The notes below the pieces were generated by a model that was not told where the DNA came from, made no database searches, and was given only the letters and a program-made list of their open reading frames with translations. A DNA stretch of 64,000 nucleotides from Vitrella brassicaformis CCMP3155 (lineage: Eukaryota > Protista > Chromerida): positions 25,785-89,784 of the forward strand of contig CDMY01000389.1 of NCBI GenBank assembly GCA_001179505.1, given 5' to 3'. This document shows positions 1 through 64,000 of this stretch, piece after piece. The translations under genes were made by a program, and so were the position numbers. Every line of letters begins with the position of its first letter. Position 1 is the stretch's first letter.

Positions 1-1719
1 AGTGCTTCGTTTCACTGCAGCGACACGGCCGAGGCGACTGGCAAGATGGATGAAATCGAAACCGCCACGGGCTGCGCCATCGCCGTCAACACACCTGGGT
101 GGGTGAACGAGGCAGTGATCGAGGCTGTGTGTCTGCACTGCATGTCTGTGTGGTGTGTGTCCTGACTGACAGGGACAACCGTTTTGAGTGTCTGGCGTTC
201 GGCGGCAACATCAAGGAGGCCAGGCGGCTGCTGCAGGACTACGCCTCCACACACGCCGCCATCCCCACACCAGCACCATCACACCCACCTCCCACACAGC
301 AGCAACAACAACAACACCAGCAGCAGCAACAGCAACAGCAGCAGCAGCAACGGCAGCAGCAAGAGGAGAAGCAGGAGCTCTCGACCCCGCCACCGCTCCC
401 TCCTCCACCGGCCGCAGCCGCACCAGGACTGGCATCCTCACCGTCCGCCTCATCAAGTTCATCTCCCTTTCAGCTCAACCATTCCTCCCACAACAACGCC
501 GGCCCATCTCGCCCACAGATCAAGACGGACAGCACGTCCAGCGCGGCGTTCTTCACACCCTCCCCGATGTTTTCGCCATCGTCGTGCGGGTCGTCGCCTC
601 TGCCCAATGCCGCTGTGGATAACAACGGCCATCAGGACAACAACGGCGTGGGGCTCCATGTCGCTCTCAATGGGCCGGTGCCAACGTCTATACCAAGGTG
701 TGTCGGGGGGTGGGCAAGCAGCCTGACACACAAGGGGTCGGGTGGTGGATGCGATGCGATGGATGCGATGCAGCGAGTCGTTTGAGTCGATGGGTGGCGA
801 TGTGCGTCTGCCGGTATCGACCTTCAACCGGATGCAGATCAAGATCAAGCAGCTCGAGGCGTCCGTCAGAAACATGAGAGCCGAACTCGACGAGGAAAAG
901 GCCAAACAGTAAGCCAACACACACCTCCACACACACAGAGACCAGGTCTTTCGGTGCATTTGTCGGTATGCTGTGTGGTGTGGCTTACAGCCCCAATGAC
1001 CACTGTAATGGCGACCCGCTGATAGGCACGTTCGGGGCTCAGTTTGCCGACCTCATGCGGCAGGTGAGACACAAAGCGCTCACAGGCAGACGGCATTTCG
1101 TGTCTCTATCCCCCCCTATGTGTGCCGTCGGTCTAATCTGCCTGTTATGTCAGAAGGAGGGAGCAGAGATGCGCATCAAGATGCTCGAGGAGGAGGTCGG
1201 ACGATGCCGCGGGCAGGTCAACACCCTCAACAACCAGCTGCAACAGGTAGGCATGCAACCAACGCACAGACACACATAAAAAGAGACAGACAGACAGACA
1301 GACCGCTCTCTCTCTTTCCCTCCCTCCCTCCCTCGCCCTTCGATGTGATTCAGACGGCCCTGACGTCGGTGCCGTACGTGTCGCCCCACGAGCTGGGTCC
1401 GATATCCCCCGAGCAGATCGCCCAGGTGCTGCCCCGCCCCGCCGCTTCCCAGCACGAGACAGAGGCCGTCCTGCGGATGGTGCAGAAGCGAGCCATCCCC
1501 TTCGCAGAGCACGAGAAGCTCCTCTTTCTCAGACACATCGAGTTCCTCGTCTATGTCCCCGGCATCCCCTGTGGCTCCTATCGCCGCGTGTGTTGGGAGG
1601 GCTGGGGGGGCGCCTTTGCGCAGCGGGGCCACGGGCTGGGTGGGATGCTGGGCTTCATGCACGAGGCGGCGCGGGCGTACGAGGAGTTCCTCGTTATGCA
1701 GGGGTATTCGTTTAAATGA
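1..1719 (+). CDS. 3' part of a multi-exon gene: degenerate KH-like domain, Q/P/S-rich linker, coiled coil, unknown C-terminal domain
   Basis: GT-AG exons join to ...KMDEIETATGCAIAVNTPG-DNRFECLAFGGNIKEARRLL (KH-like pattern IE..TG..I.V), then polyQ/polyP, coiled-coil exons (KIKQLEASVRNMRAELDEEK; RIKMLEEEVGRCRGQVNTLNNQLQQ) and a last exon ending GYSFK* at 1719. The 5' end lies outside the window. Confidence 0.6.
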
Positions 1720-3014
1720 ATGACGACTGACCACATGAATGACGTGAGCAAGGCAGGCTGGCTGTCTGGCAGCGTAGCATACATATAAAGGGTGAGGGGT
1801 GCATCGGTGGTTCGTTAGTACGTCTGTCTGTCTGTCTGTCTGTGATTAGCTCCTCCTCCCCTTTTCTCTCTGGCTGTGGTGTGCATATTGCGGGATAGAC
1901 AGATGGATGTGACGGACGGCAGTGGGTGGGGTCGGGTGGCGTGTGCGGCGTTGCCTAGATTCTTCCTTGTTGTTCTTGTCCTATTGGGCTGCTCGCACAG
2001 CACATGGCCTTGCATGGCCTGGCCGAGGGCTGGCTGCACATGAGTGAGTGAGCCTCGAGTGAGTGTATGCTCAGTATGTCTACTGCAGCTGCATCAGGAG
2101 TCGAGACTCCCACTCTCGTGCTGTCTCGACGCTTGGTGTTGCCATGGTTGAGCAGAGCACACAGTCGAGGAAGCATGCACCCAGGCTGGCCAGCTGGCAT
2201 GTGGCGCGGGCGGGGCGGGGCGGGGCGGGGCGGGGCGGCTGTAGCCCTTCTTTCTTGTGACGTACGTCAACATATACCTACCGTATGTCCACACCCATCC
2301 ATCCATCCATCCACCGTACTCCTACTCACCACATTCACACCCATACCATACACTTACCTTTCGTGCCACTGCGCACTCCCCCCCGACGACGCTGCCCCTT
2401 CCATCCATCCATCTCATGCATGTGATGTGATGTGCGCAGCGAAGTCGTCTGTGCAGACAAGAAGAAACAATGGCGGCGGTGACTGACCTACTGGCAGGAG
2501 GGAGGATACAGACATGTGTGTGTAGTGGATGGATGGACGGTTGGGTGGAGGGGTGGGTGGGTGGGTGTCTAATTGAATACTTCTCCCCTTATGGATGGTC
2601 CTTACTGTGAATGAATGTGTCACATTCGCCTCTGATCCACATCATGAAACACATCACACTCTTTGAACCGACCCATTGATTGCACCGCATCGCGTCACCA
2701 ATCTGTCTGTCTGTCTGTCTGTCGGCACTCGTGTCTTGCGACGTCACCATCGTCCCCAATACCACCCGAGATATCTCTCTCGGGTGGCAACGCGAACGAT
2801 GTGTACGTGCAAGACACAACTACCGAATATGCAATTGTCAGCTTATTACAACTATGGGATGGCTTCTCAAGTCGCGCTCAGTCAGTGAAATCTCTCTGTC
2901 TGTTTGTGCCTCCCAATACAGTGGTTGATTGAGGCAGCAACACTCTCACTCACTCAAGCACTCCATTACACAGACAACAAACACCAAACCAACACCCTCC
3001 CTCCCCCCATCACT

Positions 3015-5756
3015 TTACACTACAGTGTCCTTCTTTGACTTCGACACGCCCGACTTGCTGTCCGCAGCACCAACATCATACCCATTCACACCACCAACAC
3101 CACCACCAGCAGCAGCGCCGTCGGGCGGCGGGAAGGATGAAGGCGGCGATGGCGATGGAGACGGAGAGAGGGAGGGGGAGGGCTGCGGCCCATTATCATC
3201 GCCGCCCTTGTCCATCTTGGCCTGTGCGAAGGGGGGCAGTGCGGCCTCCTCTGGGGGTGTGGGGGCGTCGATGGCGTCGTCCGGCTGGGTGTTTGGGTTG
3301 CCCTCTATGTCGATGTCGAGCACCGGCGATGGCAGCCCCTCGCCACGCGATTGGAAGTAGCGGGCCATCTCCTGCCGCCGATCGGTATACGGCGAGGGAA
3401 AGAAATTCGGGAAGAACCTGTGAGCCCCAAGCCAGCAGAAACACACAGCGGCACTGACTAGTGGGTGTGTGTTGGGTCTACTGGCCGGGCCGGCCGACCT
3501 TTGTATGAAAGAGAAGACGAGTACATGGCCGACTGGCGAGAGGGGTATGATGAGTATGATGGTGAAGGGCACCAGGTTGAGCAGGTCGCGGCCTGTGCGG
3601 CGCAGCGCACTCACCTCGCGAGGCGACAACGTGTACCTACACGCACCGCAGCGCAGCGCAGCCACACACATCCCATCCCATCCCTCGATGGATGAGATCT
3701 TCCCTCTGTTTCTGTGGGAGTGAGTGAGTGAACTCACTGGTCGAATGCGGCGGCCTTGAACAGGCCGATGGCGTACTGTATGTCTGAGACGAGCAGCCTG
3801 GTGCCCAGCCAGTAGAAGGCGACGCCGTTCCTGATCTTGTCCGTCTGCTCCTCCAGGGAGGCCTTGATGGTGGCCCAGTCAAACCCACGCTGGAGGCCGG
3901 CCGCAAAGGGCTTGGGAGGGGGCAGCTCCAGACCTGATGGATGATGGACGGACGGATGGATGGATGGTTGGATGGGGGAGGGTGTGGTGTGGTGTGGTGT
4001 GGTGTGAGTGGGGGACTGCACTTGACTTGCCTGCTCTGGCTTTGAGCTCCTTGACTTCCACAGACAGCACCGCCAGTGTGCCCTCGTCAGACAGAGATAG
4101 CGTGCCCGTCTGACATGACATCAACACACCAACCAGACAACACACACGTTGATGCGATGCGATGCCTGCAGCCCTCATTCGGTCTCTTCTTTTGTGGTGT
4201 GAACCAAACCTGTATCCAGATCTTGAGGAGTCTGTTGAGTTTGCCCTCGAGCCTGAGGTACTCCCTGAGGAGCCCCTGGAACTGCACCGACACCGCCCCC
4301 ATCTGCGCCGACCCCCCCATGCCCATCCCACCCACAGACGCTGACGGCCCCACCACCACATCCCTCCTCACGCCGCCGTCGTTGCTGTTGACATTGACAT
4401 TGAGATTGACATTGTTGTTGCTGTTGGGTGTGTAAGAGGGTATAGTGATGTTCCTGCGGTCGAAAAGCAGCTCGAGGCGCTTGAGGTCGAGCTCGACCTG
4501 CTGGAACTTGAGCTGCCGCTTGAGGTCTTGGACCTGCCGGTCAGCCCGCGACAGCTCCCTCTCCACATCTGCACGCACACCCACGTCCTCACTGCTTGTC
4601 GAACGAATGTCCACCAACACCTCTGAATGAACACACAGGCAGGGCAGGGCAGGCAAGAAGGATGCATCGCATTGATGGCGAACGGTGGTCTTGTCTTGTC
4701 CGGTTCAATCCGCACCTCTGAGCCTGGCCCGCTCTTTCCTCGCTTCAGGCAGCTCGTCCTCTGTCTGGGAAATGTACGCACGCAAATTCTGAATCGACGG
4801 ACTCGCCTGAAAGCAACACCACACACAGACCGATCAATAAATAAGCCACAACAGCTGCATGACATGGCATGACACCGGTCGGTTCCATCCAGTCGCCTCG
4901 CCTCGGCCCCACCCACCTCAATTTGTTCTGCGAGTGAGAGTGCGGCCCGTCTGCCTTCGCCCTGTTCGTCCTCGAACCCCGGGGGTATGCCGTTCAAACG
5001 CTCCCATAGCTCCACCAGAAACCGCAGCGTGCCACGCCAGGAGCGATAGAACGCCTGACCTGTCGCTATCGCACGCTGATATGGGGACATACACACACGA
5101 AGATAGATCCACAGATCAACAGACAGACAGACAGACAGACGGACGGGAGATGAGATGAGATGAGCAGGGAAGAGGGCAGCTTGCATGTCATGTGGTTCGG
5201 TTCGGTCCGTCCGCACCTGCGTGACGTCCTCTGGCCTGAGGTCCTCCACATTGACCGCCCATTGCTCATCCACCGACACCGTCTCGTTACCATAAGGAGG
5301 AGAAGAAGCAGAAGCAGAAGTGGAAGCTGATGAAGATCTAGCACCACCACCACCAACAGCAGCAGATGCCCGCGGCTCGCTCTCTTTCTCCTTGGTGGAT
5401 GTCGATGCAGATGACGGAGACGGCTTCTCACTAAAGAGCCCACCGACAAGACTCCTGTCCCCTCTCCGCAGCTGGTGGATGGACCGCCGCGCCCATGCAG
5501 GCGTCCTCACCACCAGGGGAGGGGTGCTGACGAATGCTGGTGGTGATGATGGCAGCTGCCGGTCCGGTCTGCATCTAGAGAGGATGAGTGACGACAGTGC
5601 GGGATGAATCAAGCAGCTGAGGAGAAGCAGAGGGAGGGAGTGGGCCACCGCACTAGCCTGTGGCTGTCCGTGTGGCTGTCGCCGGCGTCGTGGCGGCTGT
5701 TCTGTCCGCACAGCAGGACCGGGGTGAGAGGGGCGGCAGTTGGGGTGGAGATCCAT
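3015..5756 (-). CDS. LETM1-like domain protein (plant/algal type), probably organelle-targeted
   Basis: Spliced product includes [81 protein letters not shown] (LETM1 TM/PP core) and upstream coiled coils. The N-terminus has a hydrophobic stretch followed by an S-rich leader. Start codon uncertain. Confidence 0.8.
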
Positions 5757-5808
5757 CGATCAGCGAAATGCAGATGGCCTCACAGCTGTGTGTGCCAGAC
5801 GCACTGCA

Positions 5809-7156
5809 ATGCGCCTTGGGAGTGCTTACGATACCACAACCTCGCAGAGGAAACTGGAAGCTCGCAAAAAATTCGAATCCTTCTGGGAAAGAAACGCCTT
5901 ATTGCGGACGCTTAGAGTGCTCACTGTGTTGGTAGAAAGGCTTTGGTGTTGGCTTGACAGGACGTGCCGTCGGTGCTGGGGGAGCTCGGCCGAGAGCCTG
6001 GAGGTCTCTATGGCGCTTGGTGACCCCTCCGTGGCCATCCAGCCCACCATCTGGCGGACACTACACAACCGTAGGCACACTCACACACTCATCGCACACA
6101 GGGGAAAGCGGCCACATGCATGAGAATCTGTGTGTGTGGTGTGCTGTGTGTGTGTGTGTGTAGGGTTCAACTTGGTGATTCTGCCGACGATACTGATACT
6201 GGCGGCGCGTGACCTTCTTCGATGGGAGTCTGACTACTACACGCAGCTGTTTGTGCTGCTGTACTTTGTGATAGACACTGCCTGGATCGGCCTCATGGGC
6301 TACAGGGTCGTCAAGGACCCCCAGTCTATTATGGTCCACCACCTTGCCGCAATCGTACTCGTCGCGGGCAGCATGCTCAAGGAGTCTTGGAGGCCTTTCT
6401 GGAGCACCGGGGCCCTCATAGGTGCGGATGTGTTGTGTGTGGTGGGTTGCTGCTTCACTCGTCAGACTCCGTGTGTTGCCTGTCCTGTCGGCTCGTCTGT
6501 GTGTGCATCAGAAGTGAGCACCATTCTGTTGCTGACGCTGAGATCGGGCAGGGTGAGCAAACAGAACAGCTGGCGTGGCTGGCATGCCCTCCTTGATCCG
6601 GAAACACACGTCTGTCTGGTCTGAATGAGTGTGTGGTATGTGTAGGTATCTAACAAGCACTTGTCGTCGATGATCCACATGGCTTTTCTGGTGAGCTGGT
6701 TCCCACTAAGGTGGGGCGTGCCCCTCTACATCATGTACAGCTGCTGTAAGCACACTCTCACGCACACACACACACACACAAGGCATGTCAGGCAGTCAGT
6801 CTCCACGATTCTTCATCCGTGTGTGTGTTGGTTCAACCGACCATTGGTTGGTTCTCTCTGCAGGGAGCAGCTTTCGGGCTGGTGAGGAGCCGATCTTCGG
6901 CATTGCTGCCATCTTTGCTGCGGCATGTGTACTGCTGCACATGCAGGTACGTACGTGCCATGGTCATGCACTCTCTGACAAATGACCAACCAACGCCTGA
7001 AACAACTAGGAACATATCACTCATATTTGTGTTGTGTGTCCTTTCTTTCTCTCTTGACGTGTGGTGTCGTCTCACTCATATGGTGGATGATAGGTCAAGT
7101 GGAGTGCGAAGCTGATGACGGGCCAGATAAGGACGATGGTCTCACACGGCCTCTGA
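5809..7156 (+). CDS. TLC (TRAM/LAG1/CLN8) domain membrane protein
   Basis: Several hydrophobic exons: YFVIDTAWI, IMVHHLAAIVL (HH motif), EVSTILLLTLR (E-x-S-T), HMAFLVSWFPLRWGVPLYIMY. Last exon VKWSAKLMTGQIRTMVSHGL* ends at 7156. Confidence 0.8.
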
Positions 7157-8808
7157 CACCGTCTCACCCACACGCGTACCGGTGTGGCTGCCGATTTGCT
7201 TTTCTTCTCCTGCCCTCTACTATACTCACTCACTCACTCCCTCTCTGGCTGGCTGGCTGCCTGTCTGGTCTGCCCTGCCCCTTTCTTCAAGACAGACGAC
7301 AGACCCTATCTTATCTATGTAGACAGACGTACGAGGATGTGTCCAGTCCATGCGTGGAGCATCGACATCGGTCCATTCAGCGATGGAGTGACTCTTTCAC
7401 CCAAAGCAGAGCAGACGGCCTTTTGTTTTTTTTGGCATGCCTGGCTGTCACATCACCCACAAACAGGCGATATGATGTGGGCAGTGAGAGTGAACTTCCT
7501 TCCATCCACCGGTCATGTCGGTCATGTATGTGATGTGATGTGCACGCCGGAGATGATTTCCTCACACGGCAGGGAGTCTCTCGGACGGCCGGGGGCGGGG
7601 CGTGGCGTGATTGGATTCTCCAGTTTTCCTGCTCGCCCTTTCTTTCTCGAGCCATGACCGTGGGATGCATTGCAAACATGACATGGATCCATCAATGGAT
7701 GGATGCATGGATGCCATCCATCATGATCGATCAAAGACCCGCCAGGCTCACCAGCCCACACACACACTACACGTGCAGTGCAGAATCCACCCGTCCGTCC
7801 AGCGATTCATCAGCGATTTTTGACGCGCTGCATGAGCTGAGAGGGACCGAATTGATTGATTGACCGACGACGGAGGGACGGAGGGAGGGTGAATGCGTGG
7901 ATGATCGAGTGGTTTGCTCGGCTACGTCTGTTGTCCGCCTGTTGTGTGTGAGGGTTTTGTTTGATGCCTGTCTGGAGATTCTGGTCCGTCTGTCAGTCGG
8001 TCGGCTGGTTGTGCTGGCTGGTTGGTTGGTTGCATTTTTGTCCCGGTTCTTGTTCCCCACTGGCTTGCTGTCTTCCTGGCTTGCTTTCCTGTGTGTAATC
8101 CTTCCTGGCTTTCTTGCCCTGGCTGACTGGCTTGGTCTCCCCCAACGATCGATCGCGTGTGCAGCTGTGATAATGAGCAGAGAGAGAGGGAGAGAGAAAG
8201 AGAGAAAGAGAGCGGGCCGTTGTTTGTGTGGGTGTACAGTTGGGGGGCGTACCGTGAGCTGCGTGGGTAACGAACGCAGTTAGTTCTGTTTTCTCCTCCT
8301 CCCTCTCTCCCTCTCCCCTTTTCGGTGTGGTGTGGTGTGGTGTGCCGGCCGGCATGTAGCCGGCGCCTTTTTGTCTGCTGTCTGCCGGGCTGTCTGTCTG
8401 TCTGTCTGTTTCTTGGTTTGTCTGTCTGTCAATGCTCTCTCATGATTGAAGGACGGGGAGTGAGGGACGGGGCCCCTCAGCACACCGAAAGGAGCCCCTC
8501 ATCTCTCCCATACATACATACATACATACATACATAACATACGCAGACAGACAGACAGACAGAACGGTGTGTTGATCGCACGATGGATGACCAGTACTTG
8601 TGCTTCCTTGGTTGTCTTGGCGAGGGTGTGGGTAGGTGAGGTGGTGGGTGGATTGCAAGGACGAACACCACATCGACGTGACGTGGGTGTATTTGTATGT
8701 TGGTGTGTGTGGTGTGTGTTCAACGCGTTGGTGTGTGGTGTGATGCTGTCTCTCTGTATTACGACTCAGTGCTGCGCGTGTTGCCCTGCGGACTGCTTGC
8801 AGCATCAC

Positions 8809-8847
8809 CTTCTTCTTCTTCTTCTTCTTCTTCTTCTTCTTCTTCTT
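8809..8847. repeat. (CTT)~13 trinucleotide microsatellite
   Basis: Perfect CTT run about 150 bp upstream of the ATG at 9002. Confidence 0.95.
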
Positions 8848-9001
8848 CATATTTAATGCCCTTGCCGTGTTCATTCGGAGCAGCCGGTCATGGTTAACCA
8901 GTCCACGCACAAAGTCACAGGGTTTTCCATTGCAGGGTTTCCACGCAGGGTTTCCATGGGGGTTTCTCGCCTTCAAGAAATACAAGAGGAACAGAAGCGA
9001 A

Positions 9002-9933
9002 ATGGATAGCAAGGACTCCGACGATGCGGACAGGTCCTGTGAGTCATCCAGCGGATCAGAGGACGCCAAGACCCAATCTGCCAAGGTGGCCAAGGAGGCT
9101 GATCCCGTCCTCCAGGATCTCCGCGCCTGCCTGCCGGCCGGTACGTATGTGTTTTGACCGCACTGCACTGCACTGTATGCACCCGCACTCACCGCTCCTC
9201 CCCAATGGCCTGTCTGCCCGCCTGCCTGCACCCTGTCTGCCTGTAGGCTCTCGTACTGGGGTGGGATTCTCTTCCATTCGGCGTGCGGGCGTCCCCGTCA
9301 AGTACGTCACCACGCTAGGGGGCGCGCCTCGCGTCAGTCGCTCCTGCTCCGTCTACGGCGCCAAGGCGGCACTTCGCCAAGTCATCGAGGCGCGCAATCG
9401 GAAGGCCAGGGAGGCGGGCCTGCCTCTGCTGGAGGGGTATGAGCAAGTGCTCGAGAGGCACTTCCCATCGTCTGGGTCAGCAGATGACGATGAGGGGGCG
9501 GGGGAGAGTGCGGCGGGAGACCGGACAGATCAGCACCGAGTGGCCACCAACAAGAGGAAGAGCAAGGGTGCCGAGAGCGGTGCTGATGACGGTGCCGACG
9601 ATGAGGCCGAGGACGGTGAGGACGGCATGCGGGCTGTGAAGAAGGCTAGGAAGGGGACCGGCAAACGATCTGGCCGTCTCAACGAGAGACAGCTGTATTT
9701 CTTGGCGGTCCACTTCCAGTCCTATCTGCAGCCGATACGGCAGCTCGCCAACCAGCAGGGTGTCAAGACATTCAGCATTCGGTGGCCTTCTGGCAAGAAC
9801 ACGCTGGTGTGCAAGCATCCGGAAGAGAGAGTGCCTTACAAGGATGTAGAGCGAGGCGCAAAGGGCATCCAGGTCAGCCCGGATGAGGAGTGGGGGGGCA
9901 GATATGGATGACCGGACTCTCATGTTCTCTCTA

Positions 9934-9966
<33 letters not shown>

Positions 9967-10953
9967 GTGTCTGTCTGTGCATCTTGTGTTGCGTCAGGAG
10001 TGTTTGCGTCGTGCGATCGCCAAGCGCGTCAACTTGATGGGGCCTGACAACCGGCTCAAAGGATGGCAGGCGGCCCTGGAAGGCCCTCAGGTACACTTCG
10101 ACCCTACGATCGACTACAAAGTGCGTCAACCGAATTACTAGTAAATGCAGGAAGTGGATACACATCTATTAAGCTGTGATGGCGTGCGTGTGTGTGTGTG
10201 TGTGTGTGCAGGCCCTGTATGAGTCTCAGCGCACCAAGGACAGGGCCGCTGGACAAGAGCGAGCGAGTGCAGCGAGTGGACTCGACCCGACCGGCGTTGT
10301 GCGTGCATTGAGGCGAGTATGGGACCCTACAGGAAACAAGAACAGCTCCAACTTCGGCATCGGCGGCCGCAAGGACAGCAAGGATCCCCGCTTCGTCGCG
10401 AAGGTGGGCGAGAACCCTAGCAAGACCTTCTCGATCCGCGTGCACGGGCGCAAGACGGCGCTCATTATGGCTGTCAACGAGCGCAATCGCCAGGCGGCCG
10501 AGAACGGGGCCCTCTCGCCCATCGTTGGGTACGAGGGGGTGGCCGACTCATTCGAGCGGGGCGAGATTGGCGTGGCTATGGCAGCTGATGGGACGGGATC
10601 GGTGGCTCCTTCAGCCAAATCTGATGCCATCGAGTCATCCAACCTGGCCGACTCCAAGCAGCTGCGTGAGGCCGGGAGGCCGGTCTTGGACATGATGATG
10701 GAGGAGTCGTCGAGCGACAGCGACAGCGATGACGACAGGGTCATTCCGATGAGGCGTGGGAGGGAGGGGGCGCGGGGGCTGTGGGGTGGGAGCGGCTTGG
10801 CTGACCATGACATTGTCGAGGCCGTGAGGAAGGTGCACGGCCTGGAGAAAGTCGCACTTAGGCTGCACAAGGTCAGTCGACACACATACACGTCGACACT
10901 TGTGATTGATTATGTCCGTCTCCCTCTCTATCAGGGCGAGGTGTCTGCTGGTC
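9002..10953 (+). CDS. ApiAP2-like transcription factor, copy A (three AP2-like domains, start of SAM-like tail; 3' end lost in gap)
   Basis: AP2-like segments GVGF...SRSCSVYGAKAALRQVIEARNRKA; GVKTFSIRW...ECLRRAIAKR; NFGIGG...SKTFSIRVHGRKTALIMAVNERNRQA (compare the ApiAP2 pattern K.FS...G...A...A...R). Basic NLS-like stretches are present, and the exon structure matches copy B. Confidence 0.6.
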
Positions 10954-11253
10954 NNNNNNNNNNNNNNNNNNNNNNNNNNNNNNNNNNNNNNNNNNNNNNN
11001 NNNNNNNNNNNNNNNNNNNNNNNNNNNNNNNNNNNNNNNNNNNNNNNNNNNNNNNNNNNNNNNNNNNNNNNNNNNNNNNNNNNNNNNNNNNNNNNNNNNN
11101 NNNNNNNNNNNNNNNNNNNNNNNNNNNNNNNNNNNNNNNNNNNNNNNNNNNNNNNNNNNNNNNNNNNNNNNNNNNNNNNNNNNNNNNNNNNNNNNNNNNN
11201 NNNNNNNNNNNNNNNNNNNNNNNNNNNNNNNNNNNNNNNNNNNNNNNNNNNNN
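10954..11253. other. Scaffold gap (300 N); others at 16295-16594, 21504-21803 and 57269-57568
   Basis: All four N runs are exactly 300 nt, so they are placeholder gaps of unknown true size. Confidence 0.98.
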
Positions 11254-11976
11254 GGCCACGCCCGAAGCCAGACATCCTGGCGGCGCTGGCGGTGGCTTTA
11301 ATGACGCGTCCCGATTTGTTTGCGAGCTGAGCATGCTTTGACGGAAAAATTCTTACCCTTAACCACCCCCCATCAGGGAAAGCACGAACGAGGTCCGTGT
11401 AGGTTTTGCGTCATCCCAGGGGGGAATCCGTGTCGTTGATCTTTGCTGACTGCCGCGATGAGTGAACTGGTTGAGGGCGGCTGCCTGTGCGGCACAGCGC
11501 TTCACGATCCGCATGACTGACGCGGAGCCCATTCATCCGCCCACCCTCTGCTGCTGCCGTATGTGCCAGAAATGCCTCGGTAAGTTCCAATGCTCTCTCT
11601 TCACCCGTGCGCGATACGTCTCGTCTGTGTGCCTCATTTTTTGGTGTGCTTTGTGTTGTGCAGGTGCTCCGGCGGGCCTGTTCATGTGCGTTGACCGTGA
11701 GAACTTCACTCTGACCAGCACCGCGGAAGTCAAGACGTGCGAGACCTGGCACACGACCTGTCGGAACGTCCGCATGTTCTGCAGCAAGTGCGGGGCGCAC
11801 TTCGCGTTCGAGTCGCCCACGGATCTGCCAGGTGGGTGGGGTGTGGTGTGTCTGCCGCACGATGACAGACAGACAGGGAGGCACCTCTGCATCGATTGGC
11901 TCTGTCTGTGTGTGTGTGTGTGTCAGGTATGGTGACGGTAGCTGTGTGCTGTTTCGACGACCCGTCCAAGTATCCC
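11254..11976. repeat. Copy of 63278-64000 (DDX42 first codons, intergenic region, GFA gene 5' part)
   Basis: Sequence immediately after gap 1 matches 63278-64000 at a constant offset of 52024, with no differences seen by eye. Confidence 0.95.
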
Positions 11977-12162
11977 CCCATTGAAGCCGTGTTCTGTGAG
12001 TCCAAGGTCGAGTGGTTCGACCTGGGCGGCGTCACCGGATACGACGTGTGGAGCCCCGGCCTCACCAGGGTGTTCGAAGACTACGCCGAGAAGATCAAGC
12101 ACGCGGAGAAGATAAAGCAGGGGGAGGAGACCGCCTCGCGGAAATCCACCATGGATGAGTGA
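11458..12162 (+). CDS. GFA / CENP-V family Zn-binding protein, with a frameshift near codon 12-14
   Basis: MSELVEGGCLCG in the frame of ATG 11458. LCCCRMCQKCLG, RMFCSKCGAHF, FDDPSKYPPIEAVFCESKVEW lie in the +1 frame and later exons. This gives the CxC...CxCxxC...CxxC pattern of the GFA family. Stop at 12162. Confidence 0.8.
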
Positions 12163-13503
12163 GGGAGGGAGGGAGGCGCTTGTCATTCGCCTCTCCTGTC
12201 GTATGTATCGCGCAGGGGATGTATCGCGCAGGGGGCTTATTGTGTTGTGTCTGTTGTATTATCAGCTGGACGAAGTATGTCAACAGCATCCGTGCCTGTG
12301 TGATGGATGCATCGTTGCTTGTGGTGCTGGGAGCGAGATTTTTGTCCACTCAGCGTGAGCTCGTGGTTGCTGGGGCTGATCGACGACTATGGAGATGGTG
12401 TGGATGCTTGTGCTGCATGTCGTAAGAGGGCTGCTGCGCATGTGTTGTTCGCCTGTGTGTTTCGTGTCTGTCGTATCGCTTGGGGGGCTTACTGACTGTT
12501 GCGTTGTATTGTATTGTGAGCTGGATGGGTGACGCAAGCAAAGCACCCGGAGTGATGTGTCATTGCTTACAAGTTGTGGTGACGGGAGCGAGATTTTTCA
12601 CGCCGAGTGAGCGTGTTGTTTCTTTGCTGATCGACGACCGAGGGGCTGCGTGAAGAGGCTGCTCCGCATTGATGGTTGTGTGGTTTATCCATCAATTCTC
12701 ATGGTGATGAGTTGGTGCCGACTGATGGTTTTTTTTTCCCCCTGCTGTTGGGTCCTGACGTGTGTGAGGGTGCGGGGCGATTGGGTGAGCATCGATCTAA
12801 TCGAGGTGAGGTGTGCTTTGTTTGGGTCCCGATCGCCATGATGCAGTGCCGCACGAGGGCTTGTTGGTCGTGAGGTGAAGTGTCTGTCATCTCCTTCTCT
12901 GCGCGTGTTAAGTTGCTGTGTCACGTGGATGTGAGTGCATGTTGCGTGAAGAGAGGCACATGCTGGCGTGTGTGCACTGCATCGTTTTCTATCGATGCCT
13001 TTATGGACACTGGTCGGGGGATGGGGGCGAGACACTAGCTGGGTCCACCCATAGTGGGTGAATGAAGCAGAGAAATTGGCGCGCTTGACAAACGTTAAAT
13101 GCTGTATCCGTTGTCAACACTCACGTACCGATCAGTCTGATCACTGTCACTTCAGCTGTCACGATAGACACGACAGGCGGGCAGGTACCATTCTATCTAG
13201 GTCGGCAATGTACACAGCACCGTGGAAAATCTCACCCTTCCATCCGAGTGCCTCTCTGACACGGGCAAAGTCAAACTGGCACGTCGAGAAGAGACCTCTT
13301 GTTTGGACCATCGTATGCACACAAGGAGGAAGATAAAACACCCAGGGCTCTCTCTCTCGACTTCGTTTGCATATGCCACCCACCCCGCCGGCTACATACT
13401 ACCGAAAAACTCGGGTTGTCCTTCTCGTCTTAAACCCATTCAACAGAGCGCATGCGCTGCTGGCCCCATATACGCCCCCTCTCTCCATCCGATGTGTCTG
13501 CAG

Positions 13504-14268
13504 CTAGTTCTTGGTGGTGGTGCAGCTGCCCGGCTGGCTCTGTACGCCGTCCTTTTCCTTGGCCATGGCCGTAAGCTGCGTCGGGACGCCAAAACTCATG
13601 CCGCAACCGCAGCTTTTGTCGGCGTTAGGATTGTCGAACCTACACACACGGACAGACAGACAGACAGACAGACAGATACACACACAGACATATACATCAC
13701 AAAAAGCGCTCCAGGCGGCGGCCTACCTGAATCCCCCGCCAATGAGGTCATCACAGTAGTCGAGCTGCATGCCGAATAGATAAAGCAGCGCCTTGGGATC
13801 GACGACGTACTTGAATCCCTCATCTTCGTAGGCCTCCACGGTATCGCGCGGCCCGACATCGGAGGCATCGATGAGGTCCATCGTGTAGGAAAGGCCGCTG
13901 CAGCCGCCGCTCTTGACTCCCATGCGTAGCACCAGATCCCCATCGCCATCCCTCTGCTTCTTGGCTCGGAGCTCGGCTATCCTCTCCAGTGCCTTTGGCG
14001 TGATATCGATTGCCCGACGTGATGTCGAGGCGCCACTTGACCGCACTGCCCAGCACAAAGCAAACGTGCTTGCGTGTTGGATGCTCGTCCCACGACCTCT
14101 GTGGTGCCCACCTGCCAGTGCTCGTCTTAGCAACACAGGCCTCCGTGGTGCGTTGACGCTCGCAGGCGGAGCGACAAAGGCAGCGGATCCTCGCGATTGA
14201 AGAAAGCGCCTGGCTGCCTCACTTGGCAGCACCGCAGCAGCACCAAGGATGAGGAAGAGATTCCACAT
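13504..14268 (-). CDS. sufA: Plastid-targeted SufA/IscA (HesB family) Fe-S cluster assembly protein
   Basis: IDITPKALERI, LRMGVKSGGCSGLSY, VVDPKALLYLFGMQLDYCDDLIGGGFR / FDNPNADKSCGCGMSF (CGCG motif). Signal peptide followed by an AAFVAPP transit-like leader; one intron. Confidence 0.93.
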
Positions 14269-14420
14269 TTTTCAATCTTCTCAAGTGGCGGCGATGGGCG
14301 CGTCTGTCGCTGTCGTCGTGGCGCCTCGACACGCGCCGAGACGGACCTATCCGTTGTGTTAGGGCGTGAACAGGTTTCGTGACGAGGATGGTTCGTTCGT
14401 TCGTTAACCTCTCGGGGAGT

Positions 14421-17400
14421 ATGAGTTCCGAGTCTGAGAGCTCCCAACACGACGACGAGAACGAGAGCTCATTCAACGATACCGAGTCAGAGGGGAATTC
14501 CGAGAGCAGTGGCGAGGAAAGCAACAGCTCCTCCGAAGCATCCGGTGAGTCCAGCGCATCCAGTGAATCAGGTGATGACGACGATGACGACTCCAGCAGC
14601 CCCACAGAAGCGCGACCCGAGATCAAGAAGCCAGTCAGCAGGAGATCAGACGCTATCCTCAGTGACTTGCGCTCGTGCCTTCCTCACGGTAACAAAACCA
14701 CTCCACGCACACATCGCTCTGAATGAGCACTCGTTTGCCTCTGCTGCAGGGGCGCGTGGAGGCCTGGGCATCTATCCCAGACGGGACACATCGGGAAAGC
14801 CGAAGGCGTACCGTCTGGCACTGCCCGGCTGGTCCACTTTTTCCCGGGTGATCAAGAACCGGCGCTGAGGAAGCACTTCGACAAGTCATTGAGGAGCGTA
14901 ACAGGCAGGCTAAGGAGAGGGGTCTGCCTCTACTGGTGGGATACGAGAAAGTGCTGAAGAGGCACTTTACTTCAGCCGGGCCAGCAGCCGAAGGAGAGGG
15001 GGAGGAGAAGAGAGGAAACGAGCAGCCACGGCGAGTGGCCACGAAAAGGAAGAGGAATGCTGAAAGTGCTGCCGCTGGCAATCATGCTGGTGAAGAGTTG
15101 GTGACATTGAAGAGACGCGGCATGTGAAGAACGCCAGGAAGGGGACCGGCAAGCGATCAGAAAGTCTCAATGAGAGGCAGCTATCATCATGAAGTCTCAA
15201 TGAGAGGCAGCTGTATTTCTTGGCGGTCCACTTCCAGTCCTATCTGCAGCCGATACGGCAGCTCGCCAAACAGCAGGGTGTCAAGACATTCAGCATTCAG
15301 TGGATTTCTGCCAAGAATACGCTGGTCTGCAAGTACCCGCTGGAGAAAGTGCCATACAAGGATGTGGAGAGAGGCACAAAGGGCATCCAGGTCAGCTCAG
15401 AGGACAAGAGGGTGGGCACATGCTAAGGAACGCACTCTCGTTTCTCTGTATCTCTCTCTTTCTGTGTCTGTATGTATGTATACATGTATCTGTTGTGTTA
15501 TGTCAGAAATGTTTGCGTTGTGTGATTGCCAAGCGCGTCAACTTGATGGAGCCTGACAACCGGCTCAAAGGATGGCAGGCGGCCTTGGAAGGCCCACAAG
15601 TGCACTTCGACCCTACGATCGACTACAAGGTGCGTCAACTCAGTAAGCAGTAGACAAAGGAAATACAAATCGAGTAAGCTGCGATGGTGTGTGTGTGTGT
15701 GTGTGTGCAGGCCCTGTATGAGGCTCAGCGGAACAAGGACAAGGCGGCCGGACAGGAGAATGCGAGTGCAGCGAGTGGACTTGATCCGACCGGCGTTGTG
15801 CGTGCATTGAGGCGAGTACGGGACCCTACAGGAAACAAGAACAGCTCCAACTTCGGCATCGGCGGCCAGAAGAACAGCAAGGATCCCCGCTTCCTCGTGA
15901 AGATGGGCGAGAACCCCAGGAAGACCTTCTCCATCCGCGTGCACGGGCGCAAGACGGCGCTCATTATGGCTGTCAACGAGCGCAATCGCCAGGCGGCCGA
16001 GAACGGGGCCCTCTCGCCCATCGTTGGGTACGAGGGGGTGGCCGACTCATTCGAGCGGGGCGAGATTGGCGTGGCTATGGCAGCTGATGGGACGGGATCG
16101 GTGGCTCCTTCAGCCAAATCTGATGCCATCGAGTCATCCAACCTGGCCGACTCCAAGCAGCTGCGTGAGGCCGGGAGGCCGGTCTTGGACATGATGATGG
16201 AGGAGTCGTCGAGCGACAGCGACAGCGATGACGACAGGGTCATTCCGATGAGGCGTGGGAGGGAGGGGGCGCGGGGGCTGTGGGGTGGGAGCGGNNNNNN
16301 NNNNNNNNNNNNNNNNNNNNNNNNNNNNNNNNNNNNNNNNNNNNNNNNNNNNNNNNNNNNNNNNNNNNNNNNNNNNNNNNNNNNNNNNNNNNNNNNNNNN
16401 NNNNNNNNNNNNNNNNNNNNNNNNNNNNNNNNNNNNNNNNNNNNNNNNNNNNNNNNNNNNNNNNNNNNNNNNNNNNNNNNNNNNNNNNNNNNNNNNNNNN
16501 NNNNNNNNNNNNNNNNNNNNNNNNNNNNNNNNNNNNNNNNNNNNNNNNNNNNNNNNNNNNNNNNNNNNNNNNNNNNNNNNNNNNNNNNNNNNNNCGTCAA
16601 CTCAGTAAGCAGTAGACAAAGGAAATACAAATCGAGTAAGCTGCGATGGTGTGTGTGTGTGTGTGTGTGCAGGCCCTGTATGAGGCTCAGCGGAACAAGG
16701 ACAAGGCGGCCGGACAGGAGAATGCGAGTGCAGCGAGTGGACTTGATCCGACCGGCGTTGTGCGTGCATTGAGGCGAGTACGGGACCCTACAGGAAACAA
16801 GAACAGCTCCAACTTCGGCATCGGCGGCCAGAAGAACAGCAAGGATCCCCGCTTCCTCGTGAAGATGGGCGAGAACCCCAGGAAGACCTTCTCCATCCGC
16901 GTGCACGGGCGCAAGACGGCGCTCATTATGGCTGTCAACGAGCGCAATCGCCAGGCGGCCGAGAACGGGGCCCTCTCGCCCATCGTTGGGTACGAGGGGG
17001 TGGCCGACTCATTCGAGCGGGGCGAGATTGGCGTGGCTATGGCAGCTGATGGACCGGCATCGGTGGCTCCTTCAGCCAAATCTGATGCCATCGAGTCATC
17101 CAACCTGGCCGACTCCAAGCAGCTGCCTGAGCGGCGGGAGGGCGGGAGGCCGGTATTGGATATGATGAGAGAGGAGTCGTCGAGCGACAGCGACAGCGAT
17201 GACGACAGGGTCATTCCGATGAGGCGTGGGAGGGAGGGGGCGCGGGGGCTGTGGGGTGGGAGCCGCTTGGCTGACCATGACATTGTCGAGGCCGTAAGGA
17301 AGGTGCGCGGCATGGAGAAAGTCGCACTCAGGCTGCACAAGGTCAGTCGACACACATATACGTCGACACTTGTGATTTACTCTGTCTGCCTTGCTCTCTA

Positions 17401-17937
17401 TCAGGGCGAGGTGTCTGCTGGTCAGTTGCTTGAGACGCTTCAGGACGGCAGCCAAGCGCTCTCTCGACTGAACAACCTTATCTCCACCCAGCAGCTGCGC
17501 ATTGGCCATGTGATAGATGTATGTGCTGCTATCCGCGGTGTGCAAGGCGACCCTCTGCTGGCCTCTTACCGCGAGGATGAGAAGTGCAGGAAGCTGATTG
17601 AGCTGCAATCACCAGACATGCTATACGATGGCCTCAGCGAGGACCCCAAACTACATCCGCTGGCCACTAGCCTGAAAGAGGTGAGCACAATGGCACACAC
17701 ACAGACACACGTGTCCGTGTATGTTTGTTGCGGTGTGTGAAGGAGCGTGTGTCTGGTGTTGGGCTGGTGAGGTTGATCCGCTTATGCAATCGTGTGCTGG
17801 AGAAGGAAGAAGAGCGCTTTCTTGAGAGTCTGATGATGTCCCAACCAGATGGCCTTCGGTTGCGCGTCTTCCAGTGGCATGTGCGGCTGATCCTCTTAGC
17901 GCTGACGAAGCATGGCATATTGGAATCAGCGAAGTGA
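14421..17937 (+). pseudogene. ApiAP2-like + SAM-like gene, copy B (disrupted; internally duplicated across gap 2)
   Basis: Paralogue of 9002-10953 with the same exons. It has frameshifts near 14870 and 15100 and an in-frame TGA at 15190-15192 inside a 30-bp insertion. The 3' exons are intact to ...GILESAK* at 17937. Confidence 0.7.
16595..17250 (+). repeat. Repeat of 15633-16294 on the other side of gap 2
   Basis: Post-gap sequence restarts at cgtcaactcagtaagcag, which also occurs at 15633 (offset 962). Confidence 0.9.
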
Positions 17938-18192
17938 CTTAGTCAGGAATATGTCACATCATCAGTTGTATAACTCGAGTTTGCAGAGGGACCTTAAGAG
18001 GCATGTCATTATTATATCTGCTTTCTGGTGGATGCCCGTTCTTGTATGATTGCTGCATATCACAGCTGACTGCATCATATCACAGCTGACTGCATCTGAT
18101 TCAGACAGCTTGTGAACTCAGAGCCGGGGACGACACATGGGTTAGAGCGGTAACGGAACGCGAAACTCAACGCAAGCCCACCTGTAAAAAAG

Positions 18193-21100
18193 ATGTGGTT
18201 CGACCACCTGCGGCCTCGGACACCCCCTCGAACCTCGCGGCTTCCCTCCCGCAGTCCTCCCCCCCGACAGCCGGCCTCTCCTCCGCCTCCGCCATGGTGG
18301 CATGAGGCCTCTCGAGCTCCGTCGCGTTCGCCGCCTCCGTTCAGAAGCAGATCACGTTCACCGACACCATACAGACGAGGTTTGTGAGCGAGCGAGTGAC
18401 TGAATGAATGAATGAATGACTGCTACACTTTCGTTTCTGCGTTGATTGCCTGTCACGTGCCTGGCTTCTTCAGGTCGTTCGCCGCGGGAGAACAGCGTTC
18501 CGGATTCCATCCTCGACCGCGAGTCTGACACACTGGCGGCGCTTGAGGAGATCTGTGGGGCAAGGATATCGATCAGACGAGACAGACGAGTCGGCCCTCC
18601 GCTTACGATAGATGGGCCGGCTCCCGGTAGGAGACTGGCGAATCGGCTCATTGAGCTGCTGTCGGAGAGAGAGAGGCGGCCGTTGGATGAGCCGCTCACG
18701 CTGCCTGAGAGGCGGCTTATGGCTATTCGTAATGATGATCGGGATTCCTTCTGCGTCGTGAGTGTGCCTGACGAGCCTGACTGCAAGTCAGTCATTCGAG
18801 GGAGAATCAAAGCGGCTGGCAAGAAACTGCTGGTGTTCTGCGTAGGTTCCAAAGGGCCCTTGCAGGTGGGTGGGTGGAAAGACATGGAAAACGCACACAC
18901 ATCACATCCCTGGTTTTCTCTTGCTGTGGGATCTATCGATCAGCCCAGTCCTCTCTTTAGCTGTCCTGATCGATGCGTACTTTTGGTCATCTTCGGAGAA
19001 AGGTAGGGGAACGAACAGCACAGCGCCTGTTTTTTGCTTTAATCTCTGTGTGGCATGTGCAGTTTTGGGCGGCAGCGCTTTGCCTTGGACGTGATGCACG
19101 ACGTGGAAGTCATTCGTCCTCATTCGTATCCTCGATGCTATGCGGATTATCGGCCTTGTGACTCTCCATTTCGCCAGCTGCCTCCTAGCAGCCCTGACGC
19201 GAGCAGCATTGACGCAGAGCAATGCTACGTGGGACGCGAGCATATCGGCCATATCATCAGTCGGCGATCCGTGTTCCAGTGTGTGACCGACTGCTGTGCA
19301 ATGGTCGTGGGGAAGTCTGCTAACTCTGCAATCGTACTCGGTGCGAGCAGCAGATGCAAGTGCGTAGTATGTTACAGCCGAGTGCATGTGTGGATGATGT
19401 TTGTTTGCAGGTCCTCTATTTGCCAGGCGATGGTGCATGAAGCTAATCTGGGACAACACAAGGTCGTTCAAGTATTCTGTTGACATGAGGGCTCTGGACA
19501 GCTCAAATGAGTCTCTCTTCCCCCCCCTGACCAGCAGCGATTTGAGAGATAGGTATAAATAAATGGCCAACTAGGAATGGTGCAGTGTGTTTGTTTGTTT
19601 GTCTCTGTGTGTCGTCTGTGTAGGCGATGCGTTCTTCGACAAGACAAGGTGCTTTTCGTTGTCGCCGACGCAGTTGCTGCTGAGGCACAGAAGGTTATCC
19701 ATTTACTCAAAAGGAGCAAAGCCCATACGTTGTCTTATTGGACGACCGAGTACGCACACGGAGAGGCAAAACACAGGAGGCGGCCTCTGTATTCTCACGT
19801 GTGCTGTCCCCCTAGGCTGCCTGGCCTGCTGTCAGAAGGTCGCCAGGTGCGGCTGGTCTTGGGCTGTGAGCCGAGGGATGCACAAACACTAGCGGGTCAC
19901 TTACTAGACACACTGCCGAATGCCAAAGCCTTCTTGCTGCCGCCGAATCGGTAGGCTAAGGACGAAACATGGTGATGGCATCCATCTGTACTTCCTTTGC
20001 CGTTCATCTCTTTGTTTGGTAGGGATGATCTTCACTTTGATGAGGTGCCAAGGTGTGAGCTGACTTCACGGCCGGTCCGACTCAGTCCAGCAGCGCCGCC
20101 AACACATCAGGAGCGGCCAAACGACATCCCGAATTCTCATCGTCGGCCACAAGAGCCTGCGCTGTTTCCCAAGATGCCTGCTGCCGCCCCCACAAGAGCT
20201 GCCGAGCAGACCTCCAACAACCAGGCGGTGCTGGCCGCAGACAAGGGCGGCGAAAAAGGTCAGCGATGGCCACCATGACAGAGGCATACGAACGCTCATT
20301 CATCATGGCCCTTGTCTCTCTGTGTGTATGCTGTGTGTGTAGGGTGTGACGCACCTGAGGCTCCAGCTGCTGTGGCGGCGGCAGAGGAAGCAGTGCTGCC
20401 GGCAGAACGGAAGGATAAAGAGCGTGCAGCAGATCACCAGCCCCCGACGGCCCGTCCGGCTAACCACCCTGACGCCCCCAAGGCGTCTTTCACCCATTCG
20501 CCCATCACACCGGCCGCTGCCTCTGCTCCCCCTATTGCCCCGCAGCACCACCACCGCCCCTCCGGGCCCGGCCTTTCAAGCGCCCGCTCGCGTGAGTCAG
20601 AACATCCCAGCGAAGCCAAGTCCAGCAATGGCGCATACTTCGGCGGCTTCTTCGGCGACTCGCCCGATGATGAGAAGGACAGAGAGGACAACGACGATGA
20701 GTACTGGGCCCGTGCAAGACAGGCGCCCAAATCAGACGCCAGCGTGAGCGAGGAAGGGCAAGAGGGCGATGGAGACGAGCAGATGGGCAGCGGAGAGGCT
20801 GACGATGGCCGAGTGGCGTGGGATGCGATGACGGTCGACGACCTGCACTTCATTCTGTCGATCCACCCGTGCCCAGAGGTCAACAAGGTGGCTGACGCTC
20901 TCACCACGGGCATGGTAAGGGGGACAGACCGGGGAGAGAGAGAGGGATGACACACTGGCTGGATGTCTGTGTCTATTTATTTATCAGCAGACGAGCAAGG
21001 AGGGCTCATCGTCTTCGGCATCAAGCGGCAGTCTCTTATCCTCTTCTGACTGCAGCGGCTACACGCCCCAACACCTCCTCGACGATCTCGCCGGCCCCCT

Positions 21101-21503
21101 CCCTCTCGCACTCCACCTGCGCCCCGCAGCCGACATGCGACACGCGCTTCTTCCCGTCATGCGCGTGGGCCCCATGATTGCCATCTATTTGACGCTGAGG
21201 CAGGTCCGTCGGCTGGCCGAGACGAGGGGCGGTGTCAGCCGCGGCGACATTGCGGAGGCGCTCGAGAGCAGCCGGGAGGGCGATGATTGTCACAATCCTC
21301 TGGCTGCGGAGGATGTGTTGGCTGTGGGCGAGCTGTATGACATGCTCAAGACGGGCCAGGGGCTGAGGCCACTCGCGAACCGACTCAAACAGGTGGGTGG
21401 CAGACCACAGGCAGCGTCCATCTAGCGAGGTGATGCATTTGTGTGTGTGTGTTTCGTGTATGTTGTCAGGAGAGGTTCACAGGTGTGTCGCTGGGTCACG
21501 TGC
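18193..21503 (+). CDS. RS/RSP-rich, degenerate KH-domain protein with SAM-like C-terminus, copy 1 (3' end in gap)
   Basis: N-terminal RSP/RSRS repeats; KH-like DTLAALEEICGARISI and YVGREHIGHIISRRSVFQCVTDCCAMVVG...GPLFARRWCMKLIW; P-rich and acidic linker; C-terminal helical module. Colinear with 25269-28502. Confidence 0.6.
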
Positions 21504-21905
21504 NNNNNNNNNNNNNNNNNNNNNNNNNNNNNNNNNNNNNNNNNNNNNNNNNNNNNNNNNNNNNNNNNNNNNNNNNNNNNNNNNNNNNNNNNNNNNNNNN
21601 NNNNNNNNNNNNNNNNNNNNNNNNNNNNNNNNNNNNNNNNNNNNNNNNNNNNNNNNNNNNNNNNNNNNNNNNNNNNNNNNNNNNNNNNNNNNNNNNNNNN
21701 NNNNNNNNNNNNNNNNNNNNNNNNNNNNNNNNNNNNNNNNNNNNNNNNNNNNNNNNNNNNNNNNNNNNNNNNNNNNNNNNNNNNNNNNNNNNNNNNNNNN
21801 NNNCGGAGCAGGTACAGTTCAGCGCCAATCCAATAATGAGGGATTGGCACAGTCAAGAGCAATGGTGGAGAGCCGCCGTCGGTGTCTCTGTGTCTGATGT
21901 GGTGC

Positions 21906-22038
21906 AGGTACATCGACGTAGTCCTACGCGGCACGGAGCAGGTACAGTTCAGCGCCAATCCAATAATGATGGGGGCGGTGGACAAGCGGCTAAGTTGGAG
22001 GAGGGGAGAAGGACCTGGCCATGGCACAGGCGCTGATT
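21906..22038 (+). other. Orphan terminal-exon-like fragment, with a ~35-bp direct repeat of the sequence at the gap edge
   Basis: After a cag acceptor it reads YIDVVLRGTEQVQFSANPIMMGAVDKRLSWRRGEG...D*. The string ggagcaggtacagttcagcgccaatccaataatga occurs at about 21805 and 21935. Confidence 0.35.
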
Positions 22039-23239
22039 AGGTGGGGGATGCATCTGTGTGAGGAGGAGAGGGAGGCCATAGACACCATAATCAAGTGAAA
22101 AGAAACACACACGGCTTGCATCGGCCCTCTGCGAGCGGTCGATATCATACACGTGTCTGTTTACCTTTGTGTGTCTGTCCGCTGTTCCGTCGCAGACGTT
22201 GCCGGGCCTTCTTGTGACGGCACGGAGGAGGTGGTGGGGCGGGTGCTGTATTGACAGTGTGAGGCGATGTACTTGAGCCACCATCGGTCTTTGAGAGAAG
22301 GTATGGGCATCGAAGATGTGATACAGCTTCTTTGACCGATGTGACTGCCTGTGCTGCCATGTCTCTGTCTGTGATATCTGTTTTCAGCCGCAGTGCATCG
22401 CTGCCTTCATTTTATATCCGTGGACATATCTTTTCTTCTGATCCCAGCCAGCATTGGGGCTCTTCGTTGACGCCAGCGTCGCAGCCACACAGGACGGCCT
22501 TAATTGAATTTCCGGCAAGCCAACCTCTGAGACGCTGGAGCACTTCATGAGGGACGATGTCGTGACCAGCGACACGTGGGACGAGGCAGACATCTGGGCC
22601 CTCGCCACCACTGCCATGAAGGCCGTGTTCAACCAACAGAAATTTCTGCTCATCGACGCCCAGGAGGTACACGCAACACTGGGCAGCCACACAACTCGTG
22701 CAGCATCCGAAAGCACGATGTGTATGGATTTCTTGAAAGGCGTGACAGCCTGACAAGCTGATGGCGTGGCAGCGGGAGCAAGAGGGGTGGGCGTCTGTGG
22801 TGAGTTGAGCTGGGGATAGTGTGTGAGGAGACAGGAGGATTCCTTCGGTCATGTCTCTGTATGTGTCTCTAAGCAGGCTCATCCGATCGCTGTCTACATT
22901 TGATATTGGTGGACATATCATAGCCTTTCAACGCCCTCAACCACACGGCCTGCGTGACTACCGCCCGCGCCCAGTCTACTCAGGTCGAGTGAAGGAACAG
23001 GGGAGATGAAATGGGGAGGCTGTTGTGGTTTGTTCACCTTCCTCTCCTCTATGTCACGTGTGCAGGTATGGTCGCACCCCCATCGACCTGTAAGTACCCA
23101 GACAACCACCAGAGGCAGCAACAGAGGGCATCTGTTCGTGTGTTGATGTCTTCAGGATCGTCGACGTCGCTCGTCGGTGTCGCCTCTCCCCCGAAAGCGC
23201 CGTCCCGCCGCCCTCGTGTGCCAACGAGGGTGAGCTGGT

Positions 23240-24445
23240 GCGTGTGAGTGAGATGTACGGCGTCCTCGAGGCCATGTACCCCAACATCCTCGCCAAAGAC
23301 GTCATGCAGTCCTCATCATGACCGGCAAGAAACAACCTAAGATGACATGCCTCTTCAAGTGAGAACAGACAAACGAAGGGCATCACGCCATTCTCTATGC
23401 GTATGTGTGTGTCAGGAGTTCGCTGCACGGTTCGTCGTATGCCAGTCTGGTGCAGCGTGTGGTGGGGCGGCGCGGCCTCCTGTTCGTCATCAAGTGCGAC
23501 AACACCGGCAAGGTGGCCATCGCTGGCGGTCGCGTGTGGCTGGGGTATGGCAAGGACGGCCCGACTGACGACCTTCTCACTGTCGTCAGTGGGTGTTGAA
23601 GAAGGAGCTGCCGGCCAGCAGGAAATTTGTGGGCAAGACCATCAGCAGCAAGGCCGCGAGCCTCTGTGGGGCTGAGACCCACAACTTCACCGCCCAGCGT
23701 GTGGAGGTCTTCCAGGTAAGTCAGCCAGGCATCAACCAGAGGCACACAAATGGCTGTAGACATCATGAGATTCTTCTTCTGGCTGTGTGCAGGTGTGGAG
23801 TGGGCTGCCGGTCGACCCCATCGTGTCTTAGTCCGACATGCAAGCACACGTCGACGCGACTGGCATGACGGACGCAAAGCCAAAACTCCTCTACAAGTGA
23901 GCAACCGATGACAGGGAGGCTTATGGTAACTCGTGAGTGATATCCCTGTGGTGCTTTCGTGTCTATGTGTCAGGGGTGAGCGTGACGGCTGGGAGCCCGA
24001 GGCCGTGTTCAAGAATGTGGGCGACGCCACCGACCTCCTGCTGCTCCTCAAAGACCCCAGCGGCCCCATCATCGCCTCCCACATCGAGGGCCCCCGACCC
24101 CACTGCAGAGGCGACGGCCCTAGCGACGACCCGCTGTGCTGTGTCGCTCTTCTCGGTGTGCGGCGCATTCGAGGAAGACGGTATCATCAAGATCGAGGTG
24201 CCCGAGGACAATCAGGACGTGACGGTGGCGGGCACCAAGGGGGCGGTGATGAACAGGGACGGTGAGCCATGCGGCAAGGTGTGCATCGCCAATGGCCGCC
24301 TGTGGCCGGGGATCGGCTATCACGGCCACAGGGATGAGCTGCCGGCCGACAAAAAGTACATCGGGACCATCACCAACACGGGGAACGTCAGCTTGGCCTC
24401 ATCGTCGACTTCACGGCTGCCGATATGGAGATCTACACACTGAAG
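23240..24445 (+). pseudogene. Two degenerate TLDc-like domains with frameshifts
   Basis: SSLHGSSYASLVQRVVGRRGLLFVIK...NFTAQRVEVFQ and ERDGWEPEAVFKNVGDATDLLLLLK...DFTAADMEIYTL match TLDc N- and C-terminal motifs. Frame changes near 23578, 24140 and 24405. Confidence 0.6.
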
Positions 24446-24844
24446 GTCAGGGGAAGAGAAGGAAGACAGACACACACGATGAATGATCCGTCTCCCTGTG
24501 TGTGTGTTCAGCCGTCTGCTGGGTGGCAGTGGGTGAGTGCCGTCGCCTCCGTCATGATGAACTCACGACCGACGTGATGACTGTTGAGGGAGGCAGACAG
24601 GCAAACACCTGTGTGTGTGTATGTGAGACAGACCTGTCTGCGCTGCATTGACACGTCGCATGGCCGAGTGCTTCATCGCCGCCGCTGCATCCATTCATCC
24701 ACATGTGTGTCTGTGTGGAAGCCGGCGACTCGTTTGTGTCTCTGGGTGTGCGCACAGAGTCTATCAGACCACTGGGGGTGGCGGGTGCATTTGAGCCATC
24801 GCAGAGGATTCTCTCTATCGATGTGTGTGTGTTCATGTCTATAG

Positions 24845-25064
24845 CCAGCGGACCTCTGTGCGTGTGGTGTGTCGCGATGCTGTACAGACAACACCGCTCC
24901 GGCTGTGCAGCGGCGGTGTGCGGGACATCCGTGAGCAGCGATTCCTTGAGAGTCTGATGCTGTCCCAGCCAGATGGCCTTCGTGTGCGCGTCTTCCAGTG
25001 GCATGTGCGGCTGATCCTCTCAGCGCTGATGAAGCATGGCGTGTTGGAGCCGGCCAGGCAGTGA
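24845..25064 (+). pseudogene. Orphan copy of the last exon of the AP2-SAM gene family
   Basis: EQRFLESLMLSQPDGLRVRVFQWHVRLILSALMKHGVLEPARQ* is nearly identical to EERFLESLMMSQPDGLRLRVFQWHVRLILLALTKHGILESAK* (about 17810-17937). Confidence 0.8.
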
Positions 25065-25087
25065 GTTGGATAGGACGCAGACAGGCG

Positions 25088-25122
<35 letters not shown>

Positions 25123-25268
25123 GTGTGTGTGTGCGGTTGGGATGTCTGCATGTTGACGAGTGAGTGAGAACTACACTGAGTAGGTCTTTGTCGAAAGGTA
25201 CGTGGGTGTGCATGCAGCATGGCAAATGTTTATTGTGCCACGGACAGACCACGGAATGAATCCGATCC

Positions 25269-28200
25269 ATGCGAGCTCGCGAGGCAGTGGGGAGGAAGAT
25301 CTCAATGAGGAGGCAGGGGCAGAATGGCTCACGTCGACGTTCCCCTAGTCCTCTCTCCCCTCGATGGGTTCGTCGGGGGCGGTCACCGCCGCCCAGATCA
25401 CCGCCGCCCAGATCACCGCCGCCCAGACGGAGAGCATCTCGCTCACCGCCGCCCAGATCACCGCCGCCCAGACGGAGAGCATCTCGCTCACCGCCTCGGT
25501 TCACGAGCAGATCACGCTCAGGCAGACGGAGATCAAGATCACGATCACCGACACCATACGGACGAGGTATGGACAGCTGTCATGTCCACACAGACAGACA
25601 GACCAGGAACGTTCTTTTCTTGTTGTTTCTGCGCTGCTCGTGTGTGCGTCAGACCGTTCTCCCGCTCGAGAGAGGGAGCGCCGCAGGCTGCCAGTGGACA
25701 AGCCCATCGATGTGCCCTGGCTGGCCGAGATTCGTGACGAACACGCTGATCGGTTCACTGTGCTGTCGGTGCCATGGGACTGTCTGAGGAATATCGAGGG
25801 TATGCTGGAGAGGCCCAGCAGAGGGGTGCAGGCATTCTGTGTGGATCCGAAGGTCCCGCTGCAGGTGAGGAGGTGGAGATGGATGAGGCCCGGGGGGGCG
25901 CAACAATTGCGTGACTTGTGTTCGTTGCTTCCTTGTGTCAGCCTGGATCCAAGTTCCACGCGGAAGGCGCGCCTGGCCAAGTTGTCCTCTTTGCCATATT
26001 CGGGCAGAGGTAAGCAAGCCATTCATTCCACCGTGGCATCCGCCACAGCCATGGCCGCCCCGGCTCCCCGTCTGTGCATGTGTGTTGATGCAGTTTTGCG
26101 CGTCAGCTGTTCGCCCTGGAGGTGATGAGACAGGTGGAGAAAGTCCGGTGCGGCACCTACCCCCAGTACTCCGTCCCATACCGGCCTGTCGACAAACTGC
26201 CCGATCTCGACAGAGAGGAGGGCATCATCGAGGCAGAGCAGGACGACAGCAGCATCGCGCCACAGCAGTGCTTCGTCGGCAGTGACTATGTGGGCAACCT
26301 GCTCAAAGCGGCTAAGGTGTTCCAGGACGTTACCAACTGCGCCATCGTGGTGCTGGGGGACTCGGCCAGCAGCGTGGTCATACTTGGTGTGTGCACCCTG
26401 GTGCACACCGACCATTGATTGCTGAGTGTATGTGTGTGCGTGTGTGTGTGTGTGTGTGTGTTCGGCAGGGACTCCAATATCACGGGCATGGTGCATCAAG
26501 CTCCTGTGGGCCAATTGCAGGACGTTTAAGAGGGCATCGAAGGATGATGACACCAGTTTTCCGTCCATCAGAAGCGGCGATCTGAGAGACAGGTACAGAG
26601 CTGTGCATGGCCTCCATCGATCAGGCAGCATCTGTGTGTGTCTGTGTGCCTGCCTTGCTTGCAGACGGTGTGTGCTCCGGCAGGGCCGTGCAGTGTTCGT
26701 CGTATCGGACCACAGGGATGTCGATCCGGACGAGATATTGGAGCACCTGAAAAGGAACAGGGCTGCACTGGTGTTTCGCTGGGACAACAAAGAAGGGTCG
26801 GCCACTCAGATAGACAGACAGGCAGGCAGAGAGACAGACATCCAGACAGGCCGACAGGCAGACGAAATGAAGGAGGGCGGCAAGGACTGGCGGCCGACCT
26901 CCGTTTTATGAATGTTCTGTCCTATTAGGTTGCCCCTGCTTGAAGAGGGTCGTCAGGTCCGTGTTGTGCTGGGCTGTAGGCCGTCCGACGCTGTCAACAT
27001 GGCGCGTCACTTGTTGGACGCACTACCCAACGCGAGAGCCTTCCTCCTGCCGCCGAACCGGTGAGTTGCGCACATACGTTGTCTTAACTCGACATCCATC
27101 CATCTGGTTTTGTTCCTCAGCGATGATCTCCACTTTGAGCCCACGAATGACCTGGTCCCCCGCCCACCAACACAAGCTCCCCCCGGCCCCGCCCCCGCCC
27201 GGTCCCCTGCAGCAGATCACCAGCCCCCGGTGGCCCGTCCGGCTAACCACCCTGACGCCCCCAAGGCGTCTTTCACCCATTCGCCCATCACACCGGCCGC
27301 TGCCTCTGCTCCCCCTATTGCGCCCCAGCACCACCACCGCCCCTCCGGTCCCGGCCCTCCAAGCGCCCGCTCGCGTGACTCAGAGCATCCCCGCGAAGCC
27401 AAGTCCAGCAATGGCGCATACTTCGAGGGCTTCTTCGGCGACTCGCGCGAGGATGGGAAGGTCAAAGAGGAGAACGACGATGAGTACTTCGGCAACTCGC
27501 CCGAGGATGGGAAGGTCAAAGAGGAGAACGACGATGAGTTCTGGGCCCGTGCAAGACAGGCGCCCAAATCAGAAGCCGCCAGCATGGGCGAGGAAGGGCA
27601 AGAGGGGGATGGAGACGAGCAGATGGACAGCGGGGAGGGTGACGATGGCCGAGTGGCGTGGGATGCGATGACGGTCGACGACCTGCACTTCATTCTGTCG
27701 AGCCACCCGTGCCTAGAGGTCAACAAGGTGGCTGACGCTCTCACCACGGGCAAAGTAAGGGGGACAGACCGAGGAGAGAGAGAGAGGGATGACACACTGG
27801 CTGGATGTCTGTGTCTATTTGTCTATCAACAGACAAGCAAGGAGGGCTCATCGTCTTCGGCATCAAGCGGCAGTCTCTTATCCTCTTCTGACTGCAGCGG
27901 CTACACGCCCCAACATCTCCTCGACGATCTCGCCGGCCCCCTCCCTCTCGCACTCCACCTGCGCCCCGCAGCCGACATGCGACACGCGCTTCTTCCCGTC
28001 ACGCGCGTGGGCCCCATGATTACCATCTATTTGACGCTGAGGCAGGTCCGTCGGCTGGCGGAGACGAGGGGCGGTGTCAGCCACGGCGACATTGCGGAGG
28101 TGCTCGAGAGCAGCCGGGAGGGCGATGATTGTCACAATCCTCTGGCTGCGGAGGATGTGTTGGCTGTGGGCGAGCTGTATGACATGCTCAAGACGGGCCA

Positions 28201-28502
28201 GGGGCTGGAGCCACTCGCGGAGCGACTCAAACAGGTGGGTGGCAGATCACAGGCAGCGTCCATCTAGCGAGGTGATGCATTTGTGTGTGTGTTTCTCGTG
28301 TGTATGTTGTCAGGAGAGGTTCACGAGTGTGTCGCTGGCTCACGTGTTGGACTCGCGCCTGCAGCCGGATGAGCAGAGGTGGCTGCGGTCGCTCTTCCGG
28401 ATCGACCCATCGCGACCCAATGCTGAGCTGGCGGAGCCTCTGATGCTGAGCAAGGACGTCTGGAGGCTGCTCTCCTTCCTATACGACGGCGGGGGAGACT
28501 GA
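25269..28502 (+). CDS. RS/RSP-rich, degenerate KH-domain protein with SAM-like C-terminus, copy 2 (complete)
   Basis: RSPPPRSPPPRSPPPRRRAS repeats; KH-like CFVGSDYVGNLLKAAKVFQDVTNCAIVVLG...GTPISRAWCIKLLW; 3' exons near-identical to copy 1; stop at 28502. Confidence 0.65.
25380..25495 (+). repeat. Coding tandem repeat (15-bp AGATCACCGCCGCCC units, encoding RSPPP)
   Basis: Direct repeats visible in the sequence, with a higher-order unit that includes AGACGGAGAGCATCTCGCTC. Confidence 0.9.
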
Positions 28503-29453
28503 CTGCTGTTGATGGGATGGCTTGCAAGAGGGAAAATAGCCGTTGCATGTCAGCGTCGATAGCGCGGTGCGCCAAATGCATTTTTGCGTGTTGATTTATC
28601 GCATTCATGACGTCGTAGGTTAGGTGCGTACATGTATGTATTTGTCATCAGAAAGAAACAAGGACAGAGTAGGTTAGGCTCAATGGCTGGCTGTATGAGT
28701 GACTTCACGTCATGACTCTTGTGTGGCATTTCATCGATTAGATTAGTGGTGACGGCAATCAGCTTCCAGATCTCAGAGGCAATATAATATTCGCAACATC
28801 TCGATATCTCTCACACGCACAGGGTACACGGCAGAAGTCAGTCGAGTGGATGGCTACGAAAGGCAAGCTAGGAGACAGACATGTAGTGGATGAAAGACAT
28901 TTAGAGGATTTGAAATGTACGCTGCGACCCAAAAGCCTGCTCCTGTGTCTCCACCTATGCACCCATCGCCGCCTGCCCACCCACTCGCTCTCGGGCAGAC
29001 TGAGAGGGCAGCCGATGGCCTCGAGGTCCGTGGGGCACCTTCAGCATGTCCTTGCACCCCTACCCTGGCCGTCTTGTCAGCGTCAGATTCTCACTCTCGC
29101 CAGTCTTACGGGGTTTTCCTGCTCGCGCTGTCTCCTGCAGTCGCTGTCTTTTGTCTCCTCGCAGAAGGGCAGAATAGAATTGATGCGGTGGAAAGCGATG
29201 TTACAAGACCATTCAAACATCAACATCCGCATGGCAATAAAGTTAGGATGCACTGACGACCCCCACCGGTCATTGCGTGTACACACACATACACAAATGC
29301 ACTCCCCACACAAACCCTCATGCACCAACAGACAGGCCCTTTCTTTTGCAGAAAGGGCTCGGCTCAACTCGTATGGTTGTGTCTCCATCACATACAGCTA
29401 GTAGTCTACCTAGGGGTCTAGAAAGCCGGTTGGATGATCCATCTGAGAATGCA

Positions 29454-32400
29454 TCAAAACTCGAGAGAGATCAAAGTGTACACGTCAGCAAGATTCCCAA
29501 CACTAGAGTCGAAGTATTTGCCATTTGTCTCCTGCACCCATGGAACAGACAGACAGACAGACAGACAGTCAGAAGAATGCAGGAAACGTTGATGCAAGTG
29601 ACGTCAGGAGATACGATGGTCGATGGAAGGGGGAAAGAAAGAGGAAAACTCACCTCTGCGATTTGGCGAAGATATTCTGTGGCCTCTTCCCTCTGGGCTT
29701 CATTCATATTGCTGAGGTCGAAGCCGACCGTGTATATGTGTACCGCATCAGACGACTCCTGGTTCGGCAGGACGTTGTACACATCCTCCTTGCTAATGTG
29801 CCCAGCGTCCCTTGAGTCCACGCCGTCAGTCATGAGCACGATGTCCCAGGACTTGTCGAATGTGTCGCTGATATTGTTCCTCTTGTCATTGATGAGGTCG
29901 ATGGCGTCCCTCGTGGCGTTGTATAAAGCCGTCGTTGACCCTGAATCATTGAACAGGACAGTGCATGGGGGTCCATTGGTGTGTGGTGCGCTCAACGTTT
30001 GCCCTGTGTCTGTATCGGCTCGCCAGGATCCTACCAATCAAGAGGTCATCGACCTCATTAAGAAGAGCTTGCCTCTTGTCTCTTATCAGCCCTGCAGTCG
30101 TAAGCCGATTAAGGCGCAATTCCCCCTCCCTCCCTTGCATGCGTGTCTCTCTCTGTGTACGCTGCTCATACCTGACTGCTGCTCAAGAAAAACCACCTCG
30201 AAGTTGAAGCGAATGAGATACAGCTTTGTGGAAACACACACCAGGCAAGCGCACTCAGTCGATGAACCTGTCAGCATTCTAGCTTGTGGCCTACCTCATC
30301 ATGGTCCTGCATGGCGCCCAGAAAGTCACGCACGGCTGGCAGACAGGAGACAAGACACCAGCGCACGAATGCTGTGTGCGCAAAGTAAGTAACCTACCCT
30401 ACCTGCTTTCATCTCAGCAGTCTTGGACCCAGTCATAGAACCGGAGACGTCTAGCACCAGCACCACCACGGCGGGCTTTTTGTTGGCCTTCCATGTGGTG
30501 ATGACGGCGTCAATCACGCTTGTGGTGGGGAAGGGCCTGACATCAAAAGCTTTCTGCTCATGCACGTGGCACGTCCGTCATATGAGAGGCTTACAGCTGA
30601 GGCGTCTGCTTGGCCGGTATCACACCATTCTCGAGCAGAAAGGGGGCCGTGCCTGCTCGACAGAGACACAAATGACATGGGCTGTCTGTTCAAAACGCCT
30701 TGATATCGATCGATCGATCGATCGATCGATGACCTGCTGGGGATATTTCCCTCGTTGAATCCCACGCTCTGATGCCGTAGTCCAGCAAGCCATCAGCCCT
30801 GTCTGGTGGGTGTTGCAATCGTGCGAGGGAGGGAAGCATGCAATAGATACAACAATGCCAACTGTGGTATTTATTGGTGGCCAACCCACCCGAGTCAGTC
30901 GCATAAGCGATGAAACTCTCGGCCGCTGCCACCTTTTGTGCGAGCACACTGGTGCGTGGATACCATCGACAGTTATGTGTCTCACCCACCTGTTCGGTGC
31001 TGGTCCACGATGCGCCGTCCTGATGCATCAACACATACGCAGCGGGCAGTCTGGATGATACATGTACCTTGGGCATGGGGCTGTGGATGGAGTGTGGCTT
31101 ACGAGTATGCACAACGGGTGGTCCATGTAGTAGGTTCCGTCAGACGGGTAGATGAAGACAAAATCTGAACAATCAGTGGACAGACAGACAGACCCCCACT
31201 CGTACCACGCTGGCCGGTTGTTTGGTCGGCGTTTTGCTGGCTCACCATCGTTCCAAGCCGCTGCACGGCATTCGTGTTCCACACGCGTTCACAGACAAAG
31301 AGAAGACACCGCTGTCGCCTCCTGCCGCCAGCCAAGTCCGTGTCCGTGTGTCTCACCGACCTTTGGTGTTGTTGTTTTTGTTCCAATTTATCTGCAGCAA
31401 AGTCAGTCAGTGGAGGGACACACCGCTCAGTCAGAACGGACACAACACGAGCCATGGGAAGTCCGTCCATCTTTGGTCACTCGCTCACCACATTGGACTC
31501 ATAATTCGCCACGGCATGCAGATATCCCGGCCCATTCTGCACCATCCTGGTCCAGCCGCACACAAAAGCCATGGATTAATCCAGTCCTTCGAGGAAGCTC
31601 CTTGTATTGTACCTTGCCAGTATATCTGTGTCGATCTGTGCGATGAAGCAGGGACACATATATATGCAGAATTGTCTCCTTCAAGCGACCAATCGACTAT
31701 CCATCGGCTGGGTACCTTCCCCATGTGGGTGACGCCCCTCGCAAGCGACCTGATGTCCTCAATAATTGCAGGATCTGTCAAGCCAGGGGCATAAGTCACA
31801 TGTCTCGTGCGACTGTGTATCCTATCTTTTCTGCATCACCGTTCAGGTCATTTGCCTGCAGCACCTGATCGTCCCCCTTATATGCGTATATGGACGCCAG
31901 AAGGCTTAAGCGGCCGCTGTTGCTGCTCTCGGGGTGGCCGTGACCATACGCAAACCTGCCCCTGCCGGCCAGAGACTCGTTCACGGTCGCCCAGCCACTC
32001 TCGTTCTTGGCCAAATCGGCGATCCGTCTCCAGCTTATGTCTGCATCAGGCCAACCCAGTGCCTCTGCAAACCTACACCCACACAGTGAGACAGGCAAAC
32101 TGCTAACGCCCGTCAGTGGCATACGTGTCTCGGGCAGTTACTTGCGCCACATGGCTAAACCAAGCGGGCTGCCAAAAACAAGAGCACACATTGGATTGGA
32201 TGAGGAGAGGAGACCGTGAATGGTATTTTTTCATTCCTTCTCCTGTGCATTCCATCCTCACTCACATGTTTGTTGTCGAGCTGCACTTGGTGCTGCGCAC
32301 AAAGAAAAGAGACACCACACACGTATCACTCGCACACGCCTAGCGGATGAATGCGCCACCCACCCACTCACTCACTCTATGTCAGTGACGAGGACTGAGC

Positions 32401-33456
32401 CCTCTTCGTTTTTTGATCTCACCCACAGCCTGTTGGCGGGCGACCAGATCTGTGGCAGCAGCGACTGGTCCAGCGTGCTGCCCGTGTGGTGCACCGTCAC
32501 CACCACCTGCTTGTTGTTGACCCTCATACTGGCGGCATTATAGTCATCCACCTGATTCCATCCAGCCAGCCAGCCAATCAATATCCGGCAGATGTGTCAG
32601 CATCTTCTTTCGTCGCACCATTTGCTGCAGCCAGGGCTCTTTGGTGTTTGCTGACTGGATGACAAGGCTTGTTGTAGTGGGGGGGGCCTGGGTGGTGGTA
32701 GTGGTAGTGGTGGTGGTGGTGGTTGGCCTCCGCGTGGTGCTGCGGACAGACGAGGAGCTCGATGACGAGGATGAGCGGTTACCCAAAGCGGCACCAAGTA
32801 TCCCGCCGATGAAGGCCACCATGATGGCCACAGAGAAGAGTGTGAAACACACAATCGCCGCTGGCTTGAGCTTCTGTCGCGACACACAGAAAAGCGCACC
32901 TGGCTGGCTGGCCCATTCATGGTGTACAGAATATATCGCGTCCCTACCTTTCCGTCTGGCGTGAGTATGGTCCTTTTCCAGCAGTCAACGGCACTCTGCG
33001 CCCCACCAGGCGACCCAACCTGCACTGGTTGTGGCGGTGGCGGTTGGGGTGCGGCTGCGTAAGGGCCCTGGCCGTACACCTGCGGCTGAACGCCAACGGC
33101 ATAGGGTGACTGGTACGGCTGCACAAACAAATAGCATACAGACCACACAAATACACATGCATAAAGACAGATGAAAGGCGTATGTGGGGCTTGCAGGAAA
33201 TGACCTGCGTCGCCTGGTATGGCCTTGCTGGTGGCCCAGGAGCGTAGGGCTGCACCTGAGGCTGACCGAACGGCTGCTGGAGTCCGGGCTGGGCAGGCTG
33301 CTGCTGCACGATGATGACGGGCTGCTGCTGCACCGGCTGTGCGGCCTGTGTAGGCTTGCCATTGATGTTGGCGTGGCTGTCAAAGGACGGGGCTGCCCCT
33401 GTGGGTGAGTCATAACCAGGAGGTGGACCCGAATAACGAGGTGGAGCTGACGCCAT
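29454..33456 (-). CDS. Type II membrane protein: P/Q/Y-rich N-terminus, TM helix, Thr stalk, extracellular solute-binding-protein domain and vWA domain
   Basis: TM AIVCFTLFSVAIMVAFIGGILGAALG and a T-run; SBP-like PQIWSPANRLW, EALGWPDADISWRRIADLA, GHGHPESSNSGRLSL, FIYPSDGTYYMDHPL; vWA MIDAS VLVLDVSGSM...GSTTALYNAT...IVLMTDG...HIYTVGF; ends TNGKYFDSSVGNLADVYTLISLEF* at 29454. An alternative in-frame ATG lies at 33531. Confidence 0.85.
30705..30730. repeat. (ATCG)n self-complementary tetranucleotide run in an intron
   Basis: atcgatcgatcgatcgatcgatcgat. Confidence 0.9.
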
Positions 33457-34249
33457 TTCTTTAACAAGAAAGACGGAGAGACCCCCACCAGGCCCCCATG
33501 GCGATCGGCGTCTCTTCGGGATTTTCCTCATGGCGCTGGAAGGCCTCAGGGCTGGGAATGGTCTTAACCGCAAGGATGAGAGGAAATATGGTGGGGAAAC
33601 GGAGACAAACCTGATTGTTGACGCCGGCTGGGTGGATGGATGGATGGATGGCGTGTATTCATTCATTCATTCGGCGTCCTCATGAAGACACTTGGCATTC
33701 ATTTGGACGAGACTAGCATGTGCGTTTGACGGAGGAGGAGTTCTTTGAGCATGGTGGTGTGTCGACGAGCATTGCATTGACGCGATAAGTCAGTCCACGT
33801 TGTATATGCCCGACACACGCGTTGCCCAGCTCAACCAGCCCATGTATGTCAGCAGGAAAGAAAACTCCTCACGCGACGAGCGCCAAAACAGGCAGACATC
33901 TCATCCACACAAATTGCATCCACAGACACGGTCAGTGGCTTGGCTTCCTGTGCACGTGCAGTGTGCGGGCTAGTCGAGAAAGCTATCTCTCTGTAGTGCA
34001 CAAGTGCGCCACTGTCACACACGACATCATATGGTGTGAGTACCCTCGGCAGACCGACACGCAGACAGCCACTCCTTCAGCGCTATGGCAAGACTCATAA
34101 ATACTACCATCCCATCCGTGTGGACACAGATGGATAAAAGAAACCCATAAATGGACGACTGCAGACAGGCAGGCAGGCAGGCAGGCACTCACCCACGAGA
34201 ACACGCGACAAACAGACGGACAGACCTCACAAATACTCGGTATCGACAC

Positions 34250-35200
34250 TAGCTACGCAGGCAATTCAGCTGCCGACACGTTGCGACAGTCCAGTCTAAG
34301 CAACAAATACGCCACCAAGCGCTCCGCCCCGCGCTCCGCCCCGACAGCCATCAGCAAAGGAAGGGCGCGGGCATGGGCGCGGGAGCCCGGGCTGCGGCCA
34401 CCGCTGGGTGCACTGGATGGGCGATCACATAATGGATCTATCGGATGACACCCACACAGACACACAATGAGTGGTCTGCTCTGTTCATTGGGGCACTCCT
34501 TGCCATGTATATTTCTCACTCACTTGCGGCACCGCAGGGTGGGCAGCTTCCCCCTCAGCCTGGGCCCCCACGTCCGCCATATTGACGGGCTCGCCGGCGA
34601 AGGAGCCCCCCCAAGCATCCTCCTGCAGGCAGGCAGGAAGGTAGACATCCGATAGACACGGCCGGTCATGTGGGTGCATTACTGGATTGAACGTCGTGAC
34701 TCACCTCCCGGATCTCAGCCCAGGCTCCCTCCCCGATCTCCTTCCATCGGAAGGCCCGGTCGGCCGATGCGGGTGCTGCTGGGGGCGGCAGCTGCTGCGC
34801 CGACTGCTCATGCGGCAGCACGCAGGTCTGGCGGCGACGCAGGCGGCATGCCTTGGGCGGAGGGGGGATGGCGGGAATGGGCGGCGCCTCGTCATCGCTC
34901 ATGGCTGGCGACACACTCCGGGCGACGGACGAGCTCCCGTCCACGGTGGCGGCAGCTGCCATGATGGGGGTGGTGGGCGGCTGGGGGCTGGGTGGCGAGG
35001 GAGGCGTGGGCAACGCCTTCTCGGCCTTGTCGGCGAGCTGCTGGCGGAGCTGGCGGGTTAGCTGCCGCATATCGTTGATGCTCGCCTGCAGCCTAGTCAC
35101 CTGCTGCTGCTGGGAGGCGACCTGAGGAAATCGGGAAGAGTCCTCTGATGATTGCATGTCGCTCGATGTGAGTGAGAGTCTCTTGTTACCTGTGTTCGAG
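34250..35200 (-). CDS. Coiled-coil/Pro-rich lineage-specific protein exons (paralogue of the ~56430-56720 region)
   Basis: SSEDSSRFPQVASQQQQVTRLQASINDMRQLTRQLRQQLADKAEKALPTPPSPP, followed by GT-AG bounded exons. May be joined to the upstream gene; boundaries uncertain. Confidence 0.45.
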
Positions 35201-35327
35201 AGGCCGCTTCGTTCATGTGGGTCTCGATAAGGCGGCACACAAGCCTGCTCCACACCACACGACACGCATTCATGGCCGCGTGAGGGAGACCCCTCTCTCT
35301 GTGTATGTCGTTTGCTAAGGCACTCAC

Positions 35328-38300
35328 TCACCACATCAGGCTTGTCAACACGACCACAGAACCCAAGATTGCGACCGTGCCCAGTGCCGCCATCGCCCCA
35401 ACTCGTTTCCAGTAGGTCGTGTCGCCCTGGGCGGTCGGTGTTGCCGTGTGGTGGGGGTGGGGTGCGCCGTTGGTGGGTGTGGAGGGGCTGCTTGGGGTCT
35501 GTGCGGCACTGCCGGAGGGGAGGACGCCGCGTTCATGGAGACCCTGAACGAGAGAGCGCACCTCCGCCTCCAGCTTGCTGACGCGGCCCGTGAGCTCGTC
35601 ACGTTGCTCTGTCAGGCTGGTCTTGACGTTGGCGCTGACGTCCTCTCCCCCGAACTCGTCATGATTGCGCAAAAGGCTGCCAGTGCTCCCCTTCTTGAGC
35701 TTCTTAGTAAAACGCGGCAGCCGGCCGAGACCTGCTGACCGCGGCGATTGCGGCGGGGGGCCGTCGGCGGGCCGACTGCCGAGCTGAAACCCACTGTCTG
35801 ATGGGTCACCGGGCGGGTCGGGCGTGGGCTGGTGACCTGACACACACACACACAAAGGGAGAGAGGGAGAGAGAAGACGCATCAGTGTTCAGTGTGTCGT
35901 GGGTGAAGGTAGGTGGAGGTGGAGCCGCTGACACACTGAGGTGGGTGAGTAGATCACCATGGAGGTCAGAGCCGCTGAGTTGGTTTGGGTGCGGCCTCGA
36001 GCCCTTGACACAGTACAGCAGCTCAGGCCTGTCAAGACACTGCGTCAGTGGCGACTGGAGCCTTCCGCACCATCCAGCAGTACGTTGACAGACCGCCTCA
36101 AACACACACATGTGTGTGGCGCAGGAGTCGAAACAGGGGTTCTTGAACACATTCAGGTTGCCTGACATGACACAACCCAGCCAGCCAGCCAGCCCACCAG
36201 ACAGACAGATGCGGACATGACGTGGGGTACGCGGTGACAGACTTGTCCGTCCCGTCCCCCTCCCGCACACCGACCTGTGACAGCGTGTTCGTCGTGGAAG
36301 GGCAGAGACGTGGCGGTGTCGCAGCAGTCGTCCATGGCGGCGAGATGGTTCATGACCACATCTGCTATGGTGAAGATGCCGCTGTCGGCGCACCACTCGA
36401 CCATGGTGCGCAGCTGGGTCTCGTTGCGTTGGATCTTCTTTTCTGAGACGAGCAGGTGGGTGACGGCCTCGTGTGAGTCGCGGAGGGCCTTGATCATGGC
36501 GGAGACGTCGTCCCATATCGGGAGGTACTTGTTGGGTATTCTGAGGTTGGTCAGGACCTTCTGGCTCAGTTCAAGGATGCTCTCGTCAGCCAACAGGTAA
36601 CGGTGGAACGGACTGATATCGGACGTTCTGCACGCACACACACACACACACACAGACACGGGTATGCGTCATGCCTGTGTTCGTCGGTGTGTGTCGAAAG
36701 ATAGCCACCTGTGGTTGAGGAGCGGTGGGCGATTCGCAGCTCGATAGCATTCGAAACACGGGGGCCGCGAGATCGGGGCAGGTACACGCCTGACCAAACA
36801 AACGACACAAATGTGTGACCCCAGTCCCCATCCCCTCGCTGCCTCGCTGCCCAGACTCACCTTCTCTGAGCGTGAGTCGCTGTTGTGCGTCCCTGTGGGC
36901 CATCTCGGCCTTCGAACTCTCAGCCCTCTCGTCCCCTTCCTGCGTACTATCTTCCTCCTCGTCGAGCTCATCATCGGTCACGCCATCAGCGTCATCGCCC
37001 TCGCCCGTCCCGTCCTCACGGCGCGCCATGAAAGCCAGGTGGTCCTGCCGCAGCCGGGCGGACAGGTGATGGTGAAGGTGCAGCAGCATGGTGCCCCACT
37101 GCATCATCGACAGCTCCACTGAGCGGGGCATCGGCAGGTCCGCAGGCACCACAGCCCGGCTCTCGGTCCGCATCAGATGCCACTCAGATACGGGTGCCGC
37201 TTCTGCTGTGCTGCCCAGGATGCCCGAGAGATCACTGTCACTGCTGCCTCCCTGCAGCTGCTGCTGCTGCTGCTGCTCATGTTCTCCTTCGTCACTTTCA
37301 ACGTCGTCCTCGATGGTCAAAACGCCTTTCATTTCAGGGCAGCATTGGGCGCAGAGGTGCTCCAGCCCCTTGACAGCCTGGTTCCAATCCCACACCCCAC
37401 TAGGGGACGGATCGAACGACACATACTCAGACACAAGGTCGCGTGGCTCTGCTGCCGGTGCCGGTTCCATGAGGCCGCCAAGGGACAGAGGGGGCTGCTG
37501 TGGCTGTGGCTGGTTGTTGGCGTTGCGAGCGACGCTTCGTCGGTCCGCCACTTTGGTGGGTAGCATGTTGAGCCTCTGTCCCGCGACAACGGTGTCGAAT
37601 ATGTTGACAATGTAGAGACCCCACTCCCGCTGCAGACTGACAAAAGAGGGCGGACAGACAGACAGACAGACAGAGGACAACGACACAGAGATGTCGACTG
37701 GCCGTCTCCGTCTCTCTCTCTCTCTCTCTCTCTCCGTCTTCGTCTCTCTCACCGAATGACGATAGGGCTGGCGTTGTGCAGTACTTTGGTGACGGCCGGG
37801 TCCTCCACGACGTCCTTCAGCTCGCCCAGGACGCTCTCACGCACATCGTTGGAGCCAGCCAACAGACAGCCGAGGTCCAGCAGCAGGTGGGTCTCCTCAA
37901 CCTCCCCCACACCATCGCCCCCATCGTTGCCGGCCGTGTGCAAGAAGGACAGGTGCAGCACCGACGTGCTGGGCACCCTGCACACATACACACACAGACA
38001 CATACACACACACACACACACACACGTGTAAGAATGGGATGGATGATGTCGGCAGCTTAGGCTGGCTCGCTGTTTTGTTGTCTGTCTTTCTTGCCTGGTG
38101 AGGCTGGTGGGGTGTGGGTGGAGAGTGACGGAGAGCCGACACACCTGACCTCCAGGAGAGATCCAGCTCCCTCTGCAGCAGACTGAACGAACAGCGGACG
38201 GACAGGTTTGTGAATGATATGGATCCGCCAGCACCGTATGTCTTCACGCATTCCCTTCTCCCTCATTTACGCGACTGCATCGTCCCGTGGCCATTCCGTC

Positions 38301-39448
38301 TTGCCCTGAGTGATCCACGCTCGACGGCGCCTCGACGACTGGCGCAGATGCGCGCTCGGTCCTTCGTCACGAACTGACGCTTCTTGAAGCGTTGGTGCAA
38401 CCAGTGGGCACCCTGCACCCACACGAAAAACCCACACATACATTGGCGTCCGCTGCTATGCATCCTGATCAGCATTGAGTCAGTCCTTCTCACCCACCTG
38501 AAGCAGCCCCTCGCCCCTGTTGCCCTCAATCAGGTTGAGTATGATCTGCTCGTGCCTGTGCGGCCGCGGGGGGCCGGGTGCCGGCAGCTCAACTATCATC
38601 GGGCGACGTTTCCTCCCGGTCACAACCACGCCATTCTCAAGCTTCTCATCGCCAAAGTCGGGCAGAAACATCCCCAGACCTGATGACGAGCTGCTGCTGC
38701 CGCTGGTAAAGCCGCCCGGGCGCCTGCTCCTCGGTGGGCGGTCGTAGGCATCGTCAATGGGTGGAAATGAGGGCGGTGGCGGCAGGTCAGTCTGCTGCGC
38801 CAGCCGGTCAGCCCAGCCATAGAGGTCCTTCCTCTCGGTGGTCCTCTCGACCAGCGGCTTGACGGGCGGCAGATTCGCTAGTGTCTGGGGCACGGCGTAT
38901 GTGTTGTCTGCCTGCTGGTCCCTGTCCTTGTCGCCAAGCCGGCTCAGCAGACGATCGATGGCCGAGGAGGCGCCGTCATCGGCTTCTGAGAGAGGGCCGG
39001 AGGGGGGGGAGAGGGGGGCGGGGTAGGGGAGCGGGGGCAGGGGGACGGCTGCTGGGCTGGTACTTGCGCCCGACGATGGTTTGGCAGCAGATGATGCCGA
39101 GTTGGGGAACTTCTTGATCACCCTCGGCCGCCTGTAGGCGGTCTTCTTCTGCCAGCTTGCTGTCCTCAGGTCGACAGCTGCGGCTGATCCATAGCCTTGC
39201 TGACATGCGGCGGCCATGCTGCTCACGTGGCTCAAGGCGGGGCTGATCTGCATGGCCGTCACGTTTATTGCCGTCCAGCCATCTCGAGCCAGGCTTGCGC
39301 ACTCATCGGCGATAATTGTGTCGTACGGCCACTCGATGAGTTGAAGCAGCGGTGCGGCAGATGCATGCGCATGGTGAGAGACCACCAGAAGGGAAAGCAG
39401 CAACAAGGCCCGAGCCAATGACGGCGCCGGTGCAGCGGGAAAAGCCAT
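35328..39448 (-). CDS. Chimeric gene: signal peptide, GH13 alpha-amylase N-fragment, Rrp6/RNase D-like exonuclease+HRDC insert, resumed amylase region I, coiled coil, TM helix
   Basis: Signal peptide MAFPAAPAPSLARALLLLSLLVVSHHAHA; amylase-like LLQLIEWPYDTIIADEC...MQISP; Rrp6-like EDPAVTKVLHNA...LQREWGLYIVNIFDT and EWHLM...LPMP...TMLLHLHHHL; HRDC-like RYLLADESILELSQ; amylase RNETQLRTMVEWCADSGIFTIADVVMNHLAA; TM VGAMAALGTVAILGSVVVLTSLMW. 3' end uncertain: a possible donor at about 35332 could extend it. Confidence 0.7.
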
Positions 39449-40320
39449 TTTCAGTGGGACCTGCCAGCTTCTCAAATGTGCCGCTCTTGGCGGAGTGAAA
39501 GAATGGGCAAAAGGTGGGTTTTTCACGGCCTTCGCGCAGAACTCTTGAAACGTTTGCGAGCTATAAGCTCGCAAATGACGGGAAAGTACGGCGGAAAGAC
39601 TTAGGCGTATGCCAGGCCCTGGGTGCGTGTGTTGATGACGTGAGGGTAAGGCAGCGAATGATCCATCAGATTCGCCGTGATCACTCATCGCGTGTGTCTG
39701 CGTGCGGGTTGATGTTCAGGTCCGTAGCAGTGGGGCGAGGCAGTGCAGAATGGCAGTGCAGGCATGCGCAGTTGATGGACACACATTCGCTAAGCTTCCA
39801 ATGCATTGAATAATGGCGAGAGCGCATATCAACAAAGAAGTGTCATGTCTCGTGCAGTTCGAGTGAGTGGCATCATGAACAAACAACACACCAAGCCCCT
39901 GTCTGCCTATACCTCCCGGGTGGGGTGGGTGTCACACGATGGATGGATGGATGACCTTATTCACGCATACACGCATACATACACTCATCTATCTCTCTGC
40001 CGCGCATGGGACGCCAAACCACCACATCATCTCATCGACTTGACCACATGACATGCATCGCATCAACCAGCAAACAACCCATGACAAACACATGCACCAC
40101 CCACACACCCACGCGCATGTCATTCATTAACCCCATACTATGGGCGTGGAACACGAAACACCACAACACAACACGGAATACTCCCAAGAACGACACATCA
40201 CGTGACAGAAAGCAACAGAAAGAAACGATGAAGGCACTAGCTGATACTGCAGACTAATCACTTAAAGACAAAGAGGCAGGCCAGTGAGGACGTGTGTGTG
40301 TTCCCTTCCCTCACCCTCAG

Positions 40321-41815
40321 TCAGTGGTAGCTGTTGGAGCCTCCCCTAAAGTTGTGGTAGCCGTATACGCAGCACACGGGGGTCTTCTTGCCAGAGTGCT
40401 CGGCGTCGATGAAGGTCAGCTTGCCCTTGGCACACTTGTAGGCCACCTTCGCATAGACGGGCTTGACGCACTTGTCGGCCTCGAGCAGCTCGTAGCCATA
40501 AGGGCACTTGTACTTGTAGCTCAGCTTCTTGCTGGCATAGCACTTGCTGCCGTCATCAGTCAGCTGATACCCATACTTGCACTCGTAGTCGACGTCATAG
40601 GTCTTCTTGGCCACACACTTGCCGCCCTCGAGGTAGCCGTGCTTGCAGTAAGGCGACTTGGCTTCGTATTTGGTCGTCTTGCAGCCCCTGGGCGTCAACT
40701 TGAAGTGCTGAAGCAATGACAGGCACGCACGCAGACGAGTGTGTGTGTGCAGAATCGTCCAGTCCCGTGTTGGCGATGTTCTCACTCGACTCACTCACCG
40801 CTGGGCAGTAGTACTCGAGGTCGGCATAGTCGTATTTGATGCACTTGTGCGTCTCGTCGTCGAACTCAAAGCCGTAGGGGCACTTGGTCTTCTTGTCTTC
40901 ATACTTGTCCGCCCAGCACTTGCTGTAGTCGCTCGAGAGGGAGTAGCCGGATGGGCACTTGTAGTCGGCCTCATAGTAGGCCTTCTTGACACACTTGCCG
41001 TCGTGCAGCGTGTATCCGGCCTTGCACTTGGGAGAGTAGGATGGGTAGCTGTCGATGACCTTGACGCACTTGTGGCCCTCGAGGTAGCCGTGCTTGCAGT
41101 ATGGCACGTTCTTCTCGTATGCTGTCGTCTTGCACCCCTTTGGCGACTCATAAGAATGCTGCACACACACACACACAAACGAGAGAGGGAATGACACACG
41201 CCCATCTGTCTGTGTGGCGTGGTGTGTTCACTCACCGCTGGGCAGTAGTACTCGAGGTCAGCATAGATGTACTTGAAGCACTTGCTCTTGTCGTCGGTCA
41301 GGTCGTAGCCGTAAGGGCACTTGTAGAGCTTGTCTTCATACTTGTCGGCGTAGCACTTGGCCTTGTCGGCTGTGAAGCCGTAGCCGTAAGGGCATTGGTA
41401 CTCGACGGGGTAGTACTCGTAATCGAAGCACTTGTGGCCGTCGAGCTTGCCGTGTTTGCAGTAGGGGATTTTCTTCTCATAGACGTACTTGACGCAGCCC
41501 TCGGCGGTCTTCTTGGTGCCCTGCACCCACAATCAAGGGAACAAATCAAGCAATCAACCGACCAGCACAACACTCAATCTGCTTGCGTCTGCTTACCTCA
41601 GGGCAGTAGTACTTGATGTCCTGGTAGTCGTATTTGACGCACTTATGTGAGTCGGCGTCGAACTCAAAGCCGTAAGGACACTCGTAGTGCACATCAGCCT
41701 TCTTCTCGCACACACCGTGAGTGTAGCCGTAACCGCCATAACCGCTCTGGGCGACAGCTGGCGGCACACATGCCAGCAGCAGCAAGGCCGAAGCAGACAA
41801 GGCAAAGACGGTCAT
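40321..41815 (-). CDS. Secreted Cys/Tyr/Lys-rich repeat protein, oocyst/cyst wall protein (COWP-like)
   Basis: Signal peptide MTVFALSASALLLLACVPPAVAQ; repeated C-P-x-G-[YF]-x-[LF]-x(4-6)-K-C units over four exons; very Tyr-rich; stop at 40321. Confidence 0.8.
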
Positions 41816-42488
41816 AGTGACTGCGGAGGGCTGGCGAATGGCAGCCAAGCGGGGCGGCAACAAGACGGTGAGTGCAGGGAAGTCGCTGTAGTGGCTGTCT
41901 GTGGGTCAGGAAGAGGCTGGGTAAGTGTTTGTTTTCTGTGGTTGATGCCGGGTGCTGAAGGGGCGAAGTGATAAGGGCTGCTGTCGAAGTGAGGCGGTGG
42001 CTCCTCTGCATCGCCATGCTGTCCTTGGGGCTGATCTTTCGGGCTGAAGGACGCACTGATAGATGAGATGAGATAAGGGAGAGATCTCCCATGCGAACTC
42101 CGCACCACCATCTGCCGTTTTTTCCTCAAAAGTGCTCGTACAGTAGCAGTGTGTGAGAAGCACTGAGGTAGCCATCTCGTGGAGCCAACAAAGGGCCAGG
42201 AGGCCTCGAGGGAAGCGACCTTGGATCCGATCGAGTGAGGATCGAATTTGTGTTTTTCTTGCTTTTGGCAAATTCGTTTTGGGATTTTTTCGCATGAGCC
42301 GGTCCTCTGTGTGACCATACACACATGAGATGTAAGAAATTCGGGAAAAGAGAGGGACAGAAGAAATTTCCTGGTGAGAATTTGAGCTCGCAAACAACCC
42401 CTCTTTTCTCTTCGGCTTGCGAGGAGGTTTACTGATGAAAGGCGCTCGTAGATAGAGTGGCTATGGCAGCCTGACGGACTGACGGACG

Positions 42489-45400
42489 ATGGAGCAGGCG
42501 GCTGGCGAGGTGGCTCCTCCTTACGACTTCCACGCAGCGTTGGCGGCCATTCCCACAGGTGGGCAGTATGGATGGATGGATGAAGATGCATTATATAATT
42601 GTTGATGCACGTGCTGTGGGGGGGATGTGGCCGGCAGATTTCCGGCGTGTGGTTTTGACGATGACGGGCTGCGGCCAAGACGAACAGGACAGTGCTAAGG
42701 TGAAGCTGAACACATGAACGGCGGCACGGCAGAGCAGCAGTCGGCTGAATGCGTCTATGCGTCTGTCTGTGCCGACCTGTCCGGCATTAGGTGTTGACCG
42801 AGCGACTGGGAGGGCACTACGTCGACTCGACGGTTGCCAGCTTCTCGCCAGATGTCAACCACATCCTCGTCGGCCGCTCCCAAGACAATGCCCCTTCGCT
42901 GTTGCAGTACCTCCTCTGTCGCTTTGACCCCTCCCGACCACCACCCCTTTCACAAGAGGAGCTCACCGATGTCACGACACACTTCCCCCAGGCTCGCCAG
43001 GCCCTCCACGCGGCCGCCGACGGCCACCAAACGACGGCAGAGAGTCAGGGCTGGAGCCTCGCTGTGTCGTCTATCGGTTTGGGCAACGAGGTGAGGGTGG
43101 TGGGGGGGCCGAATCCGGAGAGCAGTGTTGGGCGGCCGATAGCTTATGCTGAGCTGCAGTGGACGAGGCAGGGGGAAGTCAAGCGACAGGTGGGCGGGCA
43201 GGCACACAGGGAGGGAAAGAGACCTCTGCAAAGTGTGTGTGTGTGTGTGTGTGTATGTGGCAGGTGGTTGTTGTGTACCATAGCTCCTGGCTGGACGACT
43301 GCATCGAGAGGGACCAGTACGGCACCGGCTGCCCTCTCTTTCTGCCCGACCCCACGTGCCCCATCCTGTGCAAACTATTCACCAAGCACAGAAAGGTCGG
43401 CGGACCACACAAAAGATAAACACACTCACAAATACGTCAAAACGCCCTTCTCTCTTTCTGTCATGTGTGTGAGCCAGGAGCAGATCAGGCGGGATCGGTT
43501 CGCAGAGCTTCTGCACCCCCAGCTCCCCGACGAGGCCCTCATCCAGGAGCTCCTCAGAGACCCCCATGCGGTCCTCATGCGCACCCTCTGCACCCTGGCG
43601 CCGCCCACAGGCAAGAGGAAGAAACACAAGATGAAGAAAAAGAAGAAAGAGCGAAAGAGAGACAGTGCCGACGACGAGCGCGACAGTGGTAGCGAATCGA
43701 GGCGCAGGAAGCGCAGACGAGCCGCCGATGCGGCCGACGAGCACATGGGCGATGGGGAGGGGGACAGGGAGGATGAGTACGAGGGTCAGGATCTGTTTGG
43801 GCCACGTGTGGATGAGCGGCCGGTGACGGCAGTTGAGGCGGAGTTTGACAGACCTGTAGATCAGGTCAGGTGAGGGGCGGGAAGGCATGCAGTGCCGGTC
43901 GCTCGTGGTGCGAGGAGGCATGGAGTGCTGGGCTGTGCTGTCTGTCTATGCTGTCCTGCTGTCAGCTGGATGTGTTTGCCGTTGGCCATCGGGTGGAGGT
44001 GTTCTCAGGCCGCAACACAATCGTTCCCATCACGTAAGAAATCGACTCAGGACACGGTGTGCTGGCTCGTCACCTGCTTGTGTATCACTGCCCCCCTCCC
44101 CTCTCCCCCCTGTGTGTGTGTGCCGTCCATCAGCGGCACCATAGCTGATGTGTCTGTTGGTGAGGATGGCCGTGTCATTCAGTACCACGTGCACCTCGAC
44201 GGCCACAGCGTTCCCTTCTGGGAGAGGCCACAGGTCTGTAGCTAGGTGATTTCCTCCAACGCATGACATGTGCATGCATGCATTGCACTTAATCAAGCCT
44301 GCCCGCTAACCGGTTTTGTGACCTGTGTTGGTGTCTGTCAGGCTGTGCGTACCCCAGGCACCTGGACTAGTCTGCTGCAGCAAGATGCGGGCAGAGGCCG
44401 CAGAGGCAAGGTAGGTACCACCGATCGCAAACGATACTGTGAATGATATGTTCTGTTCCCTTGTGTGTGTCTGCAGCGCGCAGCGCGAGCCCGCATCCAC
44501 GACGACATGCACGACGACATGTCCTTCTTCGCCCCACGCGCCCACTCCCACCAGGCCCCCTCCCACCAGCCGCACTCATCGCACCGTGAGCCCCGTGACA
44601 GCTCCCCTCGTCCCTCTCGCCCATCCCCAACCGCTGCTGATGGCCCAGAAGAGCACATGAGTGATGGAGATGGGCCTGCTGCTGACGATAAGGATGACGG
44701 CGACCGCCACCGGCAGCAGCAGCAGCAGCATGTGGAAGAGGCCAAAGAGGAAGGCATGGCTGGCGGGGGTGAGGGTGAGGAGTATCAACTCCCCTCTGGG
44801 GAGCAGCCCAGTGCCAGTGGAGCTGCTGCCGGCCCTCAAGAGCGTGCGGACCAGCAGCCGGGGGACCCCGATGGCGAACAACAAGCACCTGATGGTCTGC
44901 AAGATGTTGCTGCCGCTGGTGCCAGTGATGGTGTGCGTCTGGAGGCAGCGGCACGGCAGGAGGACATTGCGCGTCAGCTCGAGGAGAGGCGCATGCAGTG
45001 GCTGCACCGGTTCGACCGCGAGGCGCAAGAAAACAAGACCGAGATGATGCACCAGACACCGCACAACGACATGCCGGCAAGTGGCGCCGCATGCGACGAT
45101 GCTGTTCCTCCACCTACTGCCCGTCCAGATGAGCGAAACGACTGCGAGAGCCCTCGCCAGGAAGCTGCGGCTGCGTCAGCCGACCGGCCGCACGACGAGG
45201 GCGACGCTGCTGATGCTCCGGGCGACCAGCCCGGCACAGCCATGCCCCAAGCGTCACCAGAGGGCATGCCACGAGAACCGGATGCAGAGGCGGCAGATGG
45301 CTGTGGTGTGGACGAGGCTGCTGTCGCATCGGCGCGTGAGGGGACCGAGGACCTTTCTCAAGACGCCGCCGCCGATCCACCTGCAGACCAGCGTGCGACG

Positions 45401-46500
45401 GCACAGGGAGGCGACGCAGCTGCTGCAGCCGATGACGCGAGCCAAGCGGATCATCCAATGCCGGCAAAGGACATGGAACCAGATGCCGAAGTCAACGTGC
45501 CACCCAACACCGCGACAGACCCCCATCAGCAGACCACTAACGCCATCGCCAGAGCCCGTGACCAGCACCGAGGAGCATCGGACCACGAGCAGAGGGAGAA
45601 CGAGGCCGCGTCGAGTCTCTCGCCGCCCAGCACCAGCCCCCGCGACCAACCGTCCGTCAGGCAGCCACAGCCTTCGCCCAGCCAGTCGTCAGGGCAAAGT
45701 GCAGTGGTCGGCAGGCGCGGCGCCAAGGGGAAGGTGAAGGTTAAGGAGATCGACAAAGTGGAGTTGAGGTCCCTGGTGGTCCAGGTAGGTAAGTGACTAA
45801 TGAATGTACTGACAGTCGCGCCACAAACAACCCACTTATACTCGCATATGTGTACCGATGGCTGTGTCGTGTCGTGTGCTGTGTGGTGTGGTGTGTGTGC
45901 AGAAGTTCGGCCCTATAGAGAATGCCGATATGCAGAGTGAGACGCTGGTGGTGCAGCAGCTGAAAGGTCAGGGAATCTGTGGACCTCAACCAACGCCTCG
46001 CCATGTGCCGGATTTCTATCTCTGTGTGTGTGTGTGTGTGAATGTGAAGGTCAGTGGCTGGGTGCCAATGGGGACGTGGTGCACCCCACCACCACTCTGA
46101 TCATCGACACTGCCTACTTCTCCAATAGCAGGGACCTAGTCCAGCAGGCTCTCAAGAGGTGCATACCCGTCATCAAGTGGGTGGCTGGGTGGGCAAGGCG
46201 AACATACATACCAAAGGGGCGTGTGTGTCCTTGTGTTCACAAAACACGGCCATTCTTTGTGTCTGTGCGTGTGCGCGTGTGTGCGTGTGTGCTGTGTGCG
46301 CCAGGCTGGGGAAGGACAACAACTACTTGCAGCAGTGCTGTCGCAAGAAGCGTCTGCTGCCCATCAATCTGTTCTGCGACAACGAGCTGACCAAGTGGCG
46401 CAAAAGAGGCGAATCGTATGGAGACGTGGACCATGCCAAGGCGATGGCTGCTTTCCAGGCGGAGGAGAGGCGGCGGATGGCCATGGCTGTCGACGGGTGA
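42489..46500 (+). CDS. BRCT-domain protein (N- and C-terminal BRCT-like domains, central Tudor-like segment, acidic disordered region)
   Basis: FRRVVLTMTGCGQDEQDSAK-VLTERLGGHYVDS...SPDVNHILV...VYHSSWLDDCIE (BRCT); GTIADVSVGEDGRVIQYHVHLDG (beta-barrel-like); TTTLIIDTAYF...QQALKRCIPVIK...CCRKKRLLPINLF (second BRCT-like); K-rich NLS. Confidence 0.65.
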
Positions 46501-47651
46501 TAGATAGAGGGATGGGCGGGGTGCTGCTGATACACAGACTTGTCCCTCGCCATTCTGCTGTATGCCGCATTGATCAGGTGGCCGGCCATTATGTACATAC
46601 CTCCACATAGAGAAAGTCATGCTCTCGCTTTGCTTTCATGTGACGCACAAACTTTGTGTCTGTCTGTGTGTGTGTGTGTGTGTTCGATTGATTGACTGGC
46701 TGTCTGTCTGTGTCTGCAATGCATATCGAATGAATGCTTCAGCGGATCACTGCAAACAGAGTCCACTCACCCATGCACGCACAGCCACACCCCTGGACAC
46801 CAGTCAACGACTAACAAAAGGGCCAGAATGCCCCACGTTCTTCTGCCGTCATGCAACCCTTCCTCCTTCCCTCGCCCCTCAGTCTGCATCGCTACTTTCG
46901 GTACTGTCATCTGACACACCTGGCGGCCGATACATGCGTTGCCGCGCCGCCATTCTCTCCCTTCTTTCAACTCCTGCAGCCAATCAATTGAAGTGATGTC
47001 TCACTCACTTTGGCATGGGTTCATTGATGTGTTGAGTGCAATGATCACGTGTGCGCTTCCACCTCCTCTCCCTTGCGACTGACTTTGAGTGACTGCCTGC
47101 CTTGCTGGCGTGTGGCAAGAGGGGGTTGAAGCGCCAGTGCTTTTAAAGTGTGCCTTTGATAGGCTTTGGTGTGTCCATGTGGAGTGATGTGACTGACTGA
47201 CCGACCGACCGGCTGGCTGATTGGTGCCCACTGAAGACATCCGTGTGTGTTCTGGAGGATGCAGGCATCAAACGCAGCCACTCAGTCAGTCAGGTGTGTA
47301 TGTCCACACCATCGACATGCACACGCATCAAGCTCTGAGCACACCCACAGCAACACACCGCACAGCCAACCACAGTGGGCCGCGGTGGCTGTGAGGGAAG
47401 CCCTCCCCTCCCACCCTCCCACACAAACCAGTCACTCACTCATCTGTCTGTCTGTCTGTCCGTCCTCCCCACCGCTCTGCGCTGCACACCGTCAAGGTGC
47501 TATCTCCCAGCAGCAGCCATCCGTCCATCTAGGCCTGTTTCAGCGACCTTCATGGGCCGCCGAGTGACCATCTGACAGGCGACACACACAGCCGGACAGA
47601 CAGACACTCAAGGCACGTCGTGGGCAGTGGTGTGTGGGATGTGTGTCGTAC

Positions 47652-48689
47652 CTATGTGGCGGCACTACGGCGCTCGACACGCAGCCCCTGGCCATCGAAG
47701 CTGAGCTTGTAGGGTCCGCCGCTGTTGTTGAGAGAGGCCTGCTGAGCCATAAAGCGCCGCTGGAAGTCGGTGCGCAGTTCATCGTCCCACAACTCCACAT
47801 AGGTCTTCTCGTGACCCTGCAGGGCAGATAGGACGAGCGACAAATACACATTCAGGGAGCTATGTCTGTGTGGTGTTCTATGTCACTCACCTTGAGCTCG
47901 TCGTTGGATGAGATGAGCGTGGCCATCACGTTGTCGTAAAACTGCTCCAACTGGTCATCATCTACAAAGCCTACAGTGAATGAACACATCCCATACACAG
48001 ACGCCATGACTGCTGGTTCTCCCCTGCGCCCCCATCCCCCCTTACCGGACACGGTGATCGTCACTTCCTCGACCGGCGGCAGCTTGTCATTGCTGTCCCG
48101 CCCCCACAGACAGGGGCTGCTTTTGCTGTGCACGGGTGCTGTGAGTTCGTTTGCCACTAGGTCGAGGCACAGCGTCAGGCTCCTCTCCCGCCCCCGGCTG
48201 ACCAGCGCCGCCTGCAGCCGCTCAAGGAACACCCACACCTCACCAGCAGGTGCATCCAGCAGCAAAGCGTGCTCATGGGATCCTATCTCGACGCACGACA
48301 GATTGGGCATGTGGGAGGCGATCTCGACCGCCCGCTTCTCCTTGGCCTCATCGTCGAGGGCATCGCCGAGCAGCTGCAGGGTGTGGGCGGCGGGGAAGGT
48401 GTCGTCACTGATGGCCGCAGAGACGGCCTCGTCTGCTCCGCTGTACACCTCGTCAAGACCGCCGTACACCACGGTGTGGGCGGCCTTGGCGTACTCGTTG
48501 ATGATCTTGTCGGCAGCGGGGCCGGTGCTGCCGCGCGAGAGGAGCTCCGCGCCAATCCGTCCACACGTGCCGTCGTTGTTGAGTGCGAAGACGCCGTTGT
48601 CCACTGCCTCGCGGTGAGCAATGGCGTCACTGGTCGAAGGCAAAGCGCAGGAATGAATTGCACGGTGTCTCTGCAGCCTCTCTCCCTCC

Positions 48690-48726
<37 letters not shown>

Positions 48727-50529
48727 TGTCCTTACATGAGCCGTGCAACGCTCTGGCACCGCTTGACATCATGTGGAGTGCTCGCCATCGACCACATGCG
48801 GATCTTGAGCTCGCGAATGGACCTCTTGACGCCCCTCGCCACCATCACCTCACGCAGCTCGTCGATGGCGACGGGGCTGCTCCAATCCATCTGGACGCCT
48901 CGCAGTATGCGAAGCGCCGCCAACGACTTCCCGTCAGCGGGGGGGCCCACTCAGCAAATCGGCCATGTCGTCTGCGGCCCCCGCTGTATATGTGCAGCAC
49001 CTCGATTGCCTTGCAGTCCTCCAGCCATGACCTCCCGCCCTTCTGTGCCGGAAACCGCAACAGTTGCGTGGTGAGCGACTTGACGGCAGGTGTGTGCCAC
49101 TGGCGGCCCACGCGAGCCGGCATGCAGTCGTTAGCCGACATGCAGTCGTTGGCTATGTTGTCGACCGTCGTGAGTGCCGGCAGGTGGATGGGGGCGGTGG
49201 GGGCGGGGGGCAGATCAGACGAGGGGGGCGGGTCGGGGATTTCAATGCTGTCGTCGAGCTCGACGGCCTCGAATGACAGCACCTCCAATGTGCCCTCGTC
49301 AGCCGACCGGCTGCCGTCATCATCATCTTGCCCCACCGCAGCAGCACTGGCAGCTGCCCCCTCCCCTCCCTCCCTCTTTTGTCTCTTCTTCTCTGCGATG
49401 GCCGCGCGCCCGATGGCATGACCCTCCACCAGCGCCACCCAGGTGCCGCGACACCAGCCCTCTCGCCAGTGGGGATAGCGGTGCTTGATCTCTCGCAAAT
49501 TAGCCGCTCTCTGCCCCCACTTGTGCGCCACGTCGAGTGGCATGGTCTCCCACATCCGCCCCGCCGTGTCGTCCTCACAGTCGATGACCAGTTTGGTGTA
49601 GTTGGCGGCCGACTGATGGAAGAGGGGCGTGCCCAGGCGGCGCCAGAGGGGCGTCAGCTCCCAGGGCTGCAGGTGGCCGAACACGTTGGCCAACTCGTCG
49701 CGAGCCAGCCGACGACGGGCCTGAAGTGATAATCAACATGACATCAAAGTAAGGTCAAGATGGTTTAGATGTCAGATCTGTCATGGTGGCGGACTGACCG
49801 GTCCTTCGACGGGTGGTGCGTTGTCGCTTCGATGAATCAGACGATATGATGGGCCGGCGACTACGGGAGCCTACAACACCAGCACAGCAATGCAGAATGG
49901 AGAGATCCCTGCGTAGCGATGGCCGGCCACTTCACCCGCTGATTGATCTCACCTGTGCCTCTGGGTGTTGCTGTGCCTCCGTGGTCGGTGTGAGTGCATC
50001 CACAGCACCGGTCAGGCCGGGCTCTCCCTGCTCCAGCTGGGTGGTGAGTGCATTCAGCAGGGAGGCCATCGAGCCCAGCTGATGATTGAGCACCAATGCC
50101 TCCGGAGACGACGCCTGAAGACCGAATGAATCACACAGAGGACCGCACAGTGACCGGCGCGTTTATCCGCCAGTGAGTTTGACCCACCTGTGCAGCGATG
50201 CTGGCGGCGTCTTGCTCAAGAAGGCGCGACAACTGTGCTATGATCTATTCACACCACACACACCACCACACACCACACACAGCACTGTGCAGCCGAGGAA
50301 GCGGCAAGGAAATGACATCGTGCGGCGTACCCTGTCCTGAATGGGCTGCAGGTTCACCAAGCTGTCCTTCACAGCCTGTGCGTTCGCAACAACAAGCTAA
50401 AGGGGACGCCAAGCCAACACACACAGCAAAGCAGTGAAGGCCTTTCTCCGTCTGGATTCTCTCTTTTGTGCTCCTGTGTCATCCATCCTCTGCCCTCCCG
50501 CTCATCGCACTCACCTGACTGACGTCCAT
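47652..50529 (-). pseudogene. Lineage-specific F-box-like family gene, copy 1 (frameshift near 48980)
   Basis: ARRRLSRDELANVFGHLQPWEL (F-box-like), colinear with copy 2. The frame changes between IEVLHIY and DDMADLLSGPPADGKSLAAL, where copy 2 is continuous. Confidence 0.55.
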
Positions 50530-51738
50530 GGCGGATCAGATCAGTCCATGTGTGTCTGGCGACGGAAACCAGCCACAAGCTATCAAAGTGCAAAGGCGGC
50601 AGCAATCACGCCCCTGCGATGAGTCTAAATCCTCCAAAATCGCTGGCGTGCCTTGTGCGTTAGGGTTCCATTATTGTGATGTGGCAATCGACCACAGCCA
50701 TTGGTGCGTGAGACACCTCACCCAGGCAGTATGTAACATCTATCCTCCCTAACGCACCCATCCATTCCATGTGTTCCATCGCAGATGCACACGCACGTTG
50801 ATGGGGAAAGGAGGGCGGTGCGTCTGTCTCTTTGTCTATCTGTCCGCCACCTGTCCATCCCGCTATCAATACAGCTGCCATTAAATCGCAGCCATTCAGC
50901 CGTCAGATCTGACAACACACAAACATGGAGGGATCGTATGTTGGTAATGCTCTACGTATTCTACTGTAATCTGACCTAGCGGCCGATACATGCGTTGCCG
51001 CGTTGCCAGTCTCTTCCTTCTTTCAACTCCTGCAGCCCGGCCAGTCAATTAAAGTGATGTCTCACTCACTCACCTTTGGCTGTCTCTGTCTGTCTGTCTG
51101 TCTGTCTGTCTGTTGGGTTCATTGATAAATGAGTGCAATGAACACGTGTGCGCTTCTGCCTCCTCTCCCTTGCGGCTGACCTGGAATGACTGCCTTGCTG
51201 GCGTGTGGCAAGAGGGGGTTGAAGCGCCAGAGCTTTTAAAGTGTGCCTTTGATAGGCTTTGGTGTGTCCATGTGGAGTGATGTGACTGACTGACCGACCC
51301 ACCGGCTGGCTGATTGGTGCCCAGTGGAGACATCCACGTGTGTGATCTGGAGGATGCAGGCATCAAACCGCAGCCACTCAGTCAGTCAGGCGTGTTTGTA
51401 TGCACCATCGATATGCACACGCATCAAGCTCTCAGCACACCCACAGCAACACACCGCACAGCCAACCACAGTGGGGCGTGGTGGCTGCGAGGGAGGCCAT
51501 CTCCTCCCGCTAACCAGCCACTCACTCATCCAGCTGTCTGGCTGTCCTCCCACCCCACCGCTCTACGCTGCACACCGTCAAGGTGTTGTCGCCCAGCATC
51601 CATCCATCCATCCATCTACAGCTCTCTCAGCAACCTTCATGGGCCGCTGAGTGACCATCTGACAGGCGACACACACGGCCGGCCAGCCAGACACTCAAGA
51701 CACGTTGTGGGTGGTGGTGTGTGTGATGTGTTTCCTAC

Positions 51739-54540
51739 CTATGTGGCGGCATTGCGGCGCTCGACACACAGCCCGTTTGCATCGAGGCTGACCTTGTATG
51801 GTCCGCCGCTGAGGAGGCTGAGGCCCGCCTGCTGAGCCATGAAACGCTGCTGGAAGTCGGTGCGCAGGTTGCCGCTCAACAACTCCACATATGTCTTCTT
51901 GTGGCCCTGTCCGTCAGCCAAGAGGACGAACGACATGTCCACATCGCCGGACAGCTGTGTCTGTATGGTGTATTGTGTTGCGTTACCTTGAGCTCGTCAT
52001 TGAATGAGGTGATCGTGGCAATCACGTTACTGTAAAAGGTCTCAAACTGGTCATCATCTACAAAGCCTACTGTGAATGAACACACACAGACGCCATGGCT
52101 GCTGGTTCTCCCCTGCGCCCTCATCCCCTTACCGGACACGGTCATCGTCACTTCCTCGACCGGCGGCAGCTTGTCATTGCTGTCCCGCCCCCACAGACAG
52201 GGGCTGCTTTTGCTGTGCACGGGTGCTGTGAGTTCGTTTGCCACTAGGTCGAGGCACAGCGTCAGGCTCCTCTCCCGCCCCCGGCTGACCAGCGCCGCCT
52301 GCAGCCGCTCGAGGAACACCCACACCTCTCCAGCAGGTCCAAGGAGCTCCACGCCGTGCTCCTTGTCTCCTGCCTTGACGCACGACAGGCTGGGCGTGTT
52401 GGAGGCGATCTCGACCGTCCGCTTCTTCTTGGCCTCATCGTCGAGGGCATCGCCGATCAGCAGCAGGGTGTGGGCGGCGGGGAATGTGTCGTCGGTGATG
52501 GTTGCACGGACGGCCTCGTCCTCTCCGCCGGACACCACGGTGAGGGCTCTCTTGGCGAACTGGTTGATGATCTGCTGGACGGCGGCGGGGCCGGTGCTGC
52601 TGCGCGAGAGGAGCTCCGCGTCAATCGTTCCACACGTGCTGTCGTTGTTGAGTGCGAAGACGCCCTTCTCCACTGCCTCGTGACGAGCAATGGCGTCGCT
52701 GATCGAAGGCAAAGCACAGGAATGACTGGCACTGTCGCTCTTCAGCCCCTCTCCCTCCCCCCTTCCTCTCTCTCTCTCTCTCTCTCTCTGCGTCCTTACA
52801 TGAGCTGTGCGACCCTCTGCGAGCACTCCACACTTGCATCAGTGCTCGGCATCCACCCCATTTCGATCTCGAGCTCGCGAATGGACTGCCTGACGCCCCT
52901 CGCCACCTTCACCTCACGCAGCCTGTCGATGTCGGCGGGCCGGTTCCAATACATCCCGACGCCTCGAAGTGTGCGAAGCGCCGCCAACGACTTGCCGTCA
53001 GTGGGAGCCCCACTAAGCACACGGGCCGCGTGATCGGCGTACCGTCCGTTGAGGTCCAGCACCTCGATGGCCTCACAGTCCCTCACCCATGCCCTTCCGC
53101 CCTTCACCCAGCTAGCCAACCAACTGTCCCTGGTGATGAGCGTCTTGACGGCAGGTGTGTGCCACTGGCGGTCCACACGAGCAGTCAGGCACTCGTCGTC
53201 TCTGCTGCGGATCGTCTTGAGTGCCGGCAGGTGGACGGGGGCGGTGGGGGCGCGGGGCAGGGCAGACGAGGGGGGCGGGTAGGTCATGTAAATGTTGTCG
53301 TCGAGCCCGACCTCCTCGAATGACTCGACCTCCTCGAATGACAGCATCTCCAATGTGCCTTTGTCAGCCGACCGGTCTCCGTCATCGTCCTGCCGTGGCG
53401 CGGCAGCAATCCCCTCCCCTGCATCTCTCTCTCGTCTCTTCTTCTCTGCGATGGCCGCCCGGCCACGCCCGTGACCCTCGACCAAGGCCACCCAGGTGCC
53501 GCGACACCAGCCCCCCCAAAGCCCCTTCCACCGCGTGGGATAGCGGTGCTTGATCTCTCGGATGCTGGTCGCCCTCTTGCCCCACTTGTGGGCCACGGCC
53601 AGCGTCATGGCCTCCCACATCCGCCTCTTCGTGTCGTCCTCACAGTCGATGACCAGGTGGGTGTAGTTGGCGGCGGATTCGTGGAAGATGGGCGTGCCGA
53701 GGCGGCGCCAGAGGGGCGTCAGCTCCCATGGATGCAGGTGGCCGAACACGTTGGCCAGCTCGTCGCGGGACAGCCGACGACGGGCCTGAAGTGACAACAA
53801 ACATGACATCAAAGTAAGGTCAAGATGGTTTCGATGTGTTAGATCTGTCATCTGTCATGGTGTCGTTCTTACCGGTCCTTTTGGTTGACGGGGGGAGAGT
53901 TGCCGCTTCTGTAGACGAGGCGAAACGACGGACGACTCACTGCAGGTGCCTGCAGGATACAGAGCAAGAGGCACCAACAGATACACACATGAAGAGTGTC
54001 GTGCTGTCGCCATCTGCTGTGCGCACCTCGGCATCATCCTGAGTGGCGGGATTGGGTGCGGCCGCCAGGATCGCTTTGAGTGCATCCACCACCCGCGACA
54101 CGTCCTCATGTGTGCGCGTGAGCTGCGACTGTGCCGTGGCGATGTGGGAGCTGACGAGGGCATGCTGCACACGAAGCTCCAATAAGCCGGCCGACGCCTG
54201 CGTATAAATCGACAGCAGCAGTGTCCGAGAGCGATGCAGCAGTGTGTCTGACATACCTGTCCAGAGAGGCTGGGAGGATGCGCTTGCTCAAAGTGAGACC
54301 GCAACGCGCCGAGCTGCAAGGAAGACACATACACAGAGAGGCGATGACTTGTTTCATTCAGGCGGGCAGGCGCACCGTTGTGTTGAGCTCTTGCAGGTGC
54401 CGCAGGCCCTCCTCGACTGCTCGCGTACCCTCCTTTGACCTGCACACACACGTGACACACACGAGAATGGATGACAATCATCAGATCTGATGAAGAAAGC
54501 CTGTCCCTAACGGCTGCTGGCTCACCTGACGCACGTCCAT
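51739..54540 (-). CDS. Lineage-specific F-box-like family gene, copy 2
   Basis: First exon ATGGACGTGCGTCAG|gtgag at 54540; LSRDELANVFGHLHPWEL F-box-like motif; long open exons; stop at 51739. Confidence 0.6.
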
Positions 54541-55111
54541 GATGCTGAGAGGCGGTGTTTGCGCCGAACAGGCAGTCGATGCAGAGGCTCCCTCACGCCG
54601 AGCGAGAATTCGCGCGCTTGAGACGGGCCCCCCTTTTCTCTTGCCACGTGACCTGCTCTCCCTTGCGGGTTTCTTTCCATTGCCTTCTTGCTCTTTCTTC
54701 CCCTTTCATCGCTGCATTATCGTTTGTGGTTTGTCTTGCCGTCATTTGCTGGCACTCGTATTACGGCAGCGTCAACACATCTTTCAACAGGCGCCTCGTT
54801 GAGCTGCAACCGTGCAGCCGCTGCAGCAATAGCGAGACGACCTCCGGGTGTGTCTTTTTGTCACTTCATCGTCTGTGAGCCTGCTTCATCGTCTGTCTTT
54901 CTGGCTGGCGCCAATCAGCCAGTCTGACTACTGCTGCTGCTGTCTGACTACTGAGGAAGGGAGGGCGGGAGGGAGAGAGGGGAGAGCAGTCCCCGCGTGG
55001 GGAGCCCCTGGCGCTCAACCGCATCGACCAGGAGGTGGCCAGATTGTAGATCGATATCAGCGACCACATACCCAGATGATCGCTGTTTGCTGCGTTTGTT
55101 GCTATGTGCAG

Positions 55112-56034
55112 GAGCTGGAGTTTGTCATGAATGACGGCGGCAGCAGCTGGGACAACCCGCCACAGTCAACCAACGGTACGCAATGCACGACGACATTGCA
55201 CGTACAAGATAGACCTCCTTATCCGACGGTCATTCGCCTTGGGTCGTATGTGTGTCTTGTCAGCCGCCCAGTACTGCATTGGCCAGCCGGGCGTGTACGT
55301 TTTGTACACAGGTACGGTCCGTACCTTGTGCAGTTGGCGGGAGGAGGAGGCGGCCATCAAGATTCAGAGACGGACCCGCCGTAAGTGCACGATGAGAAAG
55401 TAATAGGTATCCACTGAGCTCGGTGGCTCACTGTGTCTCCTTCAGCCAATAGAATATCTGCGCTCGGAGGAGATGCGGGCCGTGAGGCGGGTGGTGCGGC
55501 GGGTGGAAAGGGCTGCCAGGAAGGCCAACTAGAGCCACATCGTTTATGTGAGTGGTTGGCGGTAGCCATTCGTTCACCACTCGTTGGAGGGCGGCGGGTG
55601 GACCGCACTTCCCGGCGTGCCCTGCCAGCAGCTGGGGGACTCGGGATCTGAACTGTGGCATGTGTCTATGAAAATTCATGAGGTATGCATGAAGGCACAT
55701 GATTGGCTCACTCTTGCTGCCCACCTTGTGTCTGTTGACGATTTCAGGATCTACAATTCGTCCCAACGGATGGGGCCGATTCTTGGGACCACCCTCCTGC
55801 CACGGACTGCGGTCAAATTTGAGGACTGGAAGAAGGCTTGGCGGGTGTATTACCGCGTAAGAACGGGCTGCACCATGGAGTTAATCACGGCCATCCACGC
55901 GGTAAGCGGTCATTACAAAAAGGGATCCAGCCAGATGGGCCTGTTGTGCAATGGAGAGCTGCGGCAGTTGAGGTCCATGTCGTCAAGCAGCGGTGTCATC
56001 GATATCATCGTGAAGGAATATCGATGCATCGGTG
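55112..56034 (+). pseudogene. Tandem CBM25-like starch-binding modules with an IQ-like motif, apparently decayed
   Basis: Exons ELEFVMNDGGSSWDNPP / AQYCIGQPGVYVL and IVYVSGWR*PFVHHSLEGGGWTALPGVPC / DLQFVPTDGADSWDHPP match the CBM25 pattern (PYIHY..GG.WT..PGV...AFNDG...WD.N...Y...PG.Y). AAIKIQR is IQ-like. In-frame TAG at 55563-55565. Confidence 0.55.
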
Positions 56035-56069
56035 AGACACAAGTGCAATTTGGTTGACGAGTCGCTGCA

Positions 56070-58300
56070 TTGTTTGATGGATCTTTTGCTCTTCAGCTGC
56101 GAGGGTGGCGAGATTCGAGTCCAGCCATGATCCCACATTGCCAGCATCATGGCCTTCACCCCCGCCCCCAAGCCAGAGCAAAGACCTCCGCCCCATCACA
56201 ACTGCGCCGCCAGCCGTGCCCAACATCCTGCGGCAGACGTCCACCAACATCAGGAGAGGGCAGCCGACCGCACCGTCGACTCTGCCGCCCCCGCCCTCAC
56301 CCGCCCCTCTGACTGTTGCCAGGCGATTGCCAGTGACGCCCAGCGGGGGCGGTCTGGTGTCTCTCGGAGGGCCGACAGCAGCAGCTGCGGCTGCTGCTGG
56401 TGTGCCCAATCCGGTCATACCCCCACAGCCAATCATCAGAGGACTCTTCCCGATTTCCTCAGATCGCCGCCCTTCAATCGCGTGTAGTGGATTTGGCGGC
56501 AGCACGCCAGCAGGTCGCCTCCCAGCAGCAGCAGATGAAGAGGCTGCAGGCTAACATCAATGATATGCGGCAGCTAACCCGCCAGCTCCACCAGCAGCTC
56601 GCCGACAAGACCAAGGAGGCCGACGAGCACCAGCGGCAGGCGACGAAGCTTCGTGGCGTCATTGACAAGGCCGAGAAGGCCGTGCCCACGCCGCCCTCGC
56701 CACCCAGCCCCCATCACCGACCCCATCAAGGTACAACCATGTCCACACACAACACACACCCTCCTCCATCACACGCAATACACATCTCTCTCCCTCTGTG
56801 TGTGTGTGTGTGTGTGTGTGTGTCTGTGTCACATTTCCTGTCAGTTGGTGGCCTACATCCAGCAGCAGCACCCCGGCTTGACTCTCCGTAAGCACGCCCG
56901 CCACGAGTCGGTGTTCGCATCTCGGTGTTCTGTCTGTGTCTTTGTTTTGCAGCCGGATGGCGGCTGGCTTCCTGCTCAATGGAGGCGGACTGCGGCGAGA
57001 GAGTTTCACCCGAGCAATCGGAGTGAGACGCTCCCCTCGATCCGTTCCTCCGGGGTTTAGGCACTGCGCTCGTCGACGCGTGACAGGCCGCCCCACACTG
57101 GTCTGTCTGTCATATGCACGTTCCCTTGCTGCTTTCTTCGTGACGCTGCGTTCTCTCGGCCCCCTGGCCGGCTGCCTTGTTCCCTTGTTTCCGTTCCTCT
57201 CCTCTGTCCCATGAGCCTCCGCGTGGCAGCTGCTGCCACCTCTGGCCCCCCCCCCCCCCCCCCCCCCCNNNNNNNNNNNNNNNNNNNNNNNNNNNNNNNN
57301 NNNNNNNNNNNNNNNNNNNNNNNNNNNNNNNNNNNNNNNNNNNNNNNNNNNNNNNNNNNNNNNNNNNNNNNNNNNNNNNNNNNNNNNNNNNNNNNNNNNN
57401 NNNNNNNNNNNNNNNNNNNNNNNNNNNNNNNNNNNNNNNNNNNNNNNNNNNNNNNNNNNNNNNNNNNNNNNNNNNNNNNNNNNNNNNNNNNNNNNNNNNN
57501 NNNNNNNNNNNNNNNNNNNNNNNNNNNNNNNNNNNNNNNNNNNNNNNNNNNNNNNNNNNNNNNNNNNNGCCCCCCCCCCCCCCCGCCCCTCCCGTCGCCT
57601 GAGCAGGAAGGGACTCTCGCACCTCCCCCCTCTCCCCCGCCTGAGAATCCCTCCTCGGTTTGCTTCCCCCCCTCTTTCCGCGGCAGCTGCCATCTGTGGG
57701 ACCTCCCTGCCCGTCCCGTCGCCACGGCAAGAGGGGGCTGCCGAACTTCCCCCTGCCGCCAGGAACGGAGGCAGCCACTTCCCGCGGGTAGTCAGCAGCC
57801 TCACAGAGGCCTTCACGCTGCTCGAGACACACGATGACATAGAGGAGGTGAACAGCCGTCTCACTCACACGACGTGCCACTCACCCCGCACACGACATTT
57901 GTCCATCTCGTCTGTGGCTCTCCGTTTGTCTGTCAGGTGGTCGAGGTGGTGCGGAAGAGGCGGCTGGCGGAGGGCAAGCCGATGCCCAGCAACGCCGCCA
58001 GACGAATTTCCCCCTCAACGCCCATCGGCCAACCACCAGCTGCAGCAGTAGGGCAGCTGTCAGTGGAGCTCGTCAATGCCATGACTGAGGGCTTGGTAAG
58101 TAGCAATGCACAATTGCGAGACAGCAACTCAGAGAGTATTTGTGGGTGATGTGTGTGTCTTATCTGTGCAGCTGGCGGAGAGGGCGGCCCGGCGTGAGGC
58201 ACTTCTGCGGCGGCCGGCGTTCACAGGGCCTGACGCCCCAGGCACGTCGCAGAGTGAGAGGGGTCCCGGACGAGAGAGAGATGGGCGCGCTCAGCGCGCC
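56070..58300 (+). CDS. Coiled-coil/Pro-rich lineage-specific gene spanning gap 4
   Basis: QIAALQSRVVDLAAARQQVASQQQQMKRLQANINDMRQL... coiled coil; GT-AG exons continue after the gap (VVEVVRKRRLAEG; LAERAARREALLRRP). Boundaries uncertain. Confidence 0.4.
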
Positions 58301-58335
58301 ACCGGCCCCGCGACGTGTTGATTTGGTGTGTGTAG

Positions 58336-58860
58336 GTCGATGCAGTCACTCCCTTGCATTTATTCACAGAGACATCAAGCCAAATGTGAGCACTACTCGA
58401 AGACCACATGCCTGTTGTCTTGAATTGTTCTGTCTGTCTTGTCTGGCAGAATGTTCTCGTGCGGGGAGATAATTTGCAGCTAAGATTGGCGGATTTCGGA
58501 ATGTGCATTAGACTCTCGGTACGTATTCATTACAGCTGCCAACACGACATTTTGTTTCGTTCCTTTTTATGTGCAGCGCGGGGGATGTCGTGCATATGCG
58601 GCCGACTGTTCGCAGAATCGCTATCTACATTTTATATCCCGTTGGTCCGTGTATCATCAACGTTGCCTGCATTGCTTACGTGTGTATATCACGGTGCTGC
58701 TCTGATGATGGAGACACGAACCGTTGAATGAACACAAAGACGCGAGTCTCGCGTGATGTCGCACCATGTACCCCACTCAGGAACTCTACCATGAATCAAG
58801 AAGAACTCATGCATTCGCAGATCTTTCTGTCTGGCTGTACAGATGCTCGCACACTGCTCA
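58336..58860 (+). pseudogene. Protein kinase fragment (subdomains VIb-IX only)
   Basis: FIHRDIKPN|NVLVRGDNLQLRLADFGMC (HRD and DFG motifs, split by an intron) plus a weak MYPTQELY...DLSVW. No Gly loop or VAIK lysine recognised upstream. Confidence 0.55.
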
Positions 58861-58861
58861 C

Positions 58862-61800
58862 TCATCCCACCCCCTTCTGCGTCTTCGCTGGTCATCATAC
58901 CGTTCGCGAGATCTGCTCCTGTCACGGTCACGGTCTCGGTCACGGTCACGGTCACGATTATAGCTATCACGGTCTACACAAACAAAGAGGGACACACATC
59001 AGAGTCGCTCATGAGCGGACACACACATCAGAGTCGCTCATGAGCCGGCCATGGTGGGGAGGACTCACCTCTGTATCGGTCTCTCCGTCGGTCGTCGTCT
59101 TCGTCCCTCTCTCGGCGACGAGGTGACCGCCTGCCGTCTCTCTCCCGGTCCTCCCGGCCCCGCCTGCCCTCCTCCCTCCCGCCATCGCGGCCGCCGTCCA
59201 CGGCACCGGGGCGGGAGCCCACGCCGTCGCTCGTCACCCTAGCCGCTATCTTTTCGGCCGCCCGCCTCGCCGCAAGGATGGCCGGATGGATGCCTGCACT
59301 GGTTGCGGCACCCGCCCCACCCAACGCCCTCTTGCTCTTCTTGTCCTCCTCATCGCTCGACAGGTCATCCTCGGGATTGACAACAAGACCGAGACCACGG
59401 TTGGCAGTGCCCTCCATGTGCAGCGAATGGGGGGCGTGCGCGCTGTCCCATCTCGACCCACCCCCACCTGCACCCCCATCGCCGCCCTTGTCCTTCGCAA
59501 AGCCGACACCGGCATGACCACGGGCGGTTGCTTGGCCACCATGCCCACTGTCACCCGTCTGCTGCTGTAGCTGCTGTGGCTGTTGCTGTGTCTGCATGGT
59601 CTGCGCGGGGATGCCGGCCATGCCTTGCGGCACTGCACCAGTGGGCATTGCCGACGAAAGGCCGGGGATGCCGGGGATCTTGGCCGGCTGAGGGGGTGGG
59701 GCCGCATTGGTGGGCTTCCCTTGTGTCGACGGCAGGAACGTGATGCCCGCCGTCTGCTTGGTGGTGGACGCAGGCAGAAAGGACGCTGATGCTCCTGGCC
59801 CCCTGCCCGCTGCCAGCGCCATCGGGCCGGCCGGGGCGGAGGGCTGGCTGCCTTTGGGCCCCGCTGCTGCTGCTGATTTGGATGGCTGGGCGAATCGGCT
59901 GAAGCCTAGACCAGCCGATGATGGGCCGGATGACTTGAACTGCTTGGCCTCTTTTTTGGTGCTGACGAACTTGAGGCCCGAGAGGCGAGCCGACTTGAAG
60001 GGACCTGCATGGACAGAGTCAGACAGATGGATAAATAAGGCAACAGATGAGGGGTGAGATCGACGCTCGTGCTGCTGCTTGACGCACCCACCATGGGTCA
60101 GTGCCAGGTCCAGCAGCTGCTGCGGAACGGCCTGGTGAGCAGTCTGAAGAGGCAAACAGGTTGGCGGATGAACACCTCTCCACACACAACACATGGCTGT
60201 GTTGTTCCCTCCCACGGGCTGCCCACGTACCTCAAGATTCTGCACGAGGTGCGCGGCCATCTTGGCCTCGGCCTTGGTGATGAAGGTGTATGCCACGCCC
60301 AGCCTACCAGCCCGGCCAGTGCGGCCCACGCGATGTGTGTGGGTCTCGATGTCCCTTGCAACATCCAGGTTGAGCACCACACTGATGGAGGGAATGTCCA
60401 GGCCGCGGGAAGCAACGTCCTGAACACACACACACGAACAACACAAGGTGTTTGCAGACGGCGGGCATGTGTGTGGGCCGGTAGTTGGTTTACTTACTGT
60501 TGCGACGAGAATCTTGATTTGTTGTTTCTTGAGGTTGGCCATGACCTCCATGCGATGGCTCTGGTCCATGTCGCCGTGCAGACCGACAGCTATCAAGACA
60601 GACAGCAGACACACAAACACATACATACACACATGGCGTGGTGGGCATGGCAGATCCTCACCCTGCATGTGGAAGCTGTCCTTGAGCTCATTCGCCCAGT
60701 GCTCGACCTTGGCCTGCGAGTTGACGAACATCAGCAGCTGGCCCTCCTGCGGCACTATCTTTTGCAGATTCGCACCTGAGACCACACACGACACGAAACA
60801 GGCAAGCCGAGTGGAGCACTGCAGTGGTGCAATGGCCCCATTCGCCTCCTTTAAAGCCTACCGAGCCACATCGCCTTTCGCTCATCGTTCTCAACGACAA
60901 TGACGCGCTGTTCGACGTGCTCGGCAGCCTGAAACGAGATGACAGATGGACACGAGCACATGACGTCGCGTATCTGTGACAGTGATGCCGTCTTTACGTG
61001 TCCCGCGACGCCGATGCTGATGCGCACAGGGCTCTTAAGAAGGTCCCTGCAACACACAAGAGACGCAACAGAACCCGTCTGGCCCACACCCCTCCCTCTA
61101 TCTGTCCTCGTCTCACCTCGCGAGCCGTTCAATCTTCGTAGGCATTGTCGCCGAGAAGAGCAGTGTCTGCCGGTCGGGGCGGACATTCGTGACGATGCTG
61201 CGGACCTGGCACAGTGCCAAACAACAAAAAAAGAGCAATCACGATGGAGGTGTGGATGGAACGGCCTGCCCTCGACAGACCTGTTTCTCGAAGCCCATGG
61301 CGAGCATGCGGTCGGCCTCATCGAGGACGACCATAGTGACCCTCTGGAGTGTGAACCCCTTCATCTTGACAATGTCGATGAAGCGGCCCGGGTTGGCGAT
61401 GCACACCTCCGCCCCCTTGCGCAGCAGCTTGAACTGATCCGTTTTGTTCAGGCCTCCTGCCAGCACGACACTCCTGCACACCCATAGAGGAGAGGACACG
61501 AGCAGGCAGCCATGTGCAGACAGACCAGCAGCATGTGTGTACCTGTGCTGCGCTCACCCGAGTCCAGAGTTCTTTGCGAATGCCCGGAACTCGCTGTCGA
61601 TCTGAAGCGCCAGCTCTCTGCACAGCCAACGGTGGCAGTTGCCGTCAGACGTGTGTCTGTAGTCATCCTGTGCTGACCGTGTCGGACACAGGACGATAGC
61701 GATCGGCCCTTCACCGGTCTCCAACTCACGCTGAGGAAGGGGAGAAACACAGAGATAGGTGTCGGTCTCCCGGCACGTCTTCATGCAGTGACTGACCTGG

Positions 61801-62650
61801 TCGAGGCAGTGGACGATGATGGGTATGAGGTAGGCCGCCGTCTTCCCGGAGCCCGTCTCGGCTATGCCGATCACATCACGACCCGCCAACGCAGCGGGGG
61901 CCGCCTACACACACACACACACACACACGGAGAGAGAGAAAGCAACACACAACCATTGTAGGCAGCGTCTGCATGTGTGGCGATGAATGAAGGGCATCTC
62001 TCAGCCATCACACAGCCATGCCATGCAGGTGAGCGCACGCGGCTCTCTCTCTGTCACTTGTGTCTTCGGTCCGTTTACAATGGCGCGGAGCACTTGAGCG
62101 CGCCACCAAGAATTGAACCGGTACGTATAGATAAACACATGCATTGATATGTGTGTGTACCTACCTGGCACTGAATGGGCGTGGGTGTGCTGTAGCCGTG
62201 ACGAGATATCGCCGTCATGAGCTTCTGAAGCGCACACAGAGAAAACGAAAGAATGGGCACACATCGAGGCGGCGAAGGTGTCTGCCTGACCTCGCCGAGC
62301 TGCAGGTGTGCGAACGAGCAAACCGGTCTGGGCACACTGATGCCCGTCGCACTGATCTCCATCGACTTGCGGAGGCTGTCCACTTCATCGAACGTCAGCT
62401 TCGCTATCTCGCCGTGCTCCTTGTAGAAATCCTGAACACAGCGAGCCGCACAAACGCGCACACATATCAATGTGTACACACACAAGTGCATCACTGTCTG
62501 TCCGGCTCCTGATACAAGTGTCCTCACCTTCTTGAATGGCTCGTATTTGACCTTCGAGTGGTCGGTGGGGTCCAGTGGTGCGATCTCTCTGGTGAACTTG
62601 GCCTCTGCCTCCTCCTCGGGATCCAGTGCCTTCGCCGTCGCATACACCTG

Positions 62651-62689
<39 letters not shown>

Positions 62690-63299
62690 ACACATACACA
62701 CACATTGCAAACGAGGGTGGATCGGCCGGTCGATCGCCTTGATGCTCGTCACTCGCTGACCTCTTCATCGGAGTTGTAGCCGTCGTCCCCATCTTGTTTC
62801 TGCTCTTTTTTGTCGTTCTTGGCACCGTTGGCTGCCGCTTCCTCGGCAGCACGCTGCGCCTGATCGATACACACAGAGGCAGACAGACAGACAGACCCAG
62901 TTGATGTGTGACAGTGTGTCGGCGGCTCTGTGAGGTGCTCACCTGCAGGTACTCATAGAAGGACTCCAGCGGATCTTCGGCCTTCAACTCGTGAGGATCT
63001 TGCTGATGGATGGATGCAACACACACACAGATATCGCATCTATCGTTGTCTGATCTACACACACATCCGCTTGGCGTAAGTACCCTTCTCGGCTTGTGTT
63101 CCTCGGGTTTCCTCTTGGCCGTCTCGGCGTGCTGCTTCTTGACCTCGCTGTGGATGTCCTTCATGAAGGCCTCCAGCGGGTCCGCACCTCCGCTGCCCTC
63201 CCCAGCCGCCGGTGCATGCGTCATTTCCTCTTCCTCGTTGAAGTAATCGTCATCGTCGCCATCAAAGCCGCGACGGCGGCCACGCCCGAAGCCAGACAT
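58862..63299 (-). CDS. DDX42: DEAD-box RNA helicase DDX42 (SF3b125)
   Basis: DPLEAFM, PTPIQ (Q motif), [54 protein letters not shown] (DDX42-type motif VI context). The last exon encodes an RD/RS tail ending GVG* at 58862. Confidence 0.93.
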
Positions 63300-63481
63300 C
63301 CTGGCGGCGCTGGCGGTGGCTTTAATGACGCGTCCCGATTTGTTTGCGAGCTGAGCATGCTTTGACGGAAAAATTCTTACCCTTAACCACCCCCCATCAG
63401 GGAAAGCACGAACGAGGTCCGTGTAGGTTTTGCGTCATCCCAGGGGGGAATCCGTGTCGTTGATCTTTGCTGACTGCCGCG

Positions 63482-64000
63482 ATGAGTGAACTGGTTGAGG
63501 GCGGCTGCCTGTGCGGCACAGCGCTTCACGATCCGCATGACTGACGCGGAGCCCATTCATCCGCCCACCCTCTGCTGCTGCCGTATGTGCCAGAAATGCC
63601 TCGGTAAGTTCCAATGCTCTCTCTTCACCCGTGCGCGATACGTCTCGTCTGTGTGCCTCATTTTTTGGTGTGCTTTGTGTTGTGCAGGTGCTCCGGCGGG
63701 CCTGTTCATGTGCGTTGACCGTGAGAACTTCACTCTGACCAGCACCGCGGAAGTCAAGACGTGCGAGACCTGGCACACGACCTGTCGGAACGTCCGCATG
63801 TTCTGCAGCAAGTGCGGGGCGCACTTCGCGTTCGAGTCGCCCACGGATCTGCCAGGTGGGTGGGGTGTGGTGTGTCTGCCGCACGATGACAGACAGACAG
63901 GGAGGCACCTCTGCATCGATTGGCTCTGTCTGTGTGTGTGTGTGTGTCAGGTATGGTGACGGTAGCTGTGTGCTGTTTCGACGACCCGTCCAAGTATCCC
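63482..64000 (+). CDS. GFA / CENP-V family gene, second copy (runs off window; same frameshift)
   Basis: Identical to 11458-11976; head-to-head with DDX42, about 180 bp apart. Confidence 0.8.

What the first reader, a model, noticed from the sequence alone, without database searches (positions are those of the whole stretch)
35328..39448. Alpha-amylase split by an inserted Rrp6/RNase D exonuclease-HRDC module
The first exon encodes a signal peptide and the GH13 beta1/beta2 motifs LLQLIEWPYDTIIADEC...MQISP (compare animal/actinobacterial-type amylase HLFEW...ECE...VQVSP). The same ORF (38480-39688) then runs into an Rrp6-like region (PHRHEQII, similar to HPYE.EI). Middle exons give KVLHNA...LQREWGLYIVNIFDT (Rrp6: KVFHGAD...LQKDFGLYVVNMFDT). 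One exon (ORF 36153-36659) carries HRDC-like RYLLADESILELSQ and then directly RNETQLRTMVEWCADSGIFTIADVVMNHLAA, which is amylase conserved region I (G...F..MV..C...GV.I..D.V.NHM). In normal amylases this motif lies only about 25 residues after QVSP. Both junctions sit inside single open exons, so this is not a gene-model merge. A nuclear RNA-decay domain nested in a secreted glycosidase fold is an architecture I do not recognise.
Basis: partly seen in the sequence, partly recalled or inferred. Interest (0 to 1): 0.85.

Follow-up and report, generated by a model that had tools for sequence, protein, structure and literature searches.

The report
Decayed Rrp6-like gene, doubtful amylase flanks
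A gene found only in the alga Vitrella carries a worn-out remnant of an RNA-trimming enzyme (Rrp6), while its claimed "split amylase" halves are too weakly supported to accept and the reading frame between the parts is broken, so it looks like a decaying mosaic gene rather than a new enzyme design.

Summary
The window is from Vitrella brassicaformis CCMP3155.

- **Secure homology.** Only about 50 residues around the ExoII motif, spanning the exon 3/4 junction, match Rrp6/EXOSC10 (PDB E=9e-6; Pfam PF01612 E=1e-5). The catalytic ExoII Asp is Ile.
- **Not detected.** HRDC, PMC2NT and the ExoI and ExoIII motifs are not found by any profile.
- **GH13 support is sub-threshold.** Pfam gives nothing. 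NCBIfam gives seven GH13 families at E=0.02-0.1 on the DVVMNH motif. Protein-language-model neighbours are amylase fragments (0.93 for the N-terminal piece). BLASTP against E. coli AmyA sits at window noise level. No match to regions II-IV or the catalytic triad was found.
- **Rival reading of exon 6.** The same stretch matches two ankyrin repeats about equally well.
- **Transcript evidence.** One spliced cDNA contig joins exons 4 to 8, so the two annotated genes (CEM08930.1, CEM08928.1) share a transcript. The exonuclease frame meets a stop 20 codons into exon 6. Exon 6 looks coding in another frame from its first codon, which implies a one-base frame break.
- **Relatives.** The three large protein searches returned no ortholog.

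Verdict: a degenerate, probably decaying chimeric gene. The scan has not reported this locus before; its notes describe other amylase fusions and an ankyrin-Rrp6-like gene in this genome.

The parts
39359..39448 (-). Probable start codon (39448) and a signal-peptide-like hydrophobic N-terminus. The public model P0024 starts 66 codons further in, at the Met of MQISP.
   Evidence: ORF and translation. The in-frame stretch upstream, 39688-39449, has no coding-like codon bias (GC3 0.46, log-likelihood ratio -0.01 per codon). The signal peptide is judged by eye only.
39149..39358 (-). N-terminal segment resembling GH13 (LLQLIEW...ECA...MQISP...GYG..VDL).
   Evidence: ESM-Atlas feature neighbours are alpha-amylase N-terminal fragments scoring 0.93/0.93/0.92/0.91. 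BLASTP to E. coli AmyA residues 6-64 gives E=0.039 for the single comparison, but that is noise level across the whole window. No PDB, Pfam or NCBIfam hit at E<=10. Weakly coding-like in frame.
38498..39448 (-). Exon 1: one open frame from the signal peptide through a Pro/Ser-rich low-complexity stretch to ...EGLLQ, with a GT donor at 38497.
   Evidence: Codon bias is positive in this frame only. No family hit and no PDB hit for the second half. This exon and its junctions are not covered by cDNA.
38276..38412 (-). Exon 2 as in the public model (frame 0). By eye AVERG sits where Rrp6 has the ExoI motif AVDLE.
   Evidence: P0024 sequence. Codon statistics favour frame 0. An alternative phase-consistent reading exists (donors 38494 and 38271). 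ExoI is not detected by any search.
37753..37977 (-). Exon 3, ending ...DPAVTKVLHNASPIVI(R).
   Evidence: Strong coding signal (GC3 0.84). Part of the PF01612 and Rrp6 match.
37563..37824 (-). ExoII-centred Rrp6/EXOSC10-like stretch, split by the exon 3/4 intron. This is the only statistically secure homology at the locus.
   Evidence: PDB phmmer finds human, yeast and trypanosome Rrp6 at E 9e-6 to 2e-4. PF01612 scores E 1e-5 to 3e-5, just above the gathering score, over profile positions 60-112 of 173. HNASPIVIR aligns to HGADSDIEW, so the ExoII Asp is Ile.
36861..37636 (-). Exon 4: LQREWGLYIVNIFDT..., then long Gln- and acid-rich inserts. By eye MMQWGTMLL sits where ExoIII has YARDDTHYLL.
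   Evidence: Its last 64 nt are present in cDNA L001. ExoIII is not detected by any search.
36709..36789 (-). Exon 5 (81 nt, open in all three frames).
   Evidence: Spliced between exons 4 and 6 in cDNA L001. Its codon statistics are uninformative.
36275..36627 (-). Exon 6. The frame coming from exon 5 stops at TGA 36568-36566, which is the end of P0024. A different frame is open and strongly coding-like from the first codon and carries the HRDC-like and DVVMNH motifs. The annotated start of P0002 is ATG 36497.
   Evidence: cDNA junction. The frame carrying the motifs (frame 1) has log-likelihood ratio +0.36 per codon and GC3 0.79-0.83. The frame entered from exon 5 (frame 2) has -0.39 and several stops.
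36324..36425 (-). Motif NETQLRTMVEWCADSGIFTIADVVMNHLAAM, readable either as GH13 conserved region I or as the second of two ankyrin-like repeats.
   Evidence: GH13 reading: PDB amylases at E=0.063, seven GH13 NCBIfam models at E 0.023-0.11, and Atlas neighbours 96 of 100 GH13/GH70 but scoring only 0.67-0.75. Ankyrin reading: besides the locus's own two models, the hits I examined in the 1.84-billion-protein library were ankyrin-repeat proteins, with P0006 an exception (E 5e-9 to 1e-3, multi-stretch). A custom two-repeat ankyrin HMM ranks this ORF first in the window at E=0.0014. Neither Pfam Ank nor Pfam PF00128 hits at E<=10.
35958..36161 (-). Exon 7: Cys-rich, with a short stretch resembling the eukaryotic RdRP catalytic loop (GSRPHPNQLSGSDLHG).
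   Evidence: In cDNA L001. Pfam RdRP scores E=0.0085, below its cut-off. PDB RDR2 scores E=0.26. Treated as noise level.
35328..35836 (-). Exon 8: a coiled-coil-like stretch and a C-terminal hydrophobic tail ending in a stop at 35330-35328. The cDNA lacks 11 nt (about 35780-35770), which breaks this frame.
   Evidence: The transmembrane tail is judged by eye.

Best explanation
This is a transcribed, multi-exon locus with no relative found outside Vitrella brassicaformis. It encodes, or until recently encoded, one long secretory-type protein built from degenerate pieces of older genes.

The only securely identifiable piece is a roughly 50-residue remnant of an Rrp6/EXOSC10-type DEDD 3'-5' exonuclease around the ExoII motif. 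Its catalytic Asp is replaced by Ile, and the other catalytic motifs are eroded beyond detection. It therefore cannot act as an exonuclease. At most it is a scaffold or an RNA-binding pseudoenzyme (inference).

The flanking amylase-like motifs are sub-threshold look-alikes or very eroded relics. No match to the GH13 catalytic regions II-IV was found, so there is no amylase activity either.

In today's mRNA the exonuclease frame runs from exon 1 to a stop 20 codons into exon 6. Exon 6 onward keeps a strong coding signature in another frame that has no upstream start. The simplest reading is a one-base frame break at or near the exon 5/6 junction of a formerly continuous ORF. That would make this a chimeric gene in decay, which gene predictors report as two adjacent genes.

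Shown: the Rrp6 ExoII homology, the loss of the Asp, the splicing of exons 4-8 in one cDNA, and the frame discontinuity. Inferred: the former continuity of the ORF, the decay, and the lack of activity.
For: - The organism and the two public models are CEM08930.1 (678 aa, named a 3'-5' exonuclease domain-containing protein) and CEM08928.1 (529 aa, uncharacterised).
- Rrp6 homology is confined to ExoII: PDB E=9e-6 and PF01612 at 24.5-25.8 bits over profile positions 60-112 of 173. HGADSDIEW aligns to HNASPIVIR.
- No Pfam, NCBIfam or PDB signal exists for the rest of the exonuclease gene.
- cDNA contig L001 (JGI 3300017148, 951 nt) matches the genome at 100% across exons 4 to 7 with introns removed. 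In it the exon 4/5 frame reads ...STTERPISVRSTVTCWLTRASLN and then a stop.
- Exon 6 is coding-like in the other frame even upstream of the annotated Met: +0.36 per codon, GC3 0.79, no stops. The annotated tail frame scores -0.39 with 2 stops.
- No slippery heptamer lies before the stop (sequence).
- The cDNA carries an 11-nt frame-breaking deletion in exon 8.
- The three large protein searches returned no ortholog. Exon 1 found nothing. Exons 2-4 found only the locus's own model. Exon 6 found only its own models plus ankyrin proteins.
- ESMFold confidence for P0002 is poor (pTM 0.17).
Against: - The ORFs are very long (about 400 codons twice) and codon bias is good in every exon. Decay, if real, is recent, or the 5' ORF is still a functional gene.
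- Only one cDNA contig is available and it does not cover exons 1-3. A major isoform with another exon 5/6 junction cannot be excluded.
- The 11-nt gap could be an assembly error.
- Protein-language-model neighbours point to GH13 for three separate pieces, so the amylase relics may be real rather than look-alikes.
Confidence: 0.55

Rival explanations
1. A secreted GH13 alpha-amylase gene was interrupted between strand beta2 and the alpha2/beta3 'region I' by an Rrp6-type exonuclease(-HRDC) block, giving one long chimeric ORF. That ORF has since lost both catalytic centres and suffered one frame break.
For: - The N-terminal piece follows the signal peptide directly and aligns to AmyA residues 6-64. 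The exon 6 motif aligns to AmyA 79-111, which is adjacent and collinear.
- DVVMNH matches the GH13 region I signature. All seven NCBIfam hits are GH13 families at the correct profile position, and the top PDB hits are amylases.
- Atlas feature neighbours are GH13 for the N-terminal piece (0.93), for exon 6, and for residues 58-215 of P0002.
- Codon bias is continuous across all exons.
- Other notes of this scan report many secreted amylase fusions in this genome (not checked here).
- There is a precedent for a GH13 enzyme split by a foreign domain in this lineage: the BE2-GT4-BE2 fusion (bioRxiv 10.64898/2026.09.25.754361).
Against: - No GH13 profile is significant. Pfam gives none at E<=10, and the NCBIfam scores of 10-13 bits sit against cut-offs of 380-1400.
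- The N-terminal piece has no HMM or PDB hit at all.
- The AmyA BLASTP scores are ordinary for this window.
- No match to regions II-IV was found.
- Atlas scores for two of the three pieces are below 0.8.
- Exon 6 fits ankyrin repeats equally well.
- AlphaFold2 single-sequence models are uninformative (pLDDT 42-44).
Confidence: 0.25
2. No amylase is involved. The locus is a divergent member of a Vitrella family that joins an Rrp6-like exonuclease core to ankyrin repeats, and exon 6 encodes two or three eroded ankyrin repeats. The GH13 resemblances are coincidences of short helix-strand motifs.
For: - In the search of 1.84 billion representatives, the non-self hits I examined were ankyrin-repeat proteins (P0006 was an exception). 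They score E 5e-9 to 1e-3 and align over about 70 residues, which is two repeats.
- A two-repeat ankyrin HMM ranks the exon 6 ORF first of 1462 window pieces at E=0.0014, with the next at 0.27.
- The ankyrin protein p19INK4d is among the PDB hits.
Against: - Curated Pfam Ank models do not hit at E<=10.
- The custom HMM was built from proteins already selected for resemblance to exon 6.
- The library E-values are inflated by summing many near-identical repeats. The best single stretch scores 19.5 bits.
- Atlas neighbours of exon 6 include no ankyrin cluster.
- The N-terminal piece has no ankyrin signal.
Confidence: 0.15
3. The public annotation is right: these are two independent genes, an exonuclease-like gene ending in exon 6 and a downstream tail-anchored coiled-coil protein starting at Met 36497. 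The cDNA joins them only through read-through or overlapping transcription units.
For: The two public models are CEM08930.1 and CEM08928.1. The stop at 36568-36566 and the ATG at 36497 are both present in the cDNA.
Against: - The 43 codons of exon 6 upstream of that Met carry as strong a coding signature as any exon here, in the downstream gene's frame.
- The exon 6 acceptor is used with exon 5 as its donor.
- A second cistron 70 nt after a stop in another frame has no known means of translation here.
Confidence: 0.05

Closest known systems
Rrp6 / EXOSC10 (nuclear exosome DEDD-Y 3'-5' exonuclease; Pfam PF01612 DNA_pol_A_exo1)
   Same: The ExoII-centred stretch (...DPAVTKVLHNA....LQREWGLYIVNIFDT) matches human, yeast and trypanosome Rrp6 specifically. 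It also passes the PF01612 gathering score.
   Different: - The ExoII Asp is Ile.
- The ExoI and ExoIII motifs, PMC2NT and HRDC are not detectable.
- There are large acidic and Gln-rich inserts.
- It has a signal-peptide-like start instead of a nuclear protein's N-terminus.
- The frame is broken before the HRDC-like stretch.
GH13 alpha-amylases (animal/actinobacterial and AmyA types)
   Same: A beta1-alpha1-beta2-like pattern follows the signal peptide, and there is an exact D-V-V-x-N-H region I signature. The two are collinear and adjacent in AmyA numbering.
   Different: No significant profile match exists. No match to region II (nucleophile Asp), region III (Glu) or region IV (Asp) was found. 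About 2.7 kb of other coding sequence lies between the two motifs.
BE2-GT4-BE2 fusion of Myzozoa: a GH13_8 branching enzyme disrupted by an inserted GT4 glycosyltransferase (bioRxiv 10.64898/2026.09.25.754361)
   Same: It is a GH13 gene interrupted by a foreign enzyme domain in the same lineage (chromerids, apicomplexans, dinoflagellates).
   Different: That fusion is conserved across Myzozoa and is genetically essential. This locus has no ortholog in the searches run, no intact domains and a broken frame.
Ankyrin repeats
   Same: Exon 6 residues about 28-105 align to two consecutive repeats of the GRTALSWAAENGHEAVVDLLL type.
   Different: Curated Pfam ankyrin models do not recognise it. The TPLH and Gly signature positions are mostly lost.
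Catalytically dead exonuclease-like domains used for binding, for example Drosophila Egalitarian (a weak PDB hit here at E=1.3; its biology is from my own knowledge)
   Same: It has a DEDD-fold relic without the catalytic set, which could serve as a binding module.
   Different: No evidence of RNA binding exists here. The homology to Egalitarian itself is not significant.

Membership tests
GH13 alpha-amylase | Significant match to a GH13 profile (Pfam PF00128 or curated NCBIfam models) | tested here: not met
   Pfam gives no hit at E<=10 for either piece, P0001, P0002 or P0024. NCBIfam gives seven GH13 models at E 0.023-0.11 and 10-13 bits, against cut-offs of 380-1400.
GH13 alpha-amylase | Conserved region I (D-x-x-x-N-H on strand beta3) | tested here: inconclusive
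   DVVMNH is present. PDB amylases score E=0.063 and AmyA 79-111 scores E=0.027 pairwise, but that is noise level across the window. An ankyrin reading fits equally well.
GH13 alpha-amylase | Region II with the nucleophile Asp, region III with the Glu proton donor, and region IV (NHD) | tested here: not met
   There is no collinear match downstream of region I in P0002 against AmyA, the PDB, Pfam or NCBIfam. Only by-eye fragments remain (GFQLGS, LLRNHDE).
GH13 alpha-amylase | N-terminal beta1-alpha1-beta2 of the (beta/alpha)8 barrel | tested here: inconclusive
   Atlas feature neighbours score 0.93 to amylase N-terminal fragments. AmyA 6-64 scores E=0.039 pairwise. There is no HMM or PDB hit. 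The AlphaFold2 model has pLDDT 42.6.
Rrp6 / RNase D (DEDD-Y exonuclease) | Match to the 3'-5' exonuclease profile PF01612 and to Rrp6 structures | tested here: met
   PF01612 scores 24.5-25.8 bits against a cut-off of 23.6, but only over profile positions 60-112 of 173. Thirteen Rrp6/EXOSC10 chains score E 9e-6 to 2e-4.
Rrp6 / RNase D (DEDD-Y exonuclease) | ExoII catalytic Asp (human D371, yeast D296; residue numbering from my own knowledge) | tested here: not met
   The alignment pairs HGADSDIEW with HNASPIVIR, so the Asp position is Ile.
Rrp6 / RNase D (DEDD-Y exonuclease) | ExoI D-x-E and ExoIII Y-x3-D motifs | tested here: inconclusive
   No search aligns these parts. By eye AVERG stands for AVDLE and MMQWG for YARDD, which would mean both are lost.
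Rrp6 / RNase D (DEDD-Y exonuclease) | HRDC domain (PF00570), and PMC2NT for Rrp6 proper | tested here: not met
   No Pfam hit at E<=10 in any frame or model. The HRDC-like peptide lies in a frame not continuous with the exonuclease frame in the cDNA.
Ankyrin repeat proteins | Match to curated ankyrin repeat profiles, with tandem 33-residue units | tested here: inconclusive
   Pfam Ank models give no hit at E<=10. A custom two-repeat HMM gives E=0.0014 and first rank in the window. Library hits are multi-stretch, with the best single stretch at 19.5 bits.

The most novel reading that the evidence does not exclude
A secreted GH13 amylase gene of Vitrella was split between beta2 and region I by an in-frame Rrp6-type exonuclease block. 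The result was translated for some time as one chimeric protein. It would be a second, independent case, after the BE2-GT4 fusion, of a GH13 barrel interrupted by a foreign enzyme domain in Myzozoa, caught here in the act of decaying.
Probability: 0.25. Interest if true: 0.55.

Novelty: new member of a known kind. Interest (0 to 1): 0.3.

Why it matters
If the chimera reading were right, the locus would show how readily this lineage builds, and then discards, enzymes with one domain inserted inside another. It would also be a natural example of a nuclear RNA-decay module moved into a secretory protein.

As the evidence stands, its value is more modest.
- It documents a catalytically dead Rrp6-like relic, with no relative found outside Vitrella, that is already named from its Pfam hit in public databases.
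- It shows that two annotated Vitrella genes lie on one transcript with a frame break between them, which is worth correcting in the annotation.
- It is a caution that short signature motifs (DVVxNH, ISP, DLxG) can mimic several families at once in fast-evolving GC-rich genes.

Tried and rejected
1. **Searches for relatives.** Exon 1 found nothing among 8000 scored candidates. The exon 4 region and P0024 residues 255-600 found only the locus's own model. Low-complexity words probably saturated the candidate list, and the Rrp6 match (28 bits) is too weak for that database size, so these blanks say little about distant paralogs.
2. **Scans of JGI metagenome contigs.** Scans with P0024 and P0001 found nothing. 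The second scan also missed L001 itself, so that collection does not hold the transcript sample and both blanks are uninformative.
3. **Narrow AmyA-family HMM.** I built it from 81 enterobacterial sequences. It gave no signal for either piece (exon 6 E=13, exon 1 absent), but it is too narrow to be a fair GH13 test.
4. **AlphaFold2 single-sequence models.** Models of both amylase-like pieces had pLDDT 42-44 and were all-helical. They are unusable, so I ran no fold search.
5. **Transposon or gene-capture origin.** No terminal inverted or direct repeats bound the Rrp6-like block. The repeat families found were (CA)n-type intron tracts (TG-rich on the coding strand) and short low-identity matches.
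6. **Programmed -1 frameshifting at exon 5/6.** No slippery heptamer lies in the 20 codons before the stop.
7. **Alternative splice sites that would restore the frame.** The only phase-correct alternative donor would leave a 30-nt intron, much shorter than the 81-434 nt of the six introns modelled here.
8. **RdRP-like and cyanovirin-like hits in exon 7.** Treated as noise.
9. **Nested-gene model.** In this model an amylase exon 1 would be spliced directly to exon 6. The candidate donor at 39225 (CAC|GTGAGC) is in the wrong phase for the exon 6 frame that carries the motifs.

Full report
**What is there.** The window is from Vitrella brassicaformis CCMP3155. On the minus strand between 39448 and 35328 lies a run of open exons.
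- Public annotation places two genes here. CEM08930.1 (P0024, 678 aa) is named a 3'-5' exonuclease domain-containing protein. It starts at the Met of MQISP and ends in exon 6.
- CEM08928.1 (P0002, 529 aa) is uncharacterised. It starts at Met 36497 inside exon 6 and runs on downstream.
- The ORF of exon 1 continues 66 codons upstream of the annotated start, to a Met at 39448 followed by a signal-peptide-like hydrophobic stretch.
- Further upstream the in-frame sequence loses all coding character.

**The Rrp6-like part is real but minimal and catalytically dead.**
- Single exons gave nothing significant in Pfam.
- The spliced public model matches PF01612 just above its gathering score. It scores 24.5-25.8 bits against 23.6, over profile positions 60-112 of 173.
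- It also matches 13 distinct Rrp6/EXOSC10 chains from human, yeast and trypanosome at E 9e-6 to 2e-4.
- The match is a single stretch of about 48 residues spanning the exon 3/4 junction. This also confirms that junction.
- Within it, HGADSDIEW of EXOSC10 aligns to HNASPIVIR, so the ExoII catalytic Asp is Ile.
- Nothing else of Rrp6 is detectable. The 236 residues before the match have no PDB hit at E<=10. There is no HRDC or PMC2NT hit at E<=10 in any model or frame.
- By eye the ExoI and ExoIII positions read AVERG and MMQWG, which would mean the whole DEDD-Y set is gone.

**The amylase reading is not established.**
- *N-terminal piece (39358-39149).* It has no PDB, Pfam or NCBIfam hit at E<=10.
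- *Exon 6 motif, NETQLRTMVEWCADSGIFTIADVVMNH.* Its best PDB hits are alpha-amylases at E=0.063, at the correct position. All seven of its NCBIfam hits are GH13 families at E 0.023-0.11, but with scores of 10-13 bits.
- *Comparison with E. coli AmyA, fetched as a reference.* The two pieces align to residues 6-64 and 79-111, adjacent and collinear, at E of about 0.03-0.04 per single comparison.
- *Window-wide control.* When AmyA is compared with all 1462 six-frame pieces of the window, these two rank only 18th and 32nd. That similarity is therefore at noise level.
- *Protein-language-model neighbours.* They are GH13 fragments for the N-terminal piece (0.93, a range reached by 4-10% of shuffled sequences), for exon 6 (0.67-0.75) and for P0002 residues 58-215 (0.72-0.78). 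This is the best support for GH13 ancestry.
- *Downstream regions.* Nothing downstream matches GH13 regions II-IV.
- *Structure.* ESMFold and AlphaFold2 give no confident fold.

**A competing reading of exon 6.**
- In an exhaustive search of 1.84 billion representatives, exon 6 found its own two models. The other hits I examined were ankyrin-repeat proteins, with P0006 an exception. They score E 5e-9 to 1e-3 and align over two consecutive repeats.
- A two-repeat ankyrin HMM ranks the exon 6 ORF first in the whole window, at E=0.0014 against 0.27 for the next piece.
- These figures are inflated. The library E-values sum many near-identical repeats, and the HMM was built from proteins chosen for resemblance to exon 6. 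Curated Pfam ankyrin models do not hit.
- Ankyrin and GH13 region I are therefore about equally, and weakly, supported for the same 35-70 residues.
- An unchecked note of this scan reports an ankyrin array fused to an RRP6-like exonuclease elsewhere in this genome. Other notes report many secreted amylase fusions. Either family could be the donor.

**Transcript evidence.**
- One protein hit (P0001) comes from a 951-nt JGI contig (3300017148, Ga0186167_114524; L001).
- The contig is the genome sequence with four introns removed. It contains the end of exon 4 and then exons 5, 6, 7 and 8, so it derives from RNA.
- It shows that the two annotated genes share one transcript.
- It also shows that exon 5 joins exon 6 so that the exonuclease frame reads 20 codons and then stops at 36568-36566, as annotated. 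The frame carrying the HRDC-like and DVVMNH peptides is one base off.
- Codon statistics trained on other long ORFs of the window show which frame of exon 6 is coding-like. The frame carrying the peptides scores +0.36 per codon with GC3 0.79-0.83 from its first codon, including the 43 codons upstream of the annotated Met. The annotated tail frame scores -0.39.
- The simplest account is a formerly continuous ORF with a one-base frame lesion at or near the exon 5/6 junction. The lesion is present in both genome and cDNA.
- There is no slippery site for programmed frameshifting. No plausible alternative splice site restores the frame.
- The cDNA also lacks 11 nt in exon 8, which breaks the downstream ORF.

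**Conclusion.**
- The locus is a fast-evolving mosaic gene with no relative found outside Vitrella. The three large protein searches returned no ortholog.
- Its only secure ancestry is an Rrp6-type exonuclease core that has lost its chemistry.
- It is not a working amylase and not a working exonuclease. In the one transcript available it is not a single ORF.
- The split-amylase ancestry remains possible; I put it at about one in four. It would have a precedent in the BE2-GT4-BE2 fusion of Myzozoa (bioRxiv 10.64898/2026.09.25.754361).
- It cannot be accepted on present evidence.

Noticed in passing
window 36709/36627 (exon 5/6 junction); stop at 36568-36566; ATG at 36497: The public Vitrella annotation splits one transcript into two genes (CEM08930.1 and CEM08928.1). 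The split coincides with a one-base frame discontinuity seen in both genome and cDNA. The 43 codons of exon 6 before the downstream gene's annotated Met look coding.
   Followed up: yes
window about 35780-35770 (exon 8), versus L001 757-758: The cDNA contig lacks 11 nt (GGCAGTCGGCC) present in the genome, which shifts the downstream ORF to an early stop. It could be a strain polymorphism or an assembly error.
   Followed up: partly
window 36015-35958 (exon 7): The peptide LLYCVKGSRPHPNQLSGSDLHG resembles the catalytic loop of eukaryotic RNA-dependent RNA polymerases (GERPHPNECSGGDLDGD). Pfam RdRP scores E=0.0085 and PDB RDR2 scores E=0.26. Both are below significance, and the DLDGD Asp residues are not kept.
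   Followed up: partly
window 40321-41863, minus strand: The upstream neighbour has a signal-peptide-like start followed by many copies of a Cys-rich unit (...KC.K..Y....Y.CPYGYEL...). Only weak cEGF-like Pfam hits were found (E 0.001-0.02), and the introns again carry TG-rich tracts.
   Followed up: partly
window 36632-36672, 37980-38040, 35836-35868: Several introns of this locus end in (TG)n/(TGTC)n tracts just before the acceptor AG. Exons 2 and 3 begin with the same GGTGCCCA after a near-identical acceptor context (repeat family D4).
   Followed up: no
window 34666-35334, minus strand: Directly downstream lies a Gln-rich coiled-coil-like ORF. The public model P0002 splices it onto exon 8 through a GT donor overlapping the exon 8 stop codon. 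No cDNA covers this join.
   Followed up: no
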